Assembly (NCBI GenBank): GCA_963796275.1 | Contig: CAWCKY010000001.1 | Location: 1,152,001 to 1,216,000, forward strand | Length of the DNA: 64,000 nt | Origin: an uncultured Acidobacteriota bacterium | GTDB lineage: Bacteria; Acidobacteriota; Blastocatellia; RBC074 | Direction: 5' to 3' | Shown: positions 1-64,000 of the stretch, piece by piece | How positions within the stretch are numbered: the stretch's first letter is position 1 | Layout of the letters: every line of letters begins with the position of its first letter | Translations under genes and position numbers: made by a program | The notes under the pieces: generated by a model | Seen by the model: only the letters and a program-made list of their open reading frames with translations | Told to the model about the DNA's origin: nothing | Databases searched by the model: none

Positions 1-1169
1 ATCACCTGGCCGATGCGGCGTTCCCACTCTTCAAACTTCAATGGGCGGTTGTCCAGCGCCGAAGGCAGGCGGAATCCGTATTCGACGAGCGTTTGTTTGC
101 GCGATCGATCGCCGTTATACATTCCGCGAATTTGCGGGACGGACTGATGGCTCTCATCGACTACGATGAGCATGTCTTCGGGGAAATAATCGTAGAGAGT
201 CGGCGGAGGTTCGCCGGGCATTCTGCCGGTCAAATGTCGCGAGTAATTTTCGACGCCTCGGCAGAAGCCGAGCTCGTTGAACATCTCGAGATCGTACATC
301 GTGCGCTGGTGTAATCGCTGCGCTTCGATCAGCTTGCCCTGTTCGATCAATTGCGGCTCCCACCATTCCAGCTCCTCCTTGATCGATTTGACCGCTCGCT
401 TGATCGTCCCCCGCGTCGTGACATAGTGGGTTTTGGGGTAGATCGGCACCCGCGTGGCATGCTTGATCAGGACTTCGCCGAGCAGCGGATCTATCGTCGA
501 AATCGAGTCGATCTCATCGCCAAATAACTCGATGCGGATCGCCTGATCCTGGTAGCTCGGGTAGATTTCGATGACATCGCCCCGGACGCGGAATGTTCCG
601 CGCGTGAAGTTGATGTCATTGCGCTCGTAGAGAAGCTCGACCAGTTTCTTGATTATGTCATCGCGCCGGATGCGCTGGCCCGGTTCGAGGAACATGAGCA
701 TCCCATAATACGCATCCGGATCGCCGATGCCGTAAATAGCAGAGACCGAAGCCACTATGATGACATCGCGCCTTTCGAAGAGGGAGCGAGTCGCCGAAAG
801 GCGCAGCCGATCGATCTCATCGTTGATCGTGGCCTCTTTTTCGATAAAGGTATCGGTGGCGGCGACATATGCCTCGGGCTGGTAATAATCGTAGTAGCTG
901 ACGAAATATTCTACCGCGTTCTGTGGGAAGAAGGATTTGAATTCCTGATAGAGCTGCGCAGCCAGCGTTTTGTTGTGCGCCATGACGAGCACGGGCCGAT
1001 TGACGCGCGCGATGACCGAGGCAATCGAAAAGGTTTTTCCCGACCCCGTAATGCCCAGCAATACCTGGTGCTTCTCAGCATCTTTGAGGCCGCGCACAAG
1101 CGCTTCAATGGCTTCCGGTTGATCGCCTTGCGGCTGATATTCCGAAACGAGTTTGAATTCCTGACTCAT
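1..1169 (-). CDS. uvrB: Excinuclease ABC subunit B, 5' part (runs off the window start)
   Basis: My translation of the minus strand from ATG at 1169 (GGAG RBS upstream) gives [21 protein letters not shown]...[10 protein letters not shown] (Walker A), [28 protein letters not shown] and [23 protein letters not shown], all UvrB hallmarks. It is absent from the ORF track because its stop lies outside the window. Confidence 0.97.
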
Positions 1170-1458
1170 TATTCTCCATCACAATTTTATATGATCTTTG
1201 AAAAAAATATTCTGATATTCTACTTCTCCTGAACATTGCAGCCGAGTCATTCCGAGAGCAACGGAGCAACAGGGCAACATTGGCAAGCCTGCGTTCTACA
1301 TCCCGGTGGAAAATCAATGATATTGAAATGAGATATTTTGACGACCGAATGCGTCTTGACTCTTGAGGACGGGTTTATTGAGTCCCTGCAAATTTAAACG
1401 CAATGTAATCAACTATTTCATTTTGTTCGTAGGTTCGATTTACGTAAGCCGTCTCCTA

Positions 1459-1550
1459 CAGAGGCGCAGAGAGCGCTGAGGTATCGCAGAAAAGTTAAAA
1501 AACGCTCTCGGTTAACCCTCTGCGCTACCTCAGCACTCTCTGAGCCTCTG
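1459..1550. repeat. REP-like long imperfect inverted repeat (CAGAG-rich)
   Basis: CAGAGGCGCAGAGAGCGCTGAGGTATCGCAGA (1459-1490) pairs with TCTGCGCTACCTCAGCACTCTCTGAGCCTCTG (1519-1550), 29/32 complementary. Confidence 0.8.
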
Positions 1551-1918
1551 CAGGGACCTGGCTTTGTAATCACTGAATTTTTCGAGATTTTGTAATCATT
1601 TAAACCTTTTCCGGTTTTTATTCGCTAAGTGCATTAATTATTGATACCCCCGTATCCCGATCCCCCGCTTTAGAGGTTTTACTGAAACTGTGTAAGTAAA
1701 AGTTGATTGTTCGCAAAAGCTTCTGACCGGCTTCGGAACAATTACATCTTTGATGACAGAGTTCTTCTCACTCTCGGAAGGAGCGTCATCCGAATCGCTG
1801 GACCGCTCCTCCGACTTACGAGATTTGGATGATCGAAGGGCTAGAAATATTCCGTCCCTTTGGCACTCAGGGGAGAATCCATTGATTCCAGCTTTTATTT
1901 GCACTTCAGGTAATTTCA

Positions 1919-2605
1919 ATGAAATACGTGATAGGCAATAAAACCTACCTCGAAAAAAATGCAGAGGTGTCAGCCGCTTTGGATAATGCACACACTATTG
2001 TGTGGCCCGACCAAATAGAAGAAGGGCAAACTGTCTTCATCTTCGGCAATGAGAGCGACCTGCGTGCCTGGGCCCGCTCTGCCCCGTCCCCCCTTGATGA
2101 CCAGATCGAAACAACGAATGAACTGACCAGGAAAGCTCAAGAACTCGAAAACACCTATAACGAACGGTCAGTCTTCTGGCAAAATCTTCTCATCAAGCGA
2201 GTCATGTCCGATATGCAAAGCCTAGCCGAAGAGTTCGGACTGGACCCTTTATCAGAGCATCTCCTCAAAATCGCGTTTGAAGGGGATTCCGTGCTTGAGC
2301 CATCCGTGCTGCGGTCTGCCATCCTTTTTGACCGTGCCGTACACGCCGAATCTAAAAAACACGAATCTGAAACCCAGTGCGAGGGCGCCTGGCGGCCCAT
2401 TCCCGCGGGAGTCGCTTTCCCGAATCTGTCGTGGATTCGTTTTAACGAACGCGCGAATGCGGTGCGCGTCTATGGCGCGCTCACGCTGACGAAAAACCGC
2501 TGGTTCAGAGGGACCAACGTATTCCTGTCAGGTTGGTCTCTACCCTGCAAAACTCTGGCTGATGTGAACTTCGGGAATGCCGCGGCATCTGCGCTCTGTT
2601 TGTAA
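1919..2605 (+). CDS. Hypothetical protein with a possible C-terminal beta/gamma-crystallin-like (SMPI/I36-like) domain
   Basis: 228-aa ORF with natural composition. The C-terminus PNLSWIRFNERANAVRVYG...LADVNFGNAAAS resembles twin Greek-key '(F/W)NDxxSS' motifs. Confidence 0.55.
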   Translation: MKYVIGNKTYLEKNAEVSAALDNAHTIVWPDQIEEGQTVFIFGNESDLRAWARSAPSPLDDQIETTNELTRKAQELENTYNERSVFWQNLLIKRVMSDMQSLAEEFGLDPLSEHLLKIAFEGDSVLEPSVLRSAILFDRAVHAESKKHESETQCEGAWRPIPAGVAFPNLSWIRFNERANAVRVYGALTLTKNRWFRGTNVFLSGWSLPCKTLADVNFGNAAASALCL

Positions 2606-2607
2606 TA

Positions 2608-3603
2608 TCACTTGTTGCTGATAGTGATGGAATAAGCTGCGACCGGGACTTTCTTATCTTTTCGCATACCGAATAACTTGATGTTATATGATCCGCCGGA
2701 GAAAAATTGGCGCGGGAGAGTCAGATTCAATTTGTTGGGCTGGCTTCTGCTCGCACTATTTCCTCGCCACACAAGGCTACCCTGTTGGTCGAAAATTTCC
2801 ACCGCGAAGATGGAATATTGCTGCCGGTCGTTGTAGTTAAGAATCAGCGTGAGAAGATTGGCAGTCCTCGGTATTTCGATCGGCATGGCTGTTTCTATTG
2901 TTCCTCCGCGAATCATATCGAGGTCGACAATAGGAATCTCGAGCTGAGGGTTTTCCAGAACGTCAATTATCTTGCGAAGCCGAGTTATCTCTTCTTCGTA
3001 TTGTTTCGAGTTGGTAGCTGCTAATGCCTGATCGCGGCGACGGATTGCATCTTCGAGTTGCTGCCGGGAATCATCGAGCGCCTTGTTTGCCGAATTCAGG
3101 GCCAGGTCACGTTCGGCCAGTTCTTTATTCAAGCTTGTGATCCTGCCGTTGTCCTCCAGCCGATCCGATATCAGCAAGCCGCCGAGAGCGAATACGAGCA
3201 GCAACAACAAGCGGAACGCCAGTGCGCTGGGCATACGTCCAGGCCGCCATATATCGGCGACCCGTCGCCAGAACGCGGGCGGATGGGCAATTCCTTTCTG
3301 CACGCTATGCAACGCGGACCTTCTGGCGGCTGAATCAGGAGGCGAAACTTGCTCGGCGGAGGCAGAAAAAGCCTGCCCGGTTTCCACCGCCCACGGTTTC
3401 AGCGCTCGCACGACCTGAAATTCCCATGTGCAATCGGAACACGACGAAAGATGATCGGCCACTCGCCCGCGTTCCTCCTCGCACAGCTCTTCCATCGCCG
3501 TACGCAACATCGTCTCTGGCGATAGACAATCTTTGCGCCCTTCGACCGACCTTGCAGTTCCTTCCTGGTAGAGCGATTTCAGGTCTTCGCTAGTCACCTT
3601 CAT
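2608..3603 (-). CDS. Zinc-finger (zf-HC2) transmembrane anti-sigma factor
   Basis: HLSSCSDC (HxxxCxxC) near the N-terminus, one TM helix (LLLLLVFALGGLLI), a coiled coil and a C-terminal beta-rich domain. It overlaps the upstream ECF gene. Confidence 0.85.
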   Translation of the reverse strand: MKVTSEDLKSLYQEGTARSVEGRKDCLSPETMLRTAMEELCEEERGRVADHLSSCSDCTWEFQVVRALKPWAVETGQAFSASAEQVSPPDSAARRSALHSVQKGIAHPPAFWRRVADIWRPGRMPSALAFRLLLLLVFALGGLLISDRLEDNGRITSLNKELAERDLALNSANKALDDSRQQLEDAIRRRDQALAATNSKQYEEEITRLRKIIDVLENPQLEIPIVDLDMIRGGTIETAMPIEIPRTANLLTLILNYNDRQQYSIFAVEIFDQQGSLVWRGNSASRSQPNKLNLTLPRQFFSGGSYNIKLFGMRKDKKVPVAAYSITISNK

Positions 3604-4243
3604 ATACCACCCCTTCGGCCCGAAGCTGCTCCCGCAAATCCTGCAGTCCGCGATAGACCAGATTGCGCGCCTTCGACTCGGTCCATCCGAGTAGTTCGCC
3701 GATCTCCTGTTTCGTCAAACCCTCCAGATGCAACCTTACGGCGCGGCGCCTATTCTCGGGTAAGCGGGCGAGCGCAGCTTCGACCTTGCGCAATATTAGC
3801 CGGCGCTCGGTCAGCAGGTCGGGGTAATGTTCGGGGCCAGCCACCAGCCGGTGAGATTCGCCCGGGTCCAATTCATCTTCTTCGGCTAAGAGTAACTGGT
3901 CTTCGCGCTTGGATTTGACTCGCCGGATGGCATCGAGCGTCGTCGTCACTGCGATTCTATAGAGATAAGACGTCAGATTCTGAATCTCCCTCTCACTTCG
4001 CAGTGCGCGCCAGAGTCTTAACCGTGCCTCCTGCTCGATGTCGCTGAATTGGAGGCCCAGGTTTTTCGGACAAAATTGGATGATGGCCTGGCGCAGGAAT
4101 CGCCCGTATTCCTCGATAACAGCATTAAATCGGGCTTCCACTTCCGTGATAGAAGAGCTATCCGACATATCTTTTTTATGTTGTTGTGAGAAATCGCTGT
4201 CTTTCTGCGCCATGACTATTGAGATCGGAGTGTAAAACGGCAA
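3590..4243 (-). CDS. ECF (sigma-70 group 4) RNA polymerase sigma factor
   Basis: Region 2 DIEQEARLRLW...SYLYRIAVTTTLDAIRR and region 4 LPENRRRAVRLHLEGLTKQEIGELLG...RGLQDLR. The true start may be the ATG at 4213 or later. Confidence 0.93.
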   Translation of the reverse strand: MPFYTPISIVMAQKDSDFSQQHKKDMSDSSSITEVEARFNAVIEEYGRFLRQAIIQFCPKNLGLQFSDIEQEARLRLWRALRSEREIQNLTSYLYRIAVTTTLDAIRRVKSKREDQLLLAEEDELDPGESHRLVAGPEHYPDLLTERRLILRKVEAALARLPENRRRAVRLHLEGLTKQEIGELLGWTESKARNLVYRGLQDLREQLRAEGVVYEGD

Positions 4244-4521
4244 CGGGATGAAGTAAACCTCTAACTACACGGTAAAAAACTTATCTGACATTAACTAGAA
4301 TTACTGAATTTTTCATCAACGGCCCTTACTCAATCTCCGTTCGTCACCTGGTCTTCGTTTAGCCGAACAGACAAAATCACCCGAGCTCCTTTCCCAGAAT
4401 CTCGCTTCCTTGTCTTGAACATATCCCTGCCATAGAATGAAGCACTATGTGAGCCTTCTGAATCAATATCAACAATTCACCTCAGCACGGAAGATACAAC
4501 GGAAGATTCATTCGATGAAGC

Positions 4522-4797
4522 TTGGATGTCCATCTTCCGATCAGGAAAGTTGGGAATTCAGAAAGAGTATGGAGCCAGCCTATGTACACTTCAGCCAGAT
4601 ACTTATTCGAGTTCGGTCCTTACCGTATCGACACAAGTGTGCGGCGGCTCTACCGCAATTGCCAGATCGTACCTCTGACGGCCAAGGTCTTCGATATACT
4701 TGAAGTATTTGTACAAACAGCGGTAGCACACGCTCACAAAGAAGAACTGATTGAACAGGTTTGGCCAGAACAGTTTGTCGAGGAGGATATGAAATGA
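4522..4797 (+). pseudogene. Truncated OmpR/PhoB-type (CadC-like) winged-helix regulator fragment
   Basis: YLFEFGPYRID...VPLTAKVFDILEVFV...KEELIEQVWPEQFVEE, then a stop before the expected NL..I..LRK recognition helix. The TGA overlaps the AraC ATG. Confidence 0.7.
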
Positions 4798-5792
4798 CAG
4801 AAAAGATGGGAATATCGCTCGCTGCAGATCGGGATGATGTATCAACAGTCGAAAACCGGACAGAGGCCCAGACTTTGCCGTCGCACCTCCCACCGATGCT
4901 GAACGCATTGGAATCCATACGCTTAACTCCGATGGCCAAAAGATTCGATATCGGAGAATTGCTATTCGCGCAGTTTTCCTGTCCGGCATTGGAGCCTGTC
5001 GGAATCTGGACGCAAACGGATTACCTGATTCACGTGCTCAGCGGGGTAATGACCTGGAAAGATTCCACCGGAACGTGGTCGGCCGAACGCGGGCAGACCG
5101 TGTACTACAAGAAAGGTGTAAAAATTACTCCCGGTCATTCCGGAGACGACATCTGCCTGCAAGTGTTTTTCATTCCGGATGCGTTCGTTCGGAAGACGGT
5201 CCTGGAGTTGGCCGCAGATTTACCCCCGCTATCTGCGTTGCCCTCGCTGCCCTCGGGCTCAGAGCCGGGCGGCACGCGCAAGATGTCGATACGCGTTAAT
5301 AACGACACGGCCTTGTCAGCATTTTTCCACGCGATGACCATCTATTTTGCGGGGGACGAAAAACCGCCGGAAGCTCTGTTGAAGTTGAAACTCAAAGAGT
5401 TGCTCACCAGCATTCTGGTGGGTGAGAGCAACCAGCCGTTATCCGCCTACTTCCGATCGCTGGCCGCCAGCGATGCGCCCTCGATCGCGGAGATAATGGA
5501 GATGAATTTCTGCCACAACCTGTCGATCGATGCCTTCGCGCAGATGTGCCACCGCAGCCTCTCTTCATTCAAGCGGGACTTTCGCCGGCACTACGGCACT
5601 ACCCCCGGAAAGTGGCTGCTCGAACGTCGCCTGGAGCATTCCGCCTCCCTGTTGCGGACCACTTGTATAAGCATCACTGAGATCATGTTCGAATGCGGAT
5701 TTGAAGATCCGTCGCATTTCAGCCGTACGTTTAAGGAGAGGTTCGGCCAATCTCCTAGTGCGGTTCGCGAGGCAGCAGGTTTATCCCTCTGA
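4794..5792 (+). CDS. AraC family transcriptional regulator (ExsA-like N-terminal cupin)
   Basis: C-terminal double HTH LSIDAFAQMCHRSLSSFKRDF...ITEIMFECGFEDPSHFSRTFKERFG. AGGAGG RBS at 4781-4786 precedes the ATG at 4794. Confidence 0.95.
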   Translation: MTEKMGISLAADRDDVSTVENRTEAQTLPSHLPPMLNALESIRLTPMAKRFDIGELLFAQFSCPALEPVGIWTQTDYLIHVLSGVMTWKDSTGTWSAERGQTVYYKKGVKITPGHSGDDICLQVFFIPDAFVRKTVLELAADLPPLSALPSLPSGSEPGGTRKMSIRVNNDTALSAFFHAMTIYFAGDEKPPEALLKLKLKELLTSILVGESNQPLSAYFRSLAASDAPSIAEIMEMNFCHNLSIDAFAQMCHRSLSSFKRDFRRHYGTTPGKWLLERRLEHSASLLRTTCISITEIMFECGFEDPSHFSRTFKERFGQSPSAVREAAGLSL

Positions 5793-5842
5793 TGCAAATC
5801 CAATAAGACGCAAGAGCCGGGCTATTGTCAGAATGGAGTCCC

Positions 5843-5878
5843 GGACGTTTCAGCCAAATCTTTGAACCTCTCAGCCAA
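5843..5878 (+). promoter_or_regulatory. Putative AraC-family operator (tandem direct repeat)
   Basis: GGACGTTTCAGCCAA (5843-5857) and GAACCTCTCAGCCAA (5864-5878), with a 21-bp period, lie between the AraC gene and the monooxygenase gene. Confidence 0.5.
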
Positions 5879-6052
5879 GCGCCCGCGCGAACCTTTTGGT
5901 ATTCATGTCAGGGTGAAGACAAATGCGATCGTCATAACTTTCCCCGATTGCGCCCTAGTATCGATTTGCTCGAGAACGCGCATCGAGCCTGTCTGTATCC
6001 GCATGCCTGACCGTGCAGCCCTGAGAACGTATAAGAACGAGGGAGGGAGCGC

Positions 6053-7201
6053 ATGAACCAGATCGTGACCGTAGCAGAAAGCCTGATCCCGCTGATCAGA
6101 GAGCTGCGCCATAAGACCGAAAATGATCGGCGTATCGCAGACCCGATAGTTCAAGCTCTCCGTAAGACCGGTCTTTGCCGGATACTCCTCGATACTGGCG
6201 CAACCCCGAAATACAAACCGGTAGAGTGGTTGCGGGTCCTCGAGATATTAGCGGGCGCCGAAGCGTCGGTGGCCTGGTTCATATGGAATAACACATTGTC
6301 CTGTTTTTGGGTCCGCTTTCTTGATGATGCGGGGCGGGCTCGGTTGTTCGGCGATCCCCATCGTTTGTTCGCGGGTTCCACACGACCGACGGGAAAGGCC
6401 GTGTTGACGCCCGGCGGGTTCCGACTGACTGGCCGCTGGTCTCTCGTTTCTGGCTGCGAACTTGCCGATTATCTCAGTCTCATGAGCCTGGTGCACGAAG
6501 ATGGCGTGCCAGTTATGCTCGCACCAGGTCATCCCGACATACGTGTCCTTTTCGTGCCCAAGGGGCGCTACACGATCCTCGATACCTGGCATGTCGGAGG
6601 CTTACGAGGTTCCGGTAGCCATGACATCGTCGTAGACGACCTTTTCGTGCCCATTGAAGACTCGTTCACTCCCTCTCCTCCATTGGCGAGCAACTCCCCG
6701 CTGGCCCAGCTGCCCATAATATCAATGATGATTGCTGGCCTCGGCGCCCAGTTCCTGGGTATGGCGCGCGCGGCAATCGCAGCCGCGATCGAGGTGCTAC
6801 GTATCAAGGTAACGGTCGATCCTGGTTCATCGATTCGCGAGAGACCGAGTGTGCTCGCCGAAATCGCGTCGTATAGCGCTGCGGTCGCCGCCGCAAAGAA
6901 CCATTTGCATGCGAGCACGGAAGCCATCTGGGACAAGGTCAAACATCAGTTGCCGGATGCCGGCGACCGTGCGTCACTGTACAGCGCCGCATTACACGCG
7001 GCCAGCGTCGCGCGGGCAGCTGTCGTGGCTATGCACGCGGCCGCTGGGACGACTGCGCTATACATTGACTGCCCGCTGGAACGGTGCATGCGCGATCTGC
7101 AAACGATGGAGAGACATATTGCGGCGCAACCGGTCTGGTTAGAGGACTCGGGGAGAGTGCTTTTGGGCGATGAGCCAATCAATCCATTATTTATGATTTG
7201 A
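6053..7201 (+). CDS. Acyl-CoA-dehydrogenase-fold flavin-dependent monooxygenase (HsaA/indole-oxygenase-like)
   Basis: GGFRLTGRWSLVSGC, DTWHVGGLRGSGSHD and PLERCMRD motifs. GGAGGG RBS upstream. Confidence 0.88.
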   Translation: MNQIVTVAESLIPLIRELRHKTENDRRIADPIVQALRKTGLCRILLDTGATPKYKPVEWLRVLEILAGAEASVAWFIWNNTLSCFWVRFLDDAGRARLFGDPHRLFAGSTRPTGKAVLTPGGFRLTGRWSLVSGCELADYLSLMSLVHEDGVPVMLAPGHPDIRVLFVPKGRYTILDTWHVGGLRGSGSHDIVVDDLFVPIEDSFTPSPPLASNSPLAQLPIISMMIAGLGAQFLGMARAAIAAAIEVLRIKVTVDPGSSIRERPSVLAEIASYSAAVAAAKNHLHASTEAIWDKVKHQLPDAGDRASLYSAALHAASVARAAVVAMHAAAGTTALYIDCPLERCMRDLQTMERHIAAQPVWLEDSGRVLLGDEPINPLFMI

Positions 7202-7282
7202 GAATAATAGAATTGTCATAGATGGCTTTGCCGGTTCGCCATGGAAGAAGGAAGCCAGCCAGGAATAGTGCGTGGGCAAGTC

Positions 7283-7307
7283 TACGGACGCCGCGGTCTC
7301 GTCCGTA
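7283..7307. terminator. Hairpin between convergent genes
   Basis: TACGGACG-ccgcggtct-CGTCCGTA, an 8-bp stem with no clear U-tract. Confidence 0.35.
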
Positions 7308-7312
7308 AGCCT

Positions 7313-9322
7313 TCAGGGACGTTTAGAAGCGGCCTCAGCTTTAGGCAGCGCAAACGCTACCAGATGATCGCCGCGCTTGGTGGGTAAACGTCCGTGACCG
7401 CCAGCGGCGATAACGACATATTGCCTGCCCCCCGCTTCGTAGGTCATGGGAGTGGCCTGACCTCCTGCAGGCAACTCTCCCTTCCATAACTCTTCGCCGT
7501 TTTCCACATTGAAGGCGCGCAAGAAACTGTCGCGCGCTGCTCCGATGAAAATCAGACCGCCCGCCGTCACGATAGAGCCGCCGAGATTGATCGATCCCCA
7601 TTTTGTGGATTCCGGTATGTGGGCGAGCTCCGGCATCGTGCCGAGCGGTACTTCCCAGCGCACCTGTCCACTCACCATGTCGACTGCGACGAGGGTGCCC
7701 CAGGGCGGCTGTGTGCATGGCACGAGAAGCGGAAAGGTTTTTAAAATCACCTCGCGTTTCATGAGGTATGGCGTGCCCGTTTGCGGAGCCAGTTCGCCCA
7801 GCGGGCCGGTGCGTAATTTGGCGATTTGTTCAGAGGTTAGATCTTTTCGCGGTATTAGCGTCACAGCTCTCGGCACCCGATTGGTATTGGTGATAAGCAA
7901 TCCCCGCTTCTGGTCGAAAGAGACTCCGGACCAGTTCATCCCGCCTACATCGCCCGGATAGACGAGGGTGCCCTGTAGACTGGGGGGCGTGAAAAGGCCG
8001 TCATTTCTCAAAGCGGCAATCTGATCGCGGCAATATTTTTTGTCTTCAGGCGTCAGGCCGAATGCCTCGTCAGGTCGGAGTGACTGGGGAGAGAGCGCGC
8101 GCGGCAAAACCGGAATGGGTTGAGTCGGTGAAAGCTGCTCGCCATCGACTCCTCCTTGTGGTACAGGCCGCTCTTGCACGGGGAAAATCGGTTTGCCCGT
8201 CTCCCGGTGGAGAAGGAACAGATGACCGACCTTTGTCGCGACGGCAACGGCGGGGATCTCACGGCCATTGCGGCGAACCGTGATCAAGGCAGGCTGCGCG
8301 GGTACGTCGTAGTCCCAGACATCGTGATGGACTGTCTGGAAATGCCAGACGACCTGGCCAGTCGTTCCGCGCAGCGCGACTATGGAACTGGCGTAAAAAT
8401 CGCTGCCGCGGCGTTCGCCACCGTAATAATCGGGGCTGGTATTGCCGGTCGGCAGGAAAACCAGGTCGCGCGTTTCGTCGACTGAGATGATCGACCAGAC
8501 ATTGGGCGTACCGAGCTGATAACCGTTTTCACTCTTATCTTTCTTTTGAAAACCGGGAGGAATCGGATCCCAGCTCCACCGCAGTTCGCCGGAGCGAACG
8601 TCATAGGCTCGGACGACTCCGCTGGGGGCGGAGACCCGATTGTTGTCGCCGATCGCCGCGCCAACTATGACGAGATCTTTGATGATCGCGGGCGGCGAAG
8701 TCACTTGATACTCGCCTGAATCGCGTTCGTTTATACCAACACCGGGTTTCAGGTCGACCTCCCCGCCCCGGCCGAACTCCGCACATGGTTTTCCATCGAG
8801 CGCATCCAGCGCTATCAGACGTGAATCGTTCGTTCCCATCAGGATGCGGCGGCGGCGGCAGGAATGCCCCGCTTGCCCCGGCTTCAATCGCGGATCGAGC
8901 CACGTCGAAAGACCCCGTGAGTTAAGTTGATTGTGATAGCCGCGTTTGAGATCGATCTTCGGATCGTAAGACCAGCGCTCTTTACCGGTCACCGGATCGA
9001 GCGCAATCACACGGTTGAACGGGGAAACGGCGTATAGCGTTCCATCCACGAAGATCGGCGTGCATTGGAAAGCGCTCGATGAACGGGCGTTTTTGCCATC
9101 GGAAAGATCTCCGGTGCGGTAGGTCCATGCGACCTCGAGCCGCTTTACGTTCGCGCGGTTGATTTGCGAGAGCGGTGAATATCGCGAGCCTCCGGAATCG
9201 CGGCCATACGAACTCCATTCACCTCGCTGGGTAGACGATCCATCCGCTGCCAGAACGAGAGCAATGAAAACTCCGATAATGGCTGAGCGAGCGTAAACTC
9301 GGATTTTCATTTTCTCTTTCAA
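7313..9322 (-). CDS. PQQ-dependent dehydrogenase (glucose/quinate family), secreted
   Basis: Signal peptide, WSSYGRDSGGSRYSPLSQIN, HHDVWDYD, GGMNW, PPWG and PAGGQATPMTY motifs. Confidence 0.93.
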   Translation of the reverse strand: MKEKMKIRVYARSAIIGVFIALVLAADGSSTQRGEWSSYGRDSGGSRYSPLSQINRANVKRLEVAWTYRTGDLSDGKNARSSSAFQCTPIFVDGTLYAVSPFNRVIALDPVTGKERWSYDPKIDLKRGYHNQLNSRGLSTWLDPRLKPGQAGHSCRRRRILMGTNDSRLIALDALDGKPCAEFGRGGEVDLKPGVGINERDSGEYQVTSPPAIIKDLVIVGAAIGDNNRVSAPSGVVRAYDVRSGELRWSWDPIPPGFQKKDKSENGYQLGTPNVWSIISVDETRDLVFLPTGNTSPDYYGGERRGSDFYASSIVALRGTTGQVVWHFQTVHHDVWDYDVPAQPALITVRRNGREIPAVAVATKVGHLFLLHRETGKPIFPVQERPVPQGGVDGEQLSPTQPIPVLPRALSPQSLRPDEAFGLTPEDKKYCRDQIAALRNDGLFTPPSLQGTLVYPGDVGGMNWSGVSFDQKRGLLITNTNRVPRAVTLIPRKDLTSEQIAKLRTGPLGELAPQTGTPYLMKREVILKTFPLLVPCTQPPWGTLVAVDMVSGQVRWEVPLGTMPELAHIPESTKWGSINLGGSIVTAGGLIFIGAARDSFLRAFNVENGEELWKGELPAGGQATPMTYEAGGRQYVVIAAGGHGRLPTKRGDHLVAFALPKAEAASKRP

Positions 9323-9447
9323 TATCTCATCTCCGGATTATTCAGCACAAAATGAGATCGAAAAACACAAAAGAAGTAAGGCTGTTGAAACAGACGCCTT
9401 TCTCCTTTTGGCTTCGGAAATCGAGACAAGTTCCACCGATATTCAGA

Positions 9448-9652
9448 GGATGGCGGAGCCTTTGGAGTGCGGTAGCTTGGCTTGGTACCGCTTTGGTAGT
9501 CAATTCCGCGACTCAGGCTGTCGCTTAAACTCATCCAGTGGCCTACCAAACTAACCGATGATTGAGGATTGCTCAGTTGTCCATGAGACAGCCAATAAGC
9601 AATGGACTACTAAAGCGGTACCGAGTACCGCACTCCAAACGCTCCGCCATCC
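9448..9652. repeat. REP doublet (TTTGGAGTGCGG...CCGCACTCCAAA type) forming a long inverted repeat
   Basis: GGATGGCGGAGCCTTTGGAGTGCGGTAGC...GGTACCGCTTTGGTAGTC (9448-9501) is complementary to GACTACTAAAGCGGTACC...TACCGCACTCCAAACGCTCCGCCATCC (9605-9652). Confidence 0.8.
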
Positions 9653-9762
9653 CAGCGCGGTACACAGATCAAATAAGCGAATTTCCAAGGAAATTTCGAG
9701 AATTTTGTGACACAGTAGCAATATTCCTAACCAACTATCCCGTTTATCTTCAATTATTATTA

Positions 9763-11415
9763 TTACTGACGGATCGATGTTTTGGCTCGACGCCAGGATC
9801 TGAGTGCGAGGTCCTCGGCCTTCGGCATTTCGGAGACCGCGCGCTGCAACTGCGGATCGAGCGGTGCCATACCCTGTTCTGCTCTGTCGGCTCCGTAGGC
9901 GGCCAATAATACCTCCCGGCGGATCTGGTTACTCGCCCAGGTCAGGTTGAGCTTATCGTCGACCATGGCCGTTGTCACTCCATATTCGGGGTGCTCTTTA
10001 TAAAACACGTCGGCGAAATCGCGATAAAGCTTAACCACATCATCGTTGACGATGTACTCATTCCCCTGTAGATCGTAGTCGTATGTGATGCCGTTCAGCT
10101 TGAACTGCGTGTGGCCCGCTACTTGACCCGAGACGAGATCGCGTACGAAGAGGCATAGAGCGTGATATAAGCGATCCTGAGCGGGTGTGAACCCGGGCGC
10201 ATTATCAACCTTGACGTCGGGCTCGATGCCCCCGCCCCCGTAAACGATGCGGCCGAGGTCGGTCTTCCTCTCGTCGGTGCGCCGCTTCGCCGCCTCTGCG
10301 CCGTTGGCGCTGCGACGGAAGTAATACTCGAAGAGCGAGCCGTTCGAGTAATCGCGCTGTATGAGACGCCCGCTCGGAGTGTAGTAATGAGCTATCGTGA
10401 GAATGAGCGCGCCGCTGTTCGGCATCGGGAATATCCCTTGAACGAGCCCTTTGCCGAAACTCGATTCGCCTACGATTAACCCGCGGTCGTGATCTTGGAT
10501 GGCTCCGGCGACGATCTCCGAAGCGGACGCCGAGAACCGGTCGATCATAACGACGAGTGGGAAGTTTTCATCGGTCCCGTTCTCCGCTACGGCGTTTTGA
10601 TTGCTGTTGCGCCCGCCGCGCCCACGGAGCGAGACGATGGACTGGCCCCGCTTCAGGAACTGATCGCAGACGCGGATCGCCTGATCGTAATAGCCGCCGT
10701 TATTATTGCGCAGGTCGAGGATGAAGCGATCCGCGCCCTTCTCACGCAAAAACTCCATCGCTTTCTCCAGCTCTTCGCTCGTCGTCGACTGGAAGCTGCG
10801 CGTCAAACCGATGTAGCCGATGTTCGGTTTGATCAGGTAGTAGTTGGGAATCGATGGGCGATAGATGCCGTCACGGGTGATTTTCGCCGTCAGGGGCTCT
10901 GCAACTCCAAGACGCTTGACCGTCACCGTAACCTGCGTGCCGCGCGGTCCGAGCAATAACTCGCTCACACGTGGCGAATTCCAGATCGTCGTATCCTTGC
11001 CGTTAACGGCGACGATCTGGTCGCCGTAGCGGAATCCCGCCCTCGATGCGGGGCTTCCTTTGAACGGCTCGACGATATATGTCCCTTGATTTATTGTCCG
11101 TACGTAAGAGCCGATACCGTAATACTCGCTGTTCTGCTTCTCTAAAAATTCGCGGAAAGTTTTACGATCCATGTAGTCCGAATGCGGATCGAGAGATTTA
11201 AGCATTCCCTGTATCGCCGATTTTGTCAGCGTGTCCTGATCGAGCTCGGCCGTATATTTTTCACGGATGATCTCGAGCGCTTTCTGATACTGATCGATCA
11301 GCTTTTGCCGGGACGCCCCGTCCTGTGCGTTGACAATCGCCGGCAACGTGATAACCGCGCAAATCAGCACGGCAATAAAGATCGCGATCGTAGGCTTCTG
11401 TCCGCTTTTATTCAT
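9763..11415 (-). CDS. S41 family carboxy-terminal processing peptidase (PDZ-containing)
   Basis: LDPHS, PDZ domain, [34 protein letters not shown] and YYTPSGR. Start placed at ATG 11415, which has a GAGGAG RBS. Confidence 0.95.
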
Positions 11416-11711
11416 TTGGTAGCTCCTCGTTATAAACATTTATCGGGTTGTTCCGGCGTTCGGGATACTAACATTGAATCAGGGGTTGCCGTGGCGAGGA
11501 GGAAACGAGAAGACGCAATAGAGGGCAAAAAGCGCAAAAATACCTGGCCTTTTATCCTTGTCACCAAATTTCGTCGTTTTCGTTCCCGTGTGCATATCTG
11601 TGAAAGATGATAACTAAAAATATAGAGTTCAAACATTATCAGCTTGTCACAGCTTTTCATCAAGTGGCAGGGGCAATTAAGCGGGATGAAGCGGCCAAAT
11701 ATGAGCTTCAA

Positions 11712-13133
11712 CTATGGTTTGGAGTCCGGCGAATTGCGGCTGCGCCCCTTTTTCGCAGGTTCGATCGTGATATTCGTGAATGAAATGGTACCGGCGTTCT
11801 GCAACACCTCGCTCGACTCCACTCCGCGGAACACACAATCGCTGAAACGTATATCGTCGATGACAGCGCCGGGAAAACCGGCGATCCACAGGACGCGAGG
11901 ACTCGATGCGCTTTTGACCTGTTCGATCGAGACGTTGCGGACGACCGGACGATGAGGCCCGTTGGCTCCGGTCTCGTAGAGAAAATCGATCGTCAGGATC
12001 GCTTCCGCAACCCGGCCGATCTCCACATTGCGCATGAAGATATTTTCAATCACTCCGCCGCGCAGGGCGTTCGACTTGAAACGAAGCGCGCGGTCCAGGT
12101 TCGGGCTGTCCATTTTGCAGTTATCGACGAATACGTTGCGCACTCCGCCCGAGATCTCGCTGCCCATAACGACGCCGCCGTGGCCATCTTTCATCGTGCA
12201 ATTGCGGACGACGATGTTTTCAGAAGGCGTGGCGAGACGCCGCCCGTCATTATTTCTGCCCGACTTGATGGCGATGCAATCATCGCCCGTATCGAAGAGG
12301 CAATCTTCAATCAGAACGTCACGGCTCGATTCCGGATTGCAGCCGTCGTTGTTCGGCCCGTGGCTGATGACAGTGATGCCGCGCACGGTCACGTTCGAGC
12401 AGAGCACCGGATGAATCTCCCACATAGGTGAGTTATTGATTGTCACGCCCTCGATCAAAATATTGCGGCTGCGATATGGTTGAATGAAGTTGGGGCGTAA
12501 TTGATATTCGGCGCCGAAGACTCGTTGCTCGACCGGAACCCCGCGGTCATTGAAATCGAGCAGACGGCGGATACTGGCCGCTCCTTTCTCGCTCCGCTTC
12601 CAAGCCCACCAATTTTCTAGCGAGGCCGAGCCATCGAGCACACCTTTCCCCGTGATAGCGAGATTCTCCTGCTCGAAGGCATAGATGAGCGGCGAATAGT
12701 TCATACACTCCGTCCCTTCGAAGCGTGTGAAGACGGCCGGCAGGTATTTCGCGGGATCAGGAATGAACTTGAGCGTCGCGCCTTCAGAAATATGCAGGTT
12801 GACGTTGCTCTTGAGGTGAACAGCTCCCGTCAGGAATACTCCGGCGGGGACTACGACGCGCCCACCGCCCGCAGCGTTACAGGCTGCAATAGCTTGTCGA
12901 ATGGCGTCGGTGCAATCTGCCTGGGCGCCGGAAACCGCACCGTAGTCTTTTATATTGAAATCGCGATTGGGAAAGGTAGGCGGTTTGATACGGCTCAAAA
13001 TTCCCGGGAGCTGCGCCCACCCGGGATTCGACTGATCCTTTTGAAACGCGTGGCTTCGGAAGCCGACATATCCGCTTAGAATTAGTGAGGCAATAAACAA
13101 CGCGATGCTTGATTGGTGTAATAGTTTGATCAT
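11712..13133 (-). CDS. Glycoside hydrolase family 28 (polygalacturonase)
   Basis: Catalytic motifs PNNDG, TGDDCIAIKSG, GHGG and RFKS, with a signal peptide. Confidence 0.95.
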   Translation of the reverse strand: MIKLLHQSSIALFIASLILSGYVGFRSHAFQKDQSNPGWAQLPGILSRIKPPTFPNRDFNIKDYGAVSGAQADCTDAIRQAIAACNAAGGGRVVVPAGVFLTGAVHLKSNVNLHISEGATLKFIPDPAKYLPAVFTRFEGTECMNYSPLIYAFEQENLAITGKGVLDGSASLENWWAWKRSEKGAASIRRLLDFNDRGVPVEQRVFGAEYQLRPNFIQPYRSRNILIEGVTINNSPMWEIHPVLCSNVTVRGITVISHGPNNDGCNPESSRDVLIEDCLFDTGDDCIAIKSGRNNDGRRLATPSENIVVRNCTMKDGHGGVVMGSEISGGVRNVFVDNCKMDSPNLDRALRFKSNALRGGVIENIFMRNVEIGRVAEAILTIDFLYETGANGPHRPVVRNVSIEQVKSASSPRVLWIAGFPGAVIDDIRFSDCVFRGVESSEVLQNAGTISFTNITIEPAKKGRSRNSPDSKP

Positions 13134-13242
13134 TTCCTTCTCGTAATTGGCGCCGCGGGCGGATGCCCTGCGAGAGTCTCAATCAGCAGACGTTTATGCC
13201 GTCTGTTTATGAATCCTCGCTCGCTATCCTCGCGGTACTGAT

Positions 13243-16200
13243 TTAGAACGTCAACCGAATGCCGTACTGGAGCTCGCGGCCCGTATATTCCGTGCGCTTC
13301 CTGGTGACTTTGCCGAAAGTCGCCGGTGCCGTGAAATCGACGCCCGGATTATCCCAGTTGATATGGTTGAACGCGTTGTAAGCTTCAAAGCGCGCCTCCA
13401 GCTTGAAGCGCTCGGTGATCTTGAACGACTTGCTCATAGTCATGTCGGTCTGCCAAATTCCCGGCCCGACGACGCCGGGGAACGTCCATGGATTGGTCCG
13501 CGGAGTCTCCGGACTCGACGTCGGTGGGGTTGGCACCTGGTGGAACATCGAGATATCGAACCATTGACCATCTGTCCCTTTGGTCGGGTTGTCGAGCCTC
13601 GGGTTACCATCAACAATCAGGCTCTGATTGAACTGAAGCGTCCTGCCCGAATAGTAGCGGGTAGCCGTGGTGAACTGCCAGCCGCCCACCGCCATATCTA
13701 CTACCTTGGGTACGTTCTTGAGCAGTAAGCCGCTCTTGCCCACCGGAATCTCCCACGTCAAAGCGTTGGTAATACGATGCCGCGGGCTAGCCGAATTGCG
13801 CCAATCAAACTGGCGCAAGAAAGTGGCTCGGTCATCGAAAAACTCCGTCGTTTGTTCCCGGTTATAGGCGTAGGCCACGAAGAAACTTAATCCTTTATAA
13901 AATGGTCGTTGCGCCTCGATATCAAAGGTGTGAAGGCGCAACTTTCTGCCAGCCGTATTCGTCTGGTTGATTGCCCCGTATTGGGGATACGGCCTCAACA
14001 GTGTCCCGAAGGCGACTGTATTCTGATTTCGAAGTGCGCCGGGGAACTTATCCTGCGTCAGATAGTTGTGGAATGGGTTCATCACATTGTCGTTCAAAGT
14101 GGCGCGGGGTTGCTCATACCTGAAGGCAGGATCTGCCATATTCAGGTCGATCGTATAGGGGAGGTTGGTGCCGTAGTTAAAGAAATATGTGAAGTCGAGC
14201 ACGATTCGATTCCACACCTCTCTTTGATAGGAGAGGTTGAACCTGTCGTTGATTGGCGGCCTCTGTCGGAACTCGTCAAAACTGACCGGATTACCCAGGT
14301 TGGTGTAGCGCCCCAGCGTTTGATTGGTGGGCTGCTGCACCGGATTGCTGGAGGGATAGGGGTTGGACAGAAACACCTGGGGTTTGCCGGTTTGCAGGGG
14401 AGGGGCAAAGGTCGTCGTCGCGTACCCAGTATAGGCATCGACAAAATCGCCGAGCGGGTCGCGGATTCTGCTCGACGGTTGCATATAGCGAGCGTAACCG
14501 AACCTGATCGCCGACTTGTCGTTGAGACGATAAGCTCCGCCCAGCCTCGGCAGCAGGTTCAGCACCTTCCTGTCCCAGGCGTGGCGATTATTCTCGTCCA
14601 CGAATATCCACGCGCCATTGTAAATAGATTGGTAACCCCTGGCCGCCAGCAGCGTCTGCGCCCGGGTCAAATCAGCACTCGCGGGCGGAGTAGATTGAAA
14701 TTCCGGGATCGGGCTGTTCAGGTCGATCCTCTGTGAGAGGCGGTTTTGCGCGTCGATGGGGCCGGGCTCGTACTCCCAACGAAGGCCGAGGTTGAGTGTG
14801 AGCCGGTTGTTGACCTTGAAATCGTCCATGAAATATGTGGCATACCCGAAAGTGATCACCTCCTGCACGGGGACGCGCCTCGCGAAGTTATTGCTGGTTG
14901 TGCTGACTGCGTTTGGCTCGAGTGCGCCGAGGAGAAACGACGCCCACTCGCTTCCGGTCTCGTTCAGATTTGGGTTGGCCGCCTGGTCGGCGGTGAGATT
15001 GGCCCTGAAAAGGAAATTGATCGGTTCGAAACGCGCGCCCCGACCCCTGTCGACGCGCATTTCGCCTCCGAACTTGATCGAGTGATCGCCGACGTACTTG
15101 TTCAAGCGCGCCGACCATCCCCATCCCTGGGGATGTTGCCAGAATTCTCTTCCGGTTCGCCCAAGGCGATTGTTACTGCCGACGTCTATAGCCGGGTAGT
15201 AGATCTGGTCGATCGTGTAGAGCGACGAGTACCAGGGGTTGCCGGGCCACAGCTGTTCCAATCCCTCCTGACCGATCAAGACGGGGGGGACCGATGCCTC
15301 GTCTGTCAGCTGGTGGAAGTTGCCGCGCACGTTCAGGACCGTCGTCGGCGAGATCGTATAGACCGTGTCTGCCGCGATGTTGAAGCCGTAGCGATTGCTT
15401 CCGGTGATCGGGAAGAGTTTCTTGTCGGTGGGATTTGCCTCGAGCAGGGTCGCCTTGTATTGCCCGTACCGTACAAAGGTCTTCCAATTCTCCGAGATGC
15501 TCCAGTCCATGCGCGTCGAGATGTTCCAGTAATCTACGTTCTCTGTCTTCAAACCCTGCCAGTTCTGGTTGTTGCCGGATAGGTTGGGCAGGGGAATCTC
15601 TTTCAATAATTTCAGGGCTGTGGGGTCCATCCTGTCGAGCGGGATAACATTAGGCACTTGAAGAAATGCACTGCGCGCGCCGTTGGTGCCGGTGGAGGTA
15701 TCCGGATCGTATATCGTGATGGGCCGGCCGTTGCGTAAGGTTTGTGTGAAATCTCCCTGCCGCTCCCGCTCCGTCGGCAATGTCAGTACTACGGTGATGG
15801 GACGGGCATCGCTCCATTTCTCGAATGAGGTGAAAAAAAAGAGCTTGTTCTTGACGATGGGGCCGCCCATCGATGCGCCATAGATCTTCAAGTTTGTACC
15901 CCGAAACGGGGTCTCATCAGCTCCGATTTTCCGCGCGATCGTCGGATCGGCGAAGGCATTGAATTTGGGACTGCGTCCGTGGGCATAAGCTGAGCCGTGG
16001 AACTCGTTCGATCCCGATCTCGTGTTCACGATGACAATTCCGCCCGAGCTATATCCATATTCCGAGTCGACGGCGTTCTTTTGAAAGGTGACTTCCTTGA
16101 CGGCATCGATCGAGGGCGTGTAGGAACTTTTATAGCTCGAGGTTAACGGGACGCCGTCGAGCTGAATATCGTTGGCCCGCGTCGTTCCTCCGCCCGCGTC

Positions 16201-16761
16201 GAATTCGTTACCGAAAGAGTGATGATATGGCCGGTTCTCCGCGTTTTCTCCGCCATTGATCGTCGGATCCAGGGTGGAGAGGTTATATGGGTTTCGTCCG
16301 CGGATGGGCAGTTGGTCAACGAGTTTGGTCTCGATCGTCATAGCCGTGTTGCTCGAGTTGAACTGCACGGCGGCCGGCGAGTCTTGAACAGTGATCACTT
16401 CGGTGAGACCGCCAACCTCGAGATGAGCATCTACGGTCACATCTGCCCGATTCTGCACGGTGATGTTGCGTTGCTCGAACCTCTTGAAACCCTGCGCCTC
16501 GACGATGATCGTATAGACGCCCGATTCGACGAAGTCGAAGATATAGCGCCCTTCGGCATTCGTCTGGCGTGACACTTCCACGCCCGTGCCGTCGTTCCTG
16601 AGGACGACTCTGGCGTTCGCGAGAGCGCCGGCGCCTTTGTCTATGACTACGCCTTGTACTTTACCGCGGTAATCCTGGGCAGAAACGAATATTGACAACG
16701 TGAGAAGTGCCGAAATTGAGCTGAGAATGCAGTGTTTCCAATGAGATTGCTGAGATGCCAT
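13243..16761 (-). CDS. TonB-dependent outer-membrane receptor (Oar-like, N-terminal carboxypeptidase-regulatory domain)
   Basis: Signal peptide, CarboxypepD_reg-like N-terminus, plug (LPIRGRN, TRSGSNEFHGS), LNLGLRWEY and C-terminal RELQYGIRLTF. Confidence 0.93.
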   Translation of the reverse strand: MASQQSHWKHCILSSISALLTLSIFVSAQDYRGKVQGVVIDKGAGALANARVVLRNDGTGVEVSRQTNAEGRYIFDFVESGVYTIIVEAQGFKRFEQRNITVQNRADVTVDAHLEVGGLTEVITVQDSPAAVQFNSSNTAMTIETKLVDQLPIRGRNPYNLSTLDPTINGGENAENRPYHHSFGNEFDAGGGTTRANDIQLDGVPLTSSYKSSYTPSIDAVKEVTFQKNAVDSEYGYSSGGIVIVNTRSGSNEFHGSAYAHGRSPKFNAFADPTIARKIGADETPFRGTNLKIYGASMGGPIVKNKLFFFTSFEKWSDARPITVVLTLPTERERQGDFTQTLRNGRPITIYDPDTSTGTNGARSAFLQVPNVIPLDRMDPTALKLLKEIPLPNLSGNNQNWQGLKTENVDYWNISTRMDWSISENWKTFVRYGQYKATLLEANPTDKKLFPITGSNRYGFNIAADTVYTISPTTVLNVRGNFHQLTDEASVPPVLIGQEGLEQLWPGNPWYSSLYTIDQIYYPAIDVGSNNRLGRTGREFWQHPQGWGWSARLNKYVGDHSIKFGGEMRVDRGRGARFEPINFLFRANLTADQAANPNLNETGSEWASFLLGALEPNAVSTTSNNFARRVPVQEVITFGYATYFMDDFKVNNRLTLNLGLRWEYEPGPIDAQNRLSQRIDLNSPIPEFQSTPPASADLTRAQTLLAARGYQSIYNGAWIFVDENNRHAWDRKVLNLLPRLGGAYRLNDKSAIRFGYARYMQPSSRIRDPLGDFVDAYTGYATTTFAPPLQTGKPQVFLSNPYPSSNPVQQPTNQTLGRYTNLGNPVSFDEFRQRPPINDRFNLSYQREVWNRIVLDFTYFFNYGTNLPYTIDLNMADPAFRYEQPRATLNDNVMNPFHNYLTQDKFPGALRNQNTVAFGTLLRPYPQYGAINQTNTAGRKLRLHTFDIEAQRPFYKGLSFFVAYAYNREQTTEFFDDRATFLRQFDWRNSASPRHRITNALTWEIPVGKSGLLLKNVPKVVDMAVGGWQFTTATRYYSGRTLQFNQSLIVDGNPRLDNPTKGTDGQWFDISMFHQVPTPPTSSPETPRTNPWTFPGVVGPGIWQTDMTMSKSFKITERFKLEARFEAYNAFNHINWDNPGVDFTAPATFGKVTRKRTEYTGRELQYGIRLTF

Positions 16762-16862
16762 GGTGTACCTCCAGTACTGGTGCGGATGAAACTTGAAAGG
16801 ATGCGCCGATACTTTACAGGAGCATGGCGCGCCCTGTAAAATTCATTGTTCCGAATACTTTG

Positions 16863-16877
16863 ATCGATTTTTTCGAT
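16863..16877. promoter_or_regulatory. Putative LysR recognition box
   Basis: ATCGA-TTTTT-TCGAT palindrome (T-N11-A) in the divergent TonB receptor/LysR intergenic region. Confidence 0.55.
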
Positions 16878-16894
16878 AGAAGAGAGGCGCTTCA

Positions 16895-17797
16895 CTGGAC
16901 CTCCACAAGCTCAAGATTTTCCACCTGGTGGTGAATGCGGGCGGGTTCACCAACGCCAGCCGCGAACTCTACCTCTCCCAATCGACCGTTAGTCATCACA
17001 TAAAACAGCTCGAAGAAGAGTTGGGATGCCAGCTTTTCCTGCGCGTCGGCAAGCGGGTCATCGCGACCGACGCCGGGGAACTTCTGAGGGAGCATTGTGA
17101 AAAGATTTTTCAGGATGTGAAGAACGCCGAGATGTCCATCAGGGAACTGGCCGGGATGCAGAGAGGGAAGGTGCGCTTCGGGACCGGCTCTACCACGCTG
17201 ATCTATCAGTTGCCGCCCGTGCTCGAGATGTATCAGGCGCGCTATCCCAATATCGAACTGATCGTCGTCTCGGATATCACCGACGTCATTCTGCGCGATG
17301 TTCAGTCTCAGAAGCTGGACCTCGGCCTTGTGATGCTGCCGGTGGAAGAGAAAGGTTTGCAGGTAGAGCCGCTGTGCGATGAAGAACTGAAAGTCGCGAT
17401 CCCCGCCCGCTATCCGCTAGCCCGCAAACGCACGCTAAGTGTCAGGGACGTCACTCAGCTCCGGTTCATCCTCTACGAGAGGAAGACAGTTATGCGCCGG
17501 CTGATCGACAATTTCTTCGCGGAGCTGGGCGTCAACCCGCAGATCGCCATGGTGATGGAAAACATCGAGGCCATTAAAAGTTTGATCGGCGCGGGACTCG
17601 GCGCGTCCGTTCTTCCCATTCATGCAGTCGGCAATGAGGCGGCGGACAGGAAAGTACGTCTCATGCGGGTTCAGCAGCACCCGCTTCATCGGCAGCTCGG
17701 ACTCGTCACGCTTAAATCGGGGTATGTCCCGAATGCCGTTCGCGAATTGAGCAGGATGATTGTTGCTGAGCTGGGCGGCCATAAAAAACAGCAATAA
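16895..17797 (+). CDS. LysR family transcriptional regulator
   Basis: (M)DLHKLKIFHLVVNAGGFTNASRELYLSQSTVSHHIKQLEEELGCQLFLR HTH plus a substrate-binding domain. Homology extends 11 codons upstream of the ORF-track start to a CTG at 16895 with an AGAGG RBS. Confidence 0.95.
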   Translation: MDLHKLKIFHLVVNAGGFTNASRELYLSQSTVSHHIKQLEEELGCQLFLRVGKRVIATDAGELLREHCEKIFQDVKNAEMSIRELAGMQRGKVRFGTGSTTLIYQLPPVLEMYQARYPNIELIVVSDITDVILRDVQSQKLDLGLVMLPVEEKGLQVEPLCDEELKVAIPARYPLARKRTLSVRDVTQLRFILYERKTVMRRLIDNFFAELGVNPQIAMVMENIEAIKSLIGAGLGASVLPIHAVGNEAADRKVRLMRVQQHPLHRQLGLVTLKSGYVPNAVRELSRMIVAELGGHKKQQ

Positions 17798-17808
17798 GTG
17801 GGGATAGT

Positions 17809-20229
17809 ATGAGCGCTAATAACTGGCTGCGGCGTTTGCAAAAATGGCGTGGGGAAGAATCTATTGAAGATGACCTGACCCCTTACCTGGTGCTCTTGCA
17901 GGATATAAACCGCGTAGGAGAACACCTCGCAAGTGAAACCGACGGGCGACTTCAGGAGATGGCGGCCTCATTGAGAGAAAGGGCGCGAACTGGAGCCGCT
18001 TCCGATCGACTGCTGGTCGAAGTTTTTGCATTGGTGAGAGAAGCGGCTCAGAGGATTCTATCGATGCGTCCTTTCGATGTGCAGGTGATGGCGGGAGTGG
18101 CGCTGCATCGGGGGAAACTGGTTGAGATGGAGACCGGAGAGGGGAAGACCCTGGCGGCCGTCTTGCCGGCCTGTCTCAACGCTCTGGCGGGCAAGGGAGT
18201 GCACGTTCTGACCTTCAATGATTATCTCGCTCGTCGCGATGCCGCGTGGATGGGGCCTGTTTATAGGTTCCTCGGCTTGAGTGTTGCCGCCGTTCAGGAG
18301 GGGTTGGGAATCGATGAGCGCCGGGAAGCCTACCGGGCTGATATCACCTACGCTACGGCCAAAGAAGCGGGGTTTGATTTCTTGCGTATGCATCTCTGCA
18401 TCGATCCCGGCGAACTCATCCACAGATCTTTCAATTATGCGATTATCGATGAGGCCGATTCGATTCTGATCGATGAGGCGCGCGTGCCACTGGTGATCGC
18501 CGGAGATCGGCCGACCTCGGAGACCAGCCCATATCAGATCGCTGAGGTCATCAGCCGGCTCAATGAAGGACCGGATTGGGAGACCGATGAAAAGAAGCGA
18601 AATGTGTTTCTCACCGAGATCGGTGTCGACCGGATTGAGAAGGGGTTGAAATGCGGCGATCTGCACGCGGTAGAGAACTACTTGCTTCTGACTGAGGTCA
18701 ACCAGGCGCTCCACGCGAAGGCGCTGCTGCGTCGGGATGTCGATTATATCGTGCGCGGTCAGCGGATCGAGTTAGTGGACGAGTTTACCGGCCGGGTGGT
18801 AGACGACAGGCGCTGGCCCGACGGGTTGCAGGCTGCCCTCGAAGCGAGGGAAGGACTTCCGATTCAGCCTGGCGGACGGATTATAGGATCGATCGCCCTC
18901 CAACATTTCCTCAAGCAATACCCTAAACTGAGCGGCATGACCGCGACGGCACAGTCTGCGGCCGAAGAGGTGGAGGATTTTTATGGTCTCAAGGTGGTTC
19001 CGATTCCGCCCAACAGGCTATGCGTTCGGCGAGATATGCCTGATGTGATCTTCACTCATAAGGCGGCGAAGTATAAAGCGCTGATCGATGAGATCGAACG
19101 AGAGCATAGAACTGGGCGGCCCATCCTGGTGGGCACCTGCAGCGTTGAGGAATCGGAGTTGGTGACGGAGAAACTGCGGGAGTCCGGAATAGGCTGTTCT
19201 GTGCTCAATGCGAAGAACGATGAGGCGGAAGCCGAGATCATAGCCCGTGCAGGAGTTTTGGGAGCGGTCACTATCTCGACAAACATGGCCGGCCGGGGCA
19301 CTGATATCAAGTTGGGGGTGACGACGGAGGAAGAGCGGGAGCAGTTAGTGAGATTGGGCGGGCTTTACGTCATCGGTACCAACCGGCACGAAAGCCGGCG
19401 TATTGATGATCAGCTCAGAGGGCGTGCCGGTCGGCAAGGCGACCCGGGGACATCGCGCTTCTTTGTCAGTTTGGAGGACGATCTGATGGTGCGTTTCGGC
19501 ATCGATAGCCTGATCCCGGGCAAGTTCCGCCCGGTGCCGCAGGATGAGCCTGTCGATCACCTGGTGATACGCAGTGAGGTAGCGCGATTACAGCGGATTG
19601 TCGAAGGGCAGAACTATGAAATTCGCAAGACATTGCGGCGTTATACCTCGCTGGTGGAAGAGCAGCGTAAAAGGGTGGAGGACTGGCGGATGGCAGTCCT
19701 CTTGGGAGAGGATGAACTGGATATCTGCGCTGCGCGCGCCCCGGAACGCTATGGCGTAATCTGTGATCGTTTTGGAAAGGAGATAGCCCAACAGGCCGAA
19801 CGCTCAATCACGCTCTTTCATATCGACCAGTGTTGGGCGGAGCATCTTGCATTCATCGCTCAGGTGCGAGAGGGAATTCATCTTGTGCGTTTTGCAGGAC
19901 TAGATCCTCTGCGGGAGTTCCACAAGCAGATCATCGAGGCTTTTTGGAAATTGCAACAGACCATCGAAGACCGCATTGTAGAGACTTTTACTTCGGTAGA
20001 GATCACGGATGCAGGAATCGATCTTGATAAAGCTGGATTGAACAGACCATCATCGACCTGGACCTATTTGATCAATGACCGAGCGATGAGCGATTTACAT
20101 CAGATGCTCTTCGGTCAAGGTTACGCTTTTGCCGCCGGGTCGGTGATGGCGTTGGCGTTCATAATCGCCTGGGGTATTTGGCGGAGATGGACGGCAAAAA
20201 GCAAAGATGGACAAAAAGCACAAAAATAG
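17809..20229 (+). CDS. secA2: Accessory SecA paralogue (SecA2-like) with a hydrophobic C-terminal tail
   Basis: EMETGEGKT, NDYLARRDA, IDEADSILIDEARVPL, STNMAGRGTDI and QLRGRAGRQGDPG. It is shorter than housekeeping SecA and has no C-terminal Zn finger. Confidence 0.88.
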   Translation: MSANNWLRRLQKWRGEESIEDDLTPYLVLLQDINRVGEHLASETDGRLQEMAASLRERARTGAASDRLLVEVFALVREAAQRILSMRPFDVQVMAGVALHRGKLVEMETGEGKTLAAVLPACLNALAGKGVHVLTFNDYLARRDAAWMGPVYRFLGLSVAAVQEGLGIDERREAYRADITYATAKEAGFDFLRMHLCIDPGELIHRSFNYAIIDEADSILIDEARVPLVIAGDRPTSETSPYQIAEVISRLNEGPDWETDEKKRNVFLTEIGVDRIEKGLKCGDLHAVENYLLLTEVNQALHAKALLRRDVDYIVRGQRIELVDEFTGRVVDDRRWPDGLQAALEAREGLPIQPGGRIIGSIALQHFLKQYPKLSGMTATAQSAAEEVEDFYGLKVVPIPPNRLCVRRDMPDVIFTHKAAKYKALIDEIEREHRTGRPILVGTCSVEESELVTEKLRESGIGCSVLNAKNDEAEAEIIARAGVLGAVTISTNMAGRGTDIKLGVTTEEEREQLVRLGGLYVIGTNRHESRRIDDQLRGRAGRQGDPGTSRFFVSLEDDLMVRFGIDSLIPGKFRPVPQDEPVDHLVIRSEVARLQRIVEGQNYEIRKTLRRYTSLVEEQRKRVEDWRMAVLLGEDELDICAARAPERYGVICDRFGKEIAQQAERSITLFHIDQCWAEHLAFIAQVREGIHLVRFAGLDPLREFHKQIIEAFWKLQQTIEDRIVETFTSVEITDAGIDLDKAGLNRPSSTWTYLINDRAMSDLHQMLFGQGYAFAAGSVMALAFIIAWGIWRRWTAKSKDGQKAQK

Positions 20230-20234
20230 TTTGT

Positions 20235-20300
20235 GCCTTTATGGCTCGCCGCGCCGGTATCCAACAGGCCAGGAGCGCCACGCCAATCAGCATGACGCGA
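20235..20300 (-). pseudogene. Remnant of the C-terminus of an ABC/ADOP-type permease
   Basis: The minus strand reads VMLIGVALLACWIPARRA, the stereotyped end of MacB/FtsX-like ADOP permeases. The rest of the gene is absent. Confidence 0.55.
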
Positions 20301-20499
20301 TGCCAAGTCGCCGATCTACTCGGATCGGTACGACATTTAAATATAAAAATATTTTGAGAATTTATGCTAAGAAACACTGGCCTTCTTGCCCCGGGGAATG
20401 GCTGCAACAATGGCGTCTGGAATCATTGAATACGAAACGTGGGTGGCGAATATAATCCCAAAATTGCTCTTCTCAGGAACAGCTGATATATTGGCGGTG

Positions 20500-20913
20500 A
20501 TGGACGTCGTCAGATATCTGATCATTCGGCTGGTATTATCGATTTTGAGCATCGGGCTCTTGTCTTCACAGATATGTAATGTAGTTTGTTTTCATTCGGA
20601 TCGCCCTGAGTCGACAAGGATAAAAAGCCCGAAGCAAAGTCAAAATACCGGTCATTGCCATGGTGATCATCAACAACCGAAAAAAGAGCAGCAGAATAGT
20701 TCACATGATTGTCCAAAACATTATGATCTCGTTTCTATTCAGCCTGATTCACAGATAACGTCCGATCTCTTACAACAGAATTTCATTCAGGGTTGGGAGA
20801 GCGCTCTAACCGCTTTTAGCGATTCACTGGCTTATCCAGCAACCAGAGCAAGGGATAGCGGTCTCTTCAGGCCACCTCCACATCGGCGCCTGCACTCGAT
20901 ACTACGTATTTAA
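20500..20913 (+). CDS. Exported Cys/His-rich protein with a C-terminal RPPP motif (CutF/DUF2946-like leader)
   Basis: Hydrophobic N-terminus, CNVVC (CxxxC), GHCHGDH, HDCPKH and C-terminal LFRPPPHRRLHSILRI. It is the first gene before the copper operon. Confidence 0.6.
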   Translation: MDVVRYLIIRLVLSILSIGLLSSQICNVVCFHSDRPESTRIKSPKQSQNTGHCHGDHQQPKKEQQNSSHDCPKHYDLVSIQPDSQITSDLLQQNFIQGWESALTAFSDSLAYPATRARDSGLFRPPPHRRLHSILRI

Positions 20914-21040
20914 TTTCCCCACCTTTGCAGCAAGGGAAAAAGGTCACAGAGAGTCCCAAATAGGCTGGACATCGTTTTCCAGGCGGATGGGACGTCTATG
21001 CTGCGGGTATTTTCTATTACAAAAGCAAGGGAATTATTTT

Positions 21041-22390
21041 ATGGACAAATACGGATCGTACGCATCGTGGCGTGCGGTGGCATATTTCATTTTCATATTA
21101 CTGCTCGCATTTTTTCTCGATCTGCCCGCAGCGAAATCAGCGATAGCTGCGACTCAGGCGCAAGCAGAGACTTTGATTCGGTTGGAGGACCTCGAGCAGA
21201 TGGCGTTGCAGGGAAATCCCACCCTCGCGCAGGCCGAGGCCGCCGTTCGGGCTGCTGAGGGACGGCGCGTTCAGGCAGGGCTCTTTCCCAATCCGATCAT
21301 GGGCTACTCGGGTGAGGAGCTTGCTCTACGCGCGATCGGCCAGAAAAGCGAACATCTCCTTTTCTTCGAGCAGTCTATTCCGCTTGGCGGTAAGCTTAAG
21401 AAGAGCCGCAATATTATCGTGCAGGAGAAGGCCCAGGCTGAGCATGATATGGCGGCACAGAGACAGCGAATCTTGAATGCCGTCCGGGTTCTTTATTATG
21501 AAGCGCTGGGAGCGCAACAGCTCGTTGAAGTTCGCGAACTGCTCGCACGACTCGCGGGGGAAGCCGTCGGCGTTACCGGCGAGCTGTTCAATGTCGGCCA
21601 GGCAGATCGCCCCGATCTGTTCCAGATCGAGATCGAGGCCCAAAGAGCGCAACTCGATCTTATTGTGGCTGAAAACGACCGCGATCAGGTTTGGCAGCAA
21701 CTGGCCGCCGTTGTCGGCAATCCCTTTCTCAAACGGTCTCGTTTGATGGGCGATCTCGAACGCGATTTGCCGGTGATAGACCAGGAAGCGATATTGGCCA
21801 AGCTTCTCAAGGACAGCCCGGAGATATTGCGAGCGCGCGCCGGCGCCGAACGCGCGAAGGCCGCGGTTACGCGCGCGAAAGCCGAGCCAGCTCCGGATTT
21901 GTTTGTGCGAATGGCTTTGGGCTACAACCTGGAACAGCTGGATAGCACAATCGTCTTGAATGGCCGGAGGACAGGACCTGAGGGGCAATTGGAGGTCGGC
22001 ATGCGGGTACCGATCTTCAATCGTAATCAGGGAGCGATAGCTGCGGCCGGCGCGGAGGTCGATGCGGCTGAGCGCGAAGTACTCCGTGTGGAGCTGATGC
22101 TGCGTGCCCGTTTTGCATCTGCGCTGCGGTCATATCAGAACGCTCTGCGCGTGACCGCCCAATATGAAAAGCAGATCATCCCGCGTGCGCAGCAGGCTTA
22201 TGATATGTATCTCGGCAGTTTCAAACAGATGGCTGCTGCCTACCCGCAGGTATTGATCGCGCAACGTACGCTCTTTCAAGTGCGCGCCGATTACATTAAG
22301 GCATTGGTCGACGCCTGGCAGAATGCAACCCAGATGCAGGGTTATCTTTTGATGGGAGGTCTCGCTGCGCCTGGCGATGCGGGGGAATGA
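21041..22390 (+). CDS. TolC family outer-membrane efflux protein (CzcC/CusC-like)
   Basis: ALQGNPTL, AGLFPNP, PIFNRNQG and two helical repeats. Likely start is ATG 21041; the ORF is open from 20987. Confidence 0.9.
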   Translation: MDKYGSYASWRAVAYFIFILLLAFFLDLPAAKSAIAATQAQAETLIRLEDLEQMALQGNPTLAQAEAAVRAAEGRRVQAGLFPNPIMGYSGEELALRAIGQKSEHLLFFEQSIPLGGKLKKSRNIIVQEKAQAEHDMAAQRQRILNAVRVLYYEALGAQQLVEVRELLARLAGEAVGVTGELFNVGQADRPDLFQIEIEAQRAQLDLIVAENDRDQVWQQLAAVVGNPFLKRSRLMGDLERDLPVIDQEAILAKLLKDSPEILRARAGAERAKAAVTRAKAEPAPDLFVRMALGYNLEQLDSTIVLNGRRTGPEGQLEVGMRVPIFNRNQGAIAAAGAEVDAAEREVLRVELMLRARFASALRSYQNALRVTAQYEKQIIPRAQQAYDMYLGSFKQMAAAYPQVLIAQRTLFQVRADYIKALVDAWQNATQMQGYLLMGGLAAPGDAGE

Positions 22391-22393
22391 TGA

Positions 22394-22460
22394 AAGTTTT
22401 CAGTTTTGTAGCCTGATGGGGCCACCGAAAACTAAAGCTGAAAGCTGAAAACTGAAAACT
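22394..22460. repeat. Short heptamer (AARCTGA) tandem repeats with an inverted copy
   Basis: AAAACTA-AAGCTGA-AAGCTGA-AAACTGA-AAACT at about 22428-22460, complementary to AGTTTTCAGTTTT at about 22395-22407. Confidence 0.5.
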
Positions 22461-22480
22461 ATTTTTCGGAGGAGAACGAA

Positions 22481-24004
22481 ATGAATTGGATGAGAAGGAA
22501 ATTTTTGCAAGGCTCTTCGGTGTTCGGCGCGGGGTGGTTGTTCGACCGCGCGGCCCTCGCCAAGCATCAGGGCGACCATCGCCACCACGGCCAGCCATCC
22601 AAACGGTCAAACGCAGCGAACGAGCTCGTTCCGGTGCAGACTCCTGATGTTCCTAAATTGCCCTATACGATGGAGAAAGGCGTCAAAGTCTTTCATCTGT
22701 CCGCGGAGGTCGTCGAATGCGAGTTCCTGCCGACGTCGCAGATAGGGCCGGCGCGCAAGGTTTTCGCGTGGGGCTACAGTGGAAGTGTTCCCGGGCCGGC
22801 GATTGAAGTAGTAGAGGGCGATCGCGTGCGAATCATCCTGCACAACAAACTCCCGGAATCGACAACGATCCACTGGCACGGGCTCGAAGTTCCGGTAGAG
22901 ATGGATGGAACCCCATACATCAGCCAGCCGATGATTGAACCGGGCGGCTCGTTCACCTATGAGTTCAACGTCAATCAACACGGGACCTTCTTTTATCACT
23001 CGCACGGCGCGATGCAGGAGATGATGGGTATGATCGGGCTCTTCATCATCCATCCCAAAAAGCCGCAGTCGCCCCGCGTTGATAAAGACTTCGGACTGAT
23101 ACTGCAGGAGTGGGCGATCCTGCCGAACAACCCGATCCCGAATACCATGGCGATGGAGTTCAACTGGCTGACGATCAACGGAAAAGCCGCACCCGCAACC
23201 ACGCCGCTGATCGTCAAGCTGGGTGAGCGCGTTCGACTTCGCCTGGTCAATCTCGGGATGGACCATCATCCGATGCACCTCCACGGCCATCAGTTCTATG
23301 TCACAGGGACTGAAGGCGGTCGTATACCCGAATCGGCTTGGTATCCCGGCAATACCGTCCTCGTCGGCGTGGCTCAGGCTCGCGATATCGAGTTCGAAGC
23401 GAAATATGTCGGCGACTGGATGGTACATTGCCATTTGCCTCACCATATGATGAACCAGATGGCTTCGATGGTCGGACCGATGGGGCACGCCGGTCATGGA
23501 ACGCAGACCGGTCTTGGTATGGAAGAGGGAATGGGGATATTGAGACAGGGCAATGCGTTGAGCGATGACTTCGGTCCCGGGTTCGGGCGTGGGATGGGGA
23601 TGGCATCGCAGGAGACAGCTACCTCAAATCTGGTAAACCAACAGAGTTCCGAGGGAACCGCGGGAGCTCAGGGGCAGCGGGTTTACTCCTGCCCAATGCA
23701 CCCCGAAGTGCGTTCCGAAAAGCCCGCCAGATGTCCGAAATGTGGAATGTCGCTGGTCATAAGACGGCTCGGCAGTGAAGAGAAGAAGCGCGTTCCGGGC
23801 TATCCTCAGGATATGATGATGATTATGGATGAGGCGGTAGCCAAGCCTGAGACCTGGGGGCTCGCGCCGGGTTGGACGGCTTCATTGATGGGAATGATGA
23901 CGCTCGTGCGAGTGCTGCCGGAAGACAAGTACAACGAAATAATGAAACGTATCAAAGAGGGAATAGTGGAAAAACCGCAGGCGAAACCTGCACATAAACA
24001 TTGA
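22481..24004 (+). CDS. Tat-exported multicopper oxidase (two cupredoxin domains) with Met-rich and CPMHP heavy-metal-binding extensions
   Basis: RRKFL Tat motif, IHWHG, FYHSH, HPMHLHG and HCHLPHHM, plus YSCPMHPE...CPKCGM. Confidence 0.92.
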   Translation: MNWMRRKFLQGSSVFGAGWLFDRAALAKHQGDHRHHGQPSKRSNAANELVPVQTPDVPKLPYTMEKGVKVFHLSAEVVECEFLPTSQIGPARKVFAWGYSGSVPGPAIEVVEGDRVRIILHNKLPESTTIHWHGLEVPVEMDGTPYISQPMIEPGGSFTYEFNVNQHGTFFYHSHGAMQEMMGMIGLFIIHPKKPQSPRVDKDFGLILQEWAILPNNPIPNTMAMEFNWLTINGKAAPATTPLIVKLGERVRLRLVNLGMDHHPMHLHGHQFYVTGTEGGRIPESAWYPGNTVLVGVAQARDIEFEAKYVGDWMVHCHLPHHMMNQMASMVGPMGHAGHGTQTGLGMEEGMGILRQGNALSDDFGPGFGRGMGMASQETATSNLVNQQSSEGTAGAQGQRVYSCPMHPEVRSEKPARCPKCGMSLVIRRLGSEEKKRVPGYPQDMMMIMDEAVAKPETWGLAPGWTASLMGMMTLVRVLPEDKYNEIMKRIKEGIVEKPQAKPAHKH

Positions 24005-24028
24005 GAGTAGTTCGGAGAGATAGAGATA

Positions 24029-26395
24029 ATGAAGACTCACATTGATCCCATTTGCGGGATGACAGTAGATCCGGCAACTGCCGCCGGTAAATTCGATTTC
24101 GAGGGCAGGGAATATTACTTCTGCTGCACGAACTGCTTGCGCAAATTCAGCGCAGACCCGCGCTCTTATCTCAACAGACCGCAGGCCGGCGTGCAGATGT
24201 CCCCGCATCACTCAATGCAAACGCCTGTTCTGATCAGTCCTCGATCGCTCGCAATGCCCCATTCACCCGAGTCGCAACCGGGCCGGAAATATACCTGTCC
24301 GATGCATCCAGAGATAATGCGCGATGGGCCGGGAAGTTGCCCCATTTGTGGAATGGCGCTGGAACCGCTCACCGCCAGTCTCGATGACGAAGAAAATCCG
24401 GAGCAGATAGAAATGACGAGGCGCTTCTGGATCAGCCTTGTTCTGACGCTGCCCGTATTTTTCTTGGCGATGTCGGAAATGATTCCGGGGCAGCCGTTGC
24501 AGCATGCTCTCTCGCCGGAAGCGGTCAACTGGATCCAGTTCATACTCGCCACTCCGGTAGTGTTATGGGGCGGGTGGCCATTCTTCGAGCGGGGCTGGGC
24601 ATCGATCGTTAACGGCAGCCCCAATATGTTTACGCTTATTGCAATCGGAACGGGCGCCGCCTATTTCTACAGCGTCGTTGCAATCATTATCCCGGACCTG
24701 TTCCCGCAAGGGTTCCGCGGGCACGATGGCGAAATCTCCGTTTATTTCGAAGCCGCGGCAGTTATCACTACCCTGGTATTGCTCGGTCAGGTCTTGGAGT
24801 TGCGTGCCCGCAGCCAGACGAGCAGCGCATTGAAAAAACTGCTCGGGCTGGCTCCCAAGACTGCGCGTATCATACGACTAACGGGAGCCGAGGAGGATAT
24901 TCCGCTCGATCAGGTTCATCCCGACGACCAACTGCGCGTCCGGCCAGGCGAGAAGATTCCGGCCGACGGCGAGGTCGTCGACGGAGTCAGCAGCATCGAT
25001 GAATCGATGGTCACCGGCGAACCGATTCCGGTCGAGAAACGCTCCGGAAGCAAAGTTACCGGCGGCACGGTCAACGGAACGGGGAGTTTTGTTATGCGCG
25101 CGGAGCGCGTCGGAAGCGATACCTTGCTCGCACAGATCGTGCGTATGGTCGCAGAAGCTCAGCGCAGCCGCGCCTCCATTCAACGCCTGGCCGACGTCGT
25201 GTCGGGATATTTTGTCCCGGGCGTCGTGGCCGTTGCGGCGATTACCTTCGTCGTGTGGGCATTGGTGGGGCCGGAACCGCGATTGGCTTACGCGCTGGTC
25301 AACTCAGTCGCTGTTCTGATAATCGCCTGCCCCTGCGCGCTCGGGCTCGCCACACCGATGAGCATCATGGTCGGTACGGGACGTGGCGCGACCGCGGGGG
25401 TGCTCATCAAGAATGCGGAGGCTTTGGAGACGCTGGAAAAGGCCGATGTACTGGTGGTGGACAAGACCGGAACGCTCACTGAAGGGAGACCGCGGCTCGC
25501 TTCAATCGACGCCCAATCGGGATGGAGCGAAGAAGAGCTTCTAAATCTCGCCGCCAACCTCGAATGGGGCAGCGAACATCCGCTGGCAGGCGCGATAGTC
25601 GCTGCGGCGCAGGAAAGAGGATTTGTGCGGTCAGAGGCGAAAGGTTTTCAATCGTTCACCGGGAAAGGAGTTACGGGAAAGGTGAATGGCAAGGTCGTTT
25701 CAATCGGTAACAGGCGGTTGATGGATGACCTCTCGGTCCGTATAGATTCTGATGTATTGGTGGATAAACTGCGGCGGGATGGGCAGACGGTTATCTTCTT
25801 CTCCGTCGATGGCAGATTCGCAGGTCTGGTCGGTATAGCCGATCCGATCAAGGAGACAGCCAGGGAGGCGATCGCGGCTCTTCACGAAGAAGGGCTGCGG
25901 ATAGTGATGTTGACGGGCGACAACCGCACGACCGCAGATACAGTGGCTAGGCAACTCGGTATCGACGAAATAATCGCCGAAGTTTTACCGCAGCAAAAAA
26001 GCGATGTCATCAAGCGATTGCAAAGCGAAGGGAAAATTGTGGCGATGGCCGGCGACGGTATCAACGATGCTCCAGCGTTGGCGCAAGCCCACGTCGGGAT
26101 CGCGATGGGCACAGGTACTGATGTGGCGATGGAGAGCGCGGGTTTGACCCTCGTCAAGGGCGATCTGCGGGGCATTGCGCGTGCGCGGCGTCTCAGTCGC
26201 GGCACAATGCGAAATATAAGACAGAACCTGTTCCTGGCATTTATCTACAATATTATCGGGATACCGGTTGCCGCAGGTTTGCTATATCCGGTGACAGGAT
26301 TGCTACTCAGTCCGATGATCGCCAGCGCTGCGATGACCTTCAGCTCGGTATCTGTCATCGCCAATGCGCTGAGACTGAAGAATCTGGAACTATGA
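24029..26395 (+). CDS. copA: Cu(I)/Ag(I)-translocating P1B-type ATPase with YHS and CPMHP N-terminal domains
   Basis: DPICGM...YYFCC (YHS), [37 protein letters not shown] and MTFSS. Confidence 0.93.
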
Positions 26396-26480
26396 AGATG
26401 GGAGTACAGGGAATAGGAGATTTAAAAATATATGATGTATGCAGGTGGCTCCGTTCTCCTCGTTCCAGTCGCTCTCTCTA

Positions 26481-29088
26481 CTAAGGTGATGTGGCGGATA
26501 GCGCACAGCGGAAACCGTAGTAAAGGTTTGGCTCGGCGATCAGGTTAGATTCGTACGCCAGGCGGTAAGTCGCCGTGGCATATTCGGGCCGATTGACAAA
26601 GGACCCTCCGCGAAGCACCTTGCATCGGGTACATCCGGCAATCCGATAGGTGCTGCCCGGATACGGGGTGAAATCACTAGCGGTCCACTCCCAGGCATTA
26701 CCTGCCAGATCGAAGACGCCGAACGGACTTACGCCTTTCGGATAATTTTCAGCTTTGGTGAACTGCGCTGTTTCTCGCGCGATATTGGCCTTGTCTGGGC
26801 TGAACTTGTTGCCCCAGGGGTAAATCCGCTTATCAAATCCCCGAGCGGCAAATTCCCATTCTGCTTCCGTCGGTAAGCGTTTCCCCGCCCATTTCGCATA
26901 TTTCTGAGCGTCTTCCCACGAGACGCCAGTTACGGGCCATTCACCGGTTCCATTGGGGAACGTTCCATTCTTCCATACGCTGGGTGCACGATATCCGGTT
27001 GCTTTTACGAATTTTTGGTATTCTTCTCGTGTAACTTCATGTTTATCCATGAAAAATGGTGCGATATTTACTTGGTGGGCGGGGCTGTATGCATTTTCTT
27101 GACTAGCCTTACCGCGGCCCATCGTAAAAGCTCCGCCGGGAATGAAGACCATGTTTTCAGGGATGATTATCCCCGGGATCAACGGTTGAAGCGGTTGATC
27201 TAGCGGGATCGTTATCGTCTGTGTGATATCGCTATAGCCGGGTTTTGATACTTTTATCGTGTGCGCGCCGCTCTCCAATCCCTGGATGGTAATCTTCCCT
27301 TGATCATCGGTAATGTATTCGGACGTGTTGTCGAGTAATACCTTGCAATTCGGCAAGAGAGTTACGATCTCAATAGATTCTTTCTGCGATCGATTGTTAA
27401 ACAACAGCCAGGTCAGGAATGCATATGCCGCAAGGATAAACAACCCAACACCGACTAACAACACGAGCTTATGAGCGCGTTGTCTGAGAGGAATTGGGTT
27501 GGGGTCCTGGAGCGGCGGTAATTTTACGATTGAAGGAGACTTTACCGTACCGGGAAATTGCTCCGGCAGATTTTCGTCGAGAATGGGATGTGAGTCGATT
27601 TGAACTCTTCTCGGGCCATCGATTTTCCCATTGACAGCATCTATCTTGATCTCATTCACCGCCGCAACGTTTAGGTTGACCGGCGCATCTGCTCTCGAAC
27701 TCAGAACATGTATTTCCGCTTTTTGGTGCTCGCCCTTCAGCTCATCCTCGGGAAGAGACGCAACCGGATGGAGCGATACGAACTCTATGACTTCGTTCTG
27801 GAAATCGTGTACGGTCTCGACATCCTGCTTGTCGGAAAGTGCGGGTGGAAACATATCCACATCAGTCGCGATGGTTTCAGTGGAAGGCGATTCAAAGGCG
27901 GACGTATTTCCGACTTCTAGACCGTCGATTTCAACCTTGTCGCCCGTCAACTCCTGGGATACTGGCAGGGCGGGCGCATGCTCACGCTCCAGCTCCACCA
28001 CCAGAGCCAGCTTTTCGTGGGAATCCAGGGTTACTGATCTGTGCCAGTTGATATAGTTAGGGGCTTCAACTTCTATCAGGTATTTCCGAGGTATCAGATT
28101 ATCTTGACGCCAGGATCCGTCATGCGCCTGTCCTGCCAGTCTTCCGTTGAGATAAATCATAGTCGAAGAGATATCCTCTCCGCTGTCAAGGTCTATACAC
28201 CTCAATTCGAGGGCGCCGGGGGCGAAATTAACCGCCTTCTGGAATGCGCGCGCGAGAAGAATCGCGGATTGATAGCGGTCCTGCGGATTTTTAGCCATCG
28301 CTCTCAACACGACATCTTCGACCGCCTGGGGGATTTCGGGTCGATGCTCGCGCAATGGTCGGGGCGCATGAGAGCGATGCATATCGATCACCTGCGCCTC
28401 GGTCTCGCCTTCGAAGGGAACTCTCCCCGTCAGCATCTCGTAGAGCGTTACTCCCAGGCTGTAAATGTCGGTGCTCCTGTCGATTCGCCCGTTAGCCATT
28501 GTTTGCTCGGGCGATACGTAGTAGGAGCTTCCGAAAATACGCGTGTTGGTTCGCGATGAGGCGCTGAGAATTTTTGCGATGCCGAAGTCGAGGATGCGGA
28601 GCGACTCTTCGCCATTCTCCTCAGTCACGAGCATGATGTTGCCCGGTTTCAGGTCGCGGTGGACGACATTCTTATTGTGAGCGTAGGCGACCGCGTCGCA
28701 AATCAGCTCCAGCAGCGCATTCACTCGTTCGAGCGGGACCATGCCCATCTCTTTCAGCTCGGTCTCGAGCGTGCGGCCGTAGAGCAAATCCATGACCCAT
28801 GAAGGCCAGGCCGTCTTCGGTGATGTCGGCATCATTTACTTTGATGATCGAAGGATGATTGAGTGCGACCGTCTTTGTCGCTTCAGCAAAGAAATAACTC
28901 AAACTCTCCTGATCACCCATCCATAAATCGGGCCTCAGGACCTTAACGGCCACGACGGCTTTCGTGATCTCATGCTGCGCGCGATAGACTGCGCCCATCC
29001 CGCCGATGCCGACCAGTCCCTGAATTTGATATCTTTTGAGATTCGTCCCGACCAGTTTGTAAGGATCGCGTATCGACTGATTTTCCAT
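26481..29088 (-). CDS. Hanks-type Ser/Thr kinase with PEGA-like repeats, a TM helix and a C-terminal FGE-sulfatase (SUMF1) domain; split by a 1-nt insertion at 28796-28798
   Basis: ORF 28672-29088 has GIGGMGAVY and VAVKVL. ORF 26481-28835 has HRDLKPGN, DFG, YVSPE, RLPTEAEWE, DLAGNAWEW and GFRCA. Removing one G from ATGGGTC restores FMVMDLLYGRTL. Confidence 0.88.
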
Positions 29089-29360
29089 TGTCTACTGCCG
29101 TGATCTCATGAGTTGGTGCTGTGGGCGATTAGAGTTCAAATGATCTGGGATTTCTCTCGGAGCGCCCCTATTATGGAAAAGCTCAGGGTGAATTCGCAAG
29201 TCTGATACTACAACAAGACACTTCTTGCTTATCTTTTTGTAATAGAATCGAAAAAATGCTGAATGGTCGATTTAAAGATGTATAATATTAAAGCAGGGTG
29301 CCAATGGGCCATATGCATATTAACAATGCATTCATTATAGGCCGGGGAGAGGTGATCTAT

Positions 29361-29855
29361 TCAGAATCCGAGTGGCGCACCTATGGGAGATGGGGTGAAA
29401 TCTTCATTTTGTTCTACTTGTTCGTCCTGCCGTCCGATTGGCTCCCGGGATTGCCACCTGATGTATTGGGATGAGACCTCTCTCAACCGCTGATCGACCT
29501 CCAGTGATAGATGAACTTTGATGGTTCCGTCTGAACTGACTTTCAATTCGGCGGGATCATCTTCATCGCTTCTCATAGATTTGTTCCTGGCGACGGCATA
29601 TTTCACGTCGGGGGCATATCGTTCAAGCCACCGACTGACTTCGGGATGGGGAAGATCGAGGCCGTATTGTTGCCACAAAAGAGCCATCAATACAGTATTG
29701 GTCGGCACAGTCTTGCCCTCAGACCCGCCAGGCATTTCGAGCATGACCGGAAGTTCGCCTGCAATTGTGGGAACATCGCACCGGTCCCCGAACAGAGTGT
29801 GGTTGAACGTCTTGGCGGTGATTTTCCAATTGTTACCAGCAAGCAGCATTCTCAT
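29361..29855 (-). CDS. Hypothetical protein
   Basis: 164-aa ATG ORF with natural composition and a weak RBS. No family recognised. Confidence 0.55.
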   Translation of the reverse strand: MRMLLAGNNWKITAKTFNHTLFGDRCDVPTIAGELPVMLEMPGGSEGKTVPTNTVLMALLWQQYGLDLPHPEVSRWLERYAPDVKYAVARNKSMRSDEDDPAELKVSSDGTIKVHLSLEVDQRLREVSSQYIRWQSREPIGRQDEQVEQNEDFTPSPIGAPLGF

Positions 29856-30623
29856 AACTCAACCTTGTTATTAGACTAACTAGTTGTTAACAGGTAATTG
29901 TTTGAAAACTAACGTTCAGGCTGGGGGATAGTATTACTATGACCGCAGAAATGTAGCTACAGCTAGAGGTACCCGAGAGTATGGGTATATTGTTATTACT
30001 ATTAGCACCAAAAGCCCAGGTGCTGACATAAATCACCTACCCTGGGCTTTACCCAGACATATGACACGGGATTGAGACTACAAGATATCGTTTATGCTAG
30101 GACACCAATGTTACTGTGCTTTACTAACATCTTGCCAGTTGACACACCTTCTACCGCCCACATGATATCGGGTGTGACAACTTGGCAAGATGAGTGGTCT
30201 TGACGACTCAGCGCAATTGCGGTTGCGCCAAGCAATCAAGAATTTCTGGGGGTCAGGGTGAACTAACCGAAATTTAAACGCTTTGAGCGCTTATTCACTC
30301 CCTCGCACTCCTTAAATACAAATTCTGTGATGTATGTAATAACACTGGACTAAATCTATCTATCGATGAGATAGAATAGCCAATATCGAAAGTGATTAAT
30401 CACTGCGGGGGCACTTCGGGGCACGCTAAAATTACATAGCCATTTCTTAATCAAATCCGTCTTTCACTGTAAGGTGCGGGGGATGAGAGAATGTGTCGCG
30501 AGATTTTTTTGGATATAGAATCGTGATGCCTATCGAGTCAGAATTATGAGTTGCTGGCTGGGATACTGAAATACCAGTATCTGAGGTTCGTAGAAGCGTA
30601 AAGATTCGTCCGGTCATTATTTC

Positions 30624-30659
30624 GCAAGGAGGAGGGGAGTTTATCCTCCCCCGCCTTGC
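30624..30659. terminator. GC-rich hairpin downstream of the small secreted-protein gene
   Basis: GCAAGGAGGAGGGGA-gttta-TCCTCCCCCGCCTTGC, an imperfect stem. Confidence 0.35.
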
Positions 30660-30759
30660 AGTATAGGTCAAGCACCGCTACGTTGGTTTCAAATGCGATC
30701 GAATAGATCGGGATATATGATTTTCGTGAAAAGATCGAAAGAGATGCTCTGCTTAACCG

Positions 30760-31038
30760 TTAATTTGGACAGTTGGAGGAAGCGGTTATAAGACCAATAA
30801 CTTGTGTTGTCCCGCAGAACACCCCAGTTTTCAGTCCAGCGAGAACGGCCGGAAGTAAGATATTAGGGGTGCAGGCATTGCCACTCGCATCGACTCTCCC
30901 GGAAATATTGGCATACACAATCCCCAATACCTTGGCCCTGATCGAGCAAGGAGAGCCTGGCGTGGCTGCAATGGCATTGATCGCTAAAAGTGACATTACT
31001 AACGCTACTTTGATAAAAAGTTTCTTCTTTCTGTTCAT
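30760..31038 (-). CDS. Small secreted four-cysteine protein
   Basis: Basic N-terminus (MNRKKK), hydrophobic core, AIA cleavage site and a mature part of about 68 aa with 4 Cys. Confidence 0.7.
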   Translation of the reverse strand: MNRKKKLFIKVALVMSLLAINAIAATPGSPCSIRAKVLGIVYANISGRVDASGNACTPNILLPAVLAGLKTGVFCGTTQVIGLITASSNCPN

Positions 31039-31356
31039 TTCTAGCCTTTCTCTGTACCTGGTTTCGGTTTTGATGATCTTCCTAAACTGGATTGATCAAG
31101 AAATAAGAACGCAAATATGCAGAAACAGAAGAAGTAATAAATTTCGCCTCTTTTTGCAGATTTTACGATTTATTTCTATATGTCAATAAAGGTTAGGGCA
31201 CGTAGAGTGTGATCATCCGATTTGCGGCTTATATTTACCATATGTACCTTGCGATTACAATGATAAAGTAATTAAACAGAAATAGTTTTGCACCCATAGA
31301 GCCGCTCGGCCATTAACCCTCTAGCCAAACACTCGGCCACAAGTCTAGCTAGCCAT

Positions 31357-34300
31357 TTACTCATTCCTCTGATAAAGCTTTTTCAACTCGGCCAAAATCA
31401 CATGCCCTATCTGAGACGCCGGTTCCCGGTGGATCAGCATGTCATTGTGTCGGCACGGGATTGGATTTACCGTAATTTCTCCCGAGATATATGGCCTCCA
31501 GGCTTCTGGCTTCATTCTAGAATCGGATGCTGTAAAGAGTAAGAGATTGCCGTCGTAATGTTGTGGTGTGAAAGTTTCCAAAACAGAATCGGTGTTTTGA
31601 ATCTCTTCGATTATGGCATCAAGTGGGTAGTATTCGCCAATCTCATTATAGAGTTCGATGAGATTCGAAGTGTCCAAAGATTCATCTTCCATGTCATACC
31701 CTAGAAATTGAAATATAGAGGAAAGGATTTGATCGCGAGTTTCACGCACGGCAGGTTGCTGAGTAACTGGTGGATAGGCATCGAGGACGGCAAGCAGCGC
31801 AACCGGTTCGCCTTGTTGCCGAAGGAGGCTAGCAATTGTATGGGCTACATGTCCGCCAAAGGACCAACCGATTAAATTATAGGGTCCGGCGGGTTGAATC
31901 TTGCGGATCTGGTCGATGTAATCAGTAGCTATCTCCACGACTGTTAGGGGTAAGTATCCCGGCTCTGACAAGCGACGTGCTTGCAGCGCATAGATCGGAT
32001 GGTTAGCATCGATATACTGCATCAGCCTGGCGTAGCACCAGCTAACTCCGCCGCCAGGGTGGATGCAAAATAGGGGAGGAAGGCTACCTTGAGATCTGAG
32101 CGGTAGCATGACATCAAATGAATTTCGATCAGTAGGGTGGGACAATATCACTGCCAGGCCCGCCACAGTCGGAGCCTCGAACAGGCTGCGAATCGAGAGT
32201 TCAACCCCGAGCATGGCGCGCACCCGGCTGGCTAGGCGTGCCCCCAACAATGAATGGCCGCCGAGTTCGAAGAAATTGTCATCAATTCCCACCCGCTCCA
32301 GACCCAGCACCTCGGCAAACAATGCGCAGAGTAACTCTTCTTTGGGGTTGCGCGGCGCTCTCCAGATATCTGACGAGACGAACTCCGGTTCGGGCAGGGC
32401 CTTGCGATCCAACTTTCCGTTGGGGGTCAACGGCAGTGCCTCCAACTGGACGATCGTTGCCGGCACCATATAGTCGGGCAGACGTTGGCCTAACTGCTGG
32501 CGCAAGGCGCTGGAGTCAAGGCTGCGTCCCGGCGCTGGCACTACGTAACCAGCCAGTAGTATCTCTCCTGTACGATTCTCGCGCGCCACGACTACTGCCT
32601 GAGCCACCTCCGGCAGCTCGCGCAGCGCCGCCTCGACCTCGCCCGGTTCGATGCGGAAGCCGCGGATCTTGACTTGCTGATCGGCTCGTCCGAGGAACTC
32701 GAGGTTGCCATCGGGGCGCCATCTCGCCAGGTCTCCCGTCCGGTAAATTCGCGTACCAGGCTGCCCGTAAGGATCGGCCACAAATCGCTCGGCGGTCAGG
32801 GCCGGGCGCTTCAGATATCCGCGTGCCATGCCCGCTCCTGCGACGTAGAGCTCTCCTGCGACTCCCACCGGCACGATTTGCAGGTCCTCGTCTAACACGT
32901 ACATGCGCGTATTCCAGATTGGTTGCCCGATGGAAACTCGCTTCTCGGAGATAACTAACGTTTTCGAATCACTCCATGTCACATCTGCCGATACTTCCGA
33001 AGATCCATAGAGGTTTAGTAGCTGTCCCGAAGGCGCGAACTCCGCGAATCGTTGCGCCAGTTCCGGGGATAACCTCTCGCCGCTGCTTACCCAAAGCTTT
33101 ATTTCACTGGGACCTTGATGATTCTCGTAGTACTCCAGCAATACGCGAAGTTGAGAAGGTACAAGCACAAGCCTCGTCACCTTATGGTTAACGAGAATCT
33201 CGGTGAACTGCGTTGGATCCTTCATCACCAAGTCTGGAATGATTACGCACGGTATTCCGCGTAGCAATGGTCCAAATATCTCCCACATCGAGTCGAGGAA
33301 GTTCAGCGAAGTTTTCTGGCAGCAGACCTCATCTTCTCCAAATGGAAATACGTTCCACATCCAGTCGTAGCGGTTGATTGCCCCACGGTGCAACCCTAAT
33401 ACTCCTTTCGGCGGTCCGGTTGAACCTGAAGTATAGATCACATAGGCCAGGTTATCTCCGCATACATCGACTCCGGGATTCTCTGTCGCATCCTTCGCCT
33501 CTGCCTCCACGGTTGCAAGGTTGATTACCTCTAGCGCGCCATCCCCCAGACGCTCGCCCAGCAACGGATTGCTGATTACTATTCTCACTCCGCTATCTTT
33601 CACCATGTAAAGCAAGCGCGATAGCGGATACTCGGGATCAAGCGGCAGATATGCTCCGCCGGCCTTCAGAATCCCCAGGAGGGCGGTTACCATATCTATC
33701 CCGCGCTCCAAACAGACTCCCACCACATCATCCCGCCCCACACCTCGCCCGCGCAGGTAATGCGCCAGGCGATTAGCGCGCAGGTTCAAATCTCGATAGG
33801 TGATCTCCTCGCTCCCACTAACAATTGCCACCGCCCCAGGCGATCTTCGGACCTGCTCCTCAAACAGTTCCACCGCTGTCGTCTCCGGCACCTCCCGCCG
33901 CGTCTGATTCCACTCCTCCAGTATCTGGATGCGCTCCTGCTCTCCCAGCAGGTCGATGCCTGCAATCATCTGTTGGGCATCGCTCACCATCGCCTCCAGC
34001 ACCCGCGCGCAATGCCGCCCCATCTGCTCAATCCTCCAGCGGTCAAAGAGCTCGCGGTTGTAGAGCCACGACGAGCATGATCTCTCCATCTTCTTCCCAG
34101 GCGTACATCTCCAGATCGAAGCGTACTTGCAGCTGGTCTCCCGCCAGCTGCTCTATCTCCAGCCCCTTCATCCGCTCGGCCACCTGCGGCGCATTCTGCA
34201 GGGCAAAAATCACCTGGAAGATGGGCGTCGTGTCCAGACTCCGCTGCGGGGAGAGCTCCTCCACCAGCCGCTCGAAAGGCACATCCTGATGCTCATAGGC

Positions 34301-37300
34301 CTCCAGCGCTACCCGCCGCGCCTCACTCACCAACTCTTCGACGCTCTTCTCTCCATTGACACTCACTCTCATCACCAGCGTGTTGACGAAGAATCCGATC
34401 ATCTCCTCCAACTGCGCCTCCTGCCGGTTGGCGATCGGCGATCCCACCACGATCTCTTCCTGCCCGCTGTAGCGTTCCAGCAGCAGGGCGAAGCCCGCCA
34501 GCAGCGTCATATAGAGAGTCGCCTGTTGGCTCTGGCTGAGGCGCTTCAAGCCATCGACCTGCTGACCGCTCAGGATCATCTGAGAGAATTCGCCCTGGAA
34601 GGTCTGCACCGGTGGTCGCACTCTATCGGTCGGCAACTCGAGCCGCTCGGGAATCCCGGCCAGCTGCTGCTTCCAGTAGGCGAGCTCTGCTTGAAGCCTC
34701 TCCTGCTCCAGCCACTGTCTCTGCCAGAGGGCGAAGTCGGCGTACTGGACGCTCAGCGGCTTGAGCGGATTCTCGCGCCCCTGACAGAAGGCCTCGTAGA
34801 GCTGAGTGAACTCGCGGTTGAAGACTCCCTCCGACCAGCCGTCGGAGACGATGTGGTGCATGGTGCGCAAAAGGATATGATCGCGCTCTCCCAGTTTGAG
34901 CAGATTCACCCGCAGCAGCGGTCCGCGAGCCAGATCGAAGGGGCAGCTCACTTGCTCCCGCAGGCGAGCCGTCACCCGCGTTTGTTGCTCTTGCTCATCC
35001 AGTTGGCTCAAGTCATCCACGGGAATCTCGATCCACAACTCCGGCTCGATGATTTGGATGGGCGCTCCCTCTATCTCGTCAAAGTGTGTGCGCAGAGTCT
35101 CGTGGCGGGAGATGATGGTGTTGATAGTTTGCTCCAGCGCCTGGCGGTGGAGTTCTCCTCTCAGCCGGAGAGCCACAGGCATGTTGTATTCTGTGCTGTT
35201 TTCAGCCAGGCGGTCGAGAAACCAGAGGCGCTGCTGGGCATAGGAGAGGGGCAGACGCTCGGGCCGCTGCTGCTGCACAAGTGGAGGGCGTCCCGTCCCG
35301 GACTCTCTCAGCCGCGAGCTGAGTTGGGCAACAGAGGGCGACTCAAAGAGGGTGCGAATGGCCAGTTCCGCTCCCAGCGCGGCGCGCACTCGGCTGACCA
35401 GGCGCGTTGCCAACAGCGAGTGGCCGCCGAGGTCGAAGAAGTTGTCATCAATTCCCACCCGCTCCAGACCAAGCACCTCGGCGAACAATGAGCAGAGAAT
35501 CTCCTCTTCGGGACTGCGCGGCGCCCTCCAGACGGAGGTCGATATCATCTCCGGCTCGGGCAAGGCCTTGCGATCCAGTTTTCCATTGGGAGTCAACGGC
35601 AGGGCTTGCAACTCGACGATGGCTGCCGGCACCATATAGTCGGGCAGCCGTTGCGACAACTGCTGGCGCAACGCACTGGGGTCAATGCTGCGTCCTGGCG
35701 CTGGCACCACATAGCCGGCCAGCAATTTCCCTCCCATACGATTCTCGCACGCCACCACTACTGCCTGGGCGATCTCCGGCAGCTCGCGCAGCGCCGCCTC
35801 GATCTCGCCCGGCTCGATGCGGAAGCCGCGAATCTTGACCTGGTGGTCAATGCGACCCAGAAAATGAATACTGCCATCTGGCAGGTAGCATCCCAGGTCC
35901 CCTGTCTTATATAGCCTCTGATAGTAAGCATTTCGGTGATCCAGATTTTGCTTTGAAGCTTTAGAACCGTAAAAGCTCCAGACCTCATAATCCTGAACGC
36001 CATCTCTGCTCGCCACAACATATGGCAACCGGCAGATGTTTAATTCGTCTGCGCCAAGCTGATAAAGCATGCTTACTAACGTTTCCTTATCCTGCTCTAG
36101 ACTCTCTCCTGGTGTAATTCGGTTTTGGGTTGATGTGTATGTGATTGGACTTCCAATATCACCGTCGTCTATCGGGACGATAGGTAAGATTGTTTGTATC
36201 GCGAACCGCCCACCTTCTTTCAAGCTCTTAAACAGGTTCACCAGAAAGTTTTTAGGATTATCTAGACGATCAAGCGTTAAGGTCGAGATGACAAAGTCCT
36301 GAGATCTCTCCTCTACTCCGCATTCCTGTGAGAACATTCCTGGAGGTACGTCAACTTTCGCTGCCCGAACATTCAAATTCCTGCTTCTTGCTTTCTGCAC
36401 GAGAAACGGGCACAAATCCAAACCTAGCATCTGCGCTCCCATTTCTGACAATGCTTCAAGCACTTCCGCGTTACCGAAACAGAAATCTATCCCCTTAAGC
36501 CCGGCAAAGGTTTGATAAGGGAAGAGTAGCCTCAGTATATCCTGGTTGATTCCGCACGAGGCATAGCTGTCATTGGCCCCTTCCTGGAAATACCTGATGA
36601 ATCCATTGTAGGCAAACTCATCCCCGCAATAATTATCGATGAATCGTTTCGTGTTATCGATAAGATCGGGATCAAGCCCTTTAACTGACTCCAAAATGCG
36701 CTGGAATGGCGTGCGTTCAGCCGTACTGTTCTTACCATTATGGTCCCACCTCGTAAGATTATTATTGCCTCTGAATCTCTCTAGCATTTCGCGAACACTT
36801 TCTACTGATATGAACCCATGACTAATTTCGCTATGGGAGTAGTGATTAGAAATGAACTTAGCCGCTGTCGCCTGCGGCTGGTTTAGGTAACCTCGCGCTA
36901 TGCCGGCTCCTGTAAGGTATATCTCACCTGCTACCCCTATAGGGACCGGCCTCAATCTCTGGTCCAGAATGTATGACCTGGTATTGTCTATTGGATGGCC
37001 TATCGGCACATATCCCAATCTCTTCACCTTTTCACCTTCCACCTCCCACAAGTGCGAATAGACCGTATACTCAGTCGGCCCATATGCGTTGATGAATGTG
37101 CAGTGATTCGACCATTCCGCCGCCAATTCCACCGGACAACTCTCCCCCACCGAGACGATCGTCAGCCTCTCCGCATCTTCGATCCGCTCTGGATCAAGCT
37201 GCTTGAGTACGGATGGTACGAAGACTGCGACATTGATCCGCTGTCGATTAAGGAACTCCATCAACCTCTGAGGCTCCAGGTCGTCAGGCGCAGAGATGAC

Positions 37301-40300
37301 GAGCGTAGCGCCGTTGAGCAACGCCATAAAGGTTTCGCCGACGGCGCCGTCGAAGTTGTAGGAGAAGAACTGTGAGATACGGGATTGAGAAGATAGGTGG
37401 AAGATGCGGGCTTGCCACTTGGCGAGGTTGACGACACCGTGGTGCTCGACGGCGACACCTTTAGGAGTACCAGTGGAGCCGGAGGTGTAAATCATATACG
37501 CCAGGTTCTCGGCTGCAACACCACTTTTCGGCTCGCTCTCGTTTTGCTCGCTGATCATCTCCCTCTCCTCATCCAGCAACACTGTCCGTCCCCCATGCGC
37601 CGGCAGACGCTGCTCTAACACTTTCTGCGTCAGTACTACTCCGACTCTTGCATCATCCAGCAGATAGCTCAATCTATTCTGCGGTGAGTCCGGATCAAGT
37701 GGCAGATATGCTCCTCCAGTTTTGAGTATCCCCAGCAAACCTACAATCATCTCCACACTGCGTTCCAAACATATACCGACCCGCACTTCCGGCCCCACTC
37801 CGAAACGTTGCAGGTAATGCGCCAGGCGATTAGCGCGCAGGTTCAAATCTCGATAGGTGATCTCCTCGCTCCCACTAACAATTGCTACCGCCCCAGGCGA
37901 TCTTCGGACCTGCTCCTCAAACAGTTCCACCGCTGTCGTCTCCGGCACCTCCCGCCGCGTCTGATTCCACTCCTCCAGCATCTGCTTGCGCTCCTGCTCT
38001 CCCAGCAGGTCGATGCTTGCAATCTTTTGTTGCGCATCTCCCACCATCGCCTTCAGCACCCGCACGCAATGCCGCCCCATCTGCTCAATCCTCCAGCGGT
38101 CAAAGAGCTCGCGGTTGTAGAGCCACGACAGCATGATCTCTCCATCTTCTTCCCAGGCGTACATCTCCAGATCGAAGCGTACTTGCAGCTGGTCTCCCGC
38201 CAGCTGCTCTATCTCCAGCCCCTTCATCCGCTCGGCCACCTGCGGCGCATTCTGCAGGGCAAAAATCACCTGGAAGATGGGCGTCGTGTCCAGACTCCGC
38301 TGCGGGGAGAGCTCCTCCACCAGCCGCTCGAAAGGCACATCCTGATGCTCATAGGCCTCCAGCGCTACCCGCCGCGCCTCACTCACCAACTCCTCGACGC
38401 TCTTCTCTCCATTGACACTCACTCTCATCACCAGCGTGTTGACGAAGAATCCGATCATCTCCTCCAACTGCGCCTCCTGCCGGTTGGCGATCGGCGATCC
38501 CACCACGATCTCTTCCTGCCCGCTGTAGCGTTCCAGCAGCAGGGCGAAGCCCGCCAGCAGCGTCATATAGAGAGTCGCCTGTTGGCTCTGGCTGAGGCGC
38601 TTCAAGCCATCGACCTGCTGACCGCTCAGGATCATCTGAGAGAATTCGCCCTGGAAGGTCTGCACCGGTGGTCGCACTCTATCGGTCGGCAACTCGAGCC
38701 GCTCGGGAATCCCGGCCAGCTGCTGCTTCCAGTAGGCGAGCTCTGCTTGAAGCCTCTCCTGCTCCAGCCACTGTCTCTGCCAGAGGGCGAAGTCGGCGTA
38801 CTGGACGCTCAGCGGCTTGAGCGGATTCTCGCGCCCCTGACAGAAGGCCTCGTAGAGCTGAGTGAACTCGCGGTTGAAGACTCCCTCCGACCAGCCGTCG
38901 GAGACGATGTGGTGCATGGTGCGCAAAAGGATATGATCGCGCTCTCCCAGTTTGAGCAGATTCACCCGCAGCAGCGGTCCGCGAGTCAGATCGAAGGGGC
39001 AGCTCACTTGCTCCCGCAGGCGAGCCGTCACCCGCGTTTGTTGCTCTTGCTCATCCAGTTGGCTCAAGTCATCCACGGGAATCTCGATCCACAACTCCGG
39101 CTCGATTATTTGGATGGGCGCTCCCTCTATCTCGTCAAAGTGTGTGCGCAGAGTCTCGTGGCGGGAGATGATGGTGTTGATAGTTTGCTCCAGCGCCTGG
39201 CGGTGGAGTTCTCCTCTCAGCCGGAGAGCCACAGGCATGTTGTATTCTGTGCTGTTTTCAGCCAGGCGGTCGAGAAACCAGAGGCGCTGCTGGGCATAGG
39301 AGAGGGGCAGACGCCCGGGCCGCTGCTGCTGCACAAGTGGAGGGCGTCCCGTCCCGGACTCTCTCAGCCGCGAGCTGAGTTGGGCAACAGAGGGCGACTC
39401 AAAGAGGGTGCGAATGGCCAGTTCCGCTCCCAGCGCGGCGCGCACTCGGCTGACCAGGCGCGTGGCCAGCAACGAGTGGCCGCCGAGGTCGAAGAAGTTG
39501 TCGTCAATGCCGACCGATTCCAGACCGAGCACCTCGGCGAACAATGAGCAGAGAATCTCCTCCTGTGGTGTTCGGGCAGAGCGATAAGTTTTACCCTGCC
39601 ACTCGGGCTGGGGCAGGGCCTTGCGATCCAGTTTTCCATTGGGAGTCAGCGGCAGTGCTTGTAATTCGACGATGGCTGCCGGCACCATATAGTCGGGCAC
39701 TCGTTGCGCCAGGTGTTGGCGGAATGCGCTGGAGTCAATGTTGCGTCCTGGAGCTGGCACTACGTATCCCACCAGTCGCTTCTCTCCTGGAGTATCCTCG
39801 CGCGCAACCACCACTGCCTGAGCTACCTGCGGAAGCTCGCGCAGCGCCGCCTCGATCTCGCCCGGCTCGATGCGGAAGCCCCGTATCTTCACCTGCTGAT
39901 CGGCCCGCCCGAGGAACTCCAGATTCCCATCGGCCCGCCAGCGCGCCAGGTCTCCCGTCCGGTAGATACGCGTTCCAGGTTCGCCGTATGGGTCAGCCAC
40001 AAAGCGCTCGGCGGTCAAAGCTGTACGCTTCTGATATCCGCGCGCCAATCCTGGCCCAGCGATATAGAGCTCTCCTCCGACTCCCACCGGCGTCGGTCTC
40101 AGACTCCTGTCCAACACGTACACACGTGTGTTGCTGATCGGTTGCCCGATCGGTATCGTCTCTCCTTCTTTGATCTCCTCTCGACAAATTTCTCTAAAAG
40201 TCGCAAAAGTCGTCGTCTCTGTTGGTCCGTAGACGTGCAACAGACGCTCTGGCCCCTCTCGCTTGAGCACCTCCGCCACCCAAACGGGATCATACCTTCT

Positions 40301-42602
40301 CTCCGCCAAATAAAACCTCCCGGCAACCTTTGAATGCCCTCGGTTCGGATCGTGCCACCTGGTTAAATAACGCAGTGGTCAGAAAGATCGTGTTAATCCC
40401 TTGTGTTATCAATGCCTCAGATAGCAACCGAGGTTGCAACAATAGATCGCGACTGATGCAATACAATCGCGCTCCATGCAGTAATGCGCCCCATATCTCA
40501 AAGGTCGCTGCATCAAATGAGATGGTCGATGCCTGAGCTATTACATCGGTCTCTCTAATCTCGACGTAGTTTGTTTGACAAACCAGTCGCACTACCCCCC
40601 GATGCGTAATCTCAATCCCTTTTGGCTCCCCGGTCGATCCGGAAGTATAGATCACATAGGCCAGGTTATTTCCGCATACATCGATTCCGGGATTCTCTGT
40701 CGCATTCTTCGCCTCTGCCTCCACTGTTGCAAGGTTGATTACCTCTAGCGCGCCATCCCCCAGACGCTCGCCCAGCAACGGATTGCTGATTACTACTCTC
40801 ACTCCGCTATCTTTCACCATGTAAAGCAAGCGCGATAGCGGATACTCGGGATCAAGCGGCAGATATGCTCCGCCGGCCTTCAGAATCCCCAGGAGGGCGG
40901 TTACCATATCTATCCCGCGCTCCAAACAGACTCCCACCACATTATCCCGCCCCACACCTCGCCCGCGCAGGTAATGCGCCAGGCGATTAGCGCGCAGGTT
41001 CAAATCTCGATAGGTGATCTCCTCGCTCCCACTAACAATTGCCACCGCCCCAGGCGATCTTCGGACCTGCTCCTCAAACAGTTCCACCGCTGTCGTCTCC
41101 GGCACCTCCCGCCGCGTCTGATTCCACTCCTCCAGTATCTGGATGCGCTCCTGCTCTCCCAGCAGGTCGATGCTTGCAATCATCTGTTGGGCATCGCTCA
41201 CCATCGCCTCCAGCACCCGCACGCAATGCCGCCCCATCTGCTCAATCCTCCAGCGGTCAAAGAGCTCGCGGTTGTAGAGCCACGACAGCATGATCTCTCC
41301 ATCTTCTTCCCAGGCGTACATCTCCAGATCGAAGCGTACTTGCAGCTGGTCTCCCGCCAGCTGCTCTATCTCCAGCCCCTTCATCCGCTCGGCCACCTGC
41401 GGCGCATTCTGCAGGGCAAAAATCACCTGGAAGATGGGCGTCGTGTCCAGACTCCGCTGCGGGGAGAGCTCCTCCACCAGCCGCTCGAAAGGCACATCCT
41501 GATGCTCATAGGCCTCCAGCGCTACCCGCCGCGCCTCACTCACCAACTCCTCGACGCTCTTCTCTCCATTGACCCTCATCCTCATCACCAGCGTGTTGAC
41601 GAAGAATCCGATCATCTCCTCCAACTGCGCCTCCTGACGGTTGGCGATCGGCGATCCCACCACGATCTCTTCCTGCCCGCTGTAGCGTTCCAGCAGCAGG
41701 GCGAAGCCCGCCAGCAGCGTCATATAGAGAGTCGCCTGTTGGCTCTGGCTGAGGCGTTTCAAGCCATCGACCTGCTGACCGCTCAGGATCATCTGAGAGA
41801 TTTCGCTCTGGAAGGTCTGCACTGGTGGTCGCACTCTATCGGTCGGCAACTCGAGCCGCTCGGGAATCCCGGCCAGCTGCTGCTTCCAGTAGGCGAGCTC
41901 TGCTTGAAGCCTCTCCTGCTCCAGCCACTGTCTCTGCCAGAGGGCGAAGTCGGCGTACTGGACGCTCAGCGGCTTGAGCGGATTCTCGCGCCCCTGACAG
42001 AAGGCCTCGTAGAGCTGCGTGAACTCGTGGTTGAAGACTCCCTCCGACCAGCCGTCGGAGACGATGTGGTGCATGGTGCGCAAAAGGATATGATCGCGCT
42101 CTCCCAGTTTGAGCAGATTCACCCGCAGCAGCGGTCCGCGAGTCAGATCGAAGGGGCAGCTCACTTGCTCCCGCAGGCGAGCCGTCACCCGCGTTTGTTG
42201 CTCTTGCTCATCCAGTTGGCTCAAGTCATCCACGGGAATCTCGATCCACAACTCCGGCTCGATGATTTGGATGGGCGCTCCCTCTATCTCGTCAAAGTGT
42301 GTGCGCAGAGTCTCGTGGCGGGAGATGATGGTGTTGATAGTTTGCTCCAGCGCCTGGCGGTGGAGTTCTCCTCTCAGCCGGAGAGCCACAGGCATGTTGT
42401 ATTCGCTGCTGTTTCCAGCCAGGCGGTCGAGAAACCAGAGGCGCTGCTGGGCATAGGAGAGGGGTAGGTGCTGCGGACGAGGCAACGAACCAATTCGCTG
42501 CAGATTATTGACTTCAATAGTTTCACCACGGAGTCGCTTCTCCAGGAGTAGCTGCTTGGTAGGTGAAAGCTTTGTCTTGCGCTCTAGCAAAGAACGTTTC
42601 AT
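31357..42602 (-). CDS. NRPS gene 2, three modules: C-A(Ile/Val)-T / C-A[MT-interrupted]-T / C-A(beta-Ala)-T-TE; split by 1-nt insertions at about 40292 and 34073
   Basis: Three ORFs (40290-42602, 34043-40309, 31357-34089) join seamlessly by comparison with paralogous modules. Motifs: HHIVSDG x3, YTSGSTG x3, GGHSL x3 and TE GWSFGG. Confidence 0.93.
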
Positions 42603-45600
42603 GCTCGGTAGTTCAGCTCCGTGTTGTTATCAATGTTATTTAACGCAGTCGCTCACAGTTTAATGAATGCCTGCTGCCTCTGGGCTCTGTTCGATTTCAT
42701 CCAATATTCTCTCTTCGATGATGTCTGCTAACTGTTCAGCGGTTGGCGATCCAAATAGAGTACGGATGGAGAGTTCAACTCCCAGCGTGGCGCGTATCCG
42801 GCTGGCTAGGCGCGTTGCCAACAGCGAGTGGCCCCCGAGTTCGAAGAAGTTGTCGTCAATGCCGACCGATTCCAGACCGAGCACCTCGGCGAACAATGAG
42901 CAGAGAATCTCCTCCTGTGGTGTTCGGGCAGAGCGATAAGCTTTACCCTGCCACTCAGGCTGGGGCAGGGCATTGCGATCCAGCTTCCCGTTCGGCGTCA
43001 GCGGCAGCGCTTCCATCTCGACGATCGCCGCCGGCACCATATAGTCGGGCAACCGTTGCGCCAGGTGCTGGCGGAATGCGCTAGAGTCAATGCTGCGCCC
43101 TGGGGCTGGCACTACGTATCCCACCAGGCGCTTCTCCCCCGGAATATCTGCGCGCGCAACCACCACTGCCTGAGCCACTTCCGGCAGCTCGCGCAGGGCA
43201 GACTCGATCTCGCCCGGCTCGATGCGGAAGCCGCGAATCTTGATCTGCTGATCGGCCCGTCCCAGGAACTCCAGATTTCCATCACTCCGCCATCTCGCAA
43301 GGTCTCCCGTCCGGTACATTCTCGCTCCCGCCTCTTTACTATAGGGATTGGCGACGAAGCGCTCTGCGCTTAAATCCGCCCGCTTCAGGTATCCGCGTGC
43401 AAGTCCTTCGCCTGCGATGTACAGCTCGCCACTTACCCCAATCGGCACCACGTTCAGATTTGAATCGAGAAGATAGCATGTTGTGTTGGCTATCGGATGG
43501 CCCAGTGATACTGAGCTTGTCACCGAAGTTACGCGCATCGCGGTCGACCAGATGGTCGTCTCTGTAGGCCCATACAGATTGTAAACAGAGCCATGCCAGC
43601 CAAGCATCCGCTCCGCCAGCTCGGGCGGAAAAGCTTCGCCACCACACAACATCTTCAGGCCCTGATCTCCTGGCCAGCCGCTGTCAGCCAATATCCTCCA
43701 GGTTGCAGGCGTCGCTTGCATGACGGTTGCACCTGATTGGCGCAATTCCTCTGCCAGCTGATGTCCGTCGGCAGCTACTTCGCGGCTGACGATTATGCAC
43801 TTCGCGCCAATGATCAGAGGTAGGTACAATTCCAGCCCGGCAATGTCGAAGGATAAAGAGGTAAGCGCAAGTAATATTTCATCGGTGCGGAAATCGAGCT
43901 CCTGACTCATCGATGCCAGGAAATTTGTGCAAGCCTGATGAGAAATCATTACCCCCTTGGGTCGGCCCGTAGAACCGGAGGTATAGATAACATAGGCTGG
44001 ATTTTCTGACCTCAGAGGCCGGATTTGCCGCTGGTCTGTTGGATTGCAGGTCGGGCTCCGATCTAATGCCGCAACCATCCCCGGATGATCGAGCAGCAGT
44101 TGGCGCTGATTCTCAGGCAAGCGCCCACCAGTCTCCCGCATCGTGATCACGCAGGCGGGCTCGGCATCCTCAAGCATCAAGGCGAGGCGCTCGGCCGGAT
44201 AGTCCGGGTCGATCGGCAGATAGGCCGCTCCTGCCTTCAAAATACCCAGCAGCGCGACGATCATCTCCGGCGACCGCGGCAGGGCCAGCGCCACCACATC
44301 CTCCGGCCCAACTCCCTCACCGATCAGCAGGTGCGCCAATCGATTGGCTCGCTCGTTCAACTCTCGGTAGGTCAGCTCCTGCTCCTGATAGATCACCGCC
44401 ACCGCTCCGGGCGATCTTCGGACCTGCTCTTCAAACAGCTCTACCAGCGTCGCCTCTGGCACCTCTCGCCGTGTCTGGTTCCATTCCTCCAGTATCTGCC
44501 CGCGCTCCTCGGCTGTGAGCATATCTAATCGCCCGATCCGCTCTTTCGGATCAGCCAACACCGCCTCCAACACCCGCAGATAGTGGCGTCCCATCTGCTC
44601 CATCCTCCACCCATCAAACAAATCCCTATTGTAGAGCCACGCGATCTGAATCTCTCCCTCGCTCTCCCATGCGTGCACCTCCAGGTCGAAGCGCACTCGC
44701 AGCTCGTCTCCCATTACCTCCTCCACCTCCAGCCCCTTCACCCGCTCGACCACTTGCGGCGCATTCTGCAGGGCGAAGACCACCTGGTAGATGGGCGTCG
44801 TGTTCAGACTCCGCTGCGGAGAGAGCTCCTCCACCAGCCGCTCGAAGGGCACGTCCTGATGCTCATAGGCCTCCAGCGCAACTCGCCTCACCTCTCCCAT
44901 CAGCTCCTCGAAGCTCATCTCCCCATTGACCCTCATCCTCATCACCAGCGTGTTGACGAAGAATCCGATCATCTCCTCCAACTGCGCCTCCTGCCGGTTG
45001 GCGATCGGCGATCCCACCACGATCTCTTCCTGCCCGCTGTAGCGGCTCAGCACTACTCCGAAGGCGCCGAGCATGCTCATATAGAGGGTCGCCTGACCAG
45101 TCTGGCTCACCATCCGCAATCCCGCCGTCTGCTCCCGGTTCAACTTCATCTGACAGAGCTCGGCTTCATAGGTCTGCACCGGAGGCCGCACTCTATCGGT
45201 CGGTAACTCCAGTCGCTCGGGAATCCCGGCCAACTGCTCTTTCCAGTAGGCGAGCCCTCCTTGAAGCCCCTCCTGCTCCAGCCACTGCCTCTGCCACAAG
45301 GCGAAGTCGGCATACTGCACCGCCAGGGGCCGCAGCGGATTCTCTCTCCCCTCGCAGAACGCCTGGTAGAGCAGGGTCAACTCCTGATTGAAGACCCCCT
45401 CCGACCAACCGTCAGATGCGATGTGATGCATCGTCCTGATCAGGATGTGATCGCGCTCGGCCAGCTTGAGCAGCTTGATTCGCAGCAGCGGCCCGCGCCC
45501 CAGGTCAAAGGGCTGCCCGCCTTCCTCCCGCAGCGCGTCAATCACTCGAGCTTCTCGTTGCTTCCGGTGGAGCCCGCCCAGGTCTTCCACCCGAAGCTCG

Positions 45601-48600
45601 ATCCGCATCTCCGGCTCGATGACCTGCACTGGCTCTCCCTCTACCTCAGCAAAGTGTGTGCGCAGGCTCTCGTGGCGCGAGATGATGGTATTGATGGTCT
45701 GCTCCAGCGCCTTCAGGTCGAGCTCGCCGCGCAGCCGCAGCGCGCTGGGCATGTTGTACTCGGTGCTGGTCTCTCCCAGCCGATCGAGAAACCAGAGGCG
45801 CTGCTGGGCATAGGAGAGGGGCAGACGCCCGGGCCGCTGCTGCGGCGCAAGCGGAGCGCGCCCTGTCTTAGACTCTCGCAGCCGCGGGCTGAGCTGGGCA
45901 ACAGAGGGCGATTCAAAGAGGGTGCGAATGGCCAGTTCCGCTCCCAGCGTGGCGCGCACTCGGCTGACCAGTCGGGTGGCCAGCAGCGAGTGGCCGCCGA
46001 GTTCAAAGAAGTTGTCGTCAATGCCCACCCGCTCCAGACCGAGCACCTCGGCGAACAACGAGCAGAGAATCTCCTCGTGCGGGCTGCGCGGAGCCTTCCA
46101 GACAGAGGTTGAGATCAACTCCGGTTCCGGCAGGGCCTTGCGGTCCAATTTTCCATTGGGTGTCAGCGGCAGCGCTTGTAACTCGACGATGGCTGCCGGC
46201 ACCATATAGTCGGGCAGGCGCCGGGCTAATTGCTGCCGTACAGAGGTGGAATCAATGCTCCGGCCGGGTGCGGGCACCAGATAGCCGGTCAGTCGCTTCT
46301 CTCCCGGAATATCCTCGCGCGCCACCACCACTGCCTGAGCCACTTCCGGCAGCTCGCGCAGGGCAGACTCGATCTCGCCCGGCTCGATGCGGAAGCCGCG
46401 AATCTTGACCTGCTGATCGGCTCGTCCCAGAAACTCCAGGTTCCCGTCGGCCCGCCAGCGCGCCAGGTCTCCCGTCCGGTACATCCGCATTCCAGGTTCG
46501 CCGTATGGATCACCCACAAAGCGATCGGCGGTCAGGGCCGGGCGCTTGAGATATCCGCGCGCCAACCCTGCTCCTGCGATATAGAGCTCTCCTGCCACTC
46601 CCACCGGAACAGGTCCTAAACCACTATCCAAAACATACACACGCGTGTTGCAGATCGGTTGCCCTATAGGTGGCTCCCCAACTCCTAATAGTGGCCCACT
46701 CGTCGTCGCACACACTGTTGTCTCCGTCGGGCCATACGCATTGATCATCCGGCATTTCTCCGACCATCGCGCCGCCACTTCTGCAGGGCATGCCTCTCCA
46801 GCAACAATCAGGGTGTTAAGTTGTATAACCTGATCTTCTGCGAAATCGGCAACCACCACCGGCGGTAGCGTTGCGTGGGTCACCCTATGCTTGTGCATTG
46901 CCTTCACCAATAATTCACCTCTGCGCTCTTCCTCCCCTAAAAGCGTCAGCTTAGCGCCAGATAATAGACCCATCACGATTTCATAGAACGATGAGTCGAA
47001 GCTCAATGAAGCGAACTGTAGAACGCGGGACTCGGATGTAACACCGAATTGATGGATGCCCGCCGCTGAAAGGCTGGGAATGCCTCTGTGGGTGACTACA
47101 ACGCCTTTGGACCTACCAGTAGAGCCGGATGTGTAGATGATATAGGCCGGGTTGTGCGGCCGCAGAGACCGGCCCGGATTGCCGCAGGGTAATTGCTCTA
47201 TCGCCTTGGGCAGTTCCGCTTGATCGAGCAATAGGCAGCCCGTCCATACGGGCAAGTGTGCCATTATCTCACCGGTTGTGATGAGGCAAGCTGGCTCGGC
47301 GTCCTCCATCATGAAGGTGAGGCGCTCGGCTGGATACTCGGCGTCGATGGGCAGATAGGCCGCTCCTGCCTTCAAAATACCCAGCAGCGCAACGATCATC
47401 TCCGGCGACCGCGGCAGGGCCAGCGCCACCACATCCTCCGGCCCAACTCCCTCACCGATCAGCAGGTGCGCCAATCGATTGGCTCGCTCGTTCAACTCTC
47501 GGTAGGTCAGCTCCTGCTCCTGATAGATCACCGCCACCGCTCCGGGCGATCTTCGGACCTGCTCTTCAAACAGCTCTACCAGCGTCGCCTCTGGCATCTC
47601 TCGCCGTGTCTGGTTCCATTCCTCCAGTATCTGCCTGCGCTCCTCGGCTGTGAGCATATCTAATCGCCCGATCCGCTCTTTCGGATCAGCCAACACCGCC
47701 TCCAACACCCGCAGATAGTGGCGTCCCATCTGCTCCATCCTCCACCCATCAAACAAATCCCTATTGTAGAGCCACGCGATCTGAATCTCTCCCTCGCTCT
47801 CCCATGCGTGCACCTCCAGGTCGAAGCGCACTCGCAGCTCGTCTCCCATTACCTCCTCCACCTCCAGCCCCTTCACCCGCTCGGCCACCTGCGGCGCATT
47901 CTGCAAGGCGAAGACCACCTGGTAGATGGGCGTCGTGTCCAGGCTCCGCTGCGGAGTGAGCTCCTCCACCAGCCGTTCGAAGGGCACGTCCTGATGCTCA
48001 TAGGCCTCCAGCGCAACTCGCCTCACCTCTCCCATCAGCTCCTCGAAGCTCATCTCCCCATTGACCCTCATCCTCATCACCAGCGTGTTGACGAAGAATC
48101 CGATCATCTCCTCCAACTGCGCCTCCTGCCGGTTGGCGATCGGCGATCCCACCACGATCTCTTCCTGCCCGCTGTAGCGGCTCAGCACTACTCCGAAGGC
48201 GCCGAGCATGCTCATATAGAGGGTCGCCTGACCAGTCTGGCTCACCATCCGCAATCCCGCCGTCTGCTCCCGGTTCAACTTCATCTGACAGAGCTCGGCT
48301 TCATAGGTCTGCACCGGAGGCCGCACTCTATCGGTCGGTAACTCCAGTCGCTCGGGAATCCCGGCTAACTGCTCCTTCCAGTAGGCGAGCCCTTCTTGAA
48401 GGCCCTCCTGCTCCAGCCATTGCCTCTGCCACAAGGCGAAGTCGGCATACTGCACCGCCAGGGGCCGCAGCGGATTCTCTCTCCCCTCGCAGAACGCCTG
48501 GTAGAGCAGGGTCAACTCCTGATTGAAGACCCCCTCCGACCAACCGTCAGATGCGATGTGATGCATCGTCCTGATCAGGATGTGATCGCGCTCGGCCAGC

Positions 48601-51600
48601 TTAAGCAGCTTGATTCGCAGCAGCGGCCCGCGCCCCAGGTCAAAGGGCTGCCCGCCTTCCTCCCGCAGCGCGTCAATCACTCGAGCTTCTCGTTGCTTCC
48701 GGTGGAGCCCGCCCAGGTCTTCCACCCGAAGCTCGATCCGCATCTCCGGCTCGATGACCTGCACTGGCTCTCCCTCTACCTCAGCAAAGTGTGTGCGCAG
48801 GCTCTCGTGGCGCGAGATGATGGTATTGATGGTCTGCTCCAGCGCCTTCAGGTCGAGCTCGCCGCGCAGCCGCAGCGCGCTAGGCATGTTGTACTCGGTG
48901 CTGGTCTCTCCCAGCCGGTCGAGAAACCAGAGGCGCTGCTGGGCATAGGAGAGGGGCAGACGCCCGGGCCGCTGCTGCGGCGCAAGCGGAGCGCGCCCTG
49001 TCTTAGACTCTCGCAGCCGCGGGCTGAGCTGGGCAACAGAGGGCGATTCAAAGAGGGTGCGAATGGCCAGTTCCGCTCCCAGCGTGGCGCGCACTCGGCT
49101 GACCAGTCGGGTGGCCAGCAGCGAGTGGCCGCCGAGTTCAAAGAAGTTGTCGTCAATGCCCACCCGCTCCAGACCGAGCACCTCGGCGAACAACGAGCAG
49201 AGAATCTCCTCGTGCGGGCTGCGCGGAGCCTTCCAGACAGAGGTTGAGATCAACTCCGGTTCCGGCAGGGCCTTGCGGTCCAATTTTCCATTGGGAGTCA
49301 GCGGCAGCGCCTCCAGCTCGACCATCGCCGCCGGCACCATATAGTCGGGCAGGCGCCGGGCTAATTGCTGTCGCACAGAGGTGAAATCAATGTTCCGGCC
49401 GGGTGCGGGCACCACATAGCCGGCCAGTCGCTTCTCTCCCGGAGTATCCTCGCGCGCCACCACCACTGCCTGAGCCACTTCCGGCAGCTCGCGCAGCGCC
49501 GCCTCGATCTCGCCCGGCTCGATGCGGAAGCCGCGAATCTTGACCTGCTGATCGGCTCGTCCCAGAAACTCCAGGTTCCCGTCGGCCCGCCAGCGCGCCA
49601 GGTCTCCCGTCCGGTACATCCGCATTCCGGGTTCGCCGTATGGATCACCCACAAAGCGATCGGCGGTCAGGGCCGGGCGCTTGAGATATCCGCGCGCCAA
49701 TCCTGCCCCCGCGATATAGAGCTCTCCTACGACTCCCACCGGCGTCAGTTTGAGACTCCCGTCCAACACGTACACGCGCGAGTTACTGATCGCCCCTCCG
49801 ATCGGTACATCTCTGCCATCGCCTCGCTCCAATAAAGCATAGGTCGAGTATGTTGTATCTTCCGTCGGCCCGTACAGGTTGAATACCTTCCGCACTTGCT
49901 CTAGTTCATATATTTCCTCAGCTAACCTTCGCCTCAGTGCCTCGCCAGCCAGATTCACCGTCCGTACTCCTTCCGGCAGACCGCCTATCCTCAACAGTTC
50001 TGTTATTGCTGAAGGAACAGTGTTAATTAGTCTCACTTGCTTGGCCGACGGCGTATTGGGCAACTCCAATACGTTCTCTACCAGGATCACCGTCCCACCG
50101 CAGCTGAGTGGAACAAATATTTCGAAGACCGATAAATCAAAACAGATCGAGGTCGAAGCAAGTACTCCTGCTAGATCCTGTGTCTCAAACACCTCTGCTG
50201 CCCAGCACAGCAATTCTGCCGCACTGTGATGCTCGATCTGTGTCCCTTTAGGCCTGCCGGTTGAGCCGGAAGTATAGATAACATAGGCTGGGTTCTTAGG
50301 TCTGAGTTGGCTTCGACGATCACCATCTCCTGGATTTCCAGATAGACTTTGCGCCAAAGCTTCAACCGCATGGGGATGATCCAGGAGAAGGATGCCAGAT
50401 CTCACCGGTAAGCGGTCTGCTACCTTACTGGCGGTCAGCATATAGGCAGGCTCGGCATCCTCGAGCATCAAGGCCAGGCGATCGGCTGGATACTCAGTGT
50501 CGATGGGCAGATAGGCCGCTCCTGCTTTCAAAATACCCAGCAGCGAGACGATCATCTCCGGCGACCGCGGCAGGGCCAGCGCCACCACATCCTCCGGCCC
50601 AACTCCCTCGCCGATCAGCAGGTGCGCCAATCGATTGGCTCGCTCGTTCAACTCTCGGTAGGTCAGCTCCTGCTCCTGATAGATCACCGCCACCGCTCCG
50701 GGCGATCTTCGGACCTGCTCTTCAAATAGCTCTACCAGCGTCGCCTGCGGTATCTCGCGCGACGTCTCGTTCCACTCCTCCAGTATCTGCCTGCGCTCCT
50801 CGGCTGTGAGCATATCTAATCGCCCGATTCGCTCCTTCGGATCTGCCAACACCGCCTCCAACACCCGCAGATAGTGGCGTCCCATCTGCTCTATCTTCCA
50901 GCGATCGAAGAGCTCCCGGTTGTAGAGCCAGTAGATCGCCAGCTCTCCTTTTTCTTCCCAGACGTGCACCTCCAGGTCACAGTGGACCTGCAGTTGAGCT
51001 CCCATCACCAGCTCTACCTCCAGCCCCTTCATTCGCTCGGCCACCTGCGGCGCATTCTGCAGGGCGAAGACCACCTGGAAGATGGGCGTCGTGTCCAGGC
51101 TCCGCTGCGGGGAGAGCTCCTCCACCAGCCGTTCGAAGGGCACGTCCTGATGCTCATAGGCCTCCAGCGCAACTCGCCTCACCTCTCCCATCAGCTCCTC
51201 GAAGCTCATCTCCCCATTGACCCTCATCCTCATCACCAGCGTGTTGACGAAGAATCCGATCATCTCCTCCAACTGCGCCTCCTGCCGGTTGGCGATCGGC
51301 GATCCCACCACGATCTCTTCCTGCCCGCTGTAGCGGCTCAGCACTACTCCGAAGGCGCCGAGCATGCTCATATAGAGGGTCGCCTGACCAGTCTGGCTCA
51401 CCATCCGCAATCCCGCCGTCTGCTCCCGGTTCAACTTCATCTGACAGAGCTCGGCTTCATAGGTCTGCACCGGAGGCCGCACTCTATCGGTCGGTAACTC
51501 CAGTCGCTCGGGAATCCCGGCCAACTGCTCCTTCCAGTAGGCGAGCCCTTCTTGAAGGCCCTCCTGCTCCAGCCATTGCCTCTGCCACAAGGCGAAGTCG

Positions 51601-54600
51601 GCATACTGCACCGCCAGGGGCCGCAGCGGATTCTCTCTCCCCTCGCAGAACGCCTGGTAGAGCAGGGTCAACTCCTGATTGAAGACCCCCTCCGACCAAC
51701 CGTCAGATGCGATGTGATGCATCGTCCTGATCAGGATGTGATCGCGCTCGGCCAGCTTAAGCAGCTTGATTCGCAGCAGCGGCCCGCGCCCCAGGTCAAA
51801 GGGCTGCCCGCCTTCCTCCCGCAGCGCGTCCATCACTCGAGCTTCTCGTTGCTCCCGGTGGAGCCCGCCCAGGTCTTCCACCCGAAGCTCGATCCGCATC
51901 TCCGGCTCGATGACCTGCACTGGCTCTCCCTCTACCTCAGCAAAGTGTGTGCGCAGGCTCTCGTGGCGCGAGATGATGGTATTGATGGTCTGCTCCAGCG
52001 CCTTCAGGTCGAGCTCCCCGCGCAGCCGCAGCGCGCCGGGCAGGTTGTACTCGGTGCTGGTCTCTCCCAGCCGGTCGAGAAACCAGAGGCGCTGCTGGGC
52101 GTAGGAGAGGGGCAGACGCCCGGGCCGCTGCTGCGGCGCAAGCGGAGCGCGCCCTGTCTCAGACTCTTGCAGCCGCGGGCTGAGCTGGGCAACAGATGGC
52201 GATTCAAAGAGGGTGCGAATGGCCAGTTCCGCTCCCAGCGTGGCGCGCACTCGACTGACCAGTCGGGTGGCCAGCAGCGAGTGGCCGCCGAGTTCAAAGA
52301 AGTTGTCGTCAATGCCCATCCGCTCCAGACCGAGCACCTCGGCGAACAACGAGCAGAGAATCTCCTCGTGCGGGCTGCGCGGCGCCCTCCAGACAGAGGT
52401 TGAGATCAACTCTGGTTCCGGCAGGGCCTTGCGGTCCAATTTTCCATTGGGAGTCAGCGGCAGCGCCTCCAGCTCGACCATCGCCACCGGCACCATATAG
52501 TCGGGCAGGCGCCGGGCTAATTGCTGCCGCACAGAGGTGAAATCAATGCTTCGGCCGGGTGCGGGCACCACATAGCCGGCCAGTCGCTTCTCTCCCGGAG
52601 TATCCTCGCGCGCCACCACCACTGCCTGAGCCACTTCCGGCAGCTCGCGCAGCGCCGCCTCGATCTCGCCCGGCTCGATGCGGAAGCCGCGAATCTTGAC
52701 CTGCTGATCGGCTCGTCCCAGAAACTCCAGGTTCCCGTCGGCCCGCCAGCGCGCCAGGTCTCCCGTCCGGTACATCCGCATTCCAGGTTCGCCGTATGGA
52801 TCACCCACAAAGCGATCGGCGGTCAGGGCCGGGCGCTTGAGATATCCGCGCGCCAACCCCGCCCCCGCGATATAGAGCTCTCCTGCCACTCCCACCGGCA
52901 CCGGCTGCAGGTTCCCGTCCAACACGTACATACGCGTGTTGCTGATTGGTCTTCCAATAAGGACTGACTCCAGTCTCAAACCTTCACTACATTCCCAGTA
53001 GCTCGCATCGATCGTCGCTTCTGTCGGCCCATAGAGATTGATTAAACTCGCTCCGCTCACCGATTGGAACTTCTCTACCAAATCCCATGTCAATGCTTCA
53101 CCGCCGCAGAACAATCGCTTCAGCTTCGTGCATCTCTCCCATCCTTCTTCCTCCACCATTGACTGCAGCAGCTTCGGCACTACCTGCACGATATTGACCT
53201 CTCGCTCTGCTATCTCCGACACTAAATAGGCGCTGTCACGATGACCGCCAGGTTTAGCTATGACAAGCTGTGCCCCAACCAGCAACGGTGCGTAAAATTC
53301 CCATACCGAGGCATCAAAACTAAACGGAGTTTTTTGTAGGACGCGGTCAGACTCGCTCAAGGCAAAGGACTCCTGCATCCAGAGCATATGGTTGTGGAGT
53401 GCGCCGTGTGAGACCATCACTCCCTTTGGCTCTCCCGTCGAGCCGGAGGTATAGAGAACACAGGCTATATTCTCAGAGGCTACTTTGGTTAGCGGTGACG
53501 ACTCAGTATTAGAACGGAGAGCTGTTAAATCGGTATCAATGAAAATCAAATTACACTGAGAACTACCTAAGCGCTCACGTAAATATTGCTGAGTGAGAAT
53601 AATTGATACTTGTGCATTAACAAGCATAAATAACAGCCGGTCCAGTGGGTACTCTACGTCCAGCGGCAGATAAGCCGCTCCCGCCTTCAGAATCCCCAAC
53701 ATTCCCACCACCAACTCTACACTTCGCTCAAGACATAGACCCACACACACCTCAGGTCCGACACCCATCGCTTGTAAAAGATGCGCCAACTGATTGGCTC
53801 GCTCATTCAATTCACCATAGGTCAGTTCCTGCTCCTGGTAGATCACCGCCACCGCCCCGGGTGACCTTCGCACCTGCTCTTCAAACAGTTCCACCACTGT
53901 CGTTTCCCGCACCTCTCGCCGCGTTTGGTTCCACTCCTCCAGTATCTGAATGCGATCCTGCTCTCCCAGCAGGTTGATGCCTGCAATCTTTCGTTGCGCA
54001 TCGCTCACCATCGCCTCCAGCACCCGCAGATAGTGGCGTCCCATCTGCTCCATCCTCCAGCGATCGAAGAGCTCCCGGTTGTAGAGCCAGTAGATCGCAA
54101 GCTCTCCTTTTTCTTCCCAGACGTGCACCTCCAGGTCACAGTGGACCTGCAGTTGAGCTCCCATCACCAGCTCTACCTCCAGCCCCTTCATCCGCTCGGC
54201 CACCAGCGGCGCATTCTGCAGGGCGAAGACCACCTGGAAGACGGGCGTCGTGTTCAGACTCCGCTGCGGGGAGAGCTCCTCCACCAGCCGCTCGAAAGGC
54301 ACATCCTGATGCTCATAGGCCTCCAGCGCTATGCGCCGCGCCTCACTCACCAACTCCTCGACGCTCTTCTCTCCATTGACCCTCATCCTCATCACCAGCG
54401 TGTTGACGAAGAATCCGATCATCTCCTCCAACTGCGCCTCCTGCCGGTTGGCGATCGGCGATCCCACCACGATCTCTTCCTGCCCGCTGTAGCGTTCCAG
54501 CAGCAGGGCGAAGCCCGCCAGCAGCGTCATATAGAGAGTCGCCTGTTGGCTCTGGCTGAGGCGTTTCAAGCCATCGACCTGCTGACCGCTCAGGATCATC

Positions 54601-55500
54601 TGAGAGAATTCGCCCTGAAAGGTCTGCACCGGTGGTCGCACTCTATCGGTCGGCAACTCGAGCCGCTCGGGAATCCCGGCCAGCTGCTGCTTCCAGTAGG
54701 CGAGCTCTGCTTGAAGCCTCTCCTGCTCCAGCCACTGTCTCTGCCAGAGGGCGAAGTCGGCGTACTGGACGCTCAGCGGCTTGAGCGGATTCTCGCGCCC
54801 CTGACAGAAGGCCTCGTAGAGCTGAGTGAACTCGCGGTTGAAGACTCCCTCCGACCAGCCGTCGGAGACGATGTGGTGCATGGTGCGCAAAAGGATATGA
54901 TCGCGCTCTCCCAGTTTGAGCAGATTCACCCGCAGCAGCGGTCCGCGAGTCAGATCGAAGGGGCAGCTCACTTGCTCCCGCAGGCGAGCCGTCACCCGCG
55001 TTTGTTGCTCTTGCTCATCCAGTTGGCTCAAGTCATCCACGGGAATCTCGATCCACAACTCCGGCTCGATGATTTGGATGGGCGCTCCCTCTATCTCGTC
55101 AAAGTGTGTGCGCAGAGTCTCGTGGCGGGAGATGATGGTGTTGATAGTTTGCTCCAGCGCCTGGCGGTGGAGTTCTCCTCTCAGCCGGAGAGCCACAGGC
55201 ATGTTGTATTCTGTGCTGTTTCCAGCCAGGCGGTCGAGAAACCAGAGGCGCTGCTGGGCATAGGAGAGGGGCAGACGCTCGGGCCGCTGCTGCTGCACAA
55301 GTGAAGGGCGTCCCGTCCCGGACTCTCTCAGCCGCGAGCTGAGTTGGGCAACAGAGGGCGACTCAAAGAGGGTGCGAATGGCCAGTTCCGCTCCCAGCGC
55401 GGCGCGCACTCGGCTGACCAGGCGCGTGGCCAGCAGCGAGTGGCCGCCGAGGTCGAAGAAATTGTCGTCAATGCCCACCCGCTCCAGACCGAGCACCTCG
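34050..55500. repeat. Near-identical dispersed module repeats inside the NRPS genes
   Basis: Family X copies (C domain, usually with the preceding T) at about 34050-35460, 38100-39500, 41260-42460 and 54260-55500. Family Y copies (A C-term-T-C-A N-term) at about 44200-46560, 47350-49700 and 50500-52860, with a period of about 3.1 kb. The antisense ORFs of the copies are almost identical too. Confidence 0.92.
35920..36845 (-). other. SAM-dependent methyltransferase-like domain embedded in the module-9 A domain
   Basis: About 300 aa lie between [15 protein letters not shown] (a6) and YKTGDLG (a7). They contain [20 protein letters not shown] and LKEGGRF, matching class I MTase motif order. Confidence 0.8.
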
Positions 55501-58500
55501 GCGAACAACGAGCATAGTATCTCCTCTTCGGGACTGCGCGGCGCCCTCCAGACAGAGGTCGATGTCATCTCCGGCTCGGGCAAGGCCTTGCGATCGAGCT
55601 TCCCATTGGGGGTCAGCGGCAGCTCATTCACCTCTACTATCGCTCCCGGCACCATATAGTCGGGCAGCCGCTGCCCTAACTGCTGGCGCAGTGCCGCCAC
55701 ATCCAGCCCCTGGCCAGCGCTCGCTACCGCATATCCAACCAATCGCTTCTCTCCCGGAGTATCCTCGCGCGTCACCACTGCCGCCTGATCTACCTGCGGC
55801 AGCTCGCGCAGCGCCGCCTCGATCTCGCCCGGCTCGATGCGGAAGCCGCGAATCTTCACCTGCTGATCGGCCCGCCCGAGGAACTCCAGATTCCCATCGG
55901 CCCGCCAGCGCGCCAGGTCTCCCGTCCGGTAGATACGCGTTCCAGGCTCGCCGTATGGGTCAGCCACAAAGCGCTCGGCGGTCAAAGCTGCCCGCTTCTG
56001 ATATCCGCGCGCCAATCCTGGCCCAGCGATATAGAGCTCTCCTCCGACTCCCACCGGCGTCGGTCTCAGACTCCTGTCCAACACGTACACACGTGTGTTG
56101 CTGATCGGTTGCCCGATCGGTATCGTCTCTCCTTCTTTGATCTCCTCTCGACAAATTTCCTTAAAAGTCGCAAAAGTCGTCGTCTCTGTTGGTCCGTAGA
56201 CGTTCAACAAACGCTCTGGCCCCTCTCGCTTGAGCACCTCCGCCACCCATCCCGAATCTAACTTCTCTCCGCCAATTAGGACCTCCCGACAACCTTTGAA
56301 TGCCCTCGGTTCGGATCGTGCCACCTGGTTAAATAACGCCGTGGTCAGAAAGATTGTGTTAATCCCTTGTGTTATCAATTCCTCGGCGAGCAACCGAGGT
56401 TGCAACAATAGATCGCGACTGATGCAATACAATCGCGCTCCATGCAGTAATGCGCCCCATATCTCAAAGGTCGCTGCATCAAATGAGATGGTCGATGCCT
56501 GAGCTATTACATCGGTCTCTCTAATCTCGACGTAGTTTGTTTGACAAACCAGTCGCACTACCCCCCGATGCGTAATCTCAATCCCTTTTGGCTCCCCGGT
56601 CGATCCGGAAGTGTAGGTCACATAAGCCAGGTTATTTCCGCATACATCGATTCCGGGATTCTCTGTCGCATTCTTCGCCTCTGCCTCCACTGTTGCAAGG
56701 TTGATTACCTCTAGCGCGCCATCCCCCAGACGCTCGCCCAGCAACGGATTGCTGATTACTACTCTCACTCCGCTATCTTTCACCATGTAAAGCAAGCGCG
56801 ATAGCGGATACTCGGGATCAAGCGGCAGATATGCTCCGCCGGCCTTCAGAATCCCCAGGAGGGCGGTTACCATATCTATCCCGCGCTCCAAACAGACTCC
56901 CACCACATCATCCCGCCCCACACCTCGCCCGCGCAGGTAATGCGCCAGGCGATTAGCGCGCAGGTTCAAATCTCGATAGGTGATCTCCTCGCTCCCACTA
57001 ACAATTGCCACCGCCCCAGGCGATCTTCGGACCTGCTCTTCAAACAACTCCACCACCGACGCCTCTGGTATCTCCCGCTCCGTCCGATTCCACTCCTCCA
57101 GTATCAGCGTGCGCTCCTCTACGAGCACTTCAATCGCCCTCATCTCAATCTCGGGCTCCCTCTCCAACGCCTCCACCAACGCCTCCAGCGCATTCCGCAT
57201 ATAATTACAGATACGATCCGGTTCGATCGGTCTGACCGCTTGCGCGGTGAGCGCGAATTCATCCCCCCAATCCTCTACAGACAATATCAGCGGGTAGTTG
57301 GTCCACTCTTCGGAGTGAATCACCTCGATACCAGCCCAGGACTGCCTTGCCTCAGGTAATTGCTCCACCTGCCGGGAGTGCCGGTAGTTGAGCAAAGAGC
57401 TGAACAACGGCGTCGGCGCCGCCACCCCGCTGCACCTCTGTGCAAGGGCCAGCGACGCGTGTTCATGCTTCATCAACTCTCCCAGCAGTTCGTGCGTTTT
57501 TTTCACGCTCCGCTCCACACTCTCCTTCCCCACACGAACCCGTATCGGCAAGGAGTTGATGAACAATCCCAGAACTCGCTCAGATCCCTCTCCTCCTCCC
57601 ATTCGCCCAAAGAGCACCGTCCCGAAGACTACATCCTCCGATCCCGATACACGCGCCAATACTCTTGCCCATGCCAGGTGGCATAGGCTCGCCGCGCTTA
57701 CTCCCATCGCTCTCGCTCGTTCCCGCAACCGCCTCGCCAGTATTGCGTCAAGCTCTATTTGAGCTTCCTTGATATCTAAGCTGTCGCCCTGCACCTCCAG
57801 TAGGCCATACGGCGCCGTAGGCTCATCCACATCTCCCAGCAGCCCGCGGAAAAAGGTCTCGTGCTCGGCCTGCGTCCCCCTCAATTGCATCTGCGCCGCG
57901 AAGTTTCGGAACGGTACCGGTTCCGCTAGTTGATCTACCTGTCCCGACGAGAAGGATTGCACCTCCTGGATCATAATCTCCAGACTGGTATGGTCGAGCG
58001 TGAGGTGATGACTTATCCACAACAGCAGCCAACGTTCGTTGGCCGCATCATAAGTCATGGTGAGGCACATGATCGGCGCCTGACGCACATCGAGCCGGTT
58101 CCGCCGCGGATCGAAGTGTGCACGCAGTTGATCTGTTATCTCCCCTTCGGATGGATCGAGCAGAACTTCTTCGACCGGCAGCTGCGCCTCTCGCCAGACC
58201 ACCTGCACCGGTTCGCGCAGTCCTTCCCAGACCACTGCCGTTCGCAGAATGTCGTGCCGCGCAATCACCTCGCGCAGCGCGCCAAGGAAACTCTCCAGAT
58301 GCTCGCGCGTATTGAAGGCCATCAATACCTGGAGTTGATAGATATCTCCCAGGGTGCTCATCAGGTGATGAAAGAGAATCCCTTCCTGCAATGGTACCAG
58401 CGGGTAGATGTCTTGCACGTTGGCCGCTCCACCAGGCACCTTCGCCACTGCGGCATCGATCTCCGGCTGCGTTAGCCCCACCAGCGGCAGCATTTCCGAT

Positions 58501-61500
58501 GTGATTTCGGAGCAGCCCGGCGGGATGAGATTGGGCGGCACCTCAATCTCGGCCTGGCTCGTTCCTTCAATCGCCTCGGCCAAAGCCTGCAGTGTGGGTG
58601 CGGTGAAGAGCGTCCGGATGTCGCTCGGCACTCCTTGGCGGCGCATGCGCTCAATAATCGAGACTGCCAGCAGAGAATGGCCGCCGAGTTCAAAAAAGTT
58701 GTCCTGGCGTCCTACTCTCTCAACCTTGAGCAGATCGGCCCAGATTCGCGCCAGTTTGCTTTCGATCTCACCCTCAGGCGGCTCATATCCGCGTCTTATA
58801 TAGGCCTCGTCGTCGGGTGCCGGCAGCGCACGGCGGTCCAGTTTGCCGTTCGGAGTTAACGGCAAAGATTCGAGATGGACGTAGGCCGCTGGGATCATAT
58901 ACCCTGGTAGCGCCGAGCTGAGATGCGCGCACAGGGCTTCGGCTCCGACTTCCCGCCCAGTATAGTAGGCTACCAGCCGCTTGCCTGCTTCCCCATCCTC
59001 GCACGCCAGCACCACCGCCTCGCGTACCTCGGAGTGCCCAGCCAACCTCGTCTCAATTTCACCCAACTCGATGCGGAAGCCGCGAATCTTTACTTGCTGA
59101 TCGGCTCGTCCCAGAAACTCCAGATTTCCATCCGGACGCCAACGCGCCAGGTCTCCACTGCGGTACATCCTCGTTCCCGGCCCCCCATATGGATCGGCCA
59201 CGAATCGCTCGGCCGTCAGCGCCAGTCGCTTCAGATATCCGCGCGCCAATCCCGCTCCCGCGATGTAGAGTTCTCCTGTCACTCCCACCGGCACTGGCTT
59301 CATGCTCTGATCCAGCACATAAATTCGTAGATCCGGTATCCCGCGCCCGATGAGACTGTTCGCCCCCATAACGATCGCCTGCTGTTCAAGCGCAATATAG
59401 CTGACATGCACTGTCGTCTCTGTGATACCGTACATGTTAATCAGGCGTGGCGCGCTCTCATGGTGTCGCTGATACCAATCCCGAAGCCGCCATAGCTCCA
59501 GCGCTTCGCCGCCGAAGATCACATATCGCAAAGCGAGTGCTCGCCCGAGATCCGGGTTTTCTTGATCCGCTTGCATCAGTTGATAGAACCCCGATGGCGT
59601 CTGATTGAGGACGGTCACGCCATGGTGGACGAGGAATTTCAAAAACTCATCGGGTGATCGACTGATCAAATGGGACACTACTGCCAGGCGGCCGCCATGT
59701 AGAAGTGGCCCCCAAATCTCCCAGACAGAGAAATCGAAGGCATAGGAATGGAATAACGTCCAAACATCATCCTTTCTGAAATCGAACCAATTCTCTGTGG
59801 CAGCGAAAAGCCGCGTGACGTTCTGATGCGTGACGATGACGCCTTTAGGTCTGCCAGTAGAACCAGAAGTGTAGATGATATAGGCCGGACTGTGCGGACT
59901 GAACGGTCTTGTCCGCTCTATCTCTGCTGGGTTGTCGGCCTTGCTTCGCTGCAGCGCCTCGACCGTTTCCACCTCGTCAATAATCAGACGGCGCGCACTC
60001 TCCGGCAGCCGCCACGCCATCTCACTGGTAGTAATGACGCATCCCGGCTCAGCATCCTCTAGCATGAAAACTAGCCGATGCGCGGGATAGTCCAAGTCTA
60101 GCGGCAGATAGGCCGCCCCAGCCTTCAATATCCCCAGCAGCCCCACCACCATCTCCAGCGACCGTGACAGGGCCAGCGCCACTACATCCTCCGGCCCGAT
60201 CCCCTCACCGATCAGCAGATACGCCAGCCGATTGGCTCGCTCGTTCAACTCCTCGTAGGTCAGCTCCCGCTCTTGATAGACCACCGCCACCGCCCCGGGT
60301 GTTCTCCGCACCTGCTCTTCAAACAGCTCCACCAGTGTCGCCTGCGGTATCTCGCGCGACGTCTCGTTCCACTCCTCCAGTATCTGCCTGCGCTCTTCCT
60401 CTACCAGCAGATCGATGCCTCTGATCTTTTGTCCCGCATCACCTACCATCGCCTCCAACACCCGCAGATAGTGGCGCCCCATCTGCTCCATCCTCCACCG
60501 ATCAAACAGGTCTCGGTTGTAGACCCACGACAGCACGATCTCTCCCTCGCTCTCCCAGGCGTGCACCTCCAGGTCGAACCGCACTCGCAGCTCATCTCCC
60601 ACCACCAGCTCAACCTCCATCCCCTTCATCCGCTCGGCCACCCACGGCGCATTCTGCAACGCAAAGACCACCTGAAACACCGGCGTCGTGTTCAGGCTCC
60701 GCTGCGGCAATATCTCCTCAACAACTCGCTCAAAAGGAATGTCCTGATGCTCATAGGCCTCCAGCGCCACTCGCCGCACCTCTCCCAGCAATTCTCCAAA
60801 ACTCATCCCCCGCTCGGCCCCCACCCTCATTACCAGCGTGTTGACGAAGAATCCGATCATCTCCTCCAACTGCGCCTCCTGCCGGTTAGCGATCGGCGTC
60901 CCCACCACGATCTCCTCCTGCCCGGTGTAACGGCCCAGCAGCACTCCGAAGCCAGCCAGCAACGTCATATAGAGGGTCGCCTGTTGGCTCTGGCTCACCC
61001 TCTTCAAGCCCGCCGTCTGCTCCATACTCAGCTTCATCTGACACAGTTCGGCCCCATATGTCTGCACCGGTGGTCGCACTCTATCGGTCGGCAATTCCAA
61101 TCGCTCCGGTATCCCCGCCAACTGCTGCTTCCAGTAATCAATTCCTCCTCTCAGCCCCTCTTGATCCAGCCACTCTCTCTGCCACAGGGCGAAGTCGACA
61201 TACTGCACCGCCAGCGGCCGCAGCGGATTCTCTCTCCCCTCACAGAACGTCTCGTAGAGTAGCGCGAGCTCCCGGTTGAAGACCCCCTCCGACCAGCCGT
61301 CGGATGCGATGTGGTGCATCGTCCTCATCAGGATGTGATCGCGCTCTCCCAGCTTGAGCAGCCTGATCCGCAGCAACGGGCTGCGCCCCAGGTCAAACGG
61401 GCGGTTTGCTTCCTCCCCTAGCTGAGTCAGCACTCCTGCTTGTCGGTGCTCTTCATCGAGCCCGCTCAGGTCTTCCACGAGCAGTTCGATCCTCATCTCC

Positions 61501-64000
61501 GGCTCGATGATCTGGACCGGCTCTCCCTCTACCTCCGCAAAGTGTGTCCGCAGACTCTCGTGGCGCGAAATGATCGCATTGATGGCCTTCTCCAGTGCCT
61601 GGTGGTCGAGCTCTCCCCGCAGCCGCAGCGCGCCGGGCATGTTGTACTCGGTGCTGGTTCCTCCCAGCTGGTCGAGAAACCAGAGCCGCTGCTGGGCATA
61701 GGACAAGGGCAGATGCTCGGGCCTCTGCTGTCGCAACAGCGCAGGACGCCCGGTGGAGTCCTCCCTCAGCCGGGGACTCAACTGCGCAACACTCGGCGAC
61801 TCAAATAGCGTCCGAATTGCCAGTTCCCCTCCCAGCCTCGCCCTCACCCCGCTCACCAGCCGCGTCGCCAGCAGAGAGTGGCCGCCCAGTTCGAAGAAGT
61901 TATCATCTAGTCCTACCCGCTCTACCCCCAGCACTTCAGCAAATAACGAACAGAGAATCTCTTCTTGTGGACTGCGCGGCGACCGCCAGACGGAGGTTGA
62001 GATCAGCTCCGGTTCGGGCAGAGCCTTGCGATCGAGCTTTCCGTTAGGGGTGAGGGGGAGAGCTTCCAACTGGACGATGGTTGCCGGCACCATATATTCG
62101 GGCAGACGTTGAGCCAAATGCTGGCGCAACGTTCTGGAGTCAATGCTGCGCCCTGGCGCTGGTACTACATAGCCGGCCAGCAGTTTCTCTCCCGGACGAT
62201 TCTCGCGCGTCACGACGGCTGCCTGGGCGATCTCCGGCAGCTCGCGCAGCGCAGCCTCGATCTCGCCCGGCTCGATGCGGAAGCCGCGAATCTTGATTTG
62301 CTGATCGGCCCGTCCCAAAAACTCCAGGTTGCCATCGGGGCGCCATCTCGCCAGGTCTCCCGTCCGGTAAATTCGTGTTCCAGGCTGCCCGTATGGATCG
62401 GCCACAAACCGCTCGGCGGTCAGAGCGGGGCGCTTCAGATATCCGCGCGCCAGGCCGGCCCCAGCGATGTAGAGCTCTCCTCCGATTCCCACCGGCACTG
62501 GCTGCAAGCCACCATCCAAAACGTAAAGCTTGTAGTTCGGCAACGAAAACCCGATCGGTACGGATCCGGCGGTCACCGGCATCTCGGTGAGCTCAAAGGC
62601 TGAGGCATCGATGCAGGTTTCCGTGGGGCCATAAAAATTAAAGACTCGGCGAGCAACACCAGCTGATTGGAGCTCGTTCGCCAAGCTGACAGGGAGAACT
62701 TCGCCGCCCACAGTAAGAGTATCGAGACGGGCATTCCAACAGCTATTTCGGATCAGCTGCTCCGCGACACCGGGAGTGGCGTCAAGCGCGGAAACTCGGT
62801 GCTTCAAAGCATATGCGCTGAAGCGTTCAATGTCGTCGCGGACATTATCAGGAACGATCACCGATGTCCCGCCGGCACAGAGCGGGCAGAATATCTGCTC
62901 TAGGAGCGGGTCGAAAATAGTTGAACTTATCGCAGCAAACCGCGTCGTTTGGGAAACCTCAAGATAGCCGATGAGCGTGCGGATTTTGTTGACAATTGCC
63001 GAGTGGGGTATCACCGCACCTTTCGGAGCCCCTGTCGAGCCGGAGGTATAGATGACATAAGCAGGTGTTTGCTGAGCGAGGAGTTTCGTACGATCCTGAT
63101 TTCCGGGGTTGCTGGTCGGGCACTTGGCTAATGAGCTAATCATCTCCTCCCCGTCGAGGATCAGCCTTCGTTGGCTATCGTCCAGCCGTGACTCAAGCCC
63201 GGTCGTGACCAGCACGGAGGCAGGCTGGGCGTCCGATAGCATAAAGGCTACCCGCTCGTCCGGCGAATCCGGGTCGATGGGCAGATATGCCGCGCCGGCC
63301 TTCCATATCCCCAATAACGCGACCACCATCTCTAGAGACCGAGGCAGGGCCAGCGCCACCACATCCTCAGGCCCGATTCCAGCTCTCAACAGTAGGTGGG
63401 CCAGCCGGTTGGCTCGCTCGTTCAATTCCTCGTAGCTCAGCTCTTGCTCTTCATAGACTACCGCTACCGCTTTGGGAGTTATTTGCACCTGCTCCTCAAA
63501 CAGCTCAACTAGCGTTGTATTCGGTAACTCCTTCTCTGTTTGGTTCCATTCCTTCAGTATCTGCCCCCGCTCCTCGGCAGACAGCAAGTCAATACGCCCG
63601 ACCCGCTCCTCGGGATCATCCACTACTGCCTCTAAAAACTGCAAAAATCTGCGATGATGGGCCAGAAGATCATCAATTGTGTAGAGGCTAGGGTTCACAT
63701 CGAAGTCAATCCGCAGCCCACCGTCCTTGGATCTGCCGTAGAAGGCGATCGATATATCTTCGACCGCTCCATTTGAAAGATTGTGCGTAGTACCGTGATG
63801 GCCGGCAAAATCCAGGTCAAATTCGAACAACATGGGATTTACCGTTGGACCAAACAACCTGCGATTTGTGGCTGTGAAACCAAGTTCCCGGTTCAGGGTT
63901 TCAGATCTATAACGTTGGTGTCGCAGTATATTCCGGGTTTTCTGTCCCACTTGTTGTATCAGTTCGACGACAGTCGTGTTTGTGAGCACCTTCAATCGCA
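42660..64000 (-). CDS. NRPS gene 1 (5'-truncated by the window edge), seven modules: Cstarter-A(?)-T / C-A(Thr)-T / Cdual-A(Ile/Val)-T / C-A(Gln)-T / C-A(Ala)-T / C-A(Phe/Tyr)-T / C-A(Gly)-T
   Basis: Open frame of more than 7100 aa with seven YTSGSTG/YGxTE/YRxGDL A-domain sets, seven GGHSL T domains, five HHIxSDG C domains and one HHLTLDH dual C domain. Confidence 0.96.

Follow-up and report, generated by a model that had tools for sequence, protein, structure and literature searches.

The window, a 64,000-nucleotide stretch from an uncultured Acidobacteriota bacterium, encodes a lipopeptide-type non-ribosomal peptide synthetase (NRPS) of ten modules, and the ninth contains a class I SAM methyltransferase (M) inserted between core motifs a6 and a7 of its adenylation (A) domain. 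Judged by sequence, the module carries a true interrupted A domain of family 6, with the organization C-A(a1-a6)-M(type VI)-A(a7-a10)-T. Family 6 and its type VI M domain were catalogued by Lundy et al. 2020 (RSC Chem Biol, PMC8341866), whose available text gives the family as uncharacterised with no assay for any member; a literature search for assays on family 6 members found none. The layout is not new, but as far as these sources go it was never characterised before. On balance, the module is probably a family 6 unit whose SAM-dependent M domain, distantly related to METTL9/DREV, methylates a side-chain heteroatom of one bulky residue bound to the carrier (T) domain.

The NRPS is read as four open reading frames, and its N-terminal 295 aa lie beyond the window edge (L030:2-886). 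The features of the locus and of module 9 are as follows, with core motifs placed by motif coordinates:

31357-63998, minus strand: NRPS of ten modules (starter C domain, ten A domains, terminal TE domain)
42660-63998, 40290-42602, 34043-40309 and 31357-34089, minus strand: the four NRPS ORFs
36884-37921, minus strand: N-terminal part of the module 9 A domain, a1-a6 (Pfam AMP-binding, residues 797-1142 of P0001)
37808-37861, minus strand: a1
37691-37726, minus strand: a2
37457-37504, minus strand: a3
37334-37354, minus strand: a4, FDGAVGE
37070-37090, minus strand: a5
36884-36928, minus strand: a6
35912-36883, minus strand: stretch between a6 and a7 (P0004, 324 aa), holding the ~302-aa type VI M domain
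35561-35911, minus strand: C-terminal part of the module 9 A domain (Pfam and motif coordinates)
35891-35911, minus strand: a7, YKTGDLG
35798-35857, minus strand: a8
35561-35647, minus strand: a9-a10
35312-35500, minus strand: module 9 T domain (Pfam PP-binding, residues 1604-1666 of P0001)
within 35408-35440, minus strand: GGHSL serine motif of the T domain

All ten A-domain core motifs are found in module 9, and the a10 lysine is retained (in NGKLDRK). The a6 glycine (first letter of GxARGY) and the a7 tyrosine (first letter of Y[RK][TS]GD) are 331 residues apart (window 36904 to 35911), as against 29-30 in the other nine of the ten A domains; subtraction of 29 residues leaves an M-domain insert of ~302 aa, in agreement with the insert of about 300 aa described in an earlier note on this DNA. 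The span given there, 35890-37500, takes in a7, the insert and the a3-a6 portion of the A core.

The stretch between a6 and a7, searched alone, exceeds the Pfam gathering scores of Methyltransf_23 (42.9 bits vs 27), Methyltransf_11 (36.1 bits vs 21.2) and Methyltransf_25 (29.5 bits vs 27). An AlphaFold2 model of the insert (pLDDT 91.5, pTM 0.90; alignment of 36 rows) has N-terminal helices at 28-44, 60-66, 72-85 and 89-103 followed by a core of alternating strands and helices, bearing out the helical N-terminal part and class I fold that had been read from the letters. Four motifs can be placed within it:

36467-36493, minus strand: motif I (SAM loop), GIDFCFGNA (consensus in the family G(V/I)DFGFGNGE)
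36398-36439, minus strand: family motif ii, including the post-I acidic residue (D or E in 71/71 sequences)
36266-36298, minus strand: family motif iii, ending in Asp205-Arg206 of P0004 (36266-36271)
36182-36211, minus strand: family motif iv, aligned with METTL9 'GRVILALVLP'

In the available text of the catalogue (PMC8341866), type VI M domains measure 300±4 aa and have the motifs G(V/A/T)(D/E)(F/I/L)GxGxG (i), GxxxxGd(D/E)xxPxx(V/I) (ii), DF(A/V)d(S/T)x(L/M)xLD(R/Q) (iii) and G(R/K)F(A/S)(I/L)(Q/G)TdLP (iv). Motifs ii, iii and iv of the insert fit these patterns exactly at each position, whereas motif i differs at position 2 (I), at the first glycine (C) and at the third glycine (A). Two glycines are thus replaced and one of three is left, while each of the two deviating sequences in the catalogue has a single glycine replaced by A or C. 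The degeneracy of motif I reported earlier is for the most part variation that occurs across the family: the first glycine is C in 8/71 aligned M domains (the Cys is common to the clade of the insert, P0006, P0009 and P0010) and the third is A in 13/71. The two are combined only in the module 9 protein (1/71), so that SAM binding could be weakened.

Loss of two glycines in a combination seen once among 71 M domains raises the question of whether the domain is catalytically dead, surviving as a structural relic or put to another use, perhaps within an NRPS that is decaying as a whole. Two frameshifts within the last three modules are consistent with decay, and because of them the NRPS might not be made as a single assembly line:

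40292, minus strand: a single additional base compared with the unbroken paralogue (module 3), splitting the module 8 A domain
34073, minus strand: a single additional base compared with the unbroken paralogue (module 8 C domain), splitting the module 10 C domain

However, a Ser/Thr kinase gene within the same window is likewise split, which points to assembly errors in this metagenome-derived genome (7 contigs, 5.2% estimated contamination) and not to NRPS-specific decay. The reading frame of the insert is uninterrupted, the remaining invariant residues are all retained (including D133, G137, G154 and D156 of the SAM site), and comparison with a same-genus homologue gives a dN/dS of ~0.13 for the insert (dN 0.219, dS 1.63) and ~0.14 for the A core, rates that indicate purifying selection on the insert. 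There is a precedent for a non-methylating insert in the 'inserted epimerase domain' of PchE, which in the accessible part of its description (PMC8807600) is likewise a methyltransferase fold with a degenerate SAM motif in an A domain. It is located at a8-a9, however, not a6-a7, and unlike it the module 9 M domain retains the central glycine together with all of the acidic residues that contact SAM, and is under constraint equal to that of canonical family members. A dead M domain is therefore unlikely, and the domain is probably active.

In composition and ancestry, the A core of module 9 and its M domain differ from the modules around them, as the earlier note had suggested in proposing an AT-richer, imported segment. 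The affected region is a single block:

35870-37810, minus strand: mosaic, imported block of a2-a7 and M (GC shift, DNA identity to sibling modules)

The GC content falls to 0.43-0.50 over 35900-37100 from 0.55-0.65 in the flanks, and GC3 to 0.44-0.56 in the insert from 0.74-0.84 in the domains on either side. Compared with sibling modules 8 and 10 in 60-nt windows, the DNA matches at 59/60 positions above ~37860 and at 53/60 over 37801-37860; identity drops to ~26-75% within the block and recovers to 42-60 of 60 below ~35810. A same-genus relative (G001) matches only window positions 37801-36851 and 36704-35994. These patterns identify the block as a recombination cassette, richer in AT, in which the A core and M domain travel together. 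The shift in GC, the contamination estimate and the fact that none of the public contigs compared spans both junctions of the block would also be expected if the insert were an assembly chimera foreign to the real gene. Such a chimera is exceedingly improbable: the reading frame is continuous across both junctions, contigs from run X1 cover 36969-37216 and 37227-37636 with 0 differences to the window, and the architecture recurs elsewhere. A phmmer search against 1.84 billion representatives gives 125 matches at E<=1e-3, of which 68 reach E<=1e-30, and in 44 of the 68 homologues examined the M domain lies in frame between an a6 and an a7 that are 312-354 aa apart, with the same pocket. In named genomes spanning several phyla, the a6-M-a7 architecture is also present at 21 loci.

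A FastTree phylogeny of 86 sequences nests the insert in the clade of embedded M domains beside P0006, P0009 and P0010. The earlier note regarded a6-a7 insertions as rare, and the counts in the available text of PMC8341866 agree (family 6 n=14 and family 7 n=3, vs n=536 for family 1); the arrangement is nevertheless already catalogued. The note also held that membership of a characterised a6-a7 family would speak against its reading; the insert does fall in a catalogued family, but one given as uncharacterised, so this objection applies only by half.

The closest solved structures to the predicted fold are those of the METTL9/DREV histidine N-methyltransferases. A Foldseek search, as called for in the earlier note, returns METTL9 or METTL9-like proteins as all of the top ten matches (E 1.1e-14 to 6.6e-12; next match 1.6e-10), in keeping with a SAM methyltransferase fold. 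VIA-align gives Z 19.3 for METTL9 7y9c_A (rmsd 3.6, 244 aligned) and 18.6 for 8bvi_A (rmsd 4.1, 242 aligned), followed by a third match with Z 17.0 (189 aligned), UbiG with 15.9 (175 aligned) and the Tyr O-methyltransferase MfnG with 14.4; the N-terminal helices are covered by the METTL9 rows only (model range 12-309/310). In a profile-to-PDB alignment the family segments '..LDR..P..LL..N' and 'TLLP' fall on METTL9 'LLDRCDQPLTLLKD' and 'LVLP', and Asp205-Arg206, invariant across 71/71 sequences, aligns with METTL9 D213-R214. The accessible text on METTL9 (PMC10308197) describes D213 as binding the His ring and required for catalysis, and R214 as required for binding. By sequence-level scores the generic methyltransferases 3ccf, UbiG, PMT and OvoM equal METTL9. 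In alignment A1, 17/36 members match Pfam DREV (PF05219) at E<=1, with 2.3e-7 as the best value. The METTL9/DREV structures as nearest relatives and the invariant Asp-Arg pair are new additions to what is known of the family, as are the cassette nature of the module 9 block and the purifying selection on its insert.

Re-derivation of the module 9 pocket code in GrsA numbering gives DGGVVVAVY, as before. The form D[GA]GV[VI]V[AG][VI]Y occurs in 41/46 family A domains but is absent from all 8 sibling modules included in the comparison, so that the pocket is not peculiar to module 9 but a family hallmark; its recurrence is likewise new for the catalogued family. The description of the pocket as lacking an assigned substrate holds, in that a literature search on the code gave nothing relevant.

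The fixed pocket and the fold bear on the chemistry. [quoted passage not shown] For module 9 this is quite unlikely. Oxygenases are present at related loci (2OG/PhyH at L002, TauD at L015, CmlA-like at L013 and luciferase-like at L008), but the tailoring genes vary between loci while the A pocket is constant, and Pfam detects no oxygenase, hydroxylase or PKS in the module 9 cluster among ORFs of at least 110 aa over 31 kb downstream and of at least 150 aa over ~19 kb upstream. In favour of the proposal are NCBIfam matches to UbiG (E 1.9e-4) and BioC (E 2.7e-5), weak and far under the cut-offs. The fold is nearer to METTL9 than to UbiG or MfnG. Plain Tyr O-methylation is counted within our preferred explanation and not under this proposal.

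We regard it as very unlikely that the M domain is a backbone alpha-amino N-methyltransferase at a third insertion site. N-methyltransferases (METTL9, OvoM/OvsM, Rv0560c and toxoflavin N1-methyltransferase) are among the structural top 8, an ammonium group could be held by the conserved acidic residues D239-D240, and module 9 serves in elongation, a position that permits mono-N-methylation. A fixed pocket would be unneeded for backbone methylation, yet one code is shared by the great majority of the family, and a8-a9 N-methyltransferases occur with many A-domain specificities. Family 7 A domains, moreover, carry a separate type V backbone N-methyltransferase (a2-a3) alongside the type VI domain, according to the available text of PMC8341866.

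Under a narrower and unlikely reading, the type VI M domains would represent a bacterial offshoot of METTL9/DREV, a family described to date in eukaryotes, that NRPSs captured with a dedicated A core and that N-methylates a carrier-bound heteroaromatic side chain and not a phenol oxygen. The product would then be, for example, N-pi-methyl-histidine or a methylated indole, and D[GA]GVVV[AG]VYK would mark a building block that has no predictor assignment. His-activating A domains have a pocket with an acidic or polar residue; the module 9 pocket has none of this type, and METTL9-like His chemistry is thus unsupported by the A domain.

Under the broader explanation that we prefer, methylation of a side-chain heteroatom, the DGGVVVAVYK pocket would select one bulky amino acid without charge, most likely an aromatic or heteroaromatic one, for loading onto the T domain. 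The embedded M domain would then use SAM to methylate a side-chain heteroatom of the loaded residue, perhaps a ring N or a phenolic O, with Asp205-Arg206 holding or deprotonating the nucleophile, and the methylated residue would be handed to module 10 (with a beta-Ala-like pocket) before TE releases the peptide. The first suggestion made for this DNA, that an unusual residue has its side chain methylated on-line, is a reasonable interpretation. That the M domain acts on the T-bound residue is suggested by analogy with TioS/TioN; for other interrupted A domains the available text of a review (PMC11355689) describes methylation of the T-bound substrate only.

Module 9 shares with the interrupted A domains of families 1-5 (TioS, KtzH, TioN) a class I SAM methyltransferase within the A domain and the principle of one bifunctional adenylating and methylating unit. 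It differs in that the insertion lies in the A core instead of in the A sub-domain (a8-a9) or at a2-a3, in the lineage of the M domain (the available text of Lundy et al. reports no common motifs beyond the SAM loop) and in the single fixed A pocket that accompanies type VI. Insertion site, insert length, location within a C-A-T module and scattered distribution over phyla all agree with family 6 as catalogued (PMC8341866, available text). With METTL9/DREV (PDB 7y9c, 8gze, 8bvi) the M domain has in common the predicted fold together with its helical N-terminal extension, the motifs 'LDR..P..LL' and 'LP', and the Asp-Arg pair, catalytic in METTL9 (D213-R214). Sequence identity, however, is only 14-16%, and the module 9 protein scores under the Pfam DREV cut-off (11.8 vs 26 bits). 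METTL9 is a free-standing protein, described across eukaryotes, that N-pi-methylates histidine in HxH motifs of proteins, whereas the module 9 M domain is fused within a bacterial A domain whose pocket does not appear His-specific.

The large nonribosomal peptide synthetase (NRPS) contains C, A and T domains and a terminal TE domain (Pfam) and is read as four open reading frames (ORFs):

42660–63998, minus strand, large NRPS
40290–42602, minus strand, large NRPS
34043–40309, minus strand, large NRPS
31357–34089, minus strand, large NRPS

The N-terminus, which opens with a condensation domain, lies just beyond the window (positions 2–886 of L030, the stretch upstream of the NRPS). There are ten A domains, and in nine of these the glycine of core motif a6 (GxARGY) and the tyrosine of a7 (YxTGD) are 29–30 residues apart. 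In module 9 the same distance is 331 residues (window 36904 to 35911) and all ten core motifs are intact, so the a6–a7 insert of ~302 aa is real and, as the earlier note had claimed, is present in this module alone.

The four-ORF reading results from single extra bases near 40292, splitting the A domain of module 8, and near 34073, splitting the C domain of module 10; both are seen by comparison with intact paralogous copies and neither is in a homopolymer. Assembly error is plausible at both sites, since the genome was assembled from soil-metagenome data, into 7 contigs. A Ser/Thr kinase gene that also encodes PEGA and FGE-sulfatase domains is likewise split (26481–28835 and 28672–29088, minus strand), with positions 1–71 of the Pkinase profile in one ORF and 76–257 in the next, overlapping ORF, a hint that indel errors may be general in this assembly. 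Parts of the window sequence are found in four public soil-metagenome runs (the best with 0.32 of sampled words) and in no RNA runs, and none of the public contigs compared matches the window exactly across 34073 or 40292. The genome of the same genus (G001) is uninformative on the frameshifts, its homology to the window being confined to the imported block described below. The C domains of modules 8, 9 and 10 (34100–35300, 38000–39400 and 41150–42500) are near identical (96–99% in a 250-nt sample), two C domains in P0001, the protein carrying module 9, differ by eye at one residue, and modules 4–6 have identical a6–a7 stretches. These repeats point to recent duplication or gene conversion, and such near-identical modules are an assembly hazard.

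The insert had been described from the sequence as a helical N-terminal part joined to a class I methyltransferase fold, and both profile searches and structure prediction agree. The a6–a7 stretch alone (P0004; 35912–36883) exceeds the Pfam gathering scores of three generic class I methyltransferase families, and the AlphaFold2 model of the insert (36-row alignment; pLDDT 91.5, pTM 0.90) has four N-terminal helices followed by a core of alternating strands and helices. The first ten PDB rows in Foldseek are METTL9 or the Ostreococcus METTL9-like enzyme (E 1.1e-14 to 6.6e-12), and the row after this group is CouO (E 1.6e-10). The model was also compared by VIA-align, which is independent of Foldseek.

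VIA-align matches of the insert model.
METTL9 (7y9c_A): Z 19.3, rmsd 3.6, 244 residues aligned
METTL9-like (8bvi_A): Z 18.6, rmsd 4.1, 242 residues aligned
3e23_A: Z 17.0, rmsd 2.6, 189 residues aligned
UbiG: Z 15.9, rmsd 3.0, 175 residues aligned
MfnG (Tyr O-methyltransferase): Z 14.4, rmsd 4.6, 204 residues aligned

The N-terminal helices are aligned only in the METTL9 rows. N-methyltransferases of N-heterocycles constitute six of the top eight VIA-align rows, of which rows three to eight are tied within one Z unit.

The Pfam family DREV (PF05219), of METTL9/DREV histidine methyltransferases, is matched by 17 of 36 members of the M-domain family (best E 2.3e-7), and the family profile, '..LDR..P..LL..N' followed by '...grfaiqTLLPivpeDD', aligns with METTL9 '...iSCLnLLDRCDQPLTLLKD...GRVILALVLPFHPYVE'. 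In the parts of the METTL9 study concerned with these residues (PMC10308197), D213 forms a hydrogen bond to the histidine ring and is needed for catalysis, and R214 is needed for binding; the aligned pair of the M domain, D205–R206 (P0004 numbering), is invariant in 71 of 71 sequences. Given the structure matches and the conserved Asp-Arg pair, yet a score for the module 9 insert of 11.8 bits on DREV against a cut-off of 26, we regard the M domain as a putative distant relative that would work like METTL9, lying outside PF05219. METTL9-like sequences are placed throughout eukaryotes in the portions of a 2025 paper that treat their distribution, and bacteria go unmentioned there (PMC12269839). 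Incidental co-occurrence aside, the titles and abstracts of the literature searched hold no connection between METTL9/DREV and an NRPS.

Motif I had been called degenerate, and two glycines are indeed replaced in GIDFCFGNA relative to the consensus G(V/I)DFGFGNGE of 71 aligned M domains, but each change recurs within the family. The first Gly is Cys in 8 of 71, including its nearest neighbours in the tree, P0006, P0009 and P0010, and the third is Ala in 13 of 71; only the module 9 insert combines the two, the same-genus homologue having GIDFGFGNAE. The central glycine and the acid of motif I and the post-I acid are kept, as are R97, Y98, E101, Y107, D178, L204, D205, R206, P234, Y249, T250 and Y299 among the invariant or nearly invariant positions checked. 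Comparison with the same-genus homologue gives dN/dS of ~0.13 (insert) and ~0.14 (A core), figures that are rough because dS is ~1.6 and near saturation; the M domain and its host A domain are thus under similar constraint. To judge from these residues and rates the M domain is probably active, and its SAM binding may be weakened.

With the insert as phmmer query, a set of 1.84 billion representative proteins yields 125 matches at E<=1e-3, of which 68 reach E<=1e-30; the top match is 69% identical. In 44 of the 68 matches examined, recognisable a6 and a7 motifs stand on either side of the M domain, 312–354 aa apart; three others have a near motif missed by the search pattern, and 21 are fragments or free-standing proteins. 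A scan of genome contigs using an alignment of 12 closer sequences as query finds 21 loci in species-representative genomes of Acidobacteriota, one cyanobacterium, Alpha-, Beta- and Gammaproteobacteria, and Bacteroidota. The window's own genome has a single type VI (a6–a7) M domain, and among 40 relatives a true homologue is present only in one, of the same genus (67% identity), six others giving weak matches to generic methyltransferases only. A further set of homologues (P0074, P0077, P0080 and P0083–P0109) are free-standing bacterial proteins of ~260–350 aa that have the family invariants RY..EG, LDR, TLLP, DDG and YTP and form clades outside the NRPS-embedded M domains in the tree; a single-protein scan with one of these finds no relatives on metagenome contigs. 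In the isolate genome of Rugamonas sp. CCM 8940 (locus L010, 9773–11032) the M-domain match is in an open frame of 420 aa, with overlapping frames on either side, rather than in one long NRPS ORF, and this gene may be frameshifted or split.

The pocket code reported earlier, DGGVVVAVY with the a10 lysine, was re-derived from an alignment of A cores, with positions assigned by GrsA numbering. Of 46 family A domains, 41 have the pattern D[GA]GV[VI]V[AG][VI]Y, although the M domains share just 31–69% identity, and all eight sibling modules compared lack it. The pairing of the M domain with one fixed pocket speaks for that particular side chain, and against the backbone, as the site of its chemistry. 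With Gly/Ala at 236 and Gly at 239 this pocket is wide; valines line it, Tyr is at 331, and its predicted shape fits a bulky uncharged side chain. Neither the 9- nor the 10-letter code was found in the literature searched, and shorter fragments gave none on an NRPS among the matches listed; the PDB neighbours of the A core (LgrA, GrsA-PheA, Txo, McyA/B, TycA and ApnA A1) leave the substrate undecided. The homologue with the closest M domain (P0006, 69% identity) has a degenerate a5 (NVYRPVGY, as against NxYGPTE) and an off-pattern pocket, DGCFVVVAY, and may have decayed or been poorly sequenced.

That this segment was imported, as had been proposed, is borne out by composition and by comparison with siblings and relatives. 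GC content is 0.43–0.50 over 35900–37100 against 0.55–0.65 alongside, and GC3 is 0.44–0.56 in the insert against 0.74–0.84 in the flanking domains. In 60-nt windows, identity to modules 8 and 10 is 59/60 above ~37860 and 53/60 at 37801–37860, falls to ~26–75% at 37800–35871, and is 42–60 of 60 below ~35810. G001 shares sequence with the window in this block alone (37801–36851 and 36704–35994; 74–75% identity), and its copy is in an otherwise unrelated NRPS (L032, G001:C682, 6661–8477) with homology starting from the cassette boundary at window 37801. Motifs a2–a7 plus M therefore behave as a recombination cassette, which suggests that the A-core and M unit moves between assembly lines; a block that moves as a unit is suited to engineering.

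Pfam searches find neither an oxygenase nor a PKS, nor any other tailoring gene, among ORFs of at least 110 aa in the 31 kb downstream of the NRPS or of at least 150 aa in the ~19 kb upstream, and the tailoring genes of related loci are varied, differing from locus to locus. A precursor needing prior hydroxylation is thus unlikely at this locus. About 13–15 kb upstream of the NRPS start (L030:13217–15901, plus strand) is a sigma-54 activator with AAA+ and HTH_8 domains, whose N-terminal region matches the Trp_halogenase family (E 9.9e-10), an unusual sensor domain. The last A domain, in module 10 (31357–34089), has Leu for the usual Asp235 and the pocket LDWVVSLAD, which resembles codes of the beta-alanine type; a beta-amino acid may thus be the last residue of the peptide.

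The arrangement itself is already catalogued, and of the earlier interpretation the methyltransferase insert and its import stand, while the architecture is not new: module 9 is another member of the uncharacterised family 6. As set out in the sections on this family, Lundy, Mori and Garneau-Tsodikova (RSC Chem Biol 2020, PMC8341866) define family 6 by an M domain between a6 and a7, named type VI, of 300±4 aa (14 sequences, four phyla), and family 7 (n=3) by an additional M domain at a2–a3; they list family 6 without a known representative or natural product and propose O-methylation of hydroxylated aromatics. No later characterisation of an a6–a7 M domain was found in the literature searched, and the M-domain sites named in the relevant part of a 2024 review are a8–a9 and a2–a3 only (PMC11355689). 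If the chemistry is ring N-methylation, it would constitute a new NRPS tailoring reaction and give METTL9 a bacterial relative. Three handles for work on family 6 are available: one invariant specificity code alongside the M domain across phyla, a high-confidence model of a domain next to METTL9 whose conserved Asp-Arg pair is open to mutation, and the mobile a2–a7 plus M block. Against the published motifs, the module 9 insert fits ii, iii and iv position by position and differs in motif i, GIDFCFGNA as compared with G(V/A/T)(D/E)(F/I/L)GxGxG. To family 6, the sole catalogued A–M fusion class without a known substrate, product or structure, the present analysis adds a family-wide pocket, a METTL9-like fold with its Asp-Arg pair, and cassette boundaries.
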